From an uncultured Gemmatimonadales bacterium (GTDB taxonomy: Bacteria; Gemmatimonadota; Gemmatimonadetes; Gemmatimonadales; GWC2-71-9): DNA of 64,000 bases. The notes below the pieces were generated by a model, which saw only the letters and a list, made by a program, of their open reading frames with translations, was not told the origin of the DNA and made no database searches. This document shows, one piece after another, positions 1 through 64,000 of this stretch. Position 1 is the first letter of the stretch. Every line of letters starts with the position of its first letter. The stretch spans positions 1,280,001 through 1,344,000 of the forward strand of contig CAWCFX010000001.1 of the NCBI GenBank assembly GCA_963795085.1, read 5' to 3'. Both the position numbers and the translations under genes were made by a program.

Positions 1-1
1 C

Positions 2-172
2 GAGATCCTCAACAGCGATGCCTTTCTCTACGGCGGCAGCGGGCAGGGGAACATGGGCGGGGTGGAAGCGGCGCCGGCGCCGATGCACGGCCGCCCCTGG
101 TCGCTCGCACTCACCCTGCCGCCGCTCAGTGTCATCGCCTTCCACGCTCCTCCGCCGGAGGAGGCGGAATGA
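2..172 (+). CDS. glgB: 1,4-alpha-glucan branching enzyme, C-terminal fragment (starts before the window)
   Basis: Own translation from base 2: [47 protein letters not shown]..., the typical GlgB C-terminus. Its TGA overlaps the treZ ATG (ATGA 169-172). Confidence 0.9.
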
Positions 173-2079
173 GGAACACCCGGCCGGGCCACGGTGCCCG
201 GTGGCTGGGCGAGGCGACCCGGTTCCGGGTCTGGGCGCCCGAGGCGCGCGGCGTGGAGCTGGTCCTTGGACCCGAGGACGGCACGACCCGGGTCGCGATG
301 GCCCCGTTGGACGGCGGCTGGTTCGAGCTGCGACGCCCGGACTCACCGCCGGGAACCCGTTACCGGTACTCGATAGACGACGGGTCACCCCTTCCTGATC
401 CTGCCTCCTCGTTTCAGCCCGCGGGCGTGCATGGGCCCTCCGAGGTCGTGGATCATGGCGCCTTCCCGTGGACCGACCAGGACTGGTCCGGAGTGCGGCT
501 CGACGACCTGGTCCTCTACGAACTGCACGTGGGGACCTTCACGCCGGAAGGCACCTTCGGGGCCGCCATCCACCGGCTGCCCTACCTGGCGGAGCTCGGC
601 GTCACCGCGATCGAGTTGATGCCGGTCGCCGATTTTCCGGGCGAACGGAACTGGGGTTACGACGGGGTGGCGCCCTATGCGCCGGCCCGCTGTTACGGGC
701 GCCCCGACGATCTCCGCGCGCTGGTGGACGCTGCCCACGGGGCCGGCCTCGCCGTCCATCTCGACGTGGTGTACAACCACCTGGGACCGGATGGTGCCTA
801 CCAGGGTTCTTACGCCTCGCGCTATTACTCGGTGACCCACCAGACCCCCTGGGGGGCCGCCATCAACTTCGATGGCCCCGACAGCGCGCCGGTGCGCCAG
901 TACGTGGTCGACAACGCCGTGGCCTGGATCCGGGATTATCACATCGACGGCCTCCGGCTCGACGCCACCCACGCCATCATGGACGAGAGTCCCCGCCATA
1001 TCCTGGCCGAGATCGCGGACGCGGTCCACCAGGCCGGCCGGGAGGCGGGCCGGGCGGCGCTGGTGATCGCGGAAGACGCGCGGAACCTCGCCCACCTGGT
1101 GCGTCCGGAAGCCGAGGGCGGATTCGGCCTCGACGCCGTGTGGTCGGATGACTTCCACCACCAGATGCGCCGCCGGCTGGCAGGCGACCGGGACGGGTAC
1201 TTCCAGGATTTCGACGGGACGGCGGCGGATATCGCCGCCACGGTGCGGCAGGGCTGGTTCTACTGCGGCCAGCATTCCGGGTATACCGGCCGCCCCCGGG
1301 GCAGCGATCCGGCGGGCCTGTCGCCCCGTCGCTTCGTGATGTTCCTGCAGAATCATGACCAGGTCGGGAACCGTGCCTACGGCGAGCGGCTGCACCACCA
1401 GGTGGCGCCCTCGGCGTACCGGGCCGCGTCGGTGTTGCTCCTCCTGCTGCCGGAGACGCCACTCCTGTTCATGGGCCAGGAATGGGCGGCCTCCAGCCCC
1501 ATGCTGTTCTTTACCGACCACCACGAGGCGCTGGGGGAGGCGGTGCGCAACGGACGGCGGGCGGAGTTCGCCCGCTTCGCCGCCTTTGCGGATTCCGCGA
1601 CCCGGGCCCGCATCCCGGATCCCCAGGCGGCGAGCACCTTTGCCAACAGCCGTCTCTCCTGGCGCGAACAGGATGAGAAATACCACCGGCAGGTGCTGCT
1701 GCTCTACCGCGCGCTGCTGGCCCTCCGTCGCGGCCACCCCCCGGCGGGATCCGGAGCGGCGGAGGTGGCCGACTGGTCGCCGGACGTGCTGCTGCTGCGC
1801 CGGGAGGGCCCCGGCGGGTCCGGCCTGCTCGCGGTGATTCGGCTGGAGGGGAGCGGGGCGGTGGACCTGGCGGGACACGCGGCGGCACGGCTCGCGCCGG
1901 GGCAGCGGTGGCAACTGGCGCTCTCGACCGGGGACCCGGCGTTCAATGCGGATGGGCCGGCGATCGGGGTGGAAGCCGGTGGGACGGGGCCGGGGGAGAG
2001 CGGGACCGCGCTGGCGCCGGTGATCCACTTCCCAGAGGCGGGCGCGGTGGTGTTCACCACCGGGGCGCACGCCCGCTGA
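169..2079 (+). CDS. treZ: Malto-oligosyltrehalose trehalohydrolase (GH13_10)
   Basis: [46 protein letters not shown] and LFMGQEW motifs; adjacent to treY. Confidence 0.95.
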
Positions 2080-2081
2080 CG

Positions 2082-4958
2082 ATGGTCACCGCTCCGCGGC
2101 GGCGTCCGCTCAGCAGCTACCGGTTACAGCTGGGGGCCGGCCTCGATTTCCCGGGTGCCGCCCGGCTGGTTCCCTATCTTGCCGATCTGGGCATCACGGA
2201 ATGCTACTGCTCGCCCATTCTCGCCGCTCGTCCGGGCAGCTCCCACGGCTACGACGTCTGTGACCACCAGCGGCTGAGCGACGAGCTGGGCGGGGAGGTC
2301 GGCTTCGCCGAACTGGCCGGCGCGCTCAAGGCCCACGGCATGGGCCTGCTGGTGGACTTCGTGCCCAACCACATGGCCGCCGACCCGTCGGCCAATGCCT
2401 GGTGGCGCAGTGTCCTGGAGAACGGCCCCTCCTCGCCGTTTGCGGAGTTTTTCGATATTGACTGGGATCCGGTCAAGCCGGAACTCAAGGGGCGGCTGCT
2501 GCTTCCCATCCTGGGTGACCAGTACGGAGTCACCCTGGAGGCCGGGCACCTGCGGCTGGTGCTGGCGCAGGGCACCATCGTTCTCCGGTACTTCGAACAT
2601 GACCTGCCGCTCAACCCGCGCCAGCTGCGGCAAGTCCTGGAGCACGGCCTCTCCGGGCTGCAGGCCGCGCTCCCCCAGGGCGATCCGGACCTGGTGGAGT
2701 TCCAGAGCATCGTCTTTCACCTCGAGCACCTGCCGGCGTACACCACCACGGACCGGGACCGGATCGACGAGCGGCGCCGCGAGAAGCAGGTGGCGATGGG
2801 ACGCCTGGCGGCGCTCCTCGATCATGCCCCGGCGGTCCGCTCCGGGCTGGAACAGAGTATCGCGACCTTCAACGGGGTGCCCGGCGAGCGGCACTCCTTT
2901 GATCTGCTGCACCGGCTGCTGGAGGCACAGCCTTACCGGCTGGCGTCCTGGCGCACCGCCATGCACGAGATCAACTATCGCCGGTTTTTCGACGTGAACG
3001 AACTGGCGGGCCTCCGGCAGGAGGAACCCGCCGTTTTCGAGGCGAGCCACCGGCTGGTGGCCCGGCTGGTGGAGCAGGGCGTGGTCACCGGCATCCGGCT
3101 GGATCATGTGGACGGGCTGTTCGAGCCGGGCGCCTACCTCTCCCGGTTGGCGGCACTCTGGGGCGGGGCCGGCCCGGTCTGGACATTGGTGGAAAAGATC
3201 CTGGCCCCGGGTGAACAGATCAACCCGGAATGGCCGGTACACGGGACCACCGGATATGACTTTCTGAACCAGGTAAACGCCGTCCTGGTGGATCCGCAGG
3301 GTGTCGCGGCGCTGGAGCGGTTCTATGCCCGGTTTACCGGGCAGGACCAGCCGTTCGATGAAGTGGTGTACGCCAGCAAGAAGACCATCATTGCCACGTC
3401 GATGGCCGCCGAGTTGAACGTGCTCGCGGCGGCGCTCAACCGGATTTCCGAAGGCGACCGGCGGTCCCGCGACTTCACGCTGGACAGCCTGCAGGAAGCG
3501 TTGGCGGAAGTGGTGGCCTGTTTCCCGGCCTATCGCACCTACGTGCGGCCGGGCGGATGGGCGCCGGCCGACGAAGCGATGGTGGACCAGGTCATCGCGG
3601 AGGCGCTGCGCCGCAACCCGGCACTGGAACCGACCATCTTCGGCTTTATCCGCTCCATGCTGCTGCCGTCGCCGGCGGCGGCGGCGGATTCCGGCGAGCT
3701 GGACCGGCGGGTGCGCTTTGCCATGAAGTTCCAGCAGTACACCGCCCCGGTGCAGGCTAAAGGGGTGGAAGACACCGCCTTCTACCGCTCCGCACCGCTG
3801 GCCTCGCTCAACGAAGTCGGCGGACACCCGGAAGTACCCGCGGATCCAGTGGCGGCGCTGCATGGCGCCAATGCCGAGCGGCAGCGGCGTGCCCCGCTGA
3901 CTCTGCTCGCCACCGCGACCCACGACACCAAGTGGGGAGAGGACGCCCGGGCGCGGCTGTCGGTGCTTTCGGAGATCCCCCGGCAGTGGCAGGCGCTGGT
4001 TACCCGCTGGCACAAGCTCGCCGCGCCGGCCCTGACCAGGGTGAGCGGGGAGCTGGCTCCCGGCGCCGCCGACGAGTACCGGTTCTACCAGGCGCTGGCC
4101 GCGATCTGGCCGGCTGATGGCGGTCCCGCTGCCGGAGGCGCGCTGCGGGAACGGATCCAGGCGTACATGCGGAAGGCGATGCGGGAGGCCAAGGTCCATA
4201 CCAGTTGGATCAATCCGATGGCGGCGTATGAAAGCGCCACCGACGATTTCGTGGCCACCATGCTGGACGGGCACTGCGCCCCCGGCTTTCTCCGTTCCTT
4301 TGTCCCGGTGGCGCGCCGGCTGGCGTGGCTGGGCATGATCAACTCCATCTCCCAGCTTCTGCTCAAGACGGCCTCGCCCGGGGTCCCCGATGTGTACCAG
4401 GGAACCGAGCTGTGGGACTTGAGCCTGGTGGATCCCGACAATCGGCGGCCGGTGGACTTCGCAGCCCGCCGGGCGCTGCTCGGGGAACTGGATGCGATGC
4501 CCGGTTTGGGCGGGGGGGCCGGCGCGGCCGCCGCCCGGGCCTTGATCGCCGACTGGAAGTCCGGCCGTATCAAGCTGCTCGTGACGGCGGCGGCCCTGCG
4601 GCTTCGGCGCACCCATCCGGCGCGCTTTCTCGAGGGCGAGTACCGGGCGCTTCCGGTGACGGGGGCGCGGGCGGGGCACCTGGTAGCCCTGGCCCGGGGG
4701 CGAGGGGCCGAGTCGGTGCTGGTCGTGGTGCCCCGGCTGCCCGGACTCGCGGGGTGGAAGGACGGGACGCACCTGCCGGTCGGGTCTCGTGCCTGGGAGA
4801 ATACCGCCGTGGCGCTGCCACCGGACCTGGCCCGGGTGGACTGGCGGCACCAGGTCACCGGCGCCGCCGTGCAGGCCGAGAACGGACAACTGGCCGCGGC
4901 CACCGCCCTCGCCGACATTCCGTGGGGCCTGTTTCTCGGCGAAGGCGGGCTGCGCTGA
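2082..4958 (+). CDS. treY: Malto-oligosyltrehalose synthase (GH13_26)
   Basis: SYRLQL, GSSHGYDVCDH, DFVPNHM, INYRRFFDVNEL, RLDHVDGL, THDTK, SLVDPDNRRPVDF. Start set at ATG 2082, just after the treZ stop. Confidence 0.95.
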   Translation: MVTAPRRRPLSSYRLQLGAGLDFPGAARLVPYLADLGITECYCSPILAARPGSSHGYDVCDHQRLSDELGGEVGFAELAGALKAHGMGLLVDFVPNHMAADPSANAWWRSVLENGPSSPFAEFFDIDWDPVKPELKGRLLLPILGDQYGVTLEAGHLRLVLAQGTIVLRYFEHDLPLNPRQLRQVLEHGLSGLQAALPQGDPDLVEFQSIVFHLEHLPAYTTTDRDRIDERRREKQVAMGRLAALLDHAPAVRSGLEQSIATFNGVPGERHSFDLLHRLLEAQPYRLASWRTAMHEINYRRFFDVNELAGLRQEEPAVFEASHRLVARLVEQGVVTGIRLDHVDGLFEPGAYLSRLAALWGGAGPVWTLVEKILAPGEQINPEWPVHGTTGYDFLNQVNAVLVDPQGVAALERFYARFTGQDQPFDEVVYASKKTIIATSMAAELNVLAAALNRISEGDRRSRDFTLDSLQEALAEVVACFPAYRTYVRPGGWAPADEAMVDQVIAEALRRNPALEPTIFGFIRSMLLPSPAAAADSGELDRRVRFAMKFQQYTAPVQAKGVEDTAFYRSAPLASLNEVGGHPEVPADPVAALHGANAERQRRAPLTLLATATHDTKWGEDARARLSVLSEIPRQWQALVTRWHKLAAPALTRVSGELAPGAADEYRFYQALAAIWPADGGPAAGGALRERIQAYMRKAMREAKVHTSWINPMAAYESATDDFVATMLDGHCAPGFLRSFVPVARRLAWLGMINSISQLLLKTASPGVPDVYQGTELWDLSLVDPDNRRPVDFAARRALLGELDAMPGLGGGAGAAAARALIADWKSGRIKLLVTAAALRLRRTHPARFLEGEYRALPVTGARAGHLVALARGRGAESVLVVVPRLPGLAGWKDGTHLPVGSRAWENTAVALPPDLARVDWRHQVTGAAVQAENGQLAAATALADIPWGLFLGEGGLR

Positions 4959-4988
4959 CCTGAAGAATTCTTTCCCAGTGGAGGGGCA

Positions 4989-7900
4989 GTGAGCAGACTA
5001 CCGGGCAGTTCCAGCGATCCGCTGTGGTACAAGGACGCGATCATCTACGAGGTCCACGTCCGCTGTTTCCACGACGCCAACAACGACGGCGTCGGCGATT
5101 TTCGCGGACTGATCCAGAAACTGGATTACCTGCAGGACCTGGGCGTCACCTGCCTCTGGATCCTGCCGTTCTTCCCTTCTCCCCTCCGGGACGATGGGTA
5201 CGATATCGCCCACTATACCAGCGTCCATCCCAGCTACGGCACCCTCGAGGACTTCAAGGAGTTCCTGGACGCGGCCCACGATCGCGGCATGCAGGTGCTG
5301 ATCGAACTGATCATCAACCACACCTCCGACCAGCATCCCTGGTTCCAGGCGGCGCGGCAGGCGCCGCCCGGCTCCCCCGAGCGGGACTACTACGTCTGGA
5401 GCGATACCGACCAGAAGTACGCCGGCACCCGGGTCATCTTCACCGATACTCACACGTCCAACTGGACCTGGGACCCGGTCGCCAAGGCGTATTTCTGGCA
5501 CCGGTTCTTCTCCCATCAGCCCGATCTCAACTTCGATAACCCGGTGGTGGAGCAGGAGGTCATCCGCGTCATGGAGTTCTGGCTCGAGCTCGGCGTGGAC
5601 GCCCTCCGGCTGGACGCGATTCCCTACCTGATCGAGCGGGAGGGGACCAACAACGAGAACCTCCCGGAGACCCACCAGGTCATCAAGCGCCTGCGGGCCG
5701 CGCTGGACGCCCGCTTTTCCGGGCGGCTTCTCCTGGCCGAGGCCAACCAGTGGCCCGCCGAGGTACGGGCCTACTTCGGCGACGAAGACGAGTGCCACAT
5801 GGCGTTTCACTTCCCGCTGATGCCGCGGCTCTTCATGGCGCTCCGGCTGGAGGATCGTCACCCGGTCACCGAGATCATGCGGCAGACCCCGCCGATTCCC
5901 GAGTCCTGCCAGTGGGGCCTCTTTCTCCGGAACCACGACGAGCTGACGCTGGAGATGGTCACCGACGAAGAGCGGGACTACATGTATTTCGCCTACAGCG
6001 CCGATCCCCGGATGCGGGTGAACGTGGGGATCCGGCGGCGGCTGGCGCCGCTGCTGGAGAACGACCGCGACCGGATCGAGCTGCTGCATAGCATCCTGCT
6101 TTCGTTCCCCGGTACCCCGGTGCTGTACTACGGGGACGAGATCGGCATGGGGGACAATATCTACCTGGGCGACCGGCATGGGGTGCGCACCCCCATGCAG
6201 TGGAGCGGAGACCGGAACGCCGGGTTCTCCCGCGCCAACCCCGCCCGGCTCTACAGCCCGGTGGTCATGGACGCGGTCTACGGCTACGAAGCGGTCAACG
6301 TGGAGGCGCGGCAGTCCGAACCGTCCAGCCTGCTCAACTGGATCAAGCACATGATCGGGATCCGGAAGCTGTTCCACGTGTTCGGCCGGGGCAGCACCGA
6401 GTTTCTCGACCCCGCCAACCGCAAGGTGCTGGCCTACCTCCGGCGCTACGAGGGCGAGGTGGTGCTGTGCGTCGCCAACCTCTCCCGCTTCGCGCAGCCG
6501 TTCGAACTGGACCTGGCCTCCGTCACGGGGATGACGCCGGTCGAAATGCGCGGCTACGTGGACTTTCCGAAGATCGGCAGGACCCCCTACCCGCTGACCC
6601 TGGGGCCGTACGGGTTCCTCTGGCTGGAACTGCAGAACCGGGAAGAACCGGCCAGCCCGCTGGTGGCCGAGCCCGCACTGGTGGTCCCGGCGGCCGATCC
6701 GTGGGCGGGATTGCTGCAGGGCAGCATGCGGCGCACCCTGGAAGAACGGTTTCTCCCCGAGTTCCTGCCCCGCCAGCGCTGGTTCGGCGGCAAGGCCCGG
6801 GTCATCACCAGCTGCCGGCTGGAGGACAGCATCCGGCTGACCGATCGCGCGGGGCTGTTGATCCTGAACCTGCAGTATGCCGACGGCAGAGTGGAGCACT
6901 ATCTCGCGGCGCTGGCCATCACCCTGGGCGAAAGGGCGATGAAGCTGCGCGAGGAACACCCCGGCGCCATCGTGGGCAACATCACCGCCGGCAACGAATC
7001 TGGTGTGCTGCACGACGCCCTGTTTTCCGATGATGCCTGCCGGGCCCTGCTGGAACTGGCCCGAACCGCGGGGCGAGTGGAAGGAGAGACAGGCACCGTG
7101 GCCGGAACGCCAAGCCAGGTCCTGCGTGACCAGGAGCCGCCCGGGAACGGATGGCCGGTGTCCCGAATCGGCGGAGAGCAGAGTAACAGCTCGATCATTT
7201 TCGGAGACCAGTTCATCCTGAAAGTTTTTCGCCGGCTGGAGCGGGGTCCCAATCCCGACTGCGAGATCACCCGCTACCTGACCGAGGAACGCAAGTTCCC
7301 CGGGGTGCCCGCCTTTGCCGGGAGCCTGGAATACCTGACGCCGGAGGCGGAATCAGTCACCCTCGGGCTGGTGCAGCGGCTGGTGCCCAACCAGGGTGAC
7401 GGCTGGAAGTGGATGGTCGAGGAACTGGGACGCTACTATGAACGCGTCAAGACCCTCCCCGCGGAAGCGTCTCCCCGAACGCCTCCAGCCCCCGAAGTCG
7501 AGGAACTCCTGGCGGTGTCCAAGGAGGCGGCCGCCTCCCTGGGCCGGCGGACCGGCGCCCTGCACCTGGCGCTCGCCGAGCCCACGACCGACCCTGCCTT
7601 TGCGCCGGTACCGCTGGCCGCCGCGGATGTCCGGGCTCTCGCCGAGCAGATCCAGCAGCATGCCGGCGAGGTGCTCGAGCAGTTGAAGCTCACGCTGCCC
7701 CGCCTCGACAACGACCTGGTCGAACCGGCCAGCCGGGTGATCAGTTACCGCAGCCTGATCCTCTCCCGGATCGGCCGGCTGTCCCACCTCGAGCCGGGCT
7801 CGATCCAGACCCGGGTGCACGGCGACTATCACCTGGGCCAGGTGCTCCGGGCGGGGCAGGAGTTCGTGATCCTGGACTTCGAAGGTGAGCCGGCCCGCAG

Positions 7901-8315
7901 CCTCGCCGACCGGCGCGCCAAGCATTCGCCGCTCAAGGACGTGGCGGGGATGCTCCGATCCTTCAGCTATGCGGCCCGCTTTGGACTCCGCGACAGCGCG
8001 GCCCGGGGCGCCGGCGATCCGGCCCGGCTGGAACCCTGGGCCCGGCTCTGGGAGCAGTCCATCGCCGCCGTCTACCTGGAGGCGTATCAGCGGACCGTCG
8101 CCGGCTCTCCCATCATCCCCTCGGCGCGGGACCAGGCGAGGCACCTGCTCGATGCGTTCCTGCTCGACAAGGCCCTGTACGAGTTGCGCTACGAATTGGG
8201 CAACCGTCCCGCCTGGGTGGGCGTGCCGCTGGAGGGCATCCTGGGACTGGTGGACGCGGGAGAACAGCCCGGGGAAACCGGGCCCCGCCGCGCTAGGTCC
8301 GGGGATGGACCGTGA
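4989..8315 (+). CDS. treS: Trehalose synthase / maltokinase (TreS-Mak/Pep2) fusion
   Basis: N-half: [40 protein letters not shown]-half is kinase-like: [40 protein letters not shown]. Confidence 0.95.
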
Positions 8316-9435
8316 ACCGGGTGAACATGCCCGCCTTGAAATGTCCCGGCATGTGGCAATGCAGGAGCCAGATGCCGGGATTGTCGGGGACCATGTCCGC
8401 CACCGCGGTCATCATCGGGTTCAGCATGATCATGTCCATCCGCATGTGATTGGCCACGACGGTCTGGCCGTGCCAGTGCACGGTGTGGATGTCCCAGGCA
8501 TCCTCTTCATTCGGATTGCTGAAGATGTACCACCGGACCCGCTCGCCTTCCGTCATGCTGAGCATGGGGCCATTGCCCTCCAGGAATCCGTTGATCGCAT
8601 AGAAATGATGAAACCGGTGCACCGCAGCGTCACCGCCCTCGTACTTCGCCGGGTCACCGTAAATCTTGGTGACGTTCTCGCCCCAGTACCAGCTGAGCGG
8701 CTCGTCGAACAGCCCGAAATCGAGCACGAACTCCCGGTCGATGTCGCGGGGTGAGCCATCCTCCCGGGCCATCCCCCGGCGGGTGATAATCATGGGAGCG
8801 ATGAGCCCGGCGTTGATATCGCGGCCCTCGTCCACGTGCGAGTGATAGAGCCAGAAGGCGCTGCTGCCGTCGCCGGACGCGGGGCCGGCGCGTTCCGGAA
8901 CCATCCAGTCGTAGGTATGAGTGCTCCCGGGAGCCACGCTGTCGTCGGCGCGGTCGGGCCCTGTGGTGCTGTCCTGGTAGGCGAATCCCTCCGCGTCCTT
9001 CCGATAGAACACACCGTGCGGATGAAGGTTATACGGCCGGGACGCCCGGTTCCGGAAGACGACCCGGATCGTATCGTCCACCTGGGCGCGCAGCAGGGGG
9101 CCGAGAATACCGAGATGCGCCTGTCCTGCCTCCCGGGGCTTCAGGGTGGTGAACGTCGCGTCGGTGTACTCGAGGAACCGGGCTTTTCGATAGGTGGTCT
9201 GGTTGGGGTCAATGGTGCCCCTGGCGGCGGGGTCGGTCGAGAAATCATCGGGGAGGCCGCTGATGGCGAGGTCGTGGCCGCTGGGCACATACGTCCAGTC
9301 CACCTCCTCCGCGGCGATGTAGTAGGTCCGAGTACGGGGCCTGATTTCGTCGGAGACCAAGGACCGCTGGTGCGCCGCACCGGGCCAGGGAAAGAGCAGG
9401 CAAACGGAAACGGCCACGGCCAGCAGGTGGATCAT
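8293..9435 (-). CDS. Secreted two-domain multicopper oxidase with ceruloplasmin-like N-terminal segment
   Basis: Cu motifs HPH, HSH, HTVHWH and [26 protein letters not shown] segment; hydrophobic signal peptide. Start at ATG 9435 (alternative TTG 9450). Confidence 0.85.
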
Positions 9436-9548
9436 ACGGCCTCGTTGCAAAGGGATCAGGTCCGTGACCCCGCAATATAATGGTGCCGGTGGTGGCGTTC
9501 GGCGGAGCCGGACGGAGGCGCGGCACCCGGGAAGACGATGCAGGTGGG

Positions 9549-10985
9549 TTAGCGCGACTGCCGCAGGTGATCGCCGAGTCGCAGCGCCAGCGCGATGACG
9601 CTGAGGGTAGGGTTGGCCCAGCCCGCGGTCGGAAAGACCGATGCGCCGGCCACGTAGAGGTTTTCCATCCCGTGGACCCGGCCATCCGGGTCAACTACGC
9701 CGTGTGCCGGATCGCGGTGCATGCGGGTGGTGCCGGCATGATGATGCGCATTGGGGTCAATCGGCCGAGGTTCTTCCGCGACGGCCCCCAAAGCAGAAAG
9801 AGCCGATGCCAGAATGCGGCGCAGCCGCTCGGCCGCGGCCTGCTCCTCCGGCCGCCACCGCCAGGAGAGCACGGGGCGGGGAAGGCCCAGGGAGTCTCGG
9901 GCGGTGCCGAGTTCAATCCGGTTCTCGGGGTGGGGCGCCTGCTCGAGGTTGATGAGGACCCGGTACGCTGGGGGAAGGCGCGTTCTTCGGAGCCTGCTCA
10001 GCATCCGCCGAACTCCTCGCGGTTCTTCCGGCATGACCGGGAGCAGGCTGACCGACGCGTTGGGCAGCGGTTGCCGGGCCAGGTCCTGTCCCAACCCGAT
10101 TCGGCCGGCGATTACGAGGTCCCCGGCGGTGGTCCGCCGCTGGTAGAATCCCATCTCTTCGGGCCGATGGGGGAGCAGCGTAAGGCTGGAATCCCGGGGG
10201 TGTTCCATGAAGCAGCGCCCCGCCCAGGCCGCGCTTTCCCCCGGGGGCAGGGTTTCCTGCCATGCGAGGAGGAGCCTCGCATTCTCGACCGCTCCCGCCG
10301 CCAGGACCAGGACCTGGGGCCGGACGGTGAATGCGCCGCCGGTCCCGCTCCGCACGTGCACTGCCAGCACCCGGCGACGATCGGGTCCGGTGTCCACCCG
10401 GCATCCCGTGGCGTGTGTGAGAACGCGCACGTTGGCGGCCCTCCGAAGGGCGCGGTATGTTTGGGCGAACGGGCCGGTGGTGCCGAACTGGTAGACCTGG
10501 TGCGTGATTCCTTCGCCCAGGTCAGCCGGCTGCCCCAGTTCGGCCTGCCAGTCCGCCGCGTCATACCGGAAGGGTCCCAGCCCCGCCAGCGCCTGGGCCC
10601 GGACATACCAGGGCAGCAACTCGGTAAAATCGAACGGCCACTGTACCATGGGGCGGCCGGTGCGGGCCAGGTCCCTGGGATCGAGCGGCGCGTACTTGCC
10701 TCCGGTCCGGCCGTGAACCAGCGTGTTCCAGATATTGGTGGTTCCGAGGACCTGGCGGTGCCGAGTCACTCGGAGGCCATCGTAGGGGTCGCCGATCACG
10801 GAACCTTCGTTCAGGTCCTGCCCGGCCCGGTCCAGGCGGGTGCCACCGCTCTCCAGCACGATTACGTCAACGCCGGATCTCATGAACTCACTCGCGACGG
10901 TCAACCCGGCCGGTCCGGCGCCCACGATGCAGAGGGCGGTTTCCAGCGTGGTGCCCGGGGCGAGCGTACGTGCGTCGCGTTCCAC
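9549..10985 (-). CDS. GMC-family FAD-dependent oxidoreductase
   Basis: IVGAGPAG dinucleotide motif, LAAGAVENARLLL, GRCFMEHP, HHAGTTRM, NLYVAGASVFPT...NPTL. Confidence 0.9.
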   Translation of the reverse strand: MERDARTLAPGTTLETALCIVGAGPAGLTVASEFMRSGVDVIVLESGGTRLDRAGQDLNEGSVIGDPYDGLRVTRHRQVLGTTNIWNTLVHGRTGGKYAPLDPRDLARTGRPMVQWPFDFTELLPWYVRAQALAGLGPFRYDAADWQAELGQPADLGEGITHQVYQFGTTGPFAQTYRALRRAANVRVLTHATGCRVDTGPDRRRVLAVHVRSGTGGAFTVRPQVLVLAAGAVENARLLLAWQETLPPGESAAWAGRCFMEHPRDSSLTLLPHRPEEMGFYQRRTTAGDLVIAGRIGLGQDLARQPLPNASVSLLPVMPEEPRGVRRMLSRLRRTRLPPAYRVLINLEQAPHPENRIELGTARDSLGLPRPVLSWRWRPEEQAAAERLRRILASALSALGAVAEEPRPIDPNAHHHAGTTRMHRDPAHGVVDPDGRVHGMENLYVAGASVFPTAGWANPTLSVIALALRLGDHLRQSR

Positions 10986-10999
10986 TGGGGCGCTGTCCT

Positions 11000-11887
11000 T
11001 TGCGTGATGTGTCGGTGATCGTGCCGACCCGGGCGCTGGCGGCCCGGGCGGACCTGACGCGCCGCGCGCTGGCGACGATCCTGGACCAGCAAGGGGTGAG
11101 TGTCGCCACCATCGTGGTGGTGAACGGCGCCGACCGGGATCCCCGCCTGATACGCGACCTGGAATCCGATCCCCGGCTTACGATGGTCTTTCGCGACCGG
11201 GCTCACCTGCCGCACGCCCTCCGGGCCGGCCGGGAACGGGTCACGACGACCTACGTGACGACCCTGGACGATGACGACGAACTGTTGCCGGGCGCCCTGT
11301 CCACCCGGGTTGCCGCCCTTGAGGCGAACGCCGACTGGGATGCGGTGGTGTCCAATGGCTTCATCCGGAACGGCGAGAGCCAGGTCCTCAAGTTTTCCGA
11401 CCTGGCCGCCCTTCGCCGCGACCCGGTGCGATCCATGATGCGGCGCAACTGGCTGCTGCCGGGGGCCTGGCTGGCCCGCACCAGCGCCCTCCCGGCGGGC
11501 GTGTTCGAGGCCATGCCGGAGTTCCTGGAATGCACGTACCTGGGATACTGGCTGGCGCTCTGCTCCCGACTCGGGTTTCTCGAAGCAGCCACCCTCGTCT
11601 GGGGTAAAGATACCCCGCTCTCGGCGTCGAAGTCGCGGGCCTATGTCCTGGGCCAGGCCGCGGCGCACCGCCAGCTCCTCAACCTTCCCCTGCCGCCGGA
11701 CGTGCGGGCCAACATCAGCCGGCGGGTCGGCGCCGCGTGTCATGGCGCCTCCCGACGCTGCCTCCGCGAGGGAGGCTACCGGGAGGCCTGGACCTGGCAC
11801 GTCCGGTCGCTCCGGGAGCCCGGCGGCTGGCGCTGGCTTCCTTACACCCTGCGGCTGATCCACCCATTCGGAAACCGGCACGCGTGA
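11000..11887 (+). CDS. Glycosyltransferase family 2
   Basis: VSVIVPT, IVVVNG and TLDDDD (DxD) motifs. Start uncertain (TTG 11000 or GTG 11009). Confidence 0.8.
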   Translation: MRDVSVIVPTRALAARADLTRRALATILDQQGVSVATIVVVNGADRDPRLIRDLESDPRLTMVFRDRAHLPHALRAGRERVTTTYVTTLDDDDELLPGALSTRVAALEANADWDAVVSNGFIRNGESQVLKFSDLAALRRDPVRSMMRRNWLLPGAWLARTSALPAGVFEAMPEFLECTYLGYWLALCSRLGFLEAATLVWGKDTPLSASKSRAYVLGQAAAHRQLLNLPLPPDVRANISRRVGAACHGASRRCLREGGYREAWTWHVRSLREPGGWRWLPYTLRLIHPFGNRHA

Positions 11888-13485
11888 GCACGAACCCCGC
11901 CGTCGTCGTGATCGGCCTCGACGCAGCGAATGTCAACCTGCTGGTGCGGTGGGCCCGCGAGGGTTCGCTGCCCCGCATCGCCGGACTCCTCGCCAGGGGC
12001 CGGATGGCGCGGAGCCGGGGCCTCGCTGGATTCATGGTGGGCTCGACCTGGCCGTCGATGTACACCGGTCTCTCCCCGGCCCGCCACGGCCTTCATTATC
12101 TCCGGCAGATCCGGGTCGGAACCTACGAGTTTCACCGGATGGCCGAGCATGGCCTGGTCCGGCAGCCACCCTTCTGGGAGGCGGTGGGCCGGGCGGGCCA
12201 CCGGGTGGCGATCCTTGACGTCCCGCTCTGCCGCCTGGATCCCGGCGTCAGCGGACTGCAGGTCATTGAATGGGGTTCGCACGATGCCGTCTATGGATTC
12301 CGGGCCGCCCCGGCGGCGGTCGAATCACGAATCGTCGACGGCTATGGGCCCCACCCGGGAGAAACACCGTGTGACGGCGACCGCCGCACCCCGGCGGAAT
12401 ACATGCGCTTCGTGGAAGCGCTGGAGCGGGGCGCCCGCCTCAAGGGCAAACTTACCGCGGACCTCATCCGCCTGGAGCGGTGGGGCCTCGCCATGCAGGT
12501 GTTCACCGAGGCGCATTGTGCCGGGCATCAATGCTGGCACCTGCACGACCCGGCCCATCCCAATCACGACGCCGCGATGCGGGCGGCGACGGGCGACCCC
12601 CTTCTGCGAGTGTACGCCGCCATCGACAGCGCCATCGGCGAGATCCTCGATGCGGCCGGCGACGCGACCATCGTGCTGCTGGCGGCCCACGGCATGTCCT
12701 TCCGGTTTGGCGCCAGCATGCTCCTCCCCGAGATCCTGGCCGGTCTCGGCGCGACCGAGTGTCCGCCGCCGCCTCCCGCGGAGCCGATGCTGCATCGCCT
12801 GGCCCGCGCAGCCTGGCGGGAGCTTCCCGAAACCGCGCAGCGGGCGCTGGGCCCGCTCCGCCGGGCTCTCCGCTCGTCACCCGGGCCCGATACGACCTCC
12901 TCCCTGCCATCATACCTGCGGCGAAGCCGCTGCTTTCCGGTCGGCAATGGGCTGGCGACGGCGGGGATACGGCTCAACCTCCGGGGGAGAGAACCCGGCG
13001 GTATCCTGGCCCCGGGAGCGGAGGCGGAGGCTTTTTCGGAGTGGCTGGCTGCCGCGCTGTGCGAAATCGTCGATGACACCACCGGCGGGCCGATAGTGCG
13101 CCGCGTGCTGCGCACCGCCGACCTGTATCAGGGCGAATGCCTGGACGCCCTTCCAGATCTGCTGGTGGACTGGAATGACGAGATGCCGCTGGGCCGGGCG
13201 GCGGCAGGCACCATGCTGGGGCGAATGCGGGTCCGTTCGCCCCGGCTGGGGGTGGTGGAAGGCGTCAACACGTACGGACGTACCGGGGAGCACCGGGAAG
13301 AGGGATTTTTCCTGGTGGCCGGACCAGGCATCGTGGCCGGCGAGCGCGAGGAGATGATGTCGCTGCTGGATTTCGCGCCCACCATCGCCGCGCAACTGGG
13401 AGTAACGCTGCGAGATATCGACGGCAGCGTGCTCAGTGACCTGGTGGCGATCCGTCGGTCAACCCGGTCTCCAGCCGGCGCATGA
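11884..13485 (+). CDS. Alkaline phosphatase superfamily protein (type I phosphodiesterase / nucleotide pyrophosphatase-like)
   Basis: VVVIGLDAA, WPSMYTGLSPARHG, AAHGM, IRLNLRGREP, PDLLV, GEHR and LLDFAPTI. GTGA overlap with the GT2 stop. Confidence 0.85.
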   Translation: MSTNPAVVVIGLDAANVNLLVRWAREGSLPRIAGLLARGRMARSRGLAGFMVGSTWPSMYTGLSPARHGLHYLRQIRVGTYEFHRMAEHGLVRQPPFWEAVGRAGHRVAILDVPLCRLDPGVSGLQVIEWGSHDAVYGFRAAPAAVESRIVDGYGPHPGETPCDGDRRTPAEYMRFVEALERGARLKGKLTADLIRLERWGLAMQVFTEAHCAGHQCWHLHDPAHPNHDAAMRAATGDPLLRVYAAIDSAIGEILDAAGDATIVLLAAHGMSFRFGASMLLPEILAGLGATECPPPPPAEPMLHRLARAAWRELPETAQRALGPLRRALRSSPGPDTTSSLPSYLRRSRCFPVGNGLATAGIRLNLRGREPGGILAPGAEAEAFSEWLAAALCEIVDDTTGGPIVRRVLRTADLYQGECLDALPDLLVDWNDEMPLGRAAAGTMLGRMRVRSPRLGVVEGVNTYGRTGEHREEGFFLVAGPGIVAGEREEMMSLLDFAPTIAAQLGVTLRDIDGSVLSDLVAIRRSTRSPAGA

Positions 13486-14641
13486 CGGCGTTCATCTGGA
13501 CCGACCCGGAAAAACTCGGCCCCGGAATCACCTGCAGATGGGTACTGGGCCCCTGGAAGAGGCGCTTGCCCATGGCGCGGTTCACCGCCAGCAGCTCCAG
13601 GGCGTAGATGCCCGGTGGCACGTTCAACTGGAGGGATGTCTCCACGGCGAAGGTGCCCCGGTGTGGAAAGTCCAGCCCCAGACGGTGCGCACTGGTGGTG
13701 TAGATGACCGCTCCCGAGCTGGCGGCCCGGACCTGGAGATGAACCGGGTCGATGTCGTCGAGGCTCGCCTGGTCGTCGAGTGAGCCTCGAACCACAACGG
13801 TGATCCGCGCACCGCTCTGGACCGGACCCGGCGGGTCCACCTGCAGCGAGGTGAGCTGGACCGGGTGGGCGGCGTCCACCGGCGCCAGCGCCTCACCGGC
13901 GTCCGCCAGGTAGGCACCGATACATTCCGACGCGGTTCCCTGGCGGATCACCCGGCCCCGGTTCAGCAGGATGGCCTGGCTGCACAACTCGGCGACCCGG
14001 TCGAGCTGGTGGGAGACGATCACGACCGGGATGCCCGAGGTGGTCAGCTCGCGGATGCGGTCAAAGGCGCGGTTCTGAAAGGCAAAGTCCCCGACCGCGA
14101 GGACCTCGTCCACGATCAGCACATCGGGATCCAGGTGGGCGGCGATCGAGAAGCCCAGCCGGGCGTTCATCCCGCTGGAGAAACGCTTGACCGGGGTATC
14201 GATGAAGGTCCCGACGCCGGCGAACTCCACGATGGCATCGAACTTCTCCCGGATCATGTCCCGGGGCATGCCCATGATCGCGCCCTGCAGGAAGAGGTTT
14301 TCGCGCCCGGTCAGGTCGGGGTGAAATCCGGCCGCCACATCGATCAGCGCGCCCACCCGGCCGATGGTGCGGCATCGCCCGGCCGTTGGCCGGAGGATGC
14401 GGGTGAGCAGGCGGAGGATGGTACTCTTGCCGGCGCCGTTGGGCCCCACGATGCCCAGGATCTCACCCGGCACCACGCTGAAGCTGACGTCCTGCACCGC
14501 CCAGAAATCTCCGGCTCCCGGCCGGTGCCGTCCGGCCAGCTTGCCGGCCAGAGCGGGGAGAAGGTCCCGCAGGCTGTCATGCCGCTCGCCGCGGCGGAAG
14601 CGTTTCCACACCTGCTCGAAATCCACGCGCGGCATCGTCAT
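13433..14641 (-). CDS. wzt: Polysaccharide ABC exporter ATP-binding subunit with C-terminal Wzt domain
   Basis: GPNGAGKST, GFHPDLTGREN, FSSGMNARLGF, VDEVLAVGDFAFQ, VSH; C-terminal extension ...LNVPPGIY. Confidence 0.9.
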   Translation of the reverse strand: MTMPRVDFEQVWKRFRRGERHDSLRDLLPALAGKLAGRHRPGAGDFWAVQDVSFSVVPGEILGIVGPNGAGKSTILRLLTRILRPTAGRCRTIGRVGALIDVAAGFHPDLTGRENLFLQGAIMGMPRDMIREKFDAIVEFAGVGTFIDTPVKRFSSGMNARLGFSIAAHLDPDVLIVDEVLAVGDFAFQNRAFDRIRELTTSGIPVVIVSHQLDRVAELCSQAILLNRGRVIRQGTASECIGAYLADAGEALAPVDAAHPVQLTSLQVDPPGPVQSGARITVVVRGSLDDQASLDDIDPVHLQVRAASSGAVIYTTSAHRLGLDFPHRGTFAVETSLQLNVPPGIYALELLAVNRAMGKRLFQGPSTHLQVIPGPSFSGSVQMNAVMRRLETGLTDGSPPGH

Positions 14642-14645
14642 GCGG

Positions 14646-15554
14646 CTAGAGCCGTTCGGCGAAGACGGCCGCGGACCGGTGAAAGAACCACACGGCGACC
14701 AGCAGTCCACCCAGGGACCAGCCGGCGAGCAGCGCGAAATAGACCGGGTCCCAGGCGACCACCGGCGGCCCGCCCTGCGGTGTCAGCACCAGGGGAATGA
14801 GCAGGTTATGACCCTCGACGATCGCCAGCCGGAATCCTTCCACCAGGGTCCCCAGGGGGTTGAGCAGCATCAGCCGGGCGCCCCGGGCACCCAGCATGGC
14901 CGGCTCGAAGAAAACCGGGGTAAACAGGATGCCGAAGGTAAGGAATACCTGGACCAGGTACTTCACGTCGCGGAAGAAAACATTGGCCGAACTCAGGAAC
15001 AGGGCCGCGGCCGTCGTGAGGGCGAAGAGCAGGATCACCAGCGCCGGAAACCAGAGCCATGCCATGGAGGGCGTGAGGCCGAGAACCAGGGCGACGGCCA
15101 GCACGGCGGTCGCGCCGATCGCGGTGTCGAATGCCTGGGCCAGCACGGCCGCGAGCGGAAGCACCTCGCGCGGAAAGTAGATCTTGGAGACCAGGTTGAG
15201 ATTGCCGGTGAGGCTCGGGGTGGCGAAGTTGAGGCTGCCCACGAAGAATGCCCAGGGCAGACTCTTGATCGCGACGCCGATGATCCCGTCCCGCTCCAGT
15301 CCGCCGCCGGCAAAGCGGGCCGCGGCCAGCCGGAGCACCAGCCCCGCGGCCACGATCAGCAGCGGCATCAGGAGCGCCCAGCCAAAGCCAAGCACGGCCT
15401 GCTTGTAGCGAATCCGGATTTCGCGCAGCGCCAGTTCGCGGAGCAACTCCCGGTAGGCGCGCACCTCGCGGATCGCCTCCGCGATGTCCCGCCAGAAGCC
15501 GGGTCGGGTTTCTTCCGGGTACGCCGGCAGGGCCGGCGGGGCGGAGTCGGTCAT
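14646..15554 (-). CDS. wzm: Polysaccharide ABC exporter permease
   Basis: [49 protein letters not shown]; multiple TM segments. Confidence 0.9.
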
Positions 15555-15588
15555 CGACGAGGGAATGGCCGGGAACTCACCGGCCCGG

Positions 15589-17745
15589 TCAGGCCTGCAG
15601 CCTGATTGGCAGCCTCCGGATGCGCTGCCCGGTTGCGGCGAAGATGGCGTTGACCACCGCCGGCGCGATGGGCGGGGTGCCCGGTTCTCCGACGCCCCCC
15701 GGTTTCTCGGTAGAGGGAACAATGTGCACTTCTACCTGGGGCATCTCGTCGATCCGGAGCATCGGGTAGTCGTGGAAGTTGCTTTGCCGGGCCGCGCCGT
15801 TCTCGATCGTCACCTCGCCGTAGAGAGCCGCGGTGAGGCCGAACACGACACTGCTCTCCATCTGGGCGGCAATAATGTCAGGGTTCACGTGGATGCCGCA
15901 GTCCACGGCACAGACCACCCGGTGGACCCGGACCTTGCCATCGGTCACCGAGACCTCGGCCACCTCGGCGACATAACTGCCGAAGGATTCCACCACGGCG
16001 ATGCCGCGGGCCCGGCCGGCGGGAAGCGGCGTGCCCCAGCCCGCCTTCTCCGCCGCCAGTTCGAGCACGCCCCGGTGCCGGGGCGCCGATCCCAGCAGAT
16101 CCCGCCGGAACGCGAAGGGATCCTTCCCGGCCGCATGCGCCAGTTCGTCCATGAAACCTTCGGCGATGAACCCGTTCTGGGAATTGCCGACCGAACGCCA
16201 GAATCCCACCGGCACTCCGACATCGGCCCGCACCCAGTCACAGCGCAGGTTAGGAATGGCGTAGGGCAGATTGGCCGACCCCTCCACCGAGGTGCCGTCG
16301 AGGCCGTTGGGAAGCGGCCCGAACATCGACTCGAACCGGGTCATGATGGATGGGCCCACCACCCGGTGGGTCCATGCCACCGGGGTGCCGGCCGCATCGA
16401 GGCCTCCCGCCAGGCGGTTGTAGGCGGCGGGCCGGTAGAAATCATGGGCCATGTCGTCCTCCCGCGACCAGATCACCTTGACCGGGGCACCCGCCGCCTT
16501 GGAGAGCTGCACCGCTTCCACCACGAAATCCAGTTCGAAGCGACGCCCGAAGCCGCCGCCGAGGTAGGTGGTGTGGACCTCGATGGCCTCCTGCGGCAGG
16601 CCGGTAATGGATGCGGCGACGCCCTGGACGCCGCTGCCCGGGGCGAACTGAAACTGGGTCGGGGCCCACACGGTGCAGCGATCAGCCTGGACCCAGGCGC
16701 TGCAGTTCATCGGTTCCATCGTGGCGTGCGCGAGGTACGGCACCTCGTACTCGGCGTCGATCCGGGTGCTGGCCCGGCGCAGCGCCTGGTCAGGATTGCC
16801 GTCGTTCCGGGCGCTGATGGCTTTCCCGGAGGCGAGGCTGAGAAACCGGGCCCGGATGCTCTCGCTGCTCACCCCGGCCATCGCCCCCGGCGACCAGGTG
16901 GTCTTGAGGGCCTCGCGTCCCTTCCGGGCCGCCCAGTATCCGTCGGCGATCACCGCGATGCCGGAGTCGATCGCCACCACGTGCCGGACCCCGGGGACCG
17001 CCAGCGCGGCGGCTTCGTCATGTCCGTTCGGCGTTCCCCCGAACGTCGGGCAGCGGGCCACCACGGCGACCAGCATGCCCGGCGCGGCAGCGTCGATTCC
17101 GAATCCGGCAGCGCCGGTCACCTTGTCCTGCAGGTCCAGGCGCGGCATGGGCCGGCCGATGAACTTGAACTCGTCCGGCGTCTTGAGCGTGACCGTCTCG
17201 GGGACGGGCAGGGCCGCGGCATCCGTCGCGAGAGCACCATAGGTCAGCCGGCGCTTGCCATTGGTCTCCAGCACCGCGCCGGCTTCGGTCCGGCAGGCGG
17301 CCGGCTCCACCCCCCAGCGAGCGGCGGCCGCCGCGACCAGCATGGCCCGGGCCCGGGCGCCTGCCTCGCGGAGCGGTTGCATGGCGGCGCTGACGCTGGT
17401 GCTGCCGCCGGTTCCCTGGATGCCGAAAGCGGGATTGACATACTCCTTACCTGCCGGCGCCGAGACGACCCGCAGGGTGGCCCAGTCGGCGTCGAGTTCA
17501 TCGGCCAGCATCTGGGGGAGGGCGGTGTGCACGCCCTGGCCCATCTCGGAGCGGTCCACCACGATCGTCACGATGCCGTCGGTGCCGATCCGGAGCCATG
17601 CATTCGGCTGGAAGGGAGGCGTGTCGTCTTGAGCGGGGGTGCCGGGCCGGGAACAGCCGGGAAGGTAGATGGCAAGGGTCAACCCGGCACCGGCGGCCAT
17701 GCCGGCGCGCACGAAGTCCCGGCGACTCAGTCCGGACGTGGTCAT
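15589..17745 (-). CDS. iorB: Xanthine dehydrogenase-family molybdopterin-binding subunit (isoquinoline 1-oxidoreductase beta-like), Tat-exported
   Basis: Tat motif [51 protein letters not shown]. Confidence 0.9.
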
Positions 17746-18197
17746 GCGGCACCTCCCGCGGCGCGGTGAATAGCCTTGCGGATCCGCTGGTAGGTTCCGC
17801 AGCGGCAGATGTTCCCGGTCATGGCGGCATCGATGTCGGCATCCGTGGGCCGGGGTTTCTCCGCCAGCAGGGCGGCCGCCGACATCAACTGGCCGGACTG
17901 GCAATAGCCGCACTGGGGCACCTGTTCCGCGACCCAGGCCCGCTGCAGCGGATGGTCTCCATTCTTCGAGAGGGCTTCGATGGTGGTCACCTGTTTTCCC
18001 TCCGCCATGGAGACGGGTGTCTGGCAGGAGCGAACCGCGGTGCCGTCGAGATGGATCGTGCAGGCCCCGCATTGCCCGATGCCGCACCCGAACTTGGTGC
18101 CGGTGAGCGCGAGTTCCTCGCGAATGACCCAGAGCAGCGGCGTGTCGGCGGTCGCGGTCGTCTGCACCCGGCGCCCATTTACGCGAAAGGAGGTCAT
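17742..18197 (-). CDS. iorA: 2x[2Fe-2S] small subunit (isoquinoline 1-oxidoreductase alpha-like)
   Basis: [31 protein letters not shown]; stop overlaps the iorB start. Confidence 0.92.
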
Positions 18198-18306
18198 GCC
18201 CAGTCCTTTGGTGAGGAGGAATCCTGGAAATTGCCGGAGTCGCGGGGGATCGGCTGGAATGTAAGCCCGGCCGCCCGTTTCGATACCCCGTCCCCCGGTC
18301 GCTGGC

Positions 18307-19533
18307 CTAGGCCCGGGGTGATGCCGGTTTCAGCGTAGAGCGGAGCACAAAGAATCCGGCCAGGCCGGACGCGAGCGTTCCCACCACGATCCCCAGGCGA
18401 TGCATGCCCAGGGCGCTGGTTCCGCCTTCGCCGAAGGCCAGGGCGGCGATGAACAGGCTCATGGTGAATCCGATGCCGCAGAGCAGCGCCGCGCCGTGCA
18501 GTTTCCGCCAGCCGATCCCGTCGGGCAGCGCGGCGATCCCCAGCCGCACCGCGATCCAGCAGAAGGCGACGATGCCGACCTGCTTCCCGACGAAGAGGCC
18601 CAGCGAGATACCGAGGGGGAGCGGATCCACCAGGCTCGCCCACGTCACATCGAGCAGGGAGACGCCGGCATTGGCAAAGGCGAACAGGGGGAGAACCCCG
18701 TAGGCGACCCAGGGATGCAGCGCGTCCTGGAGCCGGCGCAGCGGGCCGTCCTTCGAACCCTGTTCTCCTTCCTGGCCGGGCAACCGGATCGGAATGAAGA
18801 TCGCCAGCAGAACCCCTGCCAGCGTGGCGTGCACTCCGCTCTTGAGCACCGCCACCCAGAGCGGGATGCCCAGGAGGAAATAAGCGGTCAGGCTGGTCAC
18901 GCCCAGCCGGTTGAGCAGGACGAGGCCCAGGAGCAACAGGGCGCCGATGAAGAGCGAAAGGAAGGAGAGGTTCGCGGTGTAGAAGAGGGCAATGATGACG
19001 ATGGCGCCCAGGTCGTCGAAGATGGCCACGCTGAGCAGGAAGGTCTTCAGGCTGGCGGGGACCCGGTCGCCGAGGAGGGTCAGCACTCCCATGGCGAAGG
19101 CAATGTCAGTGGCCGTGGGAATGGCCCAGCCCTTCATCGCGGCCGCATCACCCCAGTTGAGGGCGGCGTAGCAGGCCGCCGGGGCGATCATGCCGCCGGC
19201 CGCCGCCACCGCCGGCAGACTGGCCCGGCGCAGGCTCGAAAGATGTCCCTCCAAAACCTCCCGCTTGAGTTCCAGCCCTACCAGGAGGAAGAACACCGCC
19301 ATCAGCCCGTCGTTGATCCAGAGCAGCAGCGGCTTGGCGATTCCCAGGGTGCCGATGCTCACTTCCAGCGGCAGGTCCAGCAGGGACGCGTAGGGGCCGG
19401 CGAGGGGAGTATTGGCCACGGCAAGCGCCAGCACCGCCGCGCCCATGAGCAGGATCCCGCCGGCGGCCTCCAGGCGGAGGAACTCGTGCAGCGGGTTCAG
19501 GACCTTGTCGATGATCGGCGCGCGCACGGTCAA
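18307..19533 (-). CDS. nhaA: Na+/H+ antiporter NhaA
   Basis: [61 protein letters not shown] start at 19533 with an AAGGAG RBS just upstream. Confidence 0.95.
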
Positions 19534-19608
19534 GCGGGGCCTCCTTTCCGGCGTCCCGCCCTCGGCCCCGAGTCCCGGGCACCGAGTGCTGAGCACTCCG
19601 GGTCTCGG

Positions 19609-20313
19609 TTAAAGTGACCGGGTCAGTCCTCCGTCCACCCGGATGTTCTGCCCGGTGATGTAGCCGGCGCCCTCCGAGAGGAGAAACGCGGCGGTGGCGG
19701 CGATTTCATCCGCCTGGCCATAGCGGCCCAGGGGAATGCGCTGCCGATGGGCTTCGTGCTCCGGCAGGGAGTCGATGAAACCGGGGAGGATATTGTTCAT
19801 CCTGATCCGGGCGGCGGCGTACTGGTCGGCGAACAGCTTGGTGAAGGCCGCCAGCCCCGCCCGAACCACGCTCGACGTCGGGAATGCCGGGTCAGGTTCC
19901 ACCGCGCCAAAGGTCGAGATGTTGACGATCGCACCGCCGCCCCGTGCCTGCATGGCAGGCGCGACCAGCCGGGCCACCCGCACCACGTTCAGGAAATACA
20001 CCTCGAGGGCCAGGTGCCAATCCTCGTCGCTGATCGCGAGGAGGGGGCCCTTGGGCCCGTGGCCCGCGCTATTGACGACGGCATCAATACCGCCGAAGGC
20101 GTCGAGCGCCGTTTCGACCAGCCGCCGCAGGTCGTCCGGGTTCTGGTTGGAGCCGGTGATCCCGATGCCGCCGAGTTCGGTGGCCAGCGCCTCGCCCCGC
20201 CCGGAGGAGGAGAGGATGGCGACCTGGTAGCCAAGGCTCGACAGTTTTCGGGCGATGGCCGCGCCCATCCCGCTGCCGCCGGCGGTGATCAGGGCTGTTT
20301 TCGAAGTCCCCAT
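19609..20313 (-). CDS. Short-chain dehydrogenase/reductase
   Basis: LITAGGSGMG, VVNSAG, IVNIS, NNILPG, GQNIRVDGG. Confidence 0.9.
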   Translation of the reverse strand: MGTSKTALITAGGSGMGAAIARKLSSLGYQVAILSSSGRGEALATELGGIGITGSNQNPDDLRRLVETALDAFGGIDAVVNSAGHGPKGPLLAISDEDWHLALEVYFLNVVRVARLVAPAMQARGGGAIVNISTFGAVEPDPAFPTSSVVRAGLAAFTKLFADQYAAARIRMNNILPGFIDSLPEHEAHRQRIPLGRYGQADEIAATAAFLLSEGAGYITGQNIRVDGGLTRSL

Positions 20314-20686
20314 GCGCTAGCCTGGGTTAGTGGACATCATGACAACGGGACAGGGACCTGGCCGTTCGTTTTTTCCAGCCCTATCGGCGTGAAACGGGTT
20401 ACCACGTCTCTCCCCAGCTGTCTGATATTCCCTCTATAGGGGGAGGAGGCCTCTCGGCCCAACGGGACCGTGGCACGACGGCCAGGCAGGCGGTGACCCC
20501 GCCTGTGGCGAAACAGGAATGACGACCGCGACGAACCTCAAAGGCATTCCAAGTATCCGATTGTATAATTGTATAGAGGAAAAGGTGGGCCTGGGATTAC
20601 CACGGCCGGATCGGAGGCAGCAAGCAATGTAATCGACGCGGGGTAGGGAGCAGGCGCAATGTCGTGGGAGGGTGGAACTTGGCCCC

Positions 20687-20715
20687 TTGACGTGGGAAGG
20701 CCGGGGCGGGATATT
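20687..20715 (+). promoter_or_regulatory. Candidate sigma70-type promoter for susC
   Basis: TTGACG (20687-20692), 17-nt spacer, then GATATT (20710-20715). Pattern match only. Confidence 0.3.
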
Positions 20716-21016
20716 TAGGGCCGAACGAACCCGGACCGGGAGACCCCCTCTCCTTGCACCGCCCGGTGTTCGAGCTCCGACAAGAAATCACAGTTTCGTT
20801 TCGATCCGTGGACATTTCCCGCGGTCGAGGTCTGTGCATACCCGATCCCCTGCGCAACCTTTGGTGCCCACTCAGTACGCGTTCACATGCTTGCAGGACA
20901 ATGCCTTGCTGGCGGTTGCCAGGCAGGCTTCTCCGTTCCGTTTTTGATTTCTCCGCGCTCTGGCCCTCCCGGCCGGAGCTTTTCTTGTTAGTACGTACCC
21001 GATGAAAGGGATGTAT

Positions 21017-24000
21017 ATGAGGCGCCTGCGCTACACCCTTGGCCTGCTCCTGGCGGTGTTCTGGACCATGCCGCTCCTTGCCCAGGAAGGTACCGGCACG
21101 GTCACGGGCCGGGTGCTGGATCAGGCGTCGCAACGCCCCCTCCAGGGGGCCTCCGTCATGGTCGGCGGACGCACCGCCCAGACCCAGGCGGACGGCCGAT
21201 ACCTGATTACCGGCGTGCCGGCGGGACGCGACACGCTACGGGCCCGGATGATCGGATACTCTCCGATGTCACGTGCCGTCACGGTGGTCGCCGGCCAGAC
21301 CCTGGATGCGGACTTCGGGTTGACCGCCCAGGCCGTGAACCTGGCCGAGATGGTGGTCATCGGGTACGGCGAGCAGGCGGCGGGGAATATCACCGGCGCC
21401 GTCACCAGCGTCTCGTCCGACGAGTTCAATACGGGGCGGGTGGTGACGCCGACCGAGCTGATTCAGAACAAGGTCGCCGGCGTCCAGGTGGTGGAGAACA
21501 ACGAGCCGGGCGGCGGCACGTCCATCCGGATCCGGGGCGCCACCTCTATCAACGCGGCCAGCGATCCGCTGTTCGTCGTTGACGGGCTCCCCCTGGGGAC
21601 CGGCTCCGGCAGCGGTATCTCCGGAGGCCGGGATCCGCTCAACTTCCTGAACTCCGAGGACATCGAAAGCATCACGGTACTCCGCGATGCCTCCGCGGCC
21701 GCGATCTACGGAGCCAACGCCGCCAACGGCGTCATCCTCATCACTACCAAGAAGGGCGCCGCCGGCGGCGGGACCAAGTTCGAGTACAGCGGGAGTGTCT
21801 CCGCCTCGCGGGTCACCAAGCTTCCGTCCATGCTGAATGCCGACCAGTTCCGAGCCGCAGTTACCCAGTACGCGCCGCAAAACGTCTCCCAGCTGCTCAA
21901 CGAGAATACCGACTGGTTCGGCCTGATTGACCGGACCGCCGTCGGCCAGGAGCACACCCTCGCCATGTCGGGGTCCGGCACCAACACGGATTACCGCTTC
22001 TCGGCCAACTATCTCAACCAGAACGGTATCCTCCAGGGCACCAACACCGAGCGGATCGGCCTCGGCGCCAACTACAACCAGCGCCTGCTGGACGACCGGC
22101 TGACCCTCGGGTTCAACCTGCGGGGTTCTCGGGCCAACGATCAGTTCACTCCCGGCGGCGTGCTGTCGAACGCGGCGCAGATGGGCCCCACCCAGCCGGT
22201 CTATGATTCCACCACCGTGTCGGGGTACTACGACTGGCCCGGCGGCCTGACCTCCCCGGACAACCCGATCGCGCTGCTGGACCTGGCGATCGACCGGAGC
22301 ACGACCTACCGGAGCATCGGCAACGCCCAGGCCGGCTACAGCCTGCCGTTTCTGAACGGGCTCAAGGCCAACCTCAACCTCGGGTACGACGTGACGAGGG
22401 CGGACCGGGAGACCTTCAACCCCAGCGTGCTGCACCGCCAGACGGTGAGCGACAGCGGCACCCAGACCCGGAGCAATCCGCTCCAGGTCAACACGGTGCT
22501 GGAGGCCTTCCTGAACTACGTGCCGCCCCGGAACCTCGGTCCCGGTATCCTGGACGTGACGGGCGGCTACTCCTTCTCGAAGTCGCATGCCGAGTACCCG
22601 TATTTCCAGGCGCGCGGCCTGGCCACGGACGCCCTGGGCCCCGGTGGCATCCCGTCGGCGGCCATCATCCAGAACACCCTGGACGTGCAGGAGAGCAGGC
22701 TGATCTCCTTCTTCGGCCGGCTGAACTACAATATTAACGACCGCTACCTCGCGGCGTTCAGTCTCCGGCGGGACGGGTCGTCCCGGTTCGGCGACGGCAA
22801 CAACTGGGGTACCTTCCCGTCGGTCGCGCTGGCCTGGCGGCTTTCCGAGGAAGGGTTCCTGCGCGGGATGAGCTCCCTGTCGGACCTGAAACTGCGGGCT
22901 TCGTGGGCCCGGACCGGCAACCAGGCCTTCGCCAACTACCAGCAGTTTGCCACCTACCGGGTCGGCGATGCGCAGTCGCAGTACGCCTTTGGCGATACCC
23001 TGGTGACTACCATCCGGCCCGGCGCCGTTGATCCGAACATCAAGTGGGAGGCCACCCGGTCCGTTGACGTGGGCCTCGATTTCGGATTCAACAACCAGCG
23101 CATCAGCGGCTCCATCGACTACTACGAGAAGAAGACCACGGACCTGATCTTCACGGTCCCTATCGCGGCCGGGACGAACCTGTCCAACTTCCTGACCACC
23201 AACATCGGCAGCATGCAGAACAAGGGCGTGGAGTTCAGCCTGGGCGCCCGGCTGCTGGATGGCGGATCCACCGGCCTCACCTGGCAGGCGGATTTCACCG
23301 CGGCCCACAACAGCAATCAGCTGCTGACCATCAATCCCCAGGCCGGGGCGGGGGCCAAGATCCTCACCGGCGGCATCGCCGGCGGCGTGGGCACCAACAT
23401 CCAGGTGCTGACGCCGGGCCAGCCGATCAACTCGTTCTTCGTGTACGAGCACAAGCTGGATTCCAGCGGCAAGCCGATCTACGCCGATGAGAACGGTGAC
23501 AACACAATCAACGAGCAGGACCTTTACGTGGACCAGAACGGGGACAACATCATCAACCAGGATGACCTCCGGGCCTTCCACGACCCGGCGCCGAAGTGGA
23601 TCGTGGGCCACTCTTCCTATATGGCCTATGGCAAGTTCGACTTTGGCTTTACCCTGCGGGCCTACCTCGGGAACTACGTGTACAACAACGTGGCCTCCAA
23701 CCTGGGCACCTACGCCGAGGTCGGCCGCGGATCGCCGTACAACCTGCACACCTCGGTGCTGGAGACCAATTTCGCCACGCCCCAGTACCAGTCCGATTAT
23801 TATGTAGAGAAGGCCTCGTTCCTGCGGATGGACAACCTGACCGTTGGCTACTCCTTCAGCCTCCAGGGCCAGGCGGCCCGGGTGTATGGCACCGTTCAGA
23901 ACGCTTTCACCCTTACGGGGTATAGCGGGGTGGATCCCACCGCCGGGCTGAACGGGATCGACAATAACATTTACCCCCGCTCCCGCACCTTCACGGGTGG

Positions 24001-24019
24001 CCTGAGCCTCCGGTTCTAA
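21017..24019 (+). CDS. susC: SusC/RagA-family TonB-dependent outer membrane transporter
   Basis: Signal peptide, carboxypeptidase-regulatory-like N-domain, VVIGYG, DPLFVVDG, IESITVLRDASAAAIYG...GVILITTKKG, RRDGSSRFG, IKWE, and terminal YPRSRTFTGGLSLRF. Alternative starts at 21002 and 21011. Confidence 0.95.
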   Translation: MRRLRYTLGLLLAVFWTMPLLAQEGTGTVTGRVLDQASQRPLQGASVMVGGRTAQTQADGRYLITGVPAGRDTLRARMIGYSPMSRAVTVVAGQTLDADFGLTAQAVNLAEMVVIGYGEQAAGNITGAVTSVSSDEFNTGRVVTPTELIQNKVAGVQVVENNEPGGGTSIRIRGATSINAASDPLFVVDGLPLGTGSGSGISGGRDPLNFLNSEDIESITVLRDASAAAIYGANAANGVILITTKKGAAGGGTKFEYSGSVSASRVTKLPSMLNADQFRAAVTQYAPQNVSQLLNENTDWFGLIDRTAVGQEHTLAMSGSGTNTDYRFSANYLNQNGILQGTNTERIGLGANYNQRLLDDRLTLGFNLRGSRANDQFTPGGVLSNAAQMGPTQPVYDSTTVSGYYDWPGGLTSPDNPIALLDLAIDRSTTYRSIGNAQAGYSLPFLNGLKANLNLGYDVTRADRETFNPSVLHRQTVSDSGTQTRSNPLQVNTVLEAFLNYVPPRNLGPGILDVTGGYSFSKSHAEYPYFQARGLATDALGPGGIPSAAIIQNTLDVQESRLISFFGRLNYNINDRYLAAFSLRRDGSSRFGDGNNWGTFPSVALAWRLSEEGFLRGMSSLSDLKLRASWARTGNQAFANYQQFATYRVGDAQSQYAFGDTLVTTIRPGAVDPNIKWEATRSVDVGLDFGFNNQRISGSIDYYEKKTTDLIFTVPIAAGTNLSNFLTTNIGSMQNKGVEFSLGARLLDGGSTGLTWQADFTAAHNSNQLLTINPQAGAGAKILTGGIAGGVGTNIQVLTPGQPINSFFVYEHKLDSSGKPIYADENGDNTINEQDLYVDQNGDNIINQDDLRAFHDPAPKWIVGHSSYMAYGKFDFGFTLRAYLGNYVYNNVASNLGTYAEVGRGSPYNLHTSVLETNFATPQYQSDYYVEKASFLRMDNLTVGYSFSLQGQAARVYGTVQNAFTLTGYSGVDPTAGLNGIDNNIYPRSRTFTGGLSLRF

Positions 24020-24060
24020 TGCGAAACGCTGAATTCGAACACCCCAACGGGGATACCACT

Positions 24061-25635
24061 ATGAAACGCACTATCCGCAAGGCACTCGCCGCCGTCGTAC
24101 TGGCCGCCGGGCTGTTCGTGGCCGGCTGCACGGACACCACGGTAGAGCCGAAGAGCACCATCACCGACGCCAATATCTTCAGTGATCCGGCGTCCTACCG
24201 GGCTTTCCTCGCCAAGATCTACGCGGGCCTGGCCGTCAGCGGCCAGCAGGGGCCCGCCGGGCAGCCGGACATCTCCGGCATTGACGAAGGCTTCTCCCAG
24301 TACCTCCGTCTCTATTGGGAAGCCCAGGAACTGCCGACTGACGAAGCCGTCATCGGCTGGGGCGACGTCGGGCTGCCCGAGATGAACACCCAGCTCTGGG
24401 CCTCGTCCAACTCCTTCGTCGTCGCCATGTACTACCGGGTCTACTTCCAGATCGGCATGGCCAACGAGTTCCTGCGCCAGACCACCGACGCCAAGCTCTC
24501 GGAGCGCGGCGCCAGCAACCAGCTCAAGGCCCAGGTGCAGGAATACCGGGCCGAGGCGCGCTTCCTTCGCGCGCTGAGCTACTGGCACGGGATCGACTTC
24601 TTCGGGGACATCCCCCTCCTGACCGAGAACGATCCGATCGGCAACACGGCTCCGCAGCAGAGCAGCCGGCAGGCGATCTATGATTACCTCGTCAGCGAGT
24701 TGACCGCGATCCAGGGCCAACTCCCGGTGGCCGGCGTCGCCGGGTTCGGGCGGGCGACCAACATCGCGGCCTCGATGCTCCTGGCCAAGGTGTACCTGAA
24801 CGCCGAGGTGTATGCCGGCTCACCGCACTATGCCGAAGCCCTGGCGGCCGCCTCGGCGGTCATCGCGGGACCGTACACCCTCGACGATAATTACCAGGAC
24901 ATGTTCCTGGCCGACAACAACACCTCCCCCGAGATCATTTTCCCGGTCATCCAAAACGGGCTCTATACCCAGACCTGGGGCGGCGTGACCTTCCTGGTGC
25001 ATGCCAGCTGTGGCGGCTCGATGAACAGCGGCGACTACGGCCACAACGGCTGCTGGTGGGGGCTTCGTCTCAAGCAGGAGGCGTACAACTTCTACGGCGC
25101 CGGCGACACCCGGGACGATTACTTCTACACCAGTGGGCAGAACGTCGCCGTGGCAAGCATCGGCAATTTCAACGATGGTATCGCCGCGCCGAAGTTCCAG
25201 AACGTGACCTCCACGGGCGGCTCCGGGTCCAACGGCACCCATGTGGACACCGACTTCCCGATGTTCCGGCTGGCCGATGCCTACCTGATCTACGCCGAGG
25301 CGCACCTGCGCGGCGGTGGGGGCAGCGCGGGGACGGCGCTGGGGTACGTCAATGCGCTCCGGCAGCGGGCCTATGGCGACAACAGCGGCGACATTACCGC
25401 GCCTGAACTCACTCTCCAGTTCATTCTCGACGAGCGGGGCCGGGAACTGCTGTGGGAAGGCCACCGGCGGACCGACCTGATCCGGTACGGGCTCTTCACC
25501 GGACCCGGCTATCTCTGGGCCTGGAAGGGCAACTCGGCGACGGGAGTCGCGACCGAGACCTTCCGTGACCTGTTCCCGATCCCCGCGTCGGAACTGGTGG
25601 CCAATCCGAACCTGACGCAGAACCCGGGCTACTAA
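24061..25635 (+). CDS. susD: SusD/RagB glycan-binding lipoprotein
   Basis: Lipobox VAGC, ELPTDEA, EARFLRALSY, DTDFPMFRLADAYLIYAEA, LDERGRELLWEGHRRTDLIR, NPNLTQNPGY. Confidence 0.95.
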   Translation: MKRTIRKALAAVVLAAGLFVAGCTDTTVEPKSTITDANIFSDPASYRAFLAKIYAGLAVSGQQGPAGQPDISGIDEGFSQYLRLYWEAQELPTDEAVIGWGDVGLPEMNTQLWASSNSFVVAMYYRVYFQIGMANEFLRQTTDAKLSERGASNQLKAQVQEYRAEARFLRALSYWHGIDFFGDIPLLTENDPIGNTAPQQSSRQAIYDYLVSELTAIQGQLPVAGVAGFGRATNIAASMLLAKVYLNAEVYAGSPHYAEALAAASAVIAGPYTLDDNYQDMFLADNNTSPEIIFPVIQNGLYTQTWGGVTFLVHASCGGSMNSGDYGHNGCWWGLRLKQEAYNFYGAGDTRDDYFYTSGQNVAVASIGNFNDGIAAPKFQNVTSTGGSGSNGTHVDTDFPMFRLADAYLIYAEAHLRGGGGSAGTALGYVNALRQRAYGDNSGDITAPELTLQFILDERGRELLWEGHRRTDLIRYGLFTGPGYLWAWKGNSATGVATETFRDLFPIPASELVANPNLTQNPGY

Positions 25636-25664
25636 GCCGGGAGTACCACGGGATTATCCACCCT

Positions 25665-25705
25665 CAGCTCCGTCGCCGATCCGGCGGCGGAGCTGCGGTT
25701 TTTTG
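25665..25705 (+). terminator. Rho-independent terminator after susD
   Basis: 14-bp stem CAGCTCCGTCGCCG / CGGCGGCGGAGCTG (one G-U pair), 3-nt loop, followed by CGG and a T6 tract. Confidence 0.7.
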
Positions 25706-25719
25706 CGGAGTCGAATCGC

Positions 25720-27303
25720 ATGCCGCTGCAACCCTTCCGCGTCTCATTCTGCGTGCTGGCCCTGGCGCTCACCGCCTGCGGTGAAAGCGCCGGACCACCA
25801 ACCGGGGGCGGCGGGCCCCCCGGCGGCCGTCCCTCCCTCCCCGCTACGTACCGGCCCAGCGGCCACATGGCCGCGGGCGATGTCGCCGTGCATCTCTTCG
25901 AGTGGAAGTGGACCGATATCGCCACCGAGTGCGAACAGGTCCTGGGCCCGGCCGGGTTCAAGGCGGTGCAGGTTTCCCCGCCCCAGGAGCACAGCCTGAC
26001 TCCCAGCCGGGACTGGAGCCAGCGCTATCAGCCGGTGAGCTACAGCCTGGCCCAGAGCCGGTCCGGAACCGAGGCCGAGTTCGTGGCCATGGTCCAGCGC
26101 TGCAAGGCCGCGGGCGTCGGGATCGTCGTGGACGCGGTCATCAACCACATGACCAACTTCCCGAGCCCCGGGGTGGGCAGCGCGGGGACCGCCTACACCA
26201 AGTACGAGTACCCGGGGCTCTACACGGCGGCGGACTTTCATACCCCCTGCGCGCTCAACAACTACCAGAGCGCCGCCAACGTCCAGGAGTGCGAGCTCTT
26301 CTCGCTGCCCGACCTCAAGACCGGCTCGACGTCGGTGCGGGAGACTATCGCGGACTACCTGGTCCGGCTGGTCGAGATCGGAGTCGAGGGGTTCCGGATT
26401 GACGCGGCAAAGCACATCCAGCAGGTAGAGCTGGACGACATCCTGGACCTGGTGGACAATACGGTGACGGGGCTGGGGCTGCCCCTGCCGTACTGGTACC
26501 TCGAGGTGGTGGGCGGCTCCGGCGAGGCCATCACGGCACGGGACTACTTCGGGGCGGCCTATAGTTCCGGCGGCGCGGCCGACATCACCGAGTTCACCTT
26601 CACCGGCGTGGCCGACAAGTTCCGGCGCGTCGGGGGCCAGTATATCGCCCAGCTCAACCCCAACGGGCCGCCGGGGAGCCAGTTCTCTCCCACCGCCTGG
26701 GGCATGATGGCCTCGGACAAGGCCGTCGTCTTCCTGCAGAACCACGATACCCAGCATACCTGCGGCATCGGCTACCTGGATGGCGACGTGTTCCGGATCG
26801 CCAACGTCTGGATGCTGGCCCAGCCCTACGGGTACCCGTCCATCCTGTCCAGCTACGCCTTCAGTTGCCCCAACGGAAACTCGGCAGGGCCCCCTTCCGA
26901 TCCCGGCGGCAACACCAACGACGTGACCTGCGCCGCCGTCATGGAGTCCGCCGTCATCGGAGAGTGGGTCTGCGAGCACCGCGACCGGTCCATCCTCGAC
27001 ATGGTGGAGTTCCGCCGCACCGTCGCCGGCACGAACATCGTGAACTGGTGGGACAACGGGGCCCACGCCATCGCGTTCGCGCGCGGCACGCTGGGCTTCG
27101 TGGCCATCAATGGCGAGAGCACCAGCCTGGTGGCTACCCTGGCTACCGGCCTCGCCCCGGGCAGCTACTGCGACCGGCTGACCGGCGGACGGGTGGCCGG
27201 GGCCTGCGCGGGGGTCACCGTCGTGGTGGACCCGGCCGGGGACGCGCAGGTGGACCTGGCGCCGGTGTCGGCGGTGGCGTTCGACGTTACCACCCGGTTG
27301 TAG
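25720..27303 (+). CDS. Alpha-amylase lipoprotein (GH13, actinobacterial/animal-like type)
   Basis: Lipobox LTAC, VHLFEWKW, VQVSPPQEH, RYQPVSY, DAVINHM, GFRIDAAKH, QNHD, WVCEHR, IAFARG. Confidence 0.9.
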   Translation: MPLQPFRVSFCVLALALTACGESAGPPTGGGGPPGGRPSLPATYRPSGHMAAGDVAVHLFEWKWTDIATECEQVLGPAGFKAVQVSPPQEHSLTPSRDWSQRYQPVSYSLAQSRSGTEAEFVAMVQRCKAAGVGIVVDAVINHMTNFPSPGVGSAGTAYTKYEYPGLYTAADFHTPCALNNYQSAANVQECELFSLPDLKTGSTSVRETIADYLVRLVEIGVEGFRIDAAKHIQQVELDDILDLVDNTVTGLGLPLPYWYLEVVGGSGEAITARDYFGAAYSSGGAADITEFTFTGVADKFRRVGGQYIAQLNPNGPPGSQFSPTAWGMMASDKAVVFLQNHDTQHTCGIGYLDGDVFRIANVWMLAQPYGYPSILSSYAFSCPNGNSAGPPSDPGGNTNDVTCAAVMESAVIGEWVCEHRDRSILDMVEFRRTVAGTNIVNWWDNGAHAIAFARGTLGFVAINGESTSLVATLATGLAPGSYCDRLTGGRVAGACAGVTVVVDPAGDAQVDLAPVSAVAFDVTTRL

Positions 27304-27313
27304 GCTGGTCTGT

Positions 27314-27696
27314 CTCACCACGGAGTCACGGAGGTCTCGGAGGCTGCACGGAGCAAACGCCAGGTTGCTCCATCGCCTCTACACCCGAGCGACGTCCTGG
27401 TGGACTGTATCCAGAGTACCGACCGGGCGGCAAAAACCGATTTACCACGGAGTCACGAAGTTCACGAAGGCAGCACGAAGAAGCTTCATGCTGCCCCCAG
27501 GGTAATTGGGATGGCGGTTCTTGGCCTACGGTTGGTCCTCCGTGCTACCTCAGTGTGCTTCGTGGCTCCGTGGTGAGCTGTTCGTCAGCGGCTGTCGAAA
27601 CATGTAAGACAGTCCACTTGTGATTCATGAAAGTGATCCCCGGCCTGGCGGCCCTGCTCCGAGTGAACTCAGTGCTCTCCGTGACTCCGTGGTGAG
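27314..27696. repeat. Nested REP-like inverted repeats (A-B...B'-A')
   Basis: CTCACCACGGAGTCACGGAG (27314-27333) is perfectly inverted at 27677-27696. An inner imperfect pair lies at 27444-27480 and 27538-27574. All four arms share CACGGAG/CACGAAG units. Confidence 0.85.
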
Positions 27697-27726
27697 GCTC
27701 TGAGCCACCCTAACGAGGTGTCCCGA

Positions 27727-29097
27727 ATGTTCGCGCGCCGAATCGCTCTTCTCATCCCTCTGCTTCCCCTGCTCGCCTGCGGCACCCCCGAACCGGCGAA
27801 GCAGCCGGCGGCCACGACGGCTTCCAGCGACTCCGCCTGGGTTTCCCAAAGCGCCCTCTATGAAGTGTTCGTCCGGGATTTCTCACCGACCGGCGATTTC
27901 AAGGGTGTCATGGCCGGGCTGGACCGGATCGCCGCCACCGGGGCCAACGTGATCTGGCTGATGCCGATCCACCCCGTGGGCGTACTGAACCGAAAGGGCA
28001 CGCTTGGATCATCCTACGCGGTCCGGGACTACCTGGCGGTCAACCCCGAGTACGGGACAAAGGAAGATTTTCGAGCCCTGGTGGACTCCGTGCACCGGCG
28101 GGGGATGAAACTGATCATCGACTGGGTGCCTAACCATACGTCCCCCGACAACGTCTGGGTCGGCGAACATCCCGATTTCTACGTCCGGGACGCCCAGGGT
28201 CAGCTGATCACCCCGATCGACGGCGACGGCAAGCCCACCGACTGGACCGACGTCGCCGAGCTGGACTACGGCAAGCCGGCGCTGCGGCAGGCCATGACCG
28301 CGGCGATGACCCACTGGCTGGTGGAATACGGACTCGACGGGTTCCGGGTGGACGTCGCGGGCTTCGTGCCCTACGACTACTGGCGGGAGGCCGTCCCCGC
28401 GCTCCGGGCCTCGGTGCCCCGTCCCATCCTCCTGCTGGCCGAGTGGGGTGATCTCGAAATGCACCGCCTGGGGTATGACCTGACCTACGGGTGGGACGGG
28501 TACGCCCGGCTCAAGGCCGTCTGGAAAGGCGCCCCCGCCTCGACCTTCGTGCAGGGCGAGTTGCCGCAGATGGATTCAATGCCGGCCGGCGGCGCCCGGC
28601 TTCGTTTCAGCACCAACCACGATGAGACCGCGTGGGACCTGCCCGCCATTGCGCTATTTCAGGGCCCGGCTGGCGCGCGTGCGGCGTTTGTCGCCATCAC
28701 CCTGCTGCCCGGCCGTCCCCTCCTGTACAATGGCCAGGAGGTAGAAAGCCCCCAGAAACTTCCGCTCTTCGAGCGGGACCCGATCACCTGGGACCGTGCC
28801 GGGGCCGATAGCGCCCGCGCTTTCTACCGCCGGGTCATCGAACTCTCCCGGACCGAGCCCGACCTGCGCTCCGGAAGCCTGCACGAGGTTGAGACCAGCG
28901 CCCCAGCCGACATCATCGCGTACCGGCGGGGAGCTCTCACGGTCCTGGTAAACCCGCGGGCGGCCGAGCGACGGTTTACTCTGGTCAATGCCGACCCGGC
29001 CGGTTCGACTGACCTGCTCAGCGGCCGCGCGCATGGGGCGCCGGACGTGACGCTTCCAGCCTATGGCGCGGTCGTGCTCAAGCCCGCGGCGCGATGA
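27727..29097 (+). CDS. GH13 alpha-amylase-family lipoprotein (GH13_36-like)
   Basis: Lipobox LLAC, LYEVFVRDF, WLMPIHP, DWVPNHT, DGFRVDVAG, LAE, TNHDE, LYNGQE. Confidence 0.88.
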   Translation: MFARRIALLIPLLPLLACGTPEPAKQPAATTASSDSAWVSQSALYEVFVRDFSPTGDFKGVMAGLDRIAATGANVIWLMPIHPVGVLNRKGTLGSSYAVRDYLAVNPEYGTKEDFRALVDSVHRRGMKLIIDWVPNHTSPDNVWVGEHPDFYVRDAQGQLITPIDGDGKPTDWTDVAELDYGKPALRQAMTAAMTHWLVEYGLDGFRVDVAGFVPYDYWREAVPALRASVPRPILLLAEWGDLEMHRLGYDLTYGWDGYARLKAVWKGAPASTFVQGELPQMDSMPAGGARLRFSTNHDETAWDLPAIALFQGPAGARAAFVAITLLPGRPLLYNGQEVESPQKLPLFERDPITWDRAGADSARAFYRRVIELSRTEPDLRSGSLHEVETSAPADIIAYRRGALTVLVNPRAAERRFTLVNADPAGSTDLLSGRAHGAPDVTLPAYGAVVLKPAAR

Positions 29098-31639
29098 AGC
29101 GACGGACTTTCCTGGAAGGGGTGACCGCCGCCGGGATGGTGGCCTCTCTGGGCAGCGCATGCCGGGACCAGCCAGGCAGCGAGTCAGTGCGGCAGTCTCT
29201 TCGTCTCGATAGCGACTGGAAATTTCTCCGCCGGGACGTGGACGGTGGCGCGGCACCCGGGCTGGACGACTCCGCATGGCAGTCCGCCACCCTCCCCCAC
29301 ACCGCCCGGGTCGAGTCCCTGGTCACTGGACCGGTGGGATCGCCCACCGGGCAGTGGCAGGGCATCTGCTGGTACCGCCGCCGGCTGGTGGTCGATCCCT
29401 CGCCCGACGCCCGCTTCTTTCTTCGCTTCGAAGGCGCCATGAACGTCGCCGAGGTCTGGCTCGACGGCACCCGGATCGGGGAGCACCAGGGCGGCTATCT
29501 CCCGTTCGTCCTCGACATAACCGACCGGGTGCGGGAAGGACGTGACCACCTGCTGGCCGTGCGGCTCGACAACCGGGACAATCCGGTGACCGGCCCCAAG
29601 CCGCTCGAGCAGCTGGACTTCAACATGTACCACGGGCTCTACCGGCCGGTGTACCTGGTACGGAAGGACCGGCTGCACCTGACCGACCCGGTCCAGGCCA
29701 ACGTCCCGGCTGGGGGAGGAATCTTCGTCACCTATCCACGGGTGAGCGCCGCCGCTGCCACTGTCCGGGTGCGGGCTCACGTCCGGAACGATCACGCCGA
29801 GGCGCGCGAGTGCCGGGTGCGCGCCGTATTGCGGGGCCCGGACGGCGGGGTCGCGGCCGAGTCGGTGTCAGCCGGGCGGTCGATTGGGCCGGGGACCGCC
29901 GCAGAATTCGGGCAGGAACTCGAGGTTTCCTCGCCGCGGCTCTGGAGTCCCTCCCATCCCGCGCTCTATACCCTCTCGGCCGAGGTCATCAGCGGGGGGA
30001 AGGTGGTGGACGCCGAGTCACTCCGGGTGGGGATCCGGCAGATCAGCATTGCGAAGGACGGGGTCCGGATCAATGGCGAGCGGATGTTCCTGCGCGGGGC
30101 CAACCGGCACCAGGAGTACCCCTACATCGGGTACGCCCTCTCGGATGCGGCCCAGTACCGCGATGCGAGGAAAATCAAGGAAGCGGGATTCGACTACGTC
30201 CGCCTGTCGCACTATCCCCATGCGCCGGCCTTCATGGACGCCTGTGACGAGCTCGGTCTGGTCGTCATGGACTGCATTCCCGGCTGGCAATACTTTAATC
30301 CGGATCCGGCCTTCGCTGCATTGCAATACCAGAACTGCCGCGACCTGGTGCGGCGGGACCGGAACCATCCCTGCGTCATACTCTGGGAGGTCTCCCTCAA
30401 CGAGTCGGGGATGACGCCGGAGTTCGTGGCCCGCACCCACGCGATCGCCCACGAGGAGTATCCCGGGGACCAGTGCTACACCGCCGGCTGGATGGCGGGC
30501 TACGACGTGATCCTCGAGGCGCGGCAGCACGCCGGGTGCCGGAACGACGGGCCGACGCCCTGCCTGGTGAGCGAGTACGGCGACTGGGAGTACTACGCGA
30601 TGAACGCCGGGCTGGACCAGGGCGCCTGGGCCGACCTCGTCCCCGGCGGAGAGCAACAGCCGCCAGCTCCGGTGGCAGGGCGAGCGGGCCCAGCTGCAGC
30701 AGGCCACCAACTTCCAGGAGGCCCACAACGACAACCTGGCCACCCCGGCTATCGGCGACGGGCTCTGGGTGATGTTCGATTACAACCGGGGCTACGCGCC
30801 CGACATCGAGTCCTCCGGCTGCATGGACATCTTCCGGCTCCCCAAGTACTCCCGGTACTTCTTCCGGAGCCAGCGCGGGCCGGGTGAACTGGTGGCCGGC
30901 GTAGCGGCCGGGCCGATGGTCTTCATCGCCAGCGAGTGGGCCGCCGGCTCAAGCGCAGAGGTACGGGTGTTCAGCAACTGCGAGGAGGTGGCGCTGCAGC
31001 CTCGATGGCCGGGTGCTCGAGCGGCGCCGGCCCGACCAGGACCGGATCAGCAGCCGGCTGGCCCACCCACCCTTCAGCTTCGCCACCGGCGGGTTCACGC
31101 CGGGAACGCTCGAGGCGATTGGGTACATAGGCGGGCGCGAATCCGCCCGGCATTCGCTCAGGACACCGGGTGCTCCCAACCGCCTCCTGCTGTCCATCGA
31201 CCAGTCGGGGCGGCCCCGGGACCGGTCCAGGAAGGACCAGGTGTTCTGCCATGCCTCGATAGTTGACGCGAATGGGACCGTCATCGCCCCTGCCTGGGAG
31301 CACGTCGCCTTCGGCCTCGCCGGCGGTGGCGCGCTGGTCGGGGATAACCCCGCCACCACCGATGCCGGGATCGCCACGATCCTTGTCGAGTGCCTGCCCG
31401 GCGCGGCTCCCTCCTCGGTTTATGCCCTGGCCCTGTTGCCGGAGGGCGGTCCGGTCCGGGTACTCAGCGGGTCGGTGGGGATCGATCACGCGCCGGAACC
31501 TCACTCGGTGAGTCTCACCGGCGAACGGGCCGAACTTTCGGCGGCCGGCCGGGTCGTGGCCAGCCTGAGCTCCGGAGCGCCCAGGTTCCGGATCCCGGTT
31601 TCAACGCCGCCCGGCCGCCGGGGCGTGTTCCATCGATGA
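29094..31639 (+). CDS. GH2 beta-galactosidase-like enzyme with Tat signal, split by two +1 frameshifts (~30641-30644 and ~31000); 847 aa when corrected
   Basis: RRTFL Tat motif; FEGAM, GGYLPF, GLYRPV, GANRHQEYP, RLSHYP, DRNHP, LNES, SEYG. Continues in shifted frames as GDGLWVMFDYNRGY...DIFRLPK...VFSNCEEV and then LDGRVLE...LAHPPF...GTLEAIGY. Confidence 0.85.
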
Positions 31640-31687
31640 CCCGAACCGCCCTGCGCCGCGGGCGGATACGTTGACCCCGGAGGGACC

Positions 31688-34338
31688 GTGCCCGCCCTGA
31701 CAACCATTGTTCCTTCGCTGGCTCTGCTCCTCGTGTTCTTCTCCATGGGCACCCGCGACGCGGTGGCCCAGCGGGAGGACGCCCCCCGGCCGGCCACCCG
31801 GGCGATCGACCTGGACCGGCAGGGTGTGATGCGCTGGCGTGATGACCGGACCGAGGTTGCCCTGTTCGGCGCCAACTACGTGGTGACGACCGCTTCCGAC
31901 TACCGGGCCGCCGGCGCCGTCGGGGCCGACCGGAAGAAAATGATCGACGAGGACATGGCCCACTTCGCCCGTATGGGCTGGGACGGGATCCGGCTCACCT
32001 TCTGGGGAGACTGGGAGTCGGCCGACACCCTGGGCAACCTGATCGAGAACGATCACCTCGACCTGCTCGACTACCTGACGGCCAAGGCGCGGGAGCGGGG
32101 GATCTACATGCTCTTCAGCCCGATCCAGCTCTACAACGCCAAATGGCCCGACGCGCTGAGCGACACGACCTCGCCCGGCTTCGGCCGGCGCTACAGCCGC
32201 GAGACGATGGGGACCGACCCCGCCGCCATCGCCGCGCAGGAGAACTACCTCCGGCAGATCCTCCACCACGTGAATCCCTATACCGGCGTCGCCTATAAGG
32301 ACGAGCCCGGGATCGCCTTCATCGAGCTGGTCAACGAGCCGGTGCACCACCCGGAGGACCTCGAGGGGTCGGTGCGCTACATCAACCGGCTGATCGACGC
32401 GGTGCGGAGCACCGGGACCCGGAAGCCGATCTTCTACAACGTGAGCCAGGATTTCCGGATCAGCGAGGCGATCGCCCGGTCGAAGCTCGATGGCATCGCG
32501 TTCGGCTGGTACCCGACCGGGCTCAACTCCGGGGCGGAACTCCGGGGCAACTACCTTCGGGGGACGGACGACTTCCCGGACATGCGGCGGCCGGAACTGG
32601 CCCGGTTCCCCCGGATCGTGTACGAGTTCGATGCCCCGGACCTCACCGAAGCGACCATGTATCCCGCGATGGCCCGGACTTTCCGGGTGGTAGGGACCCA
32701 GTTCGCCGCCATGTTCGCCTACGACATGCTGCGAACCGCTTCCCGCAACCTCGGCTGGCAGACCCACTACCTGAACCTGGTCTATACGCCTCGCAAGGCG
32801 ATGAGCACCATCATCGCCGCCGAGGCGATGCGCCGGTTGCCGCGGGGCCGGTCGTGGGGCACCTATCCCGGTAATCTCCGGTTCGGCGACTTCCGGATTT
32901 CCCCCGACAGCAACCTCTCCGAGCTGGTGGCGGCCGACGCGTTTCTGCATGCCGGCTCGACCGGCTCGGTGCCGCCCGACCCCGGCCCGTCTCAGCCGGG
33001 TCGCGGGATACGGCTCGTCGCCGGTGGTCCGGTATGAGGGGGAGGGAACCTGGTTCCTGGACCGGATCCGGGAGGGCCTCTGGCGGCTCGAGGTCTATCC
33101 GGACGCGGTGCCGGTGCGCGACCCGTTCGAGTTGCAGAGCGCCGACAAGATCGTCACCCGGGCTATCTACCGTTCCTGGCCCATGACCGTGACGCTGCCG
33201 GGGCTGGGTGGAACCTTCCAGGTGCAGCCGCTGGCGGCTGGAAACCCGTCATCCACCCGTGCGGCTGCCGGCACCTTCATGGTGCGGCCGGGGGTGTACC
33301 TGCTCAGCGCCACCGGTCCCGTCGATGCCGCCAGCCTGCCGAAATTCGTGGCCGGGGTCGGCCTCGCCGAGTTTCATCATCCGGGCGCCGACTCAATGGC
33401 GCCGGTTGTCACTGCACTGGGGGGGCCGGAACATGAGGCGGGGCGGGATCTCTCGCTCTCCGCCCGGGTGGTGGGGGAGTCGCCGCCCGATTCCGTCACC
33501 CTGTTCATCCGGCGTACGGCCGGGGACTGGTACCGCGGACACCGCATGGCTCCTTCCGCGGCCTACCAGTGGACTGCGACCGTGCCCGGCGATCAACTCA
33601 CAGATGGCTGGTACGAGTATGTCATCACGACGTATCATCGCGGGTCGGCCGTTACGTACCCTGAGGCGCTCCCGCTGCAGCCCTGGGACTGGAACTACTA
33701 CGGCCGGGAATCCTGGCCGCTCAGCGTGGCCACGGCGGGCACTCCGATCCAGGTCTTCAGCCCGTCGCGTGACGCCAGCCGCCTCGCGTTCACCCGGATC
33801 GGCGATGCCGGCCGCCGCGGTCTCTTTCGGATCGGGCTGTCGGCGGCGACCGGCCGGCCGGTATTTCGTCTTGAACTGCCGGTGGGCCGCGACAGCGTGC
33901 CGGTCCCGGACTACACCGCCTCCCTGGTCATTCTCGACCGGGTGAGGAGCCGCGGGGCCACGGTCCGGACCTTCGACGCCCTCCGGGTCCGCGCGAGGGC
34001 CATCGGTGCAGGCCAGCGACTGCATCTCACCCTCATGGAAGACGACGGCACCAGCTGGACGACCGCGGTCACGCTGGATTCCACCTGGACCGAACACACC
34101 ATTCCGCTGACCCGTTTTTCGGTCGGGCGCGGCGTACTGCTGCCCCAGGGATTTCCGGGGGAATGGAACTACTGGGTCGGGACCGGCGGACGGGCGGGGC
34201 GGGGCGGGGGACCGTCTCCGGCTGGACCAACTGGAACGCCTGCAGCTCTCCCTGCGGGAAGCCGGCGGGAGGAAGGTCGAGCCAGGAAGCTACGGGGTGG
34301 AAATCGAGAGCGTCCTGCTGGTCACGGGCGAGGAGTGA
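31688..34338 (+). CDS. Secreted clan GH-A glycoside hydrolase (GH147 beta-galactosidase-like / GH5-like), split by two +1 frameshifts (~32980-32983 and ~34179-34181); 882 aa when corrected
   Basis: Signal peptide; GVMRW...FGANY, GNLIENDHLDLLDYL, HVNPYTG, ELVNEP (acid/base), VYEFD (nucleophile), FAYD. Continues as VAGYGSSPVVRYEGEGTWFLD...WRLEVYPDAV and ends ...LERLQLSL...YGVEIESVLL. The family call is from recall. Confidence 0.65.
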
Positions 34339-34381
34339 TCAGTCCGTGCGGCCGCCCAACTTGGAAGGGCGTGATATCGGC

Positions 34382-34695
34382 GTGGGCGGATGGTTTCGAG
34401 GCGCTATACCGCAAAGGGCGGGCCTCTCCGCGCCGCTTTCAGTCGCCTGCCTTCTCTGCGTTAAGGTCGCGGATGGGTGACGGTCTCCTGGATGTGAGCG
34501 TGCCTTGCCACGAACGCACGAAACACCTACGAAACGGAAAATCAGATCAACGACCCTTGCGGCCCATCGGGCCGACAGGCTTCGTTTCAAGATTGTGACT
34601 GTTTCCTGTTTTGTTGTTGTGGTGTTTGGCTTGTTCGTGACAAAGGCAGGGTCGGCCTCGGAACCGTGAAGGAAGCCAGGCTGCAGCCCGCCCAC
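34382..34695. repeat. Multi-stem inverted-repeat element between convergent genes
   Basis: GTGGGCGG (34382-89) / CCGCCCAC (34688-95); GGTTTCGAGG (34392-401) / CCTCGGAACC (34656-65); imperfect long arms 34501-34540 / 34602-34648; inner hairpin CGGCCC-ATC-GGGCCG (34560-74). Confidence 0.55.
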
Positions 34696-34714
34696 TTCGA
34701 AGCCCCGATGACCC

Positions 34715-35959
34715 TTACCGATCGTTCTTCAGGAACCCGATCCGGGGCCGTTCCCGCTGCAGGGTTTCCGCATCGAGGGTGATATCCTCGGCCTGGAGCT
34801 CGGTCAGTTCGGCGATCTCCATCCGTCCGTCGGCGGCGGCCCGCGACGCCATCCGGGCGTAGGCCTGCTCGAACAACGACCGGGCAAAACGGGCGTTGCC
34901 GAAGTTGGGCCGCCGGGTCACCTCGGCAAAGACGCCGGCCGCCTTGTCGAGGGCTTCGGCGGTGAGGGCGAGTCCGGCTGTTTCAGTGAAGCGCTGGAAG
35001 ATGCGCAGGAGTTCCGCGGCCGAATAGTCGGGGAAGTCGATATAGGTGCGAAAGCGGCTTCGGAGGCCCGGGTTGGACCCGATAAAATCGGCCATCTCGT
35101 CGGCGTATCCTGCCACGACCAGGGCCAGCTCGCTCCGATGGTCCTCCATGGCCTTGACGAGGGTTGCGATCGCCTCGTTGCCGAAATCCACGTTTCCCGA
35201 CGGAGCCAGGGCGTAGGCTTCGTCGATGAACAGCACGCCGGGCCTGGTGCGGTTGATCAGTTCGGTGGTCTTGATGGCGGTCTGCCCCACGTAGCCGGCC
35301 ACCAGGTCGGCGCGGGTGGCCTCGATGAAGCCGGTCCCTGGCAATGCCCCGACGGCGCCGTAGAGCCGTGCGACCAGCCGGGCCACCGTGGTCTTGCCGG
35401 TCCCGGGCGGCCCCGTGAAGACCAGGTGGAGGCTGGGATTGACCACCGCAAGCCCCGCTTTCTCCCGGTGCATATTGGCCTCGACCACGGCGATCACGCT
35501 TCTGACCTGGGCCTTGACCGGTCCCAGGCCCACCAGGCCATCGAGCTCGGCCATGATATCCGCCGGATCTTCGGCGGCCGTCCGCGTGGCTTCCACCGGT
35601 TGCGCCGCGGCGGCCGGCTGGGCTTCCGCCCCCGACAGGCGGACCGGGCCGCTGCCGTCCGCGCGGGTCCCTGAATCCGGGCTGGGCCGCAGGGCACTGA
35701 GGGCCGCGGTCACCGCGTCGAGTTCGGTGCTGATCGAAGCGAGCAGGACGGTGGCCGCCTCGGTCATGGCGGGCGGGGTATGCGATCGCCCCGGCGGTTC
35801 CAGGGCGGCCCGGGCCCGGTCGAGCAGGGGCCCCAGCTCGCCGTGGTTGCGGAATCGCCGGGCGATCGCGAACACCACGTGCCGCGCTTCGACCGTGTCA
35901 TGCCCAGAGGCCTTGGCGGTCGAAACGGCGGCATCCTGGAGCTGGGATCGGAGCATCAT
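34715..35959 (-). CDS. SpoVK/CbbX/EccA-clade AAA+ ATPase with Clp-N-like N-terminal region and C-terminal RIGF motif
   Basis: ELDGLVGLGPVK, HLVFTGPPGTGKTTVAR, DLVAGYVGQTAIKT, VLFIDEAYAL, NPGLRSRF, FGNAR. N-terminus reads AVSTAKASGHDTVEARHVVFAI; tail reads RPRIGFLK. Confidence 0.88.
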   Translation of the reverse strand: MMLRSQLQDAAVSTAKASGHDTVEARHVVFAIARRFRNHGELGPLLDRARAALEPPGRSHTPPAMTEAATVLLASISTELDAVTAALSALRPSPDSGTRADGSGPVRLSGAEAQPAAAAQPVEATRTAAEDPADIMAELDGLVGLGPVKAQVRSVIAVVEANMHREKAGLAVVNPSLHLVFTGPPGTGKTTVARLVARLYGAVGALPGTGFIEATRADLVAGYVGQTAIKTTELINRTRPGVLFIDEAYALAPSGNVDFGNEAIATLVKAMEDHRSELALVVAGYADEMADFIGSNPGLRSRFRTYIDFPDYSAAELLRIFQRFTETAGLALTAEALDKAAGVFAEVTRRPNFGNARFARSLFEQAYARMASRAAADGRMEIAELTELQAEDITLDAETLQRERPRIGFLKNDR

Positions 35960-35968
35960 GTTCCTCGC

Positions 35969-36427
35969 TTACGGATCGATCCAGCGCTTGCCGCCGAACT
36001 TCTGCTGCAGGGTGTCATCCAGTTCGTCGGCGGCGCCCAGCACCCCGTACATCGCGGCCCGCAGTTCCTCTTCGTCGAGGTAGTCGCCCAGCAGGGTGTG
36101 GACCATCGAGATCGTCAGCATGCCGGCATTGTTCTGGTCATCGGCCACGATAATGCTGGCAAACCACTTCTGGGGCGCGGTCCGGACCAGGTACTCGTAC
36201 AGCGCAGGTGTCGGCGTCACACCGTAGAGGACGGGGGCCGAGATCCGGACCAGTGTCTGCGGCTCGCCATCCTTGTTTTTGCCCCAGTCCACAACCCGCA
36301 GGTGGGCCGCTGTACTCGAATCGGTGAAGGTCACCCGGATGAAGTCGCCCATCAGCTGGATCTGCAGGTTCATGGGGCCGGTCAGCAGCCGTTGCACCTT
36401 GATCATCGTCTGGTCAACGTTGGCCAT
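35969..36427 (-). CDS. YbjN / T3SS-chaperone-like (TY-Chap-type) protein
   Basis: 152 aa with SSTAAHLRV, VRISAPVLYGVTPTPALYEYL and HTLLGDYLDEEEL...AADELDDTLQQKFGG, a pattern I recognise from YbjN-like peptide-binding chaperones. Confidence 0.7.
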   Translation of the reverse strand: MANVDQTMIKVQRLLTGPMNLQIQLMGDFIRVTFTDSSTAAHLRVVDWGKNKDGEPQTLVRISAPVLYGVTPTPALYEYLVRTAPQKWFASIIVADDQNNAGMLTISMVHTLLGDYLDEEELRAAMYGVLGAADELDDTLQQKFGGKRWIDP

Positions 36428-36487
36428 GTCAGGATCTCGGGTGTGGAGGAAAGGAATCAGAAAGGATGGTTCCAGGTGCCATGAGCA

Positions 36488-36859
36488 CTACCGGACTCGC
36501 ACGGTGCTGTTGAAGATCTGCGGCGCGACGACGATGTCGACCAGGGCGCCGGGCGAAACCAGGACCTGGCCGGATCGGAATGGCTGCCCGTTCGAGGCGG
36601 GTTGCGCCTCGAACTCGATCGCCCCGCCGCCCACCAGGTTGGGGGGGAGCCGGAAGTCCGCCGACATGCCGGGATGCACGGTGCCCAGCCGCTGCCGGAT
36701 GCCGGAGCCGGAGGCAAAAATCTCGACCGGGAGCGCATAGTTGTTGGTGGTCCGCACCTCGACCGCGCTCAGGGGGGGCAGGGTATCCGTTCCGCCGGTG
36801 CGCGAACAGGCGGCAGCGGCCGCCAGGAGAAGCGTAAGGACCAGGGCCGCGCGACGCAT
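36488..36859 (-). CDS. Hypothetical lipoprotein (small beta-rich)
   Basis: MRRAALVLTLLLAAAAAC lipobox-like signal; GGAGG RBS upstream. Confidence 0.7.
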   Translation of the reverse strand: MRRAALVLTLLLAAAAACSRTGGTDTLPPLSAVEVRTTNNYALPVEIFASGSGIRQRLGTVHPGMSADFRLPPNLVGGGAIEFEAQPASNGQPFRSGQVLVSPGALVDIVVAPQIFNSTVRVR

Positions 36860-36904
36860 TCGGGGCGCCTCCAGGGTGAGGGATGCCGGGCGAGAGGACG
36901 TGCG

Positions 36905-37117
36905 TTATGGCGTGGTTCGGCTCCGCCCCCGGGCCCGGAGAGCCAGCAGCAGCATGATCAGGCCGAAGGCCAGCAACACCAGGCCCCACCAGAGATTCAC
37001 GTTGTACCCCAGGGAACGGGCATAGATCGCCGTGTCCGAGACCAGGCCGAAGACAGTCAGCATGGCGCCGAAAATCAGGAACATCAGCCCCATGGGGAGC
37101 CGCAAGTCGAGGTTCAT
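36905..37117 (-). CDS. Small two-TM membrane protein, probable partner of the solute:sodium symporter
   Basis: LDLRLPMGLMF...NVNLWWGLVLLAFG; lies 5 bp downstream of the SSS gene. Confidence 0.75.
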   Translation of the reverse strand: MNLDLRLPMGLMFLIFGAMLTVFGLVSDTAIYARSLGYNVNLWWGLVLLAFGLIMLLLALRARGRSRTTP

Positions 37118-37122
37118 CGCGG

Positions 37123-38832
37123 TTACCAGAAAATAATGTTGAGGACCAGCGTCGCGCCGAGGACGATCACCCCCAGGGCGGCCGGCCGACGGTACCAGGC
37201 CAGGTGGTGGTCCACCTCCCGCGGGGTGAGCGCATAGACCAGTCCACGGAGGTCATCGTCCGTCTTCCGGTCGCGGGTCACGAACGAGATCACGATCGTG
37301 GCGACGAAGCAGGTGGTCCAGGCGACGATGGCGGTCCAGAAGTTCTGAGCCATTTCGCTCGGGTAGGTGTGCATCACGGTGCCAAAAAAGCCGCCCTTGA
37401 TGCCGGGCGCCGAGTTGAGCGGCAGCGAAATGCCGTGGTGGATGGCCGCCGAGAGGGTGCCCAGGACCAGGCCGAAGAAGGCGCCATGGCCGGTGGCCCG
37501 GCGCCAGAACATGCCCAGCAGGAAGGTCGCGAACAGCGGCGCATTGACGAAAGCGAACACCAGCTGCAGCATGTCCATGATGTTGTTGAACTTGGTCGTG
37601 GCATACGCGGCGGCGATGCTCAGCAGGATGCCAAAGACGGTGGCAAAGTGCCCCATCCACAGGTAGTGGCGGTCGGTCTGTCCCGGCTTGATGTACGACT
37701 GGTAGATATCGTAGGTCCACACCGTGTTGAACGCGGTCACGTTCCCCGCCATGCCGGACATGAACGAGGCCATCAGGGCGGTGAGCCCGAGGCCCAGGAG
37801 GCCGGTGGGCAGGTAGTGCGCCAGCATTACCGGGATGGCCAGGTTGTACTCGGGGTTGCCATCGGCGCCGATCGGCAGGAAGCCGCCGCTGCTGGAGTGG
37901 AGCGCGATGGCGATCATGCCCGGGAGGATCACCAGGGCGGGAAACAGCATCTTGGGGAACGCCGCCACCAGCGGGGTCCGCCGGGCGGCGTTCATGGACT
38001 CGGCGGCCATGGCCCGCTGCACCACCAGGAAGTCGGTGCACCAGTAGCCGAAGGAAAGCACGAACCCGAGGCCCATGGCCATGCCGAACCACTCGACGCC
38101 CATGGGATTGGCCGCCGCGGACCCGAGGTGCTGCCAGGATTCGGTCCACGCCCCCGGGGCATAGCCGGCATCGGTCGCGACCGGGACCAGCTTTTCCTTG
38201 AGGCCGGACCAGCCGCCCACGTCCTTGAGGCCAAGCAGCACGAGGGGCAGAAAGCCCAGGACGATGAGGAAAAACTGGAGGACCTCGTTATAGATGGCCG
38301 AGGTAAGGCCCCCGAGGAAAATGTACACCAGCACGATGACCGCCGAGACCACGACGCTGGCGTGGAAGTTCCACCCCAGGATCAGTTCCAGCAGCTTGGC
38401 CAGCGCGTACATCGAGATGCCGGACGAAAAGACGGTCATCGCCGCGAAGGTGATGGCGTTGAAACCGCGGGTCTTCTCATCGAACCGGAGCCGGAGGTAC
38501 TCGGGAACCGAGCGGGCCCGGGATCCGTAATAGAACGGCATCATGAACACGCCCACGAAAACCATGGCCGGGATGGCGCCCACCCAGTAGAAATGGCTGG
38601 TCATGATCCCGTACTTGGCGCCCGATGCCGCCATGCCGATGACTTCCTGGGCGCCCAGGTTGGCCGAGAGAAACGCAAGGCCGGCAATCCAGGTGGGGAT
38701 CGACCGGCCGGAGAGGAAGAAATCGTCGCTGCTCTTGACGTAGCGGCGCAGGACCACGCCGATACCCAGCACAAAAGCGAAGTACACGATCAGAATGGCG
38801 TAGTCTATCGCGCCCAGCTGGATCTGATGCAC
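37123..38832 (-). CDS. Sodium:solute symporter (Na+/galactose cotransporter-like)
   Basis: DFFLSGRS, SANLGAQEVIGM, SVPEYLRLRF, GGLTSAIYNEVLQF, YWCTDFLVVQR, ASFMSG, TYDIY; many TM segments. Confidence 0.9.
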   Translation of the reverse strand: MHQIQLGAIDYAILIVYFAFVLGIGVVLRRYVKSSDDFFLSGRSIPTWIAGLAFLSANLGAQEVIGMAASGAKYGIMTSHFYWVGAIPAMVFVGVFMMPFYYGSRARSVPEYLRLRFDEKTRGFNAITFAAMTVFSSGISMYALAKLLELILGWNFHASVVVSAVIVLVYIFLGGLTSAIYNEVLQFFLIVLGFLPLVLLGLKDVGGWSGLKEKLVPVATDAGYAPGAWTESWQHLGSAAANPMGVEWFGMAMGLGFVLSFGYWCTDFLVVQRAMAAESMNAARRTPLVAAFPKMLFPALVILPGMIAIALHSSSGGFLPIGADGNPEYNLAIPVMLAHYLPTGLLGLGLTALMASFMSGMAGNVTAFNTVWTYDIYQSYIKPGQTDRHYLWMGHFATVFGILLSIAAAYATTKFNNIMDMLQLVFAFVNAPLFATFLLGMFWRRATGHGAFFGLVLGTLSAAIHHGISLPLNSAPGIKGGFFGTVMHTYPSEMAQNFWTAIVAWTTCFVATIVISFVTRDRKTDDDLRGLVYALTPREVDHHLAWYRRPAALGVIVLGATLVLNIIFW

Positions 38833-39053
38833 GGTGGGTGAATCCTGGAGAATGGTCGGGTTGGCGGACCTTCAGGCACCGGGAGAGTCGAGTCGGAACC
38901 CCGCCGCGGCGTAGAGGATATATGGTATCGAAGGGCCTGGGGCAAGGGTCTGCTGGCGGAAGTTCCCTGGGGGGCGTAAGTTTTTGTCGGTGGAGCCACC
39001 GGCATCCCCCCCGCCGGCAACTCGCATTCCGTATCCCACTATCTGGAACATCC

Positions 39054-41102
39054 ATGAGCCGTCCTGCCGGTTTTGCCCTGTCCCTGCTGGCCAGCGTCCT
39101 GCTGCTCTCTCCCCGCTCCCTGGCCGGCCAGGTCGAGATATCTTCGCCGGATGCCCGGACCCGGTTCACGATTCTGAGCCAGGAGGGGCGCCTCGTCTGG
39201 TCCCTGGAACGGGACGGCAGGTCCCTGGTCCTGCCCTCGGGACTGGGTTTCGAGTTTCGGGGCGCCGCCCCCCTCCGGGACGGCCTCAGGATCGTGGATT
39301 CCACCCGCTCCTCCCGGGATGAGTGGTGGACCCAGCCCTGGGGGGAGGTGACCCGGGTGCATGATCACCACAACGAGCTGGCGGTCACGGTCCAGGAGAC
39401 GGCTCCGCAGGGACGCCGGTTCATTTTCCGGGTCCGTGCCTTCGACGATGGGATCGGATTTCGATATGAGTTCCCCGAACAGCCGGGGATGTCGGCCTTC
39501 GAGATCATGGAAGAGTTGACCGAGTTCCACCTGGCCGACAACGGCCGGGCGTGGTGGATCCCCTCCAACTGGCCTCGCAAGGACCGCTCCGAGATGCTCT
39601 ACTCCTCGGGGCCGGCAAGCCTTCTCGACAGCGTCCAGACGCCGCTCACGATCGAGTCCCAGGATGGCCGGACCTTCATGGTCATCCACGAGGCGAACCT
39701 GGTGGATTATGCCCGGATGTTCCTGGCCGGGACGCGGACCGAAAGCCGGCAATTGCGCGCCGCCCTGGCCCCGATGGCCGATGGCCTCAAGGTCCGGGGC
39801 CGGACCCCGTTCGAGACCCCCTGGCGGACCATCCAGCTGGCCGACCGGGCGACCGACCTGTCGCCATCCGTCCTGGGGCTCAACCTGAACCCGCCCAGCC
39901 GGATCGATTCTACCAAGTGGATCACCCCCATGAAGTACGTGGGGATCTGGTGGGGCATGCATATCAACACGATGACCTGGGGGTCCGGTCCCAAGCATGG
40001 AGCCACCACCGCGAATACCCGGCGGTATATCGATTTTGCCGCCGCGAACGGGCTGGGCGGGGTGCTGGTCGAGGGGTGGAATACCGGCTGGGACGGGGAC
40101 TGGATCGCCAACCGGGAGGCGTTTTCCTTCACCCAGGCGTATCCCGATTACGACCTCGCCGGCCTGGCCCGCTACGCAAAAGAGAAGGGCGTCAGGCTGA
40201 TCGTGCACAACGAGACCTCGGGCGGGGTCCAGAACTACGAGCGCCAGATGGACAGTGCCTTTGCGCTCTACCAGTCGCTGGGCCTCGACGCCATCAAGTC
40301 CGGCTACGTCACCGACCTGACCACCGAAGGGCACTCCCACTACTCCCAGTTCATGGTGCAGCACTACCGCCGGGTCATCGAGACGGCTGCCCGGCACGGC
40401 ATCATGCTGGACGTGCACGAGCCGATGCACGATACCGGCGAGCGGCGGACCTGGCCCAACATGATGACCCGGGAGGGTTCCCGGGGGATGGAGTACAACG
40501 CCTGGAGCGGGGACGGCGGCAATCCGCCGGAGCACGAATCCATCCTTTTCTTTACCCGGCTGCTGGCCGGCCCGATGGACTTCACCCCCGGCGTGTTTGA
40601 CCTGTTGATCGAGCGGGGCACCGGCCGCCCGCGCCGCCCCGATGAGCCGCGAATCCGGACCACCCTCGCCAAGCAGCTGGCCCTGTACGTCGTCCTCTAC
40701 TCGCCGCTCCAGATGGCGGCCGACCTGCCCGAGAACTACGAAGACCAGCCCGCCTTTCAGTTCATCCGGGACGTGGCCGTGGACTGGGACACCACCCGCG
40801 TCCTCGAGGGCAGAATCGGCGATTACGTCGTGGTCGCCCGCCGCGAAAAGGGCCGGGACCAGTGGTTCCTGGGCGCCATCACCGACGAGGCCGCCCGGAG
40901 TTTCACCGTGCCACTTTCCTTCCTCACGCCCGGCCGGCGGTATGTCGCCGAAATCTACGCCGACGGACCCCGGGCCCACTGGCTGGACAACCCGCTACCG
41001 GTCGCCATTTCCAGCCGCCCGGTGACGTCCGCGACGCGGCTCCGGATCGCGATGGCGCCGGGCGGCGGGCAGGCCATTCGCATCCGCCCGGCGGCCCGGT
41101 AG
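39054..41102 (+). CDS. GH97 alpha-glucosidase (SusB-like)
   Basis: FDDGIGFRY, IHEANLVDY, TPWRTI, KYVGIWWGMH, VLVEGWNTGW, HNET, TWPNMMTREG, FTRLLAGPMDFTPG, SPLQMAAD. Confidence 0.93.
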   Translation: MSRPAGFALSLLASVLLLSPRSLAGQVEISSPDARTRFTILSQEGRLVWSLERDGRSLVLPSGLGFEFRGAAPLRDGLRIVDSTRSSRDEWWTQPWGEVTRVHDHHNELAVTVQETAPQGRRFIFRVRAFDDGIGFRYEFPEQPGMSAFEIMEELTEFHLADNGRAWWIPSNWPRKDRSEMLYSSGPASLLDSVQTPLTIESQDGRTFMVIHEANLVDYARMFLAGTRTESRQLRAALAPMADGLKVRGRTPFETPWRTIQLADRATDLSPSVLGLNLNPPSRIDSTKWITPMKYVGIWWGMHINTMTWGSGPKHGATTANTRRYIDFAAANGLGGVLVEGWNTGWDGDWIANREAFSFTQAYPDYDLAGLARYAKEKGVRLIVHNETSGGVQNYERQMDSAFALYQSLGLDAIKSGYVTDLTTEGHSHYSQFMVQHYRRVIETAARHGIMLDVHEPMHDTGERRTWPNMMTREGSRGMEYNAWSGDGGNPPEHESILFFTRLLAGPMDFTPGVFDLLIERGTGRPRRPDEPRIRTTLAKQLALYVVLYSPLQMAADLPENYEDQPAFQFIRDVAVDWDTTRVLEGRIGDYVVVARREKGRDQWFLGAITDEAARSFTVPLSFLTPGRRYVAEIYADGPRAHWLDNPLPVAISSRPVTSATRLRIAMAPGGGQAIRIRPAAR

Positions 41103-41147
41103 CCCAGGCTCCCCCCACGACTCCCACGCAGAGGTCCTGACACGCCT

Positions 41148-42692
41148 ATGGCAACCGCCGCGACCGCCACCGCCATCCGGCCCAAGCCCACCCTCCGGTT
41201 CTGGGATATCTGGAACATGAGTTTCGGGTTCCTCGGCATCCAGTTCGGGTTTGCACTGCAGAACGCCAATGTCAGCCGGATCTTCGAAACCCTGGGCGCC
41301 AGCGTCGAGAACATCCCGATTCTCTGGATCGCCGCGCCGGTGACAGGGCTGGTCATCCAGCCGATCGTGGGGTATCTCAGCGACCGGACCTGGAACCGGC
41401 TGGGCCGGCGGCGGCCCTATTTCCTGGTGGGCGCGGTGCTGGCCTCGCTGGCCCTGGTGGCGATGCCCAACTCGCCCTCGCTCTGGGTCGCGGCCGGCAT
41501 GCTCTGGATCATGGACGCGTCCATCAATATCTCCATGGAGCCGTTCCGGGCCTTCGTGGGAGACAACCTGCCCTCCTCGCAGCGTACGGCCGGGTTCGCG
41601 ATGCAGAGTTTCTTCATCGGGACCGGCGCGGTGGTGGCGTCCATCCTGCCCTGGCTCCTGACCACCCAGTTCGGGGTCAGCAACGAGGCGCCGCCGCACA
41701 TGATTCCCGACTCGGTCCGCTGGTCGTTCTATCTCGGCGCGGCCATCTTCTTCGTGGCGGTGCTCTGGACCGTGTTCCGCTCCCGGGAGTATTCGCCCGA
41801 GGAGATGGCCCATTTCACGGAGAATGTCGCCCGGGAAGAAACCGTCCGGCCGGTGGGGACTCCGGAGCAGCACGTAGCCTACGGCAAGGGCCAGGTTCGC
41901 CGCGGCTCCATCCTGCTCGTGATCGGCCTGGCGTTCAGTCTCTGGCTGGCCAGCGCGGCTCTCTACCAGGTCATGATCCTGAGCGCCGGGATCGCGGTCG
42001 CGGGCCTGCTCCTCATCCTCAGCGGGTTCCTGCAGCGGGCGGGGCGCTACGACAACGGGTTCGTGACCATCCTGAATGACTTCCAGGACATGCCCCGGAC
42101 CATGCGGCAACTGGCCTGGGTCCAGTTCTTTTCCTGGTTTGCGCTCTTCGCCATGTGGATTTATACCACGGGCGCGGTGACCAGCCATCTCTACGGCACC
42201 TCTGACCCGACCTCTCCGCTGTACAACGAGGGCGCCAACTGGGTGGGCGTGGGTTTCGCCACTTACAACGGCATTGCCGCCCTGGTGGCCTTCGGGATTC
42301 CCGTGCTGGCCCGGCGGACCAGCCGCAAGGCCACTCATGCGATCTGCCTGGTCTGTGGAGCCATCGGGCTGCTCTCGATCTTCGTCATCAGCGACCCGAG
42401 GCACCTGCTCGGCTCCATGATCGGGGTCGGCATCGCCTGGGCCAGCATCCTCTCGATGCCCTACGCGATTCTCTGCGGATCGCTGCCGCCGTCCAAGCTG
42501 GGGTACTACATGGGTGTTTTCAATTTCTTCATCGTCATCCCCCAGATCGTGGCCGCCGTCATCCTGGGCTTCCTGGTCGGCCGGCTGTTCGGCGGCGAGG
42601 CGATCTACGCCCTGCTCATCGGCGGCGTCTCCCTGGTGCTCGCGGCGGTGCTCACCCTGCGGGTCCAGGACGAGGACGAGATCTGCGAATGA
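41148..42692 (+). CDS. MFS/GPH maltose-type sugar permease
   Basis: IWNMSFGFLGIQFGFALQ, LGRRRPYF, DASINISMEPFRA, VQFFSWFALFAMWIY, WASILSMPY, MGVFNFFIVIPQ. Confidence 0.9.
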   Translation: MATAATATAIRPKPTLRFWDIWNMSFGFLGIQFGFALQNANVSRIFETLGASVENIPILWIAAPVTGLVIQPIVGYLSDRTWNRLGRRRPYFLVGAVLASLALVAMPNSPSLWVAAGMLWIMDASINISMEPFRAFVGDNLPSSQRTAGFAMQSFFIGTGAVVASILPWLLTTQFGVSNEAPPHMIPDSVRWSFYLGAAIFFVAVLWTVFRSREYSPEEMAHFTENVAREETVRPVGTPEQHVAYGKGQVRRGSILLVIGLAFSLWLASAALYQVMILSAGIAVAGLLLILSGFLQRAGRYDNGFVTILNDFQDMPRTMRQLAWVQFFSWFALFAMWIYTTGAVTSHLYGTSDPTSPLYNEGANWVGVGFATYNGIAALVAFGIPVLARRTSRKATHAICLVCGAIGLLSIFVISDPRHLLGSMIGVGIAWASILSMPYAILCGSLPPSKLGYYMGVFNFFIVIPQIVAAVILGFLVGRLFGGEAIYALLIGGVSLVLAAVLTLRVQDEDEICE

Positions 42693-44410
42693 CTTTCAAT
42701 CGACTCGTGGTGTTCGCGGCGCTGCTCGCGGCCGGCACCGCCGGGTGCCGGCGGCCGGCCCCTGCGATCGAGAACAGGGTGTACCTCGAATCGGTCCGGG
42801 TGGCGGACCCGGCGCTGTTCTGGAACAGCGCGACGGTGTATTTCCTGCTGACCGATCGCTTTCACAACGGCAATCCCGCCAACGACACCGCCGCGGGCCG
42901 GGCCAAGGACGGGAGGCTGCTTCGGAACTTCGAGGGCGGGGACCTGGCCGGGGTGACCCTGAAGATCGAATCCGGCTATTTCGACAGCCTGGGGGTGGAC
43001 GCCATCTGGCTCACGCCTTTCGTGGAGCAGATCCACAGCAGCGTGGACGAGGGAACCGGCAAGACCTACGGCTACCATGGGTACTGGACCCGCGACTGGA
43101 CGGCAGTCGATCCGGCGCTGGGCACCAGGGACGACCTGCGGCGCATGGTGGACGCGGCCCACCAGCACGGGATCCGGGTGATCATGGACGCGGTGATCAA
43201 CCATACCGGGCCGCCCACCCCGCAGGACCCGGCGTGGCCGGATACCTGGGTGCGCACGGGGCCCAACTGCACGTACCGGGACTACGCCACGACCGTGGAC
43301 TGCACCCTGGTGGCCACCCTCCCCGATATCCGCACCGAACGCGATGAGCCGGTCGAGTTACCGCCGGCCCTGCTCGCCAGGTGGACCGCCGAAGGCCGGC
43401 ACGACCAGGAAGTGGCCGAGCTGGACGCGTTCTTCAAGCGTACGGGCCACCCCCGGGCGCCGCGGTTCTATGTCATCAAGTGGCTGACCGACTGGGTGCG
43501 GGAGTTCGGGTTCGACGGCTACCGGATCGATACCGCCAAGCACTTCGGCGAGACCGTGAGCGCAGAGCTCCGGCAGGAGGCGGTGGAGGCCCTGGCCGAC
43601 TGGCGCAAGGCGCACCCCGCCAAGGTGATCGACCAGCTGCCGTTCTACATGGTGGGCGAGGTGTACGGGTACGGCCTGGGCGGCGGGCGGGGCTACGACT
43701 TCGGGGACAAGCAGGTGGATTTCTTCGGGTTCGGCTATGACGGGCTGATCAACTTCGGGTTCAAGGCCGAGGCGGCCCAGCTTCTCGACAGCGTGTTCAC
43801 CCGGTATGCCGGCGTGCTGGACACTGATCTCCGCGGTGTGTCCATTCTCAATTACATCAGTTCCCACGACGACGGGTCGCCCTATGACCCGGAGCGGAAG
43901 GATCCCTTCGGGGCGGGAACCCGCCTGCTGCTGGCACCCGGCGGCGCCCAGGTGTACTACGGCGATGAACTGGCCCGGCCGCTGCGTATCGAGGGCGCCG
44001 ATGGCGATGCGAATCTCCGGTCCACCATGAACTGGGGAGACCTGGAGAAGGGCGGCATCACGGCCCAGGTGCTGGAGCACTGGCGGAAGGTGGGGCGGTT
44101 CCGGCAGGCACACCCGGCGATCGGCGCCGGCGACCATCACCTGATCCAGGCCGCACCATATGTCTTCAGCCGTACGCTCGCCAATCCGCAGACACCCGCC
44201 CCTGGCGGGCTGGCCGGCCGGGAGCCGCTGCTGGACCGGGTGGTGATCGGGATGGGGCAGGGGACCGGACCCAAGACGATTCCCGTCTCCGGCCAGTTCC
44301 CCGATGGATCGAGGGTCGTGGATGCCTACTCCGGCGTGCGCGGGACCGTGCGGGAGGGGCGGGTCGAGCTGTCCACCCCGTTTGACCTGGTCCTCCTGGA
44401 GATGGAGTAA
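42689..44410 (+). CDS. GH13 alpha-amylase-family lipoprotein
   Basis: Lipobox TAGC, VYFLLTDRF, GGDLAG, YGYHGYW, DAVINH, DGYRIDTAKH, VGEVY, SSHDD, YYGDE. Confidence 0.9.
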   Translation: MTFNRLVVFAALLAAGTAGCRRPAPAIENRVYLESVRVADPALFWNSATVYFLLTDRFHNGNPANDTAAGRAKDGRLLRNFEGGDLAGVTLKIESGYFDSLGVDAIWLTPFVEQIHSSVDEGTGKTYGYHGYWTRDWTAVDPALGTRDDLRRMVDAAHQHGIRVIMDAVINHTGPPTPQDPAWPDTWVRTGPNCTYRDYATTVDCTLVATLPDIRTERDEPVELPPALLARWTAEGRHDQEVAELDAFFKRTGHPRAPRFYVIKWLTDWVREFGFDGYRIDTAKHFGETVSAELRQEAVEALADWRKAHPAKVIDQLPFYMVGEVYGYGLGGGRGYDFGDKQVDFFGFGYDGLINFGFKAEAAQLLDSVFTRYAGVLDTDLRGVSILNYISSHDDGSPYDPERKDPFGAGTRLLLAPGGAQVYYGDELARPLRIEGADGDANLRSTMNWGDLEKGGITAQVLEHWRKVGRFRQAHPAIGAGDHHLIQAAPYVFSRTLANPQTPAPGGLAGREPLLDRVVIGMGQGTGPKTIPVSGQFPDGSRVVDAYSGVRGTVREGRVELSTPFDLVLLEME

Positions 44411-44442
44411 CGGGAGGGGAAAATAGGAAAGACCGCAAACAG

Positions 44443-44499
44443 GTTCACCGCGGAGACGCATCCCTGCGAGTCCCGGAGCGCCCCGCGCCTTCGGTGAAC
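44443..44499. repeat. Degenerate REP-like hairpin between convergent genes
   Basis: GTTCACCG (44443-50) / CGGTGAAC (44492-99). The left arm TCACCGCGGAGACGC resembles the TCACCACGGAGTCAC arms at 27.3-27.7 kb. Confidence 0.45.
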
Positions 44500-44524
44500 G
44501 TTCCGCGCACTCATCCCACTGCCT

Positions 44525-47500
44525 TCACTCCTTCACATAGATACGGGCAGTCCGCGCCGGCACCCGCAGCCGGAGCTTGCCGTTGGACGTCGCGAGACTG
44601 CCGCCCGCCGGGTAGGCCATCCGGTACCGCCCGCTGGCGTCAACGGCCACGTCCTGCCGGCTCTCCGAGTTATTGAAAACCACGACGGCGCGCTGGTCGC
44701 CGAGAACCCGCTCGTAGGCCCCAACGCTCCGGGCATCGTCGGTCATCAGCCAGCGAACCGACCCGTCCACCATCAGGCGGAGATTGTTTTTCCGGAGCGC
44801 GATCAGTTCCTGGTAGATCCGGAAGAGGGCGGTGTCCGGGGTGACCCGGTCCCGTTTGCGGGGCCGGGCCAGCACGTGCGCGGTCTCGTCGTCGTACCGG
44901 AGGTCGGCCCAGACCAGGGGTTTCCGCATGTCAGGGTCGTCGGCTCCCCACATGCCTACTTCGTCCCCGTTCCATATATGCGGCGCTCCCACCCAGGTGA
45001 ATTGCTGGACCAGGATCATCTCCTGGGTCACCCGGGTTTCGGCGTCGGGTCGGTCGATCCGGTAGTTGGGATCCTCCTGGGGCCGGTTGTGATACTTGAA
45101 CTTGCCGGGGTTATAGATCGACGTGGCGAACCGCGGCGTATCGTGCGAGGCCGTCAGGTTCATCATCGCCCGCTGGTGCGATGAGTCCATGTCGGCGCCC
45201 AGGGAGTCCAGGACGGCCGCATACCCGCCGGGCGTGAGCCGGGGCTCGGTCCGGGCAAAGAAACCGCGGGTGGGCAAGTACCAGCGGTAGTTCATGACCG
45301 CGTCGAACACGTCTCCCTGGAGCCAGGGGCGCGGGTCGTAGATCTTGTCCGGCCATTCCTCGAACCATATCTCGCCCACCAGGTAGGCCTCCGGATTGAT
45401 GCCGCGGACGAATCGCCGGTAGTCCCGCCAGAATCCCAGCGGCACCATCTCGGCCACGTCGAGCCGGAACCCGTCGATCCCGTCGGAAGGATCCCCATCG
45501 CCGTTGGGATCGAGCCAGCGGCGGGTGACGTTGAAGACCAGGTCCCGCACGCCAGGCACCAGGTTGCCCTCGATGGGACCGTGGGTCTTCCCTTCGGGGC
45601 GGCCCACCTTCTTCAACTCCGGCAGCCAGGGGACGCCGGCCCACCCGCGGTACGCGAACTCGCTGGTGTCGGGCGTCGCGGGATCGTCGAAGCGCTGGAT
45701 CTCGTACCAGCCGGCGTAGGGTGAGGCCGCCTGGCGCCGGAGCACGTCCTGCCAGGCCCAGAAAGTGATTCCGGTGTGATTCCAGGAATAATCGACGATC
45801 AGTTTCATGCCCCGGCGGTGCACCTCGCTCACCAGGGCCAGGAAGAGGCTGTCCGCCGCCGTCCAGGTCCAGGTGGCGGGGTTGTCCGGGTCTTCCGCCG
45901 CCATCCGGGCCTCGTCTCCCCGGGGGTCGGGTCCGAAGTTCCGGTCGATATGGCGGTAGTTGCGCGCGTCGAACTTGTGCAGCGACGGGGCGTCGTTGAG
46001 GGGATTGAAGTAGAGCGCGGTGACGCCCAGGCCCTGCAGATAGTCGAGCCGGTCCAGCACGCCCTGGAGATCGCCGCCATAGCGCCGGAACTGGATAGAC
46101 TGGTCGAAGGTCTTGCCCGCCGCGCGGGCCCAGGGCTCGACCGCGTACCAGTCGTGGGACCAGGGCGCCGGTTGCCATCCCGGGGGGGCCGGCTGGTCGG
46201 TGAACCCGATGATGTCGTGAGCGGTAGGATCGTTGGCCGGGTCCCCATTGCGAAAACGCTCGACGAAGATCTGGTACCAGATGGCGTCCTGCGACCAGGC
46301 CGGCACGCCCAGGTTCACCGCGGTCTCCGGCTGGCCATAGAGAAACAGCAGGATGTCGTCGAGCCGCCCCCGCCAGGATGCCTCGCTGTGGGTTGCACCC
46401 TCGTAGCGCCGGATCACGAAGTCACGGCCTTCGCCGCGCCCCTGGGCCAGCAGCCAGGCCCGGACCGAGTCATGGGTAGGACCATACTCGGCGTCGAGCC
46501 CAACGGTGCCATAGTCGAACCAGTACCGGGCCCCCGCGGGCGCACGCAACCCGCCCCGGATGTCCCGGATGATGTACGGCGTCGAGTCCGGGATCGCCGG
46601 CATCGTGCTGTCCCGGAAAACCCGGGCGACCACCGCTTCCGACAGCGGAAAATGGGTCGAGACGCAGCCGCAGGCGCCGAAGGTCTCCGGATGACGGGTG
46701 ACGAGGTAGAATGACAGCAGGCCGCCCATGGACGATCCCATGACGGCGGTGTGCTCCGGCCCGGTGCGGGTTCGAAACTCCCGGTTTACCCGCGGCATGA
46801 GTTCTTCGGTGAGAAACCTGGCATAGTCAGGCGCCCGTCCCCAGGGCGAATACTCCGGCCCCCGCTCGCCGCTGCTCCAGACCCCGACCACGATCACCGG
46901 CGCGATCAGCCCCCGCTCCACCAGCCGCACCACCGACTCATCGACTCCCCAGTCCACCCCCGTATTGGCGATGCGAGGGTCGAAGAGGTTCTGCCCGTCG
47001 TGCATGTAGAGCACGGGATACCGGGTGGTCGAGGAACTGTCGTAGCCCGGTGGCAGCCAGATCTCGACATGCCGGGTGGGCCCCAGGTGGGCCGAGCGCA
47101 CGTCGGTCCAGTAGATGAGCCTGCCCCGGACCCCGGACCCCTGCCAGTCGGCGATGTGGCCGCGGATCGCCGCCGCCGCGGCGGCCTCAGCCTCCCGGCG
47201 CTGGGCGCCGGTCAGTGCGCGCTTGAACGCCGGGACCTCGTGGCTCACCGAGGTATCCCGGTTGACCTGGAGCTGGAAGTTGGGCGGTGTCGCACCGGTC
47301 GCGGTCTGGGCCTCGCGCTCCCAGGACCCGAGCGTGAACTTGTACTCGAAGGCGTAGCCCGGGCTCACCCGGATCCGGGCGGTCCGTTCCCGTCCCCGGC
47401 CCGACATCGCGAGCCCATCGGCGTTCCAGGGACCGAACTGGTCGAGGCTCCCCGTGATATACACCGTGCCGGTGCCAGCGGGGACCCGGACCCGGATGGT

Positions 47501-47620
47501 GGCGGTGCAGCAGGCCGCGTCCTGCTGCAGGGCACGCGCACCGGGCGCCACAGCCAGCAGCGCGCTGAAAATGAGGGGGAAAAGCAGGAGTCGCTCCTTG
47601 CCGATAGTGAACTCGAACAA
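44525..47620 (-). CDS. Secreted tri-domain CBM20-like + alpha/beta-hydrolase (esterase) + GH13 neopullulanase/cyclomaltodextrinase-like protein
   Basis: VYITGSLDQFGPWN...FEYKFTLGSWE (CBM20-like); IWLPPGY, YPVLYMHDGQNLFD, GSSMGG, GATHSEASW (esterase); WYQIFVERF, GGDLQG, DGFRLDVAE, GEIW, ASHDTPR (GH13). Confidence 0.88.
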   Translation of the reverse strand: MFEFTIGKERLLLFPLIFSALLAVAPGARALQQDAACCTATIRVRVPAGTGTVYITGSLDQFGPWNADGLAMSGRGRERTARIRVSPGYAFEYKFTLGSWEREAQTATGATPPNFQLQVNRDTSVSHEVPAFKRALTGAQRREAEAAAAAAIRGHIADWQGSGVRGRLIYWTDVRSAHLGPTRHVEIWLPPGYDSSSTTRYPVLYMHDGQNLFDPRIANTGVDWGVDESVVRLVERGLIAPVIVVGVWSSGERGPEYSPWGRAPDYARFLTEELMPRVNREFRTRTGPEHTAVMGSSMGGLLSFYLVTRHPETFGACGCVSTHFPLSEAVVARVFRDSTMPAIPDSTPYIIRDIRGGLRAPAGARYWFDYGTVGLDAEYGPTHDSVRAWLLAQGRGEGRDFVIRRYEGATHSEASWRGRLDDILLFLYGQPETAVNLGVPAWSQDAIWYQIFVERFRNGDPANDPTAHDIIGFTDQPAPPGWQPAPWSHDWYAVEPWARAAGKTFDQSIQFRRYGGDLQGVLDRLDYLQGLGVTALYFNPLNDAPSLHKFDARNYRHIDRNFGPDPRGDEARMAAEDPDNPATWTWTAADSLFLALVSEVHRRGMKLIVDYSWNHTGITFWAWQDVLRRQAASPYAGWYEIQRFDDPATPDTSEFAYRGWAGVPWLPELKKVGRPEGKTHGPIEGNLVPGVRDLVFNVTRRWLDPNGDGDPSDGIDGFRLDVAEMVPLGFWRDYRRFVRGINPEAYLVGEIWFEEWPDKIYDPRPWLQGDVFDAVMNYRWYLPTRGFFARTEPRLTPGGYAAVLDSLGADMDSSHQRAMMNLTASHDTPRFATSIYNPGKFKYHNRPQEDPNYRIDRPDAETRVTQEMILVQQFTWVGAPHIWNGDEVGMWGADDPDMRKPLVWADLRYDDETAHVLARPRKRDRVTPDTALFRIYQELIALRKNNLRLMVDGSVRWLMTDDARSVGAYERVLGDQRAVVVFNNSESRQDVAVDASGRYRMAYPAGGSLATSNGKLRLRVPARTARIYVKE

Positions 47621-47677
47621 TGGCGAGGTTAATCGCCTTTCAGGTCAGGCGTCGAGGTGCTCACTCGTGGCACGACC

Positions 47678-48259
47678 TCAGGGCGCGATCATCTTGGGGG
47701 CGTGCTCGTGAAACGTGTAGGCCCGGTTCGGGCAGCTGACGCTGGGATTGGTGGGACTGAAGGGACCGGCCGGATTGGACTTCCAGAGCCATACGTGGAG
47801 GTCCCAGTGGTGAAATTCGGGCGGCATGATGGGGTGGTGGCCCTCCATGGGACCGTCAAATCCCCGGCCAAACATCCTGGGCTGGTCCTTCTGGACCTTG
47901 GTCGGGACAAACCACTCGGCGGCGACCAGGCGGAGGCTGTCCCCAACCGGCTCGTAAATAAGGACCTGGGGCCGGAGAGAATCCAGCGGCTGGCCGATCA
48001 GGCCGGGATTCAGGAAGTGCACGCCCATGCCGCCGGCAGGATAGGACATCCGGCCGGCGCTGCCGGCCTCGGGAAATGCAACGCAGGCCAGGGTGGAAAA
48101 ATACCCGTCGTGGACGGCCATGATGGGGTCCTGGTACCGGGACAGCGCAGTCTTGATACCCTCCATGCCGGGCGTGGTGGCGGAGCCCCGGTCGGCCTGA
48201 GCAGCCAGCGGGGCCGCGGCGAGGAGACCAAGCAGGGCGAGAGGCAGGCGGCGAATCAT
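47678..48259 (-). CDS. Secreted conserved hypothetical protein (His/Met/Cys-rich)
   Basis: Signal peptide; GGMGVHFLN, PQVLIYEP, GPMEGHH, WDLHVWLWKSNPAGPF...NPSVSC. Confidence 0.75.
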   Translation of the reverse strand: MIRRLPLALLGLLAAAPLAAQADRGSATTPGMEGIKTALSRYQDPIMAVHDGYFSTLACVAFPEAGSAGRMSYPAGGMGVHFLNPGLIGQPLDSLRPQVLIYEPVGDSLRLVAAEWFVPTKVQKDQPRMFGRGFDGPMEGHHPIMPPEFHHWDLHVWLWKSNPAGPFSPTNPSVSCPNRAYTFHEHAPKMIAP

Positions 48260-48341
48260 GGCGTCTCCACGGGTCTAGAGGTGAATGGGCACCTGGGTTG
48301 GCCCATAATTGTCACTCCGCGAGCGGATGTCAAACTCCGGC

Positions 48342-48692
48342 CTAGAGAACCCGCCGGGGCTGGGCGGTAGCGGGATCGCCGGTGTTGGGTGTCCCGGTGG
48401 GCTCCATCAGGAGAATATGGGTTTCCTCCTCGGCGACGGGCCGGTGGTCCACCCCCGCGGGAACGACGAATACCTCGCCCGGGCCCAGTTCGACCACGCG
48501 GTCCCGGAGTTCGATGCGGAGCCGCCCCTTGAGGACCATGAAGAAATCATCGGTGTCCGGGTGGCTGTGCCAGATGAACTCGCCCTTGACCTTGACCACC
48601 ATGATATCGTGGCCGTTGAACTGCCCGATGGTCCGGGGGGCCCAATGGTCGGAGAAACCGGCGAGCTTGCTGGCGAGATTGATGGACGTCAT
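48342..48692 (-). CDS. Cupin domain protein
   Basis: GEFIWHSHPDTDDFF...VVPAGVDHRP. Confidence 0.88.
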   Translation of the reverse strand: MTSINLASKLAGFSDHWAPRTIGQFNGHDIMVVKVKGEFIWHSHPDTDDFFMVLKGRLRIELRDRVVELGPGEVFVVPAGVDHRPVAEEETHILLMEPTGTPNTGDPATAQPRRVL

Positions 48693-48743
48693 GATCTTGC
48701 TCCGGCAGCGGCGGGTAGGGCAATCGCGGTGGCGGTCGGTCGC

Positions 48744-48902
48744 CTAGAGGTATTCGGAACCTACCCGGCGGGCTACATAGATGCCCAGCCCGGTGCCAAC
48801 CGCGCTCAACACGACCGCGGTCATGATGCCGACGAAGGCGCCCAGCCACCAGCCGGCAGCCCCGCCCATGGTGGCACCGACCAGCCAAAGCAGTTTGGTC
48901 AC
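48744..48902 (-). CDS. Small glycine-zipper membrane protein
   Basis: LVGATMGGAAGWWLG...LSAVGTGLGIYVARR; GTG start assumed. Confidence 0.6.
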   Translation of the reverse strand: MTKLLWLVGATMGGAAGWWLGAFVGIMTAVVLSAVGTGLGIYVARRVGSEYL

Positions 48903-49066
48903 AACGAGATACCGCCGCCACCGGCGCGAGGCCCGGGGTCGGCAGGCACCCAACAGCTTCCTCGCGTCGGAGACCGGACAGAATCACACTTTCGGGGACC
49001 AGGGCGGGAAGGCACCGGAGGAATCTCGTGCCAGGCAAGGCGGGGGGCAAGCGTGGCCGGCGGGTC

Positions 49067-50407
49067 TCAGCGGGCGGCGTTCGCGACCTCTTCCAGTAGG
49101 GCGTCAAGGTCTGACCGGTCGAGGAACCGGCCTCGGAGGATGACGGCAGACACGTTGCGAACGGCACCAATGTCGTCCAGAGGGTTCGCGCCGAGCAGCA
49201 CGAGGTCCGCCAGCTTCCCGGGCTGGATGGACCCCATTGAATCGGTGGCGCCCAGGAAGATCGCGGCGTTGAGTGTCGCTGTGCGGAGGGCGTCGAGGGC
49301 CGGCAGCCCGGCAGCGGCGAGAAGCGCCATCTCCTCATGCAGGCTGGAACCGGGATAGGAGAATGGCACTCCGGCATCCGACCCAGCCAGCAGGGGAATC
49401 CCGGCCCGGAAGAGCGTGCCGGCCAGCCAGGCCACTTCCTGGTACCGCTCCCGCTTTGCGGTGAAATAGTCGGGCCCGCGGGCCAGCCGCTGGGTGCGGC
49501 TGGTGAGCCAGGCTTCGCGGAGGGCGGCGGGAATGTAGCCGAGACGTGGGTCCATCGCGAGGCTGGAATCGTCGGCGAAAGCTTTCAGCCGGGCCACGGC
49601 CAACGTGGGCACCTGCCAGGTATGCTGCTGCCGGAATGTTTCCATCACGGCAGCGCAGGCCGCCGGGTCGGCCGGAAGACAATACGGTTCGATTTCCTCC
49701 CGCAGGTGTTCGATACTCCGCTGCCCCGCCCGAGCTGCTTCTTCTACCGTGATATCGCCTGGCACATGGCCCGCCACCGACACGCCCACCCTGCTCGCCG
49801 CGTCGAGGACGGCGAAGTAGGCCTCGCGGGAGAGGAGCGTATAGACCTTGATGAAATCGGCCCCGCCGGCCACGAGGGAGTCCACCGCCCTGCGGGCGGC
49901 GGCGGAGTCTCCGATGGCCACCGAGATGTCGGGGTCCACCGGGTGGGCGCCATCCAGCATGGGACCGGCCGCGTAAACCCGGGGCACGCGAGTGGATCCC
50001 GCACGCAGTGAATCGCGGACCGCCTGGAGCACTTCGAGCGTCCCGCCCATGTCGCGGATGCCGGTAACCCCATAGGCGACATAGGCCGGAAGAAAGGTGG
50101 CGATGGCGTCCCCGCTCCACAGGGCATGGGCGTGCATATCCCACAGCCCCGGAATGAGGTACTGGCCGCGCCCGTCAACCCGGCGCGCACCGGGCCCCGG
50201 CGGCATGTCGGCGGGACGGCCCACGGCGACAATGCGATCCTCCCGTATGCCGACCCACGCGTGGCGCCGTAATTCGCCCGCGATGACGTCAACGACGGTA
50301 ATGTCTTCGATGACGAGCGTGAGGGCGGGAGCAGAAGGGGTAGAAGTGGCGCAGGCTCCCAGCGCGACGGCCGCAAGGAGCCAGGCAGGGCCTGCAAAGG
50401 CGGGCAT
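49067..50407 (-). CDS. Metal-dependent amidohydrolase-family lipoprotein
   Basis: Lipobox LGAC, PGLWDMHAH, GADFIKVY, VAGH, SIEH, LAGSDAG, GKLADLVLL. Confidence 0.9.
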   Translation of the reverse strand: MPAFAGPAWLLAAVALGACATSTPSAPALTLVIEDITVVDVIAGELRRHAWVGIREDRIVAVGRPADMPPGPGARRVDGRGQYLIPGLWDMHAHALWSGDAIATFLPAYVAYGVTGIRDMGGTLEVLQAVRDSLRAGSTRVPRVYAAGPMLDGAHPVDPDISVAIGDSAAARRAVDSLVAGGADFIKVYTLLSREAYFAVLDAASRVGVSVAGHVPGDITVEEAARAGQRSIEHLREEIEPYCLPADPAACAAVMETFRQQHTWQVPTLAVARLKAFADDSSLAMDPRLGYIPAALREAWLTSRTQRLARGPDYFTAKRERYQEVAWLAGTLFRAGIPLLAGSDAGVPFSYPGSSLHEEMALLAAAGLPALDALRTATLNAAIFLGATDSMGSIQPGKLADLVLLGANPLDDIGAVRNVSAVILRGRFLDRSDLDALLEEVANAAR

Positions 50408-50408
50408 C

Positions 50409-50867
50409 CTAGCGAGGATACTCCCTCCACCGCTCGGTACGAATCAGGGTCCCCACCGCGGCGCCCAGCAGCGCGCCGCCCGCCACGAAGGCGCCCCGAT
50501 AGTACCAGCAGATCTCATCGTAGTTTCCGGAGCCGCTGCAGGCATTGCTGTCGGGACTCAGCAGGATCAGACCGGCGCCGAGCCCGACCCCGGCCCCGAC
50601 CAGGGTGCCGAGCAGGGTGTGTCGGCGCCGCCCGGCGGACACCTCGAGCCTGCTGACCAGTTCCACCGGGACCGTCCGTCGGATGCCTTTGAACTCAAAG
50701 GCCAGCGTATCGGAATCGAGCGACCGGAAAACCCCGGCCTCGCGGTGGATCAAGGGAGGTGCCGTCACCCGGATGCGCTGCCCGGGCACCGGCGCCTGCG
50801 CGCCGGCGGAGGCCGGCAGGGCGGCCAGTCCAAGCAGCAGGATCAACAGGCCTCGGGAACTCGTCAC
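50409..50867 (-). CDS. Hypothetical exported protein with glycine-rich hydrophobic segments
   Basis: Signal peptide, two GxxxG-rich segments and a Cys pair; GGAGG RBS. Confidence 0.65.
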   Translation of the reverse strand: MTSSRGLLILLLGLAALPASAGAQAPVPGQRIRVTAPPLIHREAGVFRSLDSDTLAFEFKGIRRTVPVELVSRLEVSAGRRRHTLLGTLVGAGVGLGAGLILLSPDSNACSGSGNYDEICWYYRGAFVAGGALLGAAVGTLIRTERWREYPR

Positions 50868-50887
50868 GCTGCCTCCCTGGGAGTGAC

Positions 50888-51316
50888 CTACCTAATGTCG
50901 AGTGTAAAGTAGTGCGCCTGAAGGATCATGCCCTTCCGCTGGTAGAAGCGGTGGGCGTCGGTCCGGGTCACGTTGGACACCAGGCGAAGATGGTCACATG
51001 CCGCCCGCTTGCCATGGGCTACCAGCCAGTCGAAGAGTTCCCCGCCATATCCGCCGGAGCGATGTCCGGACCCGGTCACCAGGTCTTCGATCTCCAGGTA
51101 CTTGCCGTGGGCCAACCACTCCGAGATGCGGAAACCCGCGACGGCGACGACCGACCCATCGAGAAGATAGGCGAGCCGGAACCCGGTGAGGCCTTCCAGC
51201 CGGCGGCACAGCGGAACGAACTCTCCCTGGACCAGCTGAGGCCGGAGCTCGGCCATGACGGGATAGCAGGCCTGGATCTCGAGGTCGGTTTCGGCCAGCG
51301 CGATCTGCCCGCTCAT
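50888..51316 (-). CDS. GNAT N-acetyltransferase
   Basis: VMAELRP, IEDLVT...RSGGYG, AHRFY. Confidence 0.85.
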   Translation of the reverse strand: MSGQIALAETDLEIQACYPVMAELRPQLVQGEFVPLCRRLEGLTGFRLAYLLDGSVVAVAGFRISEWLAHGKYLEIEDLVTGSGHRSGGYGGELFDWLVAHGKRAACDHLRLVSNVTRTDAHRFYQRKGMILQAHYFTLDIR

Positions 51317-51792
51317 GCAGGGGCTCCGGCCGGGGGGGCAGGCATGTCCGCCCGGTCCCGCATCGTCATGATAGTGGAGACCAGCACGGCGACGGCGCGC
51401 TCGGTGCCATCCCCCGCCAACCCCACGACTTCGGCCTGGCACACGCTCAGGGTGCGCCCGGCGCGGATGACGCGGCCCCGGGCCAGCAGCGCCTCTCCCG
51501 TTGCCGGCGCCATGAGGTTGATCTTGAATTCGACCGTCAGGACGCTGGCATCGGCAGGCATGAGGGAGTACGCCGCGTACCCGCAGGCGCTGTCGGCGAT
51601 AGCAGCCACCGCCGCGGCGTGAACATACCCGTGTTGCTGGGTCAGGTCCCTCCGCATCGGCAACCGGATGTCGACGGCGCCGGCCTCGATGCGCACCAGC
51701 AGCGCCCCGATGGTGGCCATGAACGCCTGGCGTCCAAAGCTCGCGCGAACGCGCTCCTCGAATCCCGAATCAGGAACCACGTTCGGAGTCAT
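51313..51792 (-). CDS. PaaI-family thioesterase
   Basis: QQHGYVHA...IADSACGYAA, LTVEFKINLMAPA, VIRAGRTL. Confidence 0.9.
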   Translation of the reverse strand: MTPNVVPDSGFEERVRASFGRQAFMATIGALLVRIEAGAVDIRLPMRRDLTQQHGYVHAAAVAAIADSACGYAAYSLMPADASVLTVEFKINLMAPATGEALLARGRVIRAGRTLSVCQAEVVGLAGDGTERAVAVLVSTIMTMRDRADMPAPPAGAPA

Positions 51793-52181
51793 TGGACTGG
51801 CCTTTCCACCAGGTCCCACCGGTTGCCATACAGGTCCCGGAATACCGCCACCATGCCGTACGGCTCCATCCGGGGCGGCTCGTCGAACGCCACTCCGCGC
51901 CCGGCCAGGACGGCGACGTCCCCGGCAAAGTCGTCGGTGTGGAGAAAGAACGCCACCCGGCCGCCGGCCTGGTGTCCCACCTGTGCCCGCTGCTCCGGGG
52001 TCGCTGCCCGGGCCAGGATGACGCCGGTGCCGCCCCCGGGTGGCGCGACCAGGATCCAGCGCTTGTCGCCGGACAGGGGAGTATTCTCGACCAGGGTGAA
52101 TCCCAGCACCCGGGTGAAGTAGTCAATGGCCGGGGTGTAGTCGAGGACCAGGACGGTGACCTGGGCGAGGCGCAGAGACAT
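51789..52181 (-). CDS. VOC / glyoxalase-family protein
   Basis: AIDYFTRVLGF, KRWILVAP, FLHTDDF, YGMVAVFRDLYGNRWDL. Confidence 0.9.
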   Translation of the reverse strand: MSLRLAQVTVLVLDYTPAIDYFTRVLGFTLVENTPLSGDKRWILVAPPGGGTGVILARAATPEQRAQVGHQAGGRVAFFLHTDDFAGDVAVLAGRGVAFDEPPRMEPYGMVAVFRDLYGNRWDLVERPVQ

Positions 52182-52204
52182 CAGGGCTCCGACGGAATCA
52201 AGGC

Positions 52205-52672
52205 TCAGAAGACCGGCTTGAGGGTCATCAGGACCAGCGCCGCGAGCGGGGTACCGAGGGCCACGCCACCCCAGAGTTCCCACCGCCGGGCAATCCGGTG
52301 GTACTGGGCGTAGTCAAAGGCGCCCTGGCTGCCGCGCTCGGCCATGTCGTGCAGCTGCCGCTGGAGCGGTGCCACCCGGGCCATGAAGGCAAGCCCGGAA
52401 ATGGTGAACAGGATGATGCTCCAGAGGATCCAGCCGGTGCCGAAGATCGGCTGGCCGCCGGCCATGGCGGTGGCGATGCCGGCCAGCACGATGAAGAGCA
52501 CTCCGGGCAGGGTGAACAGACGGTCGCTCCGGATGATGCCCTTCATCGTGTGGGCCAGCAGGCGGGGATCCCGGGTCCGGGCTGCGTGGGCGTGCCAGAA
52601 GAGCCCGGTGACGATGTTGCCAAGGAACGCGATCACCGCGACGAGGTGGGCGAGCTTGTACCAGAGATACAT
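52205..52672 (-). CDS. DUF2269-like integral membrane protein
   Basis: KLAHLVAVIAFLGN, DRLFTLPG, terminal LMTLKP; about four TM segments. Confidence 0.7.
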   Translation of the reverse strand: MYLWYKLAHLVAVIAFLGNIVTGLFWHAHAARTRDPRLLAHTMKGIIRSDRLFTLPGVLFIVLAGIATAMAGGQPIFGTGWILWSIILFTISGLAFMARVAPLQRQLHDMAERGSQGAFDYAQYHRIARRWELWGGVALGTPLAALVLMTLKPVF

Positions 52673-52868
52673 GAGTGCCCCGGAGAAGCGTGAGAGGTGA
52701 CTGCTCCCCAAGGTATCCGACGGCATCCCGGCGGCAAGCCCGGCAGTCCAGCCCATCCGCTTGGTCGCAGGCGTCCAGTTGCGAACTATTCCATCCGCCT
52801 TCCCCGGACCAGGCGAAAATCCCCGGTCCGGCCACCCCGGGTGGGGAGGCCCCCGAATGCGTGCGACC

Positions 52869-54293
52869 TCATGGCTTGTCCGCGGGCGTGATGTTGCGGT
52901 TGGTGCGGAACACGTTCTCGGGATCCCATTTCGCCTTGATCCTGGCCAGGCGGCGCAGGTTGTCGCCCAGGGCCGCCTCGGTGCGCTCCGGTCCTTCGTC
53001 TTCGGTCAGGAAATTGATATAGGTCCCGCCGGTCGAGAAGGATTTCATGTCGTTCCATGCTGCGCGGGCCCACTCCATGTTCTGCCGGTCCGCCTCCGGC
53101 TTTTCCCATGCGCCCGCGATGTTGAGCACGTGGCGGGCCCCGCGATTGCCCACCGCCGAGTGTCCCTCGTCCCCCCGGTTCAGCGCGCCCTCGACCTGGA
53201 AGAAGATGACGGCGGAGTGGGGGGAGGGAATGCGGGCGGCATGGGTCATGAACTTGTCGCACAGCCCGGGCTCGATGCCCGGAAGGTATTCGCTCTTCCA
53301 GTAGTACCGCCGGCCCTTGGGCTGGGTTCCGTCCAGCAGGGACTGCATCTGGGCATAGGGCCGCCGCACCAGCGCGTCGCCGGCGGGCTTGCCATGGGCC
53401 TTGATGGGGGCGACGATACGCTCGCCTTCGGCCGGGTCGCCGCTGTAACAGGCCAGGATCGCGACGATGGGCTGGCCGTGCATTTCCTTCGGGAGCCACG
53501 GCGCCGGCGGGGCCGGCCGCATGAACACGACGAGGGTCAACTCGGGCGGCGCGCTGGCGGCGAGGGTCCGGTACAGTTCCAGCACGCCGGGCGCCTCGCT
53601 GGCCGGCCAGGCGATCGGGCCGCCGACAATGTCCGGGCCGACGGGGTAGAGCCGATAGTCGATTCCGGTCACAATCCCGAAATTTCCGCCGCCGCCCCGG
53701 AGGCCCCAGAACAGGTCCGGATTCTCCGTGTCGCTCGCCCGTACCGCTCGTCCGTCCGCCGTGACGACATCCATCCCGATCACGCTATCCGACGTCCAGC
53801 CCCAGCGGCGGGTCAGGTAACCGAACCCGCCGCCCAGGGTGAGCCCGGCAATGCCGGTGAGCGAGATGAATCCCAGGACGGTCGCGAGGCCGTGCACCTG
53901 GGTCTCGCGATCCACGTCGCCCAGCAGGCAGCCGGCCTGGGCCCGGGCCACTTTCGCCTGCGGGTCCACCCAGACTCCCCGCATGAGCGACATGTCGAGC
54001 ATCAGGGCCCCGTCCGCGACGGCCAGGCCGGCGATATTGTGGCCGCCGCCCTTCATGCACAGGAGCAGCCGGTGTTCCCGGGCGAATTGAACACAGGCGA
54101 TCACGTCGGCGGTGCCGATGCAGCGGGCCACGAGCGCCGGCTTCCGGTCGATCATCCCGTTCCACACCGTGCGTGACTCCTCGTAGCCGGCGTCGCCGGG
54201 AAGCAACAGCGGTCCGCGCAATCGCAGGCGCAGGGCATCGAGGAGGCCCGGGGCCAGGTCGATCTCGCGGCCGTCAGTGGTAATGGCTTTCAT
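52869..54293 (-). CDS. FAD-binding oxidoreductase (berberine bridge enzyme-like)
   Basis: VWNGMIDRKP, GGGHN, TGIAGLTLGGG, DLFWGLRGGGGNFGIVT, YINF, KAKWDPENVFRTNRNI. Confidence 0.92.
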   Translation of the reverse strand: MKAITTDGREIDLAPGLLDALRLRLRGPLLLPGDAGYEESRTVWNGMIDRKPALVARCIGTADVIACVQFAREHRLLLCMKGGGHNIAGLAVADGALMLDMSLMRGVWVDPQAKVARAQAGCLLGDVDRETQVHGLATVLGFISLTGIAGLTLGGGFGYLTRRWGWTSDSVIGMDVVTADGRAVRASDTENPDLFWGLRGGGGNFGIVTGIDYRLYPVGPDIVGGPIAWPASEAPGVLELYRTLAASAPPELTLVVFMRPAPPAPWLPKEMHGQPIVAILACYSGDPAEGERIVAPIKAHGKPAGDALVRRPYAQMQSLLDGTQPKGRRYYWKSEYLPGIEPGLCDKFMTHAARIPSPHSAVIFFQVEGALNRGDEGHSAVGNRGARHVLNIAGAWEKPEADRQNMEWARAAWNDMKSFSTGGTYINFLTEDEGPERTEAALGDNLRRLARIKAKWDPENVFRTNRNITPADKP

Positions 54294-54471
54294 GGTTTTT
54301 CCTTCAATAGCGCCGCAGGGGCAGGACGGAGACGGTGTCCTTATTGGTAATCGCCCGGGCGGTGAGACTCAAGCCAACGGCACGAGGGCCTGGCCGCCAC
54401 GTTCGGCCATTTCGTGCAACTGCCGGCGGCAAGGCCGGAATGCCGGCATGCCCGCGCGCTCGTGCGCCGGG

Positions 54472-55185
54472 CTAGTCCGCCGCGATACGCCGGGCCACCC
54501 GTCCGCTGTCGTCGAGAAACTCGATGCCGGCCCTGCCCACGCTGTCCACGACCATCCGGAGCCGTTCCACCCCTCCGGCATCATGCAGGCTTACCCGGGC
54601 GGCGCCGTCGTGGCGGGAGCGCCCGACATAGACCCGGGGCCGTGCCCTGGCATCCTCCTGAAGCCGGCGTTGCGCGGCTGACCGGCCGGGGCCTTCGGGG
54701 AGCGACTGGATGGAATCGAGCCTGCGATACAGCGCGGCAGTGGTCGGGCCCGGGTAGTCCAGGATGCTGAGGCCGGCCCGCCGGGTCCCCCCGTCCTCGA
54801 TGACCTGGAGCGCGAGGGTCTGATCCCGCTCGTACTGGTCAAAGGTCAGGCTGCCCACCGAGGTCGTCCGCCCGTTCTCGGTCTTGCCCGAAAAGGTGAG
54901 GCCGCCGTTCTCGGTTTGCTCGTCATTGTAGAAAACGATCCCGGGCCGGCCGCCGGCCGGGCGGCCGATCGCTTCCCCGCGATGGAGGACCCGGGGTGAA
55001 CGTGCGCTGTTGGCGATCACCATGCGGATGCGCCCGTCGGGTTCGACCAGGTTGATCCGTTCTACATCGATTTCGGTCATGCGCTCATGTCCCGGCTGGC
55101 GGGTCAGGCCGAGCGTCAGCAGGATGCCAGCGACCAGGAACAGGGACGACGAACCAACCTCAACCAGCGGCAAGCGGGCGGGCAT
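54472..55185 (-). CDS. Conserved hypothetical membrane-anchored protein
   Basis: N-terminal TM segment, EIDVERINLVEPDGRIRMVI, FYNDEQTENGGL, FDQYERDQ, IEFLDDSG. Confidence 0.7.
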   Translation of the reverse strand: MPARLPLVEVGSSSLFLVAGILLTLGLTRQPGHERMTEIDVERINLVEPDGRIRMVIANSARSPRVLHRGEAIGRPAGGRPGIVFYNDEQTENGGLTFSGKTENGRTTSVGSLTFDQYERDQTLALQVIEDGGTRRAGLSILDYPGPTTAALYRRLDSIQSLPEGPGRSAAQRRLQEDARARPRVYVGRSRHDGAARVSLHDAGGVERLRMVVDSVGRAGIEFLDDSGRVARRIAAD

Positions 55186-55244
55186 GACGGGCTCCTCTGA
55201 ATGGATCGTCGGAGGGACAGGATGCGAAGGGTCCCGGGTTAAAT

Positions 55245-55532
55245 CTAGGGGTGGTAGCCGAGCGTCGGCCTGTACCGCTGTAACTCGCTTTGGATGTTCT
55301 CAACCAGGGTGGAGAGGGGAACACCCGCGGGTGGCGGCTGCTGGCCCGGCCGGGGAGCCAGGACGACGGTGCGCACGTAAGGGCCCGGGGCCTGCTGCCC
55401 GTGGCCAGTTGTCGGAGCGGCGAGGAGCGAGCCCGCTATCACGGCTCGGCACAAATAAGTCAGGCGCTGCAGGGCGATACTCCGGGAAGTCCGGTCTCGC
55501 GATTCGCGGGACACCCCCGACGTACGGGTCAT
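55245..55532 (-). pseudogene. Possible internally deleted secreted-protein gene
   Basis: Signal-like segment plus GPYVRTVVLAPRPGQ joined almost directly to a C-terminal-like SELQRYRPTLGYHP; only ~95 codons. Confidence 0.3.
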
Positions 55533-55560
55533 CGAACGCAAAGTTCCCCGGGCCGTCTCC

Positions 55561-56991
55561 TCAGCGCCGTCGCGTGCCGGTGGTGACCCGGAAAATGGAC
55601 AGCCAGTGGAGTTGCTCGAACGGTCCCGAGGGACCGGCGGTGAAGCCGATCCATACGTCCTGGCCCGGCACATAGAACTGGCTTCCGCTAAGCCGGTACG
55701 CGGGGTATTCGATGCCCTCGCCAATCCGGACCATGGCATGCCTTCCGTTCCGGGTGATCACCAGGTTCCCCACGCCGTCCACGGCATACCTGCCGGCAAT
55801 CGCGTCCAGCTCCCCTGCGCCGAAGGGGCTGTACTCCGGGACCTGGATCGCGGCCGGGGTCCTCCCTTCCATTATGTCCATCAGGGCCCGGGTGAGCAGC
55901 GGCCGGAGCCACTGGGGGATGCTGTTGTTGCTGACGTAGATGACCGAATAGCCCTGGTCCTCGTCGCGATAGGCGGAACTCCAGAATCCCTGGAGCGATC
56001 CCGGGTAGTGGTAGCGCCGCCCCTGGCCGGGGTAGTACCAGCCGAGCAGGTTGATACCCGAACGTCCGCCATACCCGGTGGCCGGGTCGCGAAGCGTCAC
56101 GGCATCCCCTCCCCGGGCAAGGGTTTCGCGCTGCAGTATCGGCCGGGTGTAGAAGGACTGGCTCCACCGGTACAGGTCGCGCGCCGAGAAGTACAGGTTC
56201 GACCCGCCGTAAAATCCTTCGTTGTCGAAGACGTCCTCGACCACCAGGCTGTCGCCATCCGGGCGGTAGCTCATCGTCCGGACACCCTGCCAGTCGCCCA
56301 GCCTGGGCCAGCGGAGGAACGTGTTATCCAAATGAAGTGGCCCGAACACCCGCTCCTGGAGAAAGGCGTCCCAGCGCTGCCCGGTCAGCCGTTCGACTAC
56401 GAGAACGGCGACGTCGAAGCCGATGCTGCTGTACCGGAAGCGGGTGCCCGGTTCGAAATCCAGGGGAACCGCCTGCTGGCGCAGCAGGTTGACCAGCAGC
56501 GCCGTCGTCCTGACCTGGTCGGCCGGCATCAGGTCGTTGAAGAAGTCGTACTCGGCCTCGGGCAGCCCGGTGGTGTGGCTGATCAGGTCCCGGACCCGGG
56601 TCTGGGGATGAGGATACTCCGGGAGATGCTGCTGGACCCGGTCGTCGAGCTTCAGCCGGTCTTCCTGCACCAGCATGAACACCGAGGCCGCCGCCAGGGT
56701 CTTGGTGATGGAAGCTCCATCGGCCGGAGTATCCGGCGTGAAGGCCACGCCGGCCGCCAGGTTGGCCGGCCCGAAGCCCCGGGCGTACAGCGGCTCGCCG
56801 GTGCGGCCCAGCACCACGGCCCCGTTGAAGAGCCCGCGTTCATGAAGAGACAGGAGGAGGCTGTCGGCCCTGGCTCGAACCCTGTCCGCCGGCGTTTGCG
56901 CCGTGAGACAGGGGCCGGCGAGCGTCACCAGCAGGGCCGCGAGACCGCAGGGCCGCATCATGGCAGCAGTCATAGGCAGGGTTCGTTTCAT
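55561..56991 (-). CDS. Serine hydrolase (beta-lactamase class C-like)
   Basis: Signal peptide, FNGAVV, SITK (SxxK), LISHTTGL, FEPGTRFRYSS, SARDLYRW. Confidence 0.88.
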   Translation of the reverse strand: MKRTLPMTAAMMRPCGLAALLVTLAGPCLTAQTPADRVRARADSLLLSLHERGLFNGAVVLGRTGEPLYARGFGPANLAAGVAFTPDTPADGASITKTLAAASVFMLVQEDRLKLDDRVQQHLPEYPHPQTRVRDLISHTTGLPEAEYDFFNDLMPADQVRTTALLVNLLRQQAVPLDFEPGTRFRYSSIGFDVAVLVVERLTGQRWDAFLQERVFGPLHLDNTFLRWPRLGDWQGVRTMSYRPDGDSLVVEDVFDNEGFYGGSNLYFSARDLYRWSQSFYTRPILQRETLARGGDAVTLRDPATGYGGRSGINLLGWYYPGQGRRYHYPGSLQGFWSSAYRDEDQGYSVIYVSNNSIPQWLRPLLTRALMDIMEGRTPAAIQVPEYSPFGAGELDAIAGRYAVDGVGNLVITRNGRHAMVRIGEGIEYPAYRLSGSQFYVPGQDVWIGFTAGPSGPFEQLHWLSIFRVTTGTRRR

Positions 56992-57081
56992 GTCAGGGTC
57001 GAATTGTTGTGTTCGACCGAGGGCGAGCCTGGCCGAATCCAGTTGTCGAGGGTCAGACGCAGATCTCCGTCACCGGAGCGC

Positions 57082-57122
57082 CATCCCGGAGCATGCGATA
57101 GGGACCCAGGGTCTCCGGGATG
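57082..57122. repeat. Intergenic 10-bp perfect inverted repeat (REP-like hairpin)
   Basis: CATCCCGGAG (57082-91) / CTCCGGGATG (57113-22). Nearby small hairpins at 56997-57018 and 57065-57078. Confidence 0.4.
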
Positions 57123-57236
57123 TCGAGCAGAGTAACCTGGAGGCTGATCGACTGTCCCGCCAGGTTTCCCCAGTCGCGGGCGGGATGGGGACCCGTCGGC
57201 CCGGACGGGGTTACACTGCCGGGAAGAGCCAGGGGC

Positions 57237-58925
57237 TCACCTTCGGGCGTCCGGCGGGACTCGTGGCGGCGAGCCTCCACCGGTGACCGCGAGCAACTCG
57301 GCATAGAAGGCCCGGGACCGGGTCTCGTCGCCGCTGTCCCGGGCGGCCCGCGCCGCGCCCAGGAGGCTGTTGAATCGCCGCGGATACAGGTCCAGCGACC
57401 GCTGGTAGGCGGCCAGCGCGTCGGCGGGATGGGACTGTTCCATCAGCATGTCTCCCAGGAGTTCCCACCCGGGAAGGGTGGGCGCCGGGGTGACCGCGTG
57501 TTTGGGGGTCGCGGCTTCCAGCTCGGCCGCCTGCCGCAGGAGTGCCAGGGCGCCGGCCTGGTTGCCGGTGGCGTGCGCGACCCACCCTTCCAGCTCGAGC
57601 CGCAGCACCTGGATGTTCCGGGCGAACAGGGTTTCGCCGGACCGTTCGGCTGCATCCTGCAGCGCTCGAAGACGGGCCACCGCCGTCCCCGCGTCCGCCC
57701 TGTCGCCGAGGTGGGCAGCGCCCAGCCCGCGGGCAAACCAGGTCACCGCCTCCGGCCAGGGAAACTGGTCCCATGCGAGCGCCGGCGGATCCCGCGGCGC
57801 CAGGCCCGCGGCGAGGGCCCAGTCCCCCCGCTCAAGCGCGTACCTCGCCCGCGTGCTCGCCAGGTGAAAGGCTGTCTTGAAAGTTGGCTGGAGATTGGGG
57901 GTCCGCTCCAGCCGGGCCACTTGCGCCGCCGCGGAATCATCCTTGCCTTGCTGCAGATAGGCGTACACCAGGTATTCGACGGCGTGGGGAAACTCGTCCC
58001 AGACGAATTGGCCCCGGTCGCCCGCCGGGCTGGCGAGGGCCGCTTCCGCCGCCCGGCGGTTTCCCTCGACCACACGGTCCCATTCACCGAGACGGGTGTA
58101 GATGTGCGTGGGCATGTGCAGGGCGTGGGGATTCTCCGGGGCGACGGTCTCGTATTGCCGGGTGATGTCCGGGGATTCCCGTTCCCGGCCCGGCGCATCG
58201 TTGGCATGCACCAGGTAGTGCATCGCACCGGGGTGGTGGGGATTCTTCCGGTACACGGTCAACAGCAGGGCCGCGGCGCGGTCCGCGTCTCCCGACCGGG
58301 TGGTGTCGGACGGGGCCACGGCGAGGAGCGCCAGCGCATGGAAGGCGGTGATTTCGGGGTCGGCGGGGTAGGCCGCATGCGCCGCGGCCATGGCCTCCTT
58401 CCACCGGCGAATGCGCAACCAGTAGTCGGCCGAGTCCGGGTCACGGAAGAAGGCCGCGGCGGCTTCCACCAGCGAGCGTTCCCGCCCGCTGGGAGGCGCG
58501 AGGGACCGGGCCCGCCCGACCGCCTCCCACCCTCGCCGGAGTTCCGCATTCCCCGGACGGGTGGGCCAGAGTGGCTGAAACAGCGTCATCGCAATCCCCC
58601 AGTGGGCCATGGCGCACCGGGTATCTCGTTGAGCCGCCTGCTCGAAGGCCTCTCGCGCGCGCGGGTAGGTCATGTGGTGAAGGAGGGCCACGCCGCGGGT
58701 GAAGTCTTCCTGCGCGGCGGGCGAACAGGACACGGGGAAGCGAACCGTACCCAGGCCAGGGGGTGCGTGGTCCTGGCCCCCGACTCTGCTCGTGACCGAC
58801 AGGACGAGAAAGCTGATGGCCAGCGCGGCGCGGCCGGCGCGAAACCGGGGCAGAGGCCGGCGGGGTGGTCTGTACCTGAGGTTTACGATCACGTTATTCC
58901 GGATGAAGTTCCGCCCCGCGCCCAT
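57237..58925 (-). CDS. Secreted TPR-like repeat protein
   Basis: LGTVRFPVSC, GVALLHHM, CAMAHWGIAM, HPGAMHYLVHAND, HALHMPTHIY, YPRRFNSL. True start probably downstream of 58925. Confidence 0.8.
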   Translation of the reverse strand: MGAGRNFIRNNVIVNLRYRPPRRPLPRFRAGRAALAISFLVLSVTSRVGGQDHAPPGLGTVRFPVSCSPAAQEDFTRGVALLHHMTYPRAREAFEQAAQRDTRCAMAHWGIAMTLFQPLWPTRPGNAELRRGWEAVGRARSLAPPSGRERSLVEAAAAFFRDPDSADYWLRIRRWKEAMAAAHAAYPADPEITAFHALALLAVAPSDTTRSGDADRAAALLLTVYRKNPHHPGAMHYLVHANDAPGRERESPDITRQYETVAPENPHALHMPTHIYTRLGEWDRVVEGNRRAAEAALASPAGDRGQFVWDEFPHAVEYLVYAYLQQGKDDSAAAQVARLERTPNLQPTFKTAFHLASTRARYALERGDWALAAGLAPRDPPALAWDQFPWPEAVTWFARGLGAAHLGDRADAGTAVARLRALQDAAERSGETLFARNIQVLRLELEGWVAHATGNQAGALALLRQAAELEAATPKHAVTPAPTLPGWELLGDMLMEQSHPADALAAYQRSLDLYPRRFNSLLGAARAARDSGDETRSRAFYAELLAVTGGGSPPRVPPDARR

Positions 58926-58927
58926 AC

Positions 58928-60205
58928 TCAGCGGGACACGAAGATCTCGAAAAACGCCTGGGCGAAGGGGGAGCGTTCGACCTCGGCGTCACCCAGCGGG
59001 TTATCCCACCATACGCCTTCGCTGTTGGCCAGCAGGATGAAGGTAAGCCCCAGGTCCGGGATCTTGAGGTACAACGCCGAATAGGCGTCCTCCCACCAGC
59101 CGGAATGCCAGGCCACCATGTGCCCGGCAGCCTTCTGCACAAACCAGCCGACGCCGTAGGGCAGGGGGGTGCCATTGTTCGCCTGATGGGGTGTCAGCAT
59201 CATCTCCCGCCAACCGGGAGAAATCAGCACGCCACCGTCCAGCGCGAGATCGAACTTCACCAGGTCCAGCACGGTCGTGATCACTCCGCCCGCGGCGCCA
59301 TCGCCCTGGGCCGGGCGCGGTGGAGCCCGCTCCAGCGCACCCGACGGACCCACCCGGTGGGGGGGCGCCAGCCGGCGGACGAGCTCCTCCCTCAGCGGCA
59401 GGTCGCGGTGAACCCGGGCCGACTGGGTCATGCCGGCTGGCCTGAATACGTAGCGTTCGACGAGCTCGGAGAACCCGGTGTCCGTCACGGCCATGATGGG
59501 GCGCGATGCCCAGGAAAACAGCACCGGGTTGTAGGAGAAGCGGGTACCGGGAATGCCCGTCGCCGTGTGTGTCAGCAGGTGCCGCAGGGTGTGAATCGGA
59601 GGTTGGCAGCGAAGGTCCCTGGCGAAGATGGATGGCTGCCGGCTGAATGCCTCGCAGAAGTCAGCCCATTCACTGTATTCTGCCATCGGCCGGTCCAGCT
59701 GGAGCCGCCCGTCCTCCGCCAGGCGAAGCGCGACCACCGCCGAGATCGGTTTGCTGACCGAGGCGATGTCGTAGACCGTCTCGGCGCTTGCCGGTATCCC
59801 CGCTTCGAGGTCGGCCTCGCCCAATCCCGCCGCGATCACCAACTCCCCGCGTCGTACCACCGCGAAGGACAGCCCGGGAATGTGCTGAGCCCGGCGGAGG
59901 GAATCGAGCCGGTGGACGAAGGTGGCGATGTCGGGCCGCGCGGACGCCGGCGCCGCCTGGCTCTGCAGGGTGCCGGCGCCGGCGGCGAACAGCGGGACGA
60001 GGGCCGTCGCGATCCGGATGTTACACCCGCTCGCGTATCGGTGGGCCCTGGTTTCGATGCCAGTAGCCGACGTCGATCCACTGGCCGAACTTGATCCCCA
60101 CTTCCGGGAAATGGGCCCCTTGCGTCGCCGCTGGCGAACTGCAGCACGGCCACCAGGTGCACGGCCGATGTGTGACGGTGGCGATCCTGAAAAGGCGCCG
60201 CTCAA
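58928..60205 (-). CDS. Serine hydrolase (beta-lactamase class C-like)
   Basis: IPGLSFAVV, IASVSKP (SxxK), LRHLLTHT, FSYN, AAGGV, YGVGW, WHSG. Start uncertain. Confidence 0.85.
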   Translation of the reverse strand: MSGAFSGSPPSHIGRAPGGRAAVRQRRRKGPISRKWGSSSASGSTSATGIETRAHRYASGCNIRIATALVPLFAAGAGTLQSQAAPASARPDIATFVHRLDSLRRAQHIPGLSFAVVRRGELVIAAGLGEADLEAGIPASAETVYDIASVSKPISAVVALRLAEDGRLQLDRPMAEYSEWADFCEAFSRQPSIFARDLRCQPPIHTLRHLLTHTATGIPGTRFSYNPVLFSWASRPIMAVTDTGFSELVERYVFRPAGMTQSARVHRDLPLREELVRRLAPPHRVGPSGALERAPPRPAQGDGAAGGVITTVLDLVKFDLALDGGVLISPGWREMMLTPHQANNGTPLPYGVGWFVQKAAGHMVAWHSGWWEDAYSALYLKIPDLGLTFILLANSEGVWWDNPLGDAEVERSPFAQAFFEIFVSR

Positions 60206-60690
60206 TGAGTCACCGGTGCCAGCTGGAAACGGCCCTCAGCGGTCGGCCCGATGAAGGACACGTAGCTCCAGGCTCCCACCAGGCGGTCCCCTTGCCAGCG
60301 GCCCAGGAGACCGACGTTGTTGTCGGCGTTGCCGGGGGAAAGGTCCACCAGGACCCCTTCGGGGGTCGTCGCGGCCCGAAGTGCTCCGCTTCCCACCTGG
60401 GGACCGACCTTGGTCCTCCGGTCGGCTCCTTCGGCCCACTCGATCGTCCACGTGCCCCGGGTCCGCCAGTCGCAGCAGGCTCCCCCGCCATCAGACGTGT
60501 CTGCCGGGACCGAGACTTCTACCGCTTCCATTACCAGGGTGCCACGGAGCACCGGACGGCCCGCACCGTCCCTGGCTTCGTACTCATAGGTCCCGGGGGC
60601 AACGGTGCCCAGCGCCAGATTTGACCCGGCCGGGTCGCGGCCTGTGCATGCGACCAGGCAAACGACAATGACGGCGATCAGCCTTGGCAT
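60202..60690 (-). CDS. Hypothetical lipoprotein
   Basis: MPRLIAVIVVCLVAC signal with GGAGG RBS; VDLSPGNADNNV, GAWSY. Confidence 0.7.
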   Translation of the reverse strand: MPRLIAVIVVCLVACTGRDPAGSNLALGTVAPGTYEYEARDGAGRPVLRGTLVMEAVEVSVPADTSDGGGACCDWRTRGTWTIEWAEGADRRTKVGPQVGSGALRAATTPEGVLVDLSPGNADNNVGLLGRWQGDRLVGAWSYVSFIGPTAEGRFQLAPVTH

Positions 60691-60854
60691 ATCCCCTCCA
60701 TGATTGGCATGACCGGGAGACTCCTCCCGCCGGCGCGGGGTCACAGCCCCGAGAGCGCCAGCGGGACCCCCTTCCCACGCTTCTGCCGGAACCCGCGCCG
60801 GTGACCGCGAGAGCAGGTTCGCGTAGCAGGTCCGGGCCCGGGCGGGCCGCCCCA

Positions 60855-61379
60855 TTAACTGAGACGCTTGTAGAAGATCACGGCATCGTGGGGGGTGCCG
60901 TCGTTGTCCAGGGCGAACCCGGGAATGCAGCCCGCTTCGGTCCAGGCCCGTCGGCGATAGAGCCGCTCCGCGGTGTCTCCTCGCCGGGTATCGAGGGTCA
61001 GCAGGGTGATCCCTTGTTCCGCCGAGACCCGTTCGATTGCCTCCATCAGCCGGGTGCCCAATCCTCCGCGGCGCGCCCCGCGATCCACCAGCAGCTTGGC
61101 GATGTCGCCCCGGTGCGGCTGGTTGGGCGCCCAGGCCGGCTGCATCTGCACGGTGCCCACGATGCCCCGTTCATCGCGTGCCACCAGGACCAGCGGACCC
61201 GGTGTGCGGTCGAACACCCCTCGCCACCAGTGGCGCGCCGTATCGAGGGGAAGCGGGGCCAGGAAGCTGGCCGCGGCGCCGCCCTCCACCGCATCCACCA
61301 GCAGCCGGGCCAGGTCGTCGAGGTCACCACCGGTGGGTGCCAGGAGCCGCTCGATGCGTGGACCGGCCGGCGCGATCAC
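60855..61379 (-). CDS. GNAT N-acetyltransferase
   Basis: DAVEGGA, PNQPHRGDIAKLLV...RRGGLG, LLTLDT, AERLY. Confidence 0.88.
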   Translation of the reverse strand: MIAPAGPRIERLLAPTGGDLDDLARLLVDAVEGGAAASFLAPLPLDTARHWWRGVFDRTPGPLVLVARDERGIVGTVQMQPAWAPNQPHRGDIAKLLVDRGARRGGLGTRLMEAIERVSAEQGITLLTLDTRRGDTAERLYRRRAWTEAGCIPGFALDNDGTPHDAVIFYKRLS

Positions 61380-61711
61380 CCGAGGTTCTCCTGGATGAAG
61401 CGGGGACTCAGGTGGACATCAACCTGGACCAGGGGATCGGTGCCGATACAGCGAAAGCCATGGACTTCTCCCGCCTTGATGACCAGGATATCGCCGGCGC
61501 CCGCCTCGAAGCTCTCTCCGTCGACCGTCCAGAGCCCGCGCCCCTCCAGGATGAATTGGACCTCGTCGTACGGGTGGCGATGGGGGCCGGGTCCTTGCCC
61601 GGCCTCACCGCGAAAGAGGAACGTCGAAATTCCTACATCCCCGTGCGTGGCGCCAACGAAGTGGTGCGAACTGCCGCGGAAGGGCAGGTCCTGTTGCCGG
61701 GTTCGGTACAC
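61376..61711 (-). CDS. Cupin domain protein
   Basis: GPGPHRHPYDEVQFILEG...AGEVHGF; GTG start after a GGAGGGAG RBS. Confidence 0.82.
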   Translation of the reverse strand: MYRTRQQDLPFRGSSHHFVGATHGDVGISTFLFRGEAGQGPGPHRHPYDEVQFILEGRGLWTVDGESFEAGAGDILVIKAGEVHGFRCIGTDPLVQVDVHLSPRFIQENLG

Positions 61712-61731
61712 GTGGCTCCCTCCGCCGGGGG

Positions 61732-62403
61732 TTACCGCGGTTCGGCGGCCGTTGCGGCCAGCCGGGCGATGATCGTGTCCATCTGCTGCTCCCGCTGCCT
61801 GGCCCACCGCCCGAGCGGAACGATGGCGTAGCCCAGCATGCCGGCACCCAGCGCGGATATGAATACAATAGAGGGAAGGGAGCCGGCGAGGTTCCCCGCA
61901 ACCGCCGCCGTTCCCATCATGGTCGCGGTGACACCCAGGGTGGCAAGGCCGGCCCCGATCAATGGGCGGGCGTTCCCCTTGTAGGTGCGGAGCACCAGCC
62001 GGTGTCCCTCGGGGGTCGGCTCCAGCAGGGCCTGCAGGTTCCCGTTGGTCCACTGGCGGAAGGACCCGTGGGCACTGACCGTGCCCCGGGCCCTGAAGAC
62101 CTCCCGCAACTCCACCACCAGCTGTTCCCACTCGGCCTCGGACAACTTGTGCGGAAGGTTGATGGACCGCTCCACGCCAACCCGGAGCCCGAGGAACCTC
62201 GGGGGAGCCGGCGCGCGGGCCTGGTCCAGCGTCAGCGCGGCCTGGGCCACGGCAGCCGCCGGGATGCCGGCTTCCTGGCCGATCTGCTGAAGGTCGTCCA
62301 GCGTCATCCCTTCCTGGCCGGGCCCCAGGAGGGCGGGTGCCTGGGCGCCTTCGGCGGCCTTCAGAAAGATGCGAGCCGCTTCCTCGTCATTGTATCGGCG
62401 CAT
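61732..62403 (-). CDS. Hypothetical membrane protein
   Basis: RRYNDEEAARIF...GMTLDDLQQIGQEAGI N-terminus and two C-terminal TM segments. Confidence 0.7.
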   Translation of the reverse strand: MRRYNDEEAARIFLKAAEGAQAPALLGPGQEGMTLDDLQQIGQEAGIPAAAVAQAALTLDQARAPAPPRFLGLRVGVERSINLPHKLSEAEWEQLVVELREVFRARGTVSAHGSFRQWTNGNLQALLEPTPEGHRLVLRTYKGNARPLIGAGLATLGVTATMMGTAAVAGNLAGSLPSIVFISALGAGMLGYAIVPLGRWARQREQQMDTIIARLAATAAEPR

Positions 62404-62789
62404 CAGGCCAGGCTCTTCCGGATTTCGCCCACCCGCGTCCGGACCAGCCGCTTGACCAATGCCGAGGGAAGCGGCCGGTCCAGGGGAAACCGGACCGTCC
62501 CCTTGGACATGGAATACGGCTTGAGCTCTGCCGCGTGGGCGCGCCGGACAGCGGCGCCCAGGGGATAGAGGCTGCAGTGGTTCTTCCAGGCGGCATACCA
62601 GACCAGGACCTTCCCGTCCAGCCGGAACGCGGGGATGCCATAGCTGAACGCCTCCTCCGCGCTGGGCGCGGCCGCCCGGATCGCGAGCCTGACCTGCCGC
62701 AGCATCCGACGGGCGGGAAGCGGCAGGCCAGCGAGATAATCGCGCACGAGGGCGGCGGGGGTGGCCCGCCGAGCCTTGCTGCTCGCCAT
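62403..62789 (-). CDS. DUF1801 / YdhG-like protein
   Basis: [51 protein letters not shown]. Confidence 0.85.
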
Positions 62790-62909
62790 GGATGGAGTCA
62801 CCGGTTGGGGGGAGCCGGAAATCAATGAGTAATCAAATTACGGTAGTGCCGTCGTGATGCCAATCGCGGGTGGGGTGTTCAGGCTGGAGGGGTAGGCGTG
62901 ACGGCGGCC

Positions 62910-63869
62910 TCAGGGCAGATCGACCCAGTTCTCGACAGTCCCGGGGTCGGTGAACGATTCCCCCGAGCATTGCAGTGGACTGGCATCCCGGTCGGCACGG
63001 GAAATAAGGAAAGAGTCGCGGGTGACGACGCCCAGGCCCGCATACCCGGCGAATACCGAGTCCGCCATCGCCTCGAAGTAAGAGACCAGGCGATAGCCGT
63101 TCTCCTGGCTGCGAAAGCGGATGGCGACGTCGGACAGCGTCTGGGAGCCGATGTGGGCGCCGAGGGTGTCGCCGGCATTGACCGCTTGGCCGACGGCCAG
63201 GCCGGAGACAGGGTTGACGTGGAAGATGATCACGGTGGCCGCGGGATACCCGGCCGGGACGATCTGGACCTGGGTCCCGAACGTCATCTCCGCCTGGAGT
63301 GACACGATCCGGCCGGCCACCGGCGAGCGGATGGCCAGCGCGCTCCAGTCCACGTTGGACCGGGGCTGGAAATAGTGCTTCATGCTGCGGCAGGACTCGA
63401 CCCCGTCGGAGTAATCGTGCCCGAAGCCGGAGCGAAACCGGGAGATCCGGGCCAGGACGGTGTGATCGATATAGTCCCGGGCGATGAACCGCGGTACCCC
63501 GAGGACATCCGGGTCCCAGGTGGCAATGACGGTGATCGTCACCGAGTCGCTGCGGCCGTCCACCGAGGCGACGATGCGGGTGGTACCCTCGCCCGTGCCC
63601 GACACCAGGCCACCCGGCGAAACGGTCGCAACACCCACGTTACGGGATACCCAGGTGACCACGGCGCCGGTAACCGGATCGTTCGCCGCGTCCCGGATTT
63701 CGGCCGCGACCTGTAGCGTGCCGTCGAGTTGGATCGTGGCATATGCCGGGGTGAGCAGTACCGACGCTACTGGGGGCAGGGCAGGCTGGGTCGTGCTCTC
63801 CCCGCCGGCGCAGGCGAGCAGCGCGACGAGGAGACCAGCCGGATGGCGGAACCGCCAGGAGAGGCGCAT
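62910..63869 (-). CDS. Lipoprotein with Ig-like (Big_2) domain and M23/Duplicated-hybrid-like C-terminal domain
   Basis: Lipobox LLAC; VASVLLTP...VTWVSRNVGVATVSPGGLVSG; ISRFRSGFGHDYSD, SPVAGRI, IFHV...VGQAVNAGDTLG. Confidence 0.7.
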   Translation of the reverse strand: MRLSWRFRHPAGLLVALLACAGGESTTQPALPPVASVLLTPAYATIQLDGTLQVAAEIRDAANDPVTGAVVTWVSRNVGVATVSPGGLVSGTGEGTTRIVASVDGRSDSVTITVIATWDPDVLGVPRFIARDYIDHTVLARISRFRSGFGHDYSDGVESCRSMKHYFQPRSNVDWSALAIRSPVAGRIVSLQAEMTFGTQVQIVPAGYPAATVIIFHVNPVSGLAVGQAVNAGDTLGAHIGSQTLSDVAIRFRSQENGYRLVSYFEAMADSVFAGYAGLGVVTRDSFLISRADRDASPLQCSGESFTDPGTVENWVDLP

Positions 63870-63916
63870 GCGGCCCAGTATCGGACGGGGGAGGGGGAAC
63901 TAAAGCACGACCCGGG

Positions 63917-64000
63917 TCAGCGGCCTCCTGGAAGGAACTCGGCCGGGATCGGGAGGCCCTCGCGCTCGCCGGCCCACTGGGCGTAGGTGATCCACCAGCG
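63917..64000 (-). CDS. C-terminal fragment of a gene extending beyond the window (possibly NTF2-like)
   Basis: Own translation: RWWITYAQWAGEREGLPIPAEFLPGGR*. Confidence 0.5.
   Translation of the reverse strand, partial: RWWITYAQWAGEREGLPIPAEFLPGGR

Follow-up and report, generated by a model that had tools for sequence, protein, structure and literature searches.

Two adjacent genes of an uncultured Gemmatimonadales bacterium encode a small chaperone-like protein and an AAA+ ATPase, and the locus raises the question of what a ring-type ATPase does with such a partner: whether it delivers proteins to a peptidase, remodels a dedicated client without degrading it, or works in conflict or protein export. 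The analysis described below leads us to favour, tentatively and with somewhat less than even confidence, an operon for an adaptor-guided, ClpP-coupled unfoldase, which would be a look-alike of ClpC built on a different motor.

Arrangement of the chaperone and ATPase genes

Both genes lie on the minus strand of the window, the whole 64,000-nucleotide stretch of DNA that was analysed. The upstream gene (35969..36427) encodes a 152-aa protein with the fold of the TY-Chap1, YbjN and T3SS class-I chaperones, which is the proposed adaptor. The downstream gene (34715..35959, whole reading frame including the stop codon) encodes the 414-aa ATPase. Both open reading frames were verified at these positions, in agreement with an earlier note on this DNA that described two co-oriented genes 9 bp apart. 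The nine bases that separate the stop codon of the chaperone gene from the start of the ATPase gene (GCGAGGAAC, 35960..35968, minus strand) hold a GAGGA Shine-Dalgarno-like motif, and because of this short spacer and its motif the two genes are probably co-transcribed and co-translated. Tight spacing recurs at orthologous loci, for example 16 bases at L035. When the region 34300-37200 was scanned, no promoter-like site was found, and the one terminator-like site lay inside another gene, with shuffled sequences yielding as many. A 123-aa lipoprotein-like reading frame upstream (36488-36859) was considered and placed outside the module; it matched no Pfam family and had no homologue in any related locus.

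The small protein belongs to the TY-Chap1 family

The small protein matched the Pfam family TY-Chap1 (PF22551) with an E value of 4.4e-11 and 43 bits against a cut-off of 27, and its neighbours in the ESM Atlas were TY-Chap1 clusters. An AF2 model (pLDDT 90.5) has the order alpha-beta-beta-beta-alpha-beta-beta-alpha, as in the TY-Chap1, YbjN and T3SS class-I superfamily. The top Foldseek matches were YbjN-family proteins and T3SS class-I chaperones, led by 2plg (E 2.4e-5) and followed by ExsC, AmyR, YbjN, SicP and CesT. The YbjN/T3SS-chaperone-like identity that had been proposed from the sequence is thus borne out by a Pfam match above cut-off and by structural matches that include YbjN, SicP and CesT. 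Mean column identity across an alignment of 28 orthologues was 61%, and both the acidic motif H-T-L-L-G-D-x-L-D-x-x-E-L and a C-terminal F-G-G were invariant. TY-Chap1 proteins are predicted peptide-binding chaperones (PMC9503650).

A search for longer proteins found no fusion of the chaperone to an AAA domain, which is weak evidence; each of the best 150 of 1,147 chaperone profile matches covered one TY-Chap domain, in a protein 87-347 residues long (mostly 140-160). One 1,277-residue stop-free frame (L255) was considered as a fusion and rejected, as the TY-Chap1 domain at its end is its sole domain.

The ATPase core belongs to the SpoVK-EccA-like clade

The AAA+ module of the ATPase (residues 130-394; 34778..35572, minus strand) contains the Pfam domains AAA (180-310) and AAA_lid_6 (335-393). 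The SpoVK-EccA-like clade of classical AAA+ proteins and its signatures have been defined previously (PMC11513918), and by all three published signatures the core is assigned to this clade. All 28 orthologues keep G284 and Y285 of the V-V-A-G-Y signature. In N296-P-G-L-R300 the asparagine, four residues ahead of the arginine finger, does not vary, and the conservation of R300 is 90% or higher. Sensor-2, the second arginine finger, is kept as G354-N355-A356-R357, with G and N invariant and a conservation of 90% or more for A and R. Walker A (GPPGTGKT, 183-190), pore loop 1 (G-Y-V-G, 222-225) and Walker B (D246-E247) complete the set, so that the pore-loop Y-V-G and every ATPase motif are intact. 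The placement in the CbbX/SpoVK/EccA clade with intact Walker A/B, NPGLRSRF and GNAR motifs, made earlier from the sequence, therefore holds, and these four motifs are invariant or nearly so among the 28 orthologues. Full-length orthologues are 38-72% identical.

Membership in the clade did not extend to any one of its named families. The top NCBIfam models were SpoVK (2.1e-76), CbbX (3.9e-65) and EccA (9.1e-65), and the scores fell below the equivalog cut-off in each case: 256.5 bits against 422.95 for SpoVK (TIGR02881), 220.0 against 459.25 for CbbX (TIGR02880), and 219.3 against 466.65 for EccA (TIGR03922), the last match being confined to the C-terminal AAA part of the model. A Pfam scan of the ATPase for an EccA-type TPR domain gave a sole TPR match, TPR_5, below cut-off (E 0.039). 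The nearest solved structures were CbbX (3syl/3zuh, E 1e-55, residues 132-394) and EccA1 (9lur, E 8e-48).

The N-terminal domain resembles Clp-N at the level of fold

The Clp-N domain of ClpA, ClpB and ClpC is a docking domain for adaptors and substrates. Residues 1-92 of the ATPase (35684..35959, minus strand) form a compact domain of five helices and two short strands, arranged as two helix-strand-helix units, which is the pseudo-repeat of the Clp/Hsp100 N-terminal fold. Residues A15, K16 and H27 are invariant. Among the PDB entries matched by fold were ClpS-ClpA, MecA-ClpC and YjbA-ClpC N-domain complexes. At the level of sequence models the resemblance did not hold: the Pfam scan of the ATPase returned no Clp_N match at E<=0.1, and hhalign of alignment A1 against the ClpC N-domain of the same genome gave a probability of 3.4%. 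A profile searched against PDB sequences reached the HSP101 N-domain at E 0.04 and ClpC at E 1.4, and an ESM Atlas search with the N-domain gave no usable match. The likeness to a Clp amino-terminal domain claimed in the earlier note is therefore upheld for the fold and not for the Pfam Clp_N model.

The N-domain is joined to the ring by a tether of residues 93-129 (35573..35683, minus strand). This segment is rich in Ala, Pro and Gly in the alignments, as had been noticed for Ala and Pro, and it varies in both sequence and length among orthologues (consensus x throughout). The pLDDT drops to 66 at residues 91-100.

The C-terminal tail carries a conserved IGF motif

The C-terminal tail (residues 395-414; 34718..34777, minus strand) consists of about 11 variable residues followed by the constrained R406-I407-G408-F409 within the sequence RPRIGFLKNDR. 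The I-G-F codons (ATC GGG TTC; 34733..34741, minus strand) encode the proposed ClpP-docking tripeptide. Among 27 aligned orthologues, G and F were each present in 27 (0 bits of entropy), I in 25 and R in 23, while the flanks of the motif had an entropy of 2.4-3.2 bits. An [IVLM]GF tripeptide was found within the last 40 residues of 116 of 120 database homologues, 27 of which end on the F itself, and two more homologues had R-I-G-L. Complete C-termini from metagenomes (n=38) gave the full motif in 33, GF only, at the edge of the printed stretch, in 4, and a motif split over two frames in 1 (L169). The motif occurred in none of 48 core-only relatives. The RPRIGF tail first noticed in a single sequence is thus a family-specific, strictly conserved motif.

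Clp ATPases use their IGF loops to dock in the H sites of ClpP (PMC9035409). As is characteristic of ClpP partners, a flexible element, here the tail, bears the [LIV]-G-[FL] tripeptide, and the sequence of this tail (PRIGFLKN) can be set beside the ClpX loop (QQIGFAKD) and the ClpC loop (KSLGFHGA) of the same genome. It differs from these loops in position, as it occupies residues 407-409 of 414 in a classical-clade ring and not an internal loop of an HCLR module. To our knowledge, every established ClpP partner is an HCLR-clade ATPase with the tripeptide on an internal loop. A motif of three residues could also be used in contacts with other partners, such as the chaperone or the N-domain.

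The pair is conserved as a self-contained module

The gene neighbourhoods of 33 genome loci were surveyed. The chaperone lay directly upstream of the ATPase in 30 of the 31 loci with upstream DNA, and the exception was a non-orthologue. Among close orthologous loci the chaperone was immediately 5' in 28 of 30, and both misses had the ATPase at a contig edge. A low-GC actinobacterial locus, 38% identical, had the same arrangement. In the reverse test, 69 chaperone-centred loci from metagenomes had 250 bases or more of DNA downstream, and this ATPase followed the chaperone in 62 of them. Neither the chaperone nor the N-domain was found at any of 48 core-only SpoVK-like ATPase loci. No third gene was conserved beside the pair in the neighbourhoods surveyed, where the neighbours were mostly metabolic or transport genes and were not themselves conserved. 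The distribution is patchy and covers at least five phyla; within the window's own phylum, 4 of 401 genomes, counting G000, have a close orthologue. These results indicated that the chaperone-ATPase pair, kept across genomes and phyla, is real and forms a module of its own.

Relatives of the chaperone are paired with ClpC-like ATPases

Relatives of the chaperone were also found in operons with ClpC-like D1+D2 ATPases, mostly with 4-base gaps or overlapping frames. Such pairings occurred at the metagenome loci L209 and L202, at L214 (Actinomycetota), at 7 of 17 new Planctomycetota loci and at 2 of 17 Acidobacteriota loci. These double-ring partners (L202, L209, L214, L249-L254) share with the ATPase of the window the chaperone family, the tight operon, a Clp-N-type domain and an [IVM]GF tripeptide, which they carry at the ClpP-loop position. 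The N-domain of L209 is homologous to that of the window's ATPase, and its alignment to the type-A N-domain spans 85 columns (hhalign probability 78.7%, E 1.7e-5). In contrast, their motor is of the Clp/Hsp100 D1+D2 type (AAA, AAA_lid_9 and AAA_2, with ClpB_D2-small in L209 and L249), their tripeptide is on an internal loop, and they are 672 to about 800 residues long. In a quick, midpoint-rooted tree of the chaperones, 27 of 28 type-A chaperones fell in one clade (SH-aLRT 98), which is nested within a set of chaperones whose partners are ClpC-like. The pairing of TY-Chap1 relatives with double-ring ATPases that have an [IVM]GF loop besides a Clp-N-type domain is new here. As judged from these sequences, the N-domain and the putative ClpP-docking motif stay constant across both pairings and the motor changes.

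Proposed mechanism and alternative explanations

In the reading that we favour, six copies of the ATPase would assemble into a ring of the classical-AAA CbbX/SpoVK/EccA type. Flexibly tethered Clp-N-like domains at its entry face would receive the TY-Chap1 protein, which may hold an extended client segment or otherwise gate access. The client would be threaded via the G-Y-V-G pore loops, and six R-x-IGF tails at the exit face would plug into hydrophobic sites of the housekeeping ClpP ring, leading to degradation of the unfolded chain. This adaptor and ClpP-coupled unfoldase is made more credible by the strict, family-specific conservation of the IGF tail and by the partnership of the same chaperone family with ClpC-like ATPases that have [IVM]GF loops. 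The module may also represent a hitherto unrecognised ClpP-partner family from outside the Clp/HCLR group, in which a CbbX/SpoVK-type classical AAA+ ring gained a trimmed Clp-N domain and a C-terminal IGF tail, replaced a ClpC-like motor and kept that motor's dedicated adaptor of the T3SS-chaperone fold; we consider this history a possibility that falls a little short of an even chance. ClpP is present in the window's genome and in five of five pair-bearing genomes from other phyla, which is uninformative because ClpP is nearly universal. A neighbourhood link to ClpP was rejected as support, since ClpP adjoins the pair at only a single genome locus out of 33, the 41%-identical paralogue L015, and at none of 80 metagenome loci. 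The pair is therefore without a genomic link to ClpP.

The lack of such a link favours a ClpP-independent dedicated remodeler of the CbbX/SpoVK/EccA kind, a serious alternative that we regard as somewhat less likely. The chaperone would present or receive one client, the ring would remodel or release it without degradation, and the IGF tail would make some other contact, for example in docking the chaperone, in auto-inhibition on the Clp-N groove or between subunits. The core has all three SpoVK-EccA-like signatures, and PMC11513918 describes characterised members as narrow, non-degradative chaperones that act on narrow targets without a peptidase, its authors having found no evidence there for peptidase association. 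Moreover, the surroundings of the chaperone's invariant motifs are strongly acidic and the tail and N-domain are basic, which makes a contact of the chaperone with either one plausible. Against this alternative, no conserved candidate client is encoded nearby, and neither RuBisCO nor WXG100 turned up in the genome. It also leaves unexplained both the [IVL]-G-[FL] tripeptide of the tail with its upstream basic residues and the same tripeptide at the ClpP-loop position of the ClpC-like partners.

An anti-phage or conflict module, the role that the earlier note had raised beside quality control, appears improbable. In this case the chaperone would sense a foreign or modified protein and the ATPase would act as effector or activator, as might be expected from the ADP-ribose-centred contexts of TY-Chap1. 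The patchy, cross-phylum distribution (4 of 401 genomes of its own phylum; at least five phyla), PIN, SNase or Schlafen-type helicase neighbours at a few loci, and the definition of TY-Chap1 in predicted conflict systems (PMC9503650) are consistent with such a role. However, PADLOC-DB 2.0 has no family for the chaperone, and matches of the ATPase were weak, partial and of a generic AAA kind (IetA, E 1e-8 over about 100 residues; TRIP13, E 1.7e-5). An effector domain is absent, searches of plasmid, phage and IMG/VR collections with the chaperone gave no match, and the neighbours are mostly unconserved metabolic or transport genes. Both proteins are well conserved and not diversifying (61% for the chaperone), and the pair is retained in a record of about 1.1 Mb (G401). 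The analysis gave no support to a defence role.

A secretion-type pair following T7SS EccA or T3SS chaperone-release logic, with the export system encoded elsewhere, is very improbable even though the chaperone has the T3SS class-I fold and the core matches EccA1 (E 8e-48), since a search of the genome for WXG100 found none, the neighbourhoods examined showed no secretion genes, the EccA equivalog cut-off was not reached, the TPR domain is absent, and YbjN-family proteins are generally found without secretion systems (PMC5398634).

Comparison with known systems

The favoured adaptor and unfoldase reading invites comparison with ClpC and MecA-type adaptors on ClpP, as well as with ClpA-ClpS and ClpX-SspB. 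The shared features are the Clp-N fold, a flexible linker, an AAA+ ring with an aromatic pore loop, a small dedicated partner that is co-encoded, and a conserved [IVL]-G-[FL]. Unlike ClpC, the ATPase is a single classical-AAA CbbX/SpoVK/EccA ring and not an HCLR-clade D1/D2 protein, its tripeptide is on a C-terminal tail and not on an internal loop, and its N-domain, cut down to about 92 residues, goes undetected by the Pfam Clp_N model. The T3SS-chaperone/YbjN fold of the partner is unlike the folds of MecA, ClpS and SspB.

PAN, Mpa/ARC and Cdc48 are classical-clade rings that plug C-terminal HbYX-type tails into 20S pockets. By analogy, the module would share with these proteasomal ATPases a topology in which short C-terminal tails of a classical-clade ring enter pockets of a peptidase ring, although its tail is an IGF of the ClpP type and not hydrophobic-Tyr-X, and the presumed peptidase is ClpP. 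As far as we know, ClpP partners have been thought to be confined to ClpX and the ClpA/C/E group. If the proposal is correct, ClpP coupling could be re-invented by the addition of a short tail, as in the proteasomal ATPases, and bacteria would have a new route for feeding proteins to ClpP. A wider set of proteins would then have to be weighed in studies of ClpP activators and inhibitors. The large and functionally obscure YbjN/TY-Chap1 family would gain a testable job as adaptors of Clp-N-bearing unfoldases, and the small protein would be the first Clp adaptor of the YbjN/CesT fold. The parallel ClpC-like pairing offers a natural experiment in motor exchange, and the hypothesis can be tested with four proteins. 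A search of the literature found nothing relevant on a TY-Chap1/YbjN chaperone paired with such an AAA+ ATPase or on a C-terminal ClpP-type IGF.

The constant partner also separates the pair from TY-Chap1 systems centred on ADP-ribosylglycohydrolase (ARG) and from YbjN/AmyR, with which it shares the Pfam family and the fold. No ARG, Nudix/WYL regulator or phosphatase lies nearby, and the partner is an AAA+ ATPase, a link absent from the TY-Chap1 account in the available part of PMC9503650.

Within its own clade, the ATPase has its closest solved core in CbbX, the red-type Rubisco activase, with which it shares the clade signatures and the pore loop. For the solved CbbX chains (289-309 residues) the match is confined to residues 132-394 of the ATPase, and nothing that corresponds to its N-domain or IGF tail was seen in these chains. 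The earlier observation that Rubisco and T7SS genes are missing from the window extends to the whole 93.4%-complete genome, in which neither the RuBisCO large subunit (PF00016) nor the T7SS marker WXG100 was found; the neighbourhoods examined likewise showed no RuBisCO large subunit. The client of CbbX, form I (red-type) RuBisCO, is thus not found in this genome. EccA of the T7SS and SpoVK, a MurG chaperone of sporulation, share the higher-order clade of the ATPase; there the ring is conserved, and substrate is recruited to it by an N-terminal domain that varies (PMC11513918). The N-domain here is Clp-N-like, whereas TPR, beta-helix, beta-prism and SF1 helicase types are those described in the available text of that study. 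The equivalog cut-offs and the missing T7SS marker likewise set the ATPase apart from EccA and SpoVK, and its closest homologues are named Gemmatimonadales or Longimicrobium, compared to the sporulating Bacillota of SpoVK.

The gene pair and its products

According to the ORF calls, both genes lie on the minus strand, with the ATPase ORF (414 aa; 34715-35959) downstream of the chaperone ORF (152 aa; 35969-36427). They are separated by a spacer of 9 bases, GCGAGGAAC, which includes a ribosome-binding-like motif, GAGGA. The chaperone matched the Pfam family TY-Chap1 (PF22551) with 43 bits against a cut-off of 27. Its structure, predicted from an alignment of 28 orthologues (pLDDT 90.5), runs in the order helix, five strands, helix, two strands, long helix, and the best structural matches were YbjN-family proteins and class-I type III secretion chaperones, with 2plg (E 2.4e-5) followed by ExsC, AmyR, YbjN, SicP and CesT. 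Upstream of the chaperone, at a distance of 60 bases, is a 123-aa ORF (36488-36859, minus strand) with a lipoprotein-like signal made up of a hydrophobic segment followed by Cys; it matched no Pfam, NCBIfam or PADLOC family, and none of the related loci contained a homologue.

The ATPase consists of an N-domain (residues 1-92) predicted to fold into five helices and two short strands (pLDDT 93.9), an Ala/Pro/Gly-rich linker (93-129) whose sequence and length vary in the orthologue alignments, an AAA+ module (130-394), and a tail (395-414) ending in R-P-R-I-G-F-L-K-N-D-R. The best models for the AAA+ module were SpoVK, CbbX and EccA (E 2e-76 to 9e-65), all at scores short of their equivalog cut-offs, and the closest solved structures were CbbX (E 1e-55) and then EccA1 (8e-48). 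The passages of PMC11513918 that treat the SpoVK-EccA-like clade define it by a GY signature, an Asn four residues before the first arginine finger, and a sensor-2 arginine. All three signatures are present in the ATPase core (G284/Y285; N296/R300; GNAR) and, together with Walker A, Walker B and the G-Y-V-G pore loop, were invariant or nearly so among 28 orthologues. The earlier note had described two co-oriented genes 9 bp apart, encoding a YbjN/T3SS-chaperone-like protein and an ATPase with intact Walker A/B, arginine-finger and GNAR motifs of the CbbX/SpoVK/EccA clade, and this description holds.

Conservation of the pair

A scan of the genome collection for the ATPase yielded 30 close full-length orthologous loci (L004-L033) and two actinobacterial loci that were 38% identical. 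The chaperone lay directly upstream of the ATPase in 28 of the 30 close loci, and in both of the others the ATPase sits at a contig edge. It was also present in the low-GC actinobacterial loci, 16 bases upstream of the ATPase in one of them (L035). When the ORFs of 33 loci were clustered, the chaperone and the ATPase were the only conserved genes; the neighbours, classified by Pfam (111 ORFs from 18 loci and the window), were unrelated metabolic, transport and regulatory genes. Searching in reverse, from the chaperone, brought up 80 metagenome loci. Downstream sequence of 250 bases or more was available for 69 of them, and in 62 of these 69 the next gene was a CbbX-type ATPase including the N-domain. 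The pairing first seen in the window is conserved in both surveys. Among 48 loci of core-only SpoVK-like ATPases, none had the chaperone or the N-domain.

Carriers of the pair, named as in the record titles, were Gemmatimonadota, Planctomycetota (including Brocadiaceae), a Woeseiaceae gammaproteobacterium, a Thermoanaerobaculia acidobacterium and freshwater Actinobacteria. Of 401 genomes sampled from the phylum to which the window belongs, 11 had a member of the chaperone family and only 4 a close orthologue (E <1e-40), the window's genome being one of the four; the module is therefore accessory and patchy. In two Gemmatimonadota loci, a GNAT (FR47-like) acetyltransferase gene overlaps the ATPase stop codon (L017:7250-8110 and L030:7242-8093, both plus strand), with an EamA transporter gene further downstream in each, and a three-locus ORF cluster containing L017:7250-8110 hints at one more acetyltransferase case. 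This adjacency is probably local synteny among relatives.

Other partners of the chaperone family

Searched with the chaperone profile, a set of 1.84 billion proteins contained 1,147 matching cluster representatives (E<=1e-3); the top 150 of these were single TY-Chap domain matches in proteins of 87-347 residues, mostly 140-160. The family has a second, ClpC-like partner type, which was absent from the earlier note. In the Planctomycetota sample (match in 18/301 genomes), a ClpC-like ATPase adjoined 7 of 17 new loci, namely those with the highest scores, and in the Acidobacteriota sample (17/301 genomes) it adjoined 2 of 17. An actinomycetotal chaperone relative (L129, extended as L214) begins 4 bases after a 746-residue ClpC-like ATPase. 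Seven metagenome loci were exceptions. In L209 and L202 the chaperone is followed, 4 bases on, by the start of a ClpC-like ATPase, and L203 contains a Clp-N-like ORF truncated at the end of the contig (hhalign probability 38.6%). No ATPase was seen near the chaperone in L138, L176, L193 and L204, two of which have only about 300 bases downstream. The chaperone-profile scores of L138 and L176 equal those of paired loci (E about 1e-75), yet the downstream ORF is lumazine-binding (riboflavin-synthase-like) in L138 and unrelated in L176; loss, rearrangement or chimeric assembly could explain them.

The ClpC-like partners contain AAA, AAA_lid_9 and AAA_2 domains, with ClpB_D2-small also in L209 and L249. 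Where Clp ATPases have their ClpP loop, every one of them has [IVM]GF, in the loops A-G-I-G-F-T, T-P-V-G-F-V, S-Q-M-G-F-V, R-A-I-G-F-G, K-S-I-G-F-G, R-P-I-G-F-L, A-P-V-G-F-A and R-P-V-G-F-G. The L209 N-domain aligned with that of the window family over 85 columns (hhalign probability 78.7%, E 1.7e-5); in L250, the first unit alone aligned (8%). In a quick maximum-likelihood, midpoint-rooted tree of 98 chaperones, one clade (SH-aLRT 98) held 27 of the 28 with a CbbX-type partner and was nested in a group of 43 that included eight with ClpC-like partners. ClpC-like partnership was scattered on the tree, with at least 4 changes forced by well-supported branches. Three features accompany the chaperone lineage whatever the partner type: a Clp-N-type domain, an [IVLM]GF motif and an unfoldase ring. 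What differs is the motor and whether the motif sits on a loop or on a tail.

In the Actinomycetota sample (match in 35/401 genomes; 29 new loci), no CbbX-type ATPase lay beside any of the 29 chaperone relatives, and an ArsA/Get3-like P-loop ATPase was directly upstream in 15. Without L107 and L108, which come from genomes flagged unpublished, these counts are 0/27 and 15/27. At the fifteen loci (L110, L112-L114, L116-L119, L121, L123, L125, L126, L128, L130, L132), a distant TY-Chap1 relative is co-oriented with the ATPase, and a WhiB-family regulator and a transglycosylase (PBP) gene lie in the region. The TY-Chap1 family here shows a second type of pairing between a chaperone and an NTPase.

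One acidobacterial genome (G1361) contains a 1,277-residue stop-free frame (L255:1480-5310, minus strand) with a TY-Chap1/YbjN/CesT_Tir_1 match confined to its last 140 residues; the first 1,130 residues matched no Pfam family. The frame could be a fusion or a mere open frame in GC-rich DNA. A second chaperone copy in this genome, at L254, adjoins a ClpC-like ATPase.

The N-domain and the IGF tail

Foldseek matches of the N-domain were nearly all Clp-type N-domains, at weak E-values (0.03 or higher), and included PDB complexes with MecA, ClpS and YjbA as partners. The ATPase had no match to Pfam Clp_N at E<=0.1, and hhalign against the N-domain of the genome's own ClpC gave 3.4% probability. 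The N-domain profile matched the PDB sequences of macroH2A (E 0.0028), the HSP101 N-domain (E 0.04) and ClpC (E 1.4), in each case within the first helix-strand-helix unit alone. The Clp-N resemblance claimed in the earlier note thus stands for the predicted fold and is not significant in sequence.

The RIGF tail it had also pointed out is a conserved feature. Across the 27 aligned orthologues whose C-terminus is included, G408 and F409 never varied, I407 was kept in 25 and R406 in 23; the flanks (11 residues before, everything after) were highly variable (2.4-3.2 bits). Among the best 120 database homologues, 116 had [IVLM]GF in the last 40 residues, 27 of them ending at the Phe; the other four were two with R-I-G-L and two proteins of 671 and 713 residues. 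Of 38 complete metagenome C-termini, 33 had the full motif within the stretch read, 4 had only G-F at the edge of that stretch, and one (L169) belongs to a gene split over two frames. None of the 48 core-only relatives had an IGF-type motif, and most stop within a few residues of the lid domain. The tail (P-R-I-G-F-L-K-N) can be set beside the ClpP loops of ClpX (Q-Q-I-G-F-A-K-D) and ClpC (K-S-L-G-F-H-G-A) in the same genome. Docking of Clp ATPases into the hydrophobic H sites of ClpP via IGF loops is established, as passages of PMC9035409 on these contacts set out.

A proposed model for coupling to ClpP

We class the pair with a known kind of system, the adaptor-assisted AAA+ unfoldases. It is likely that the chaperone and ATPase form a functional pair of adaptor or regulator and unfoldase, a much safer claim than the full model. 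In the full model, the chaperone would act on the Clp-N domain, like MecA, ClpS and YjbA in their PDB complexes, and the tail tripeptide would play the same part as in ClpX, ClpA and ClpC, which would make the window's ATPase an imitation of ClpC driven by a CbbX-type motor. This is the most economical reading of the constant features. Rings of the classical AAA clade have their C-termini on the exit face, as in proteasomal ATPases, which dock on the 20S particle by C-terminal tails. Because of this exit, a tail of about 15 residues would be a plausible tether. We advance the full model, with its proposed adaptor and ClpP docking, tentatively.

The main rival, a dedicated remodeler that works independently of ClpP, is somewhat less likely than the full model. 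In its favour, every characterised clade member is such a remodeler, the clade's describers, where they treat the matter, explicitly report no peptidase association (PMC11513918), and the pair has no genomic link to ClpP: a single paralogue lies near L015, and no ClpP was seen in any of the 80 metagenome loci. That paralogue (L015:4033-4692, plus strand) is 41% identical to the ClpP of the window's genome, has no adjacent ClpX and lies about 850 bases upstream of the pair, with a YCII gene on the other strand between. The adjacency is probably chance, since it is the sole ClpP in 33 genome and 80 metagenome loci. The conflict or defence role suggested in the earlier note is very unlikely, given no support from PADLOC, from the neighbourhoods or from the plasmid, phage and viral-contig collections, in which the pair was not found. 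A secretion-linked chaperone-ATPase pair is least likely of all, with no support from the neighbourhoods or a WXG100 search of the genome.

In full-text literature searches, no paper connected TY-Chap1/YbjN proteins with AAA+ or Clp ATPases, and none reported a C-terminal IGF on a classical-clade ring, an architecture that the supplement of PMC11513918 might show. The family's defining paper, in its passages on TY-Chap1, sets it in ADP-ribose-centred systems without ATPases (PMC9503650), and the N-domains that PMC11513918 lists for the SpoVK-EccA-like clade, in the passages on that clade, are of other kinds.

Other observations in the window

Two regions of the plus strand contain apparently broken reading frames that, judged from their translations, could be frameshifts or assembly indels. 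At 29094-31639, a GH2-family glycosidase gene seems to run on in two other frames (ORFs 29094-30887, 30769-31266 and 31013-31639). At 31688-34598, a 449-aa ORF (31688-33037) overlaps a 549-aa ORF (32949-34598) whose end resembles out-of-frame sequence.
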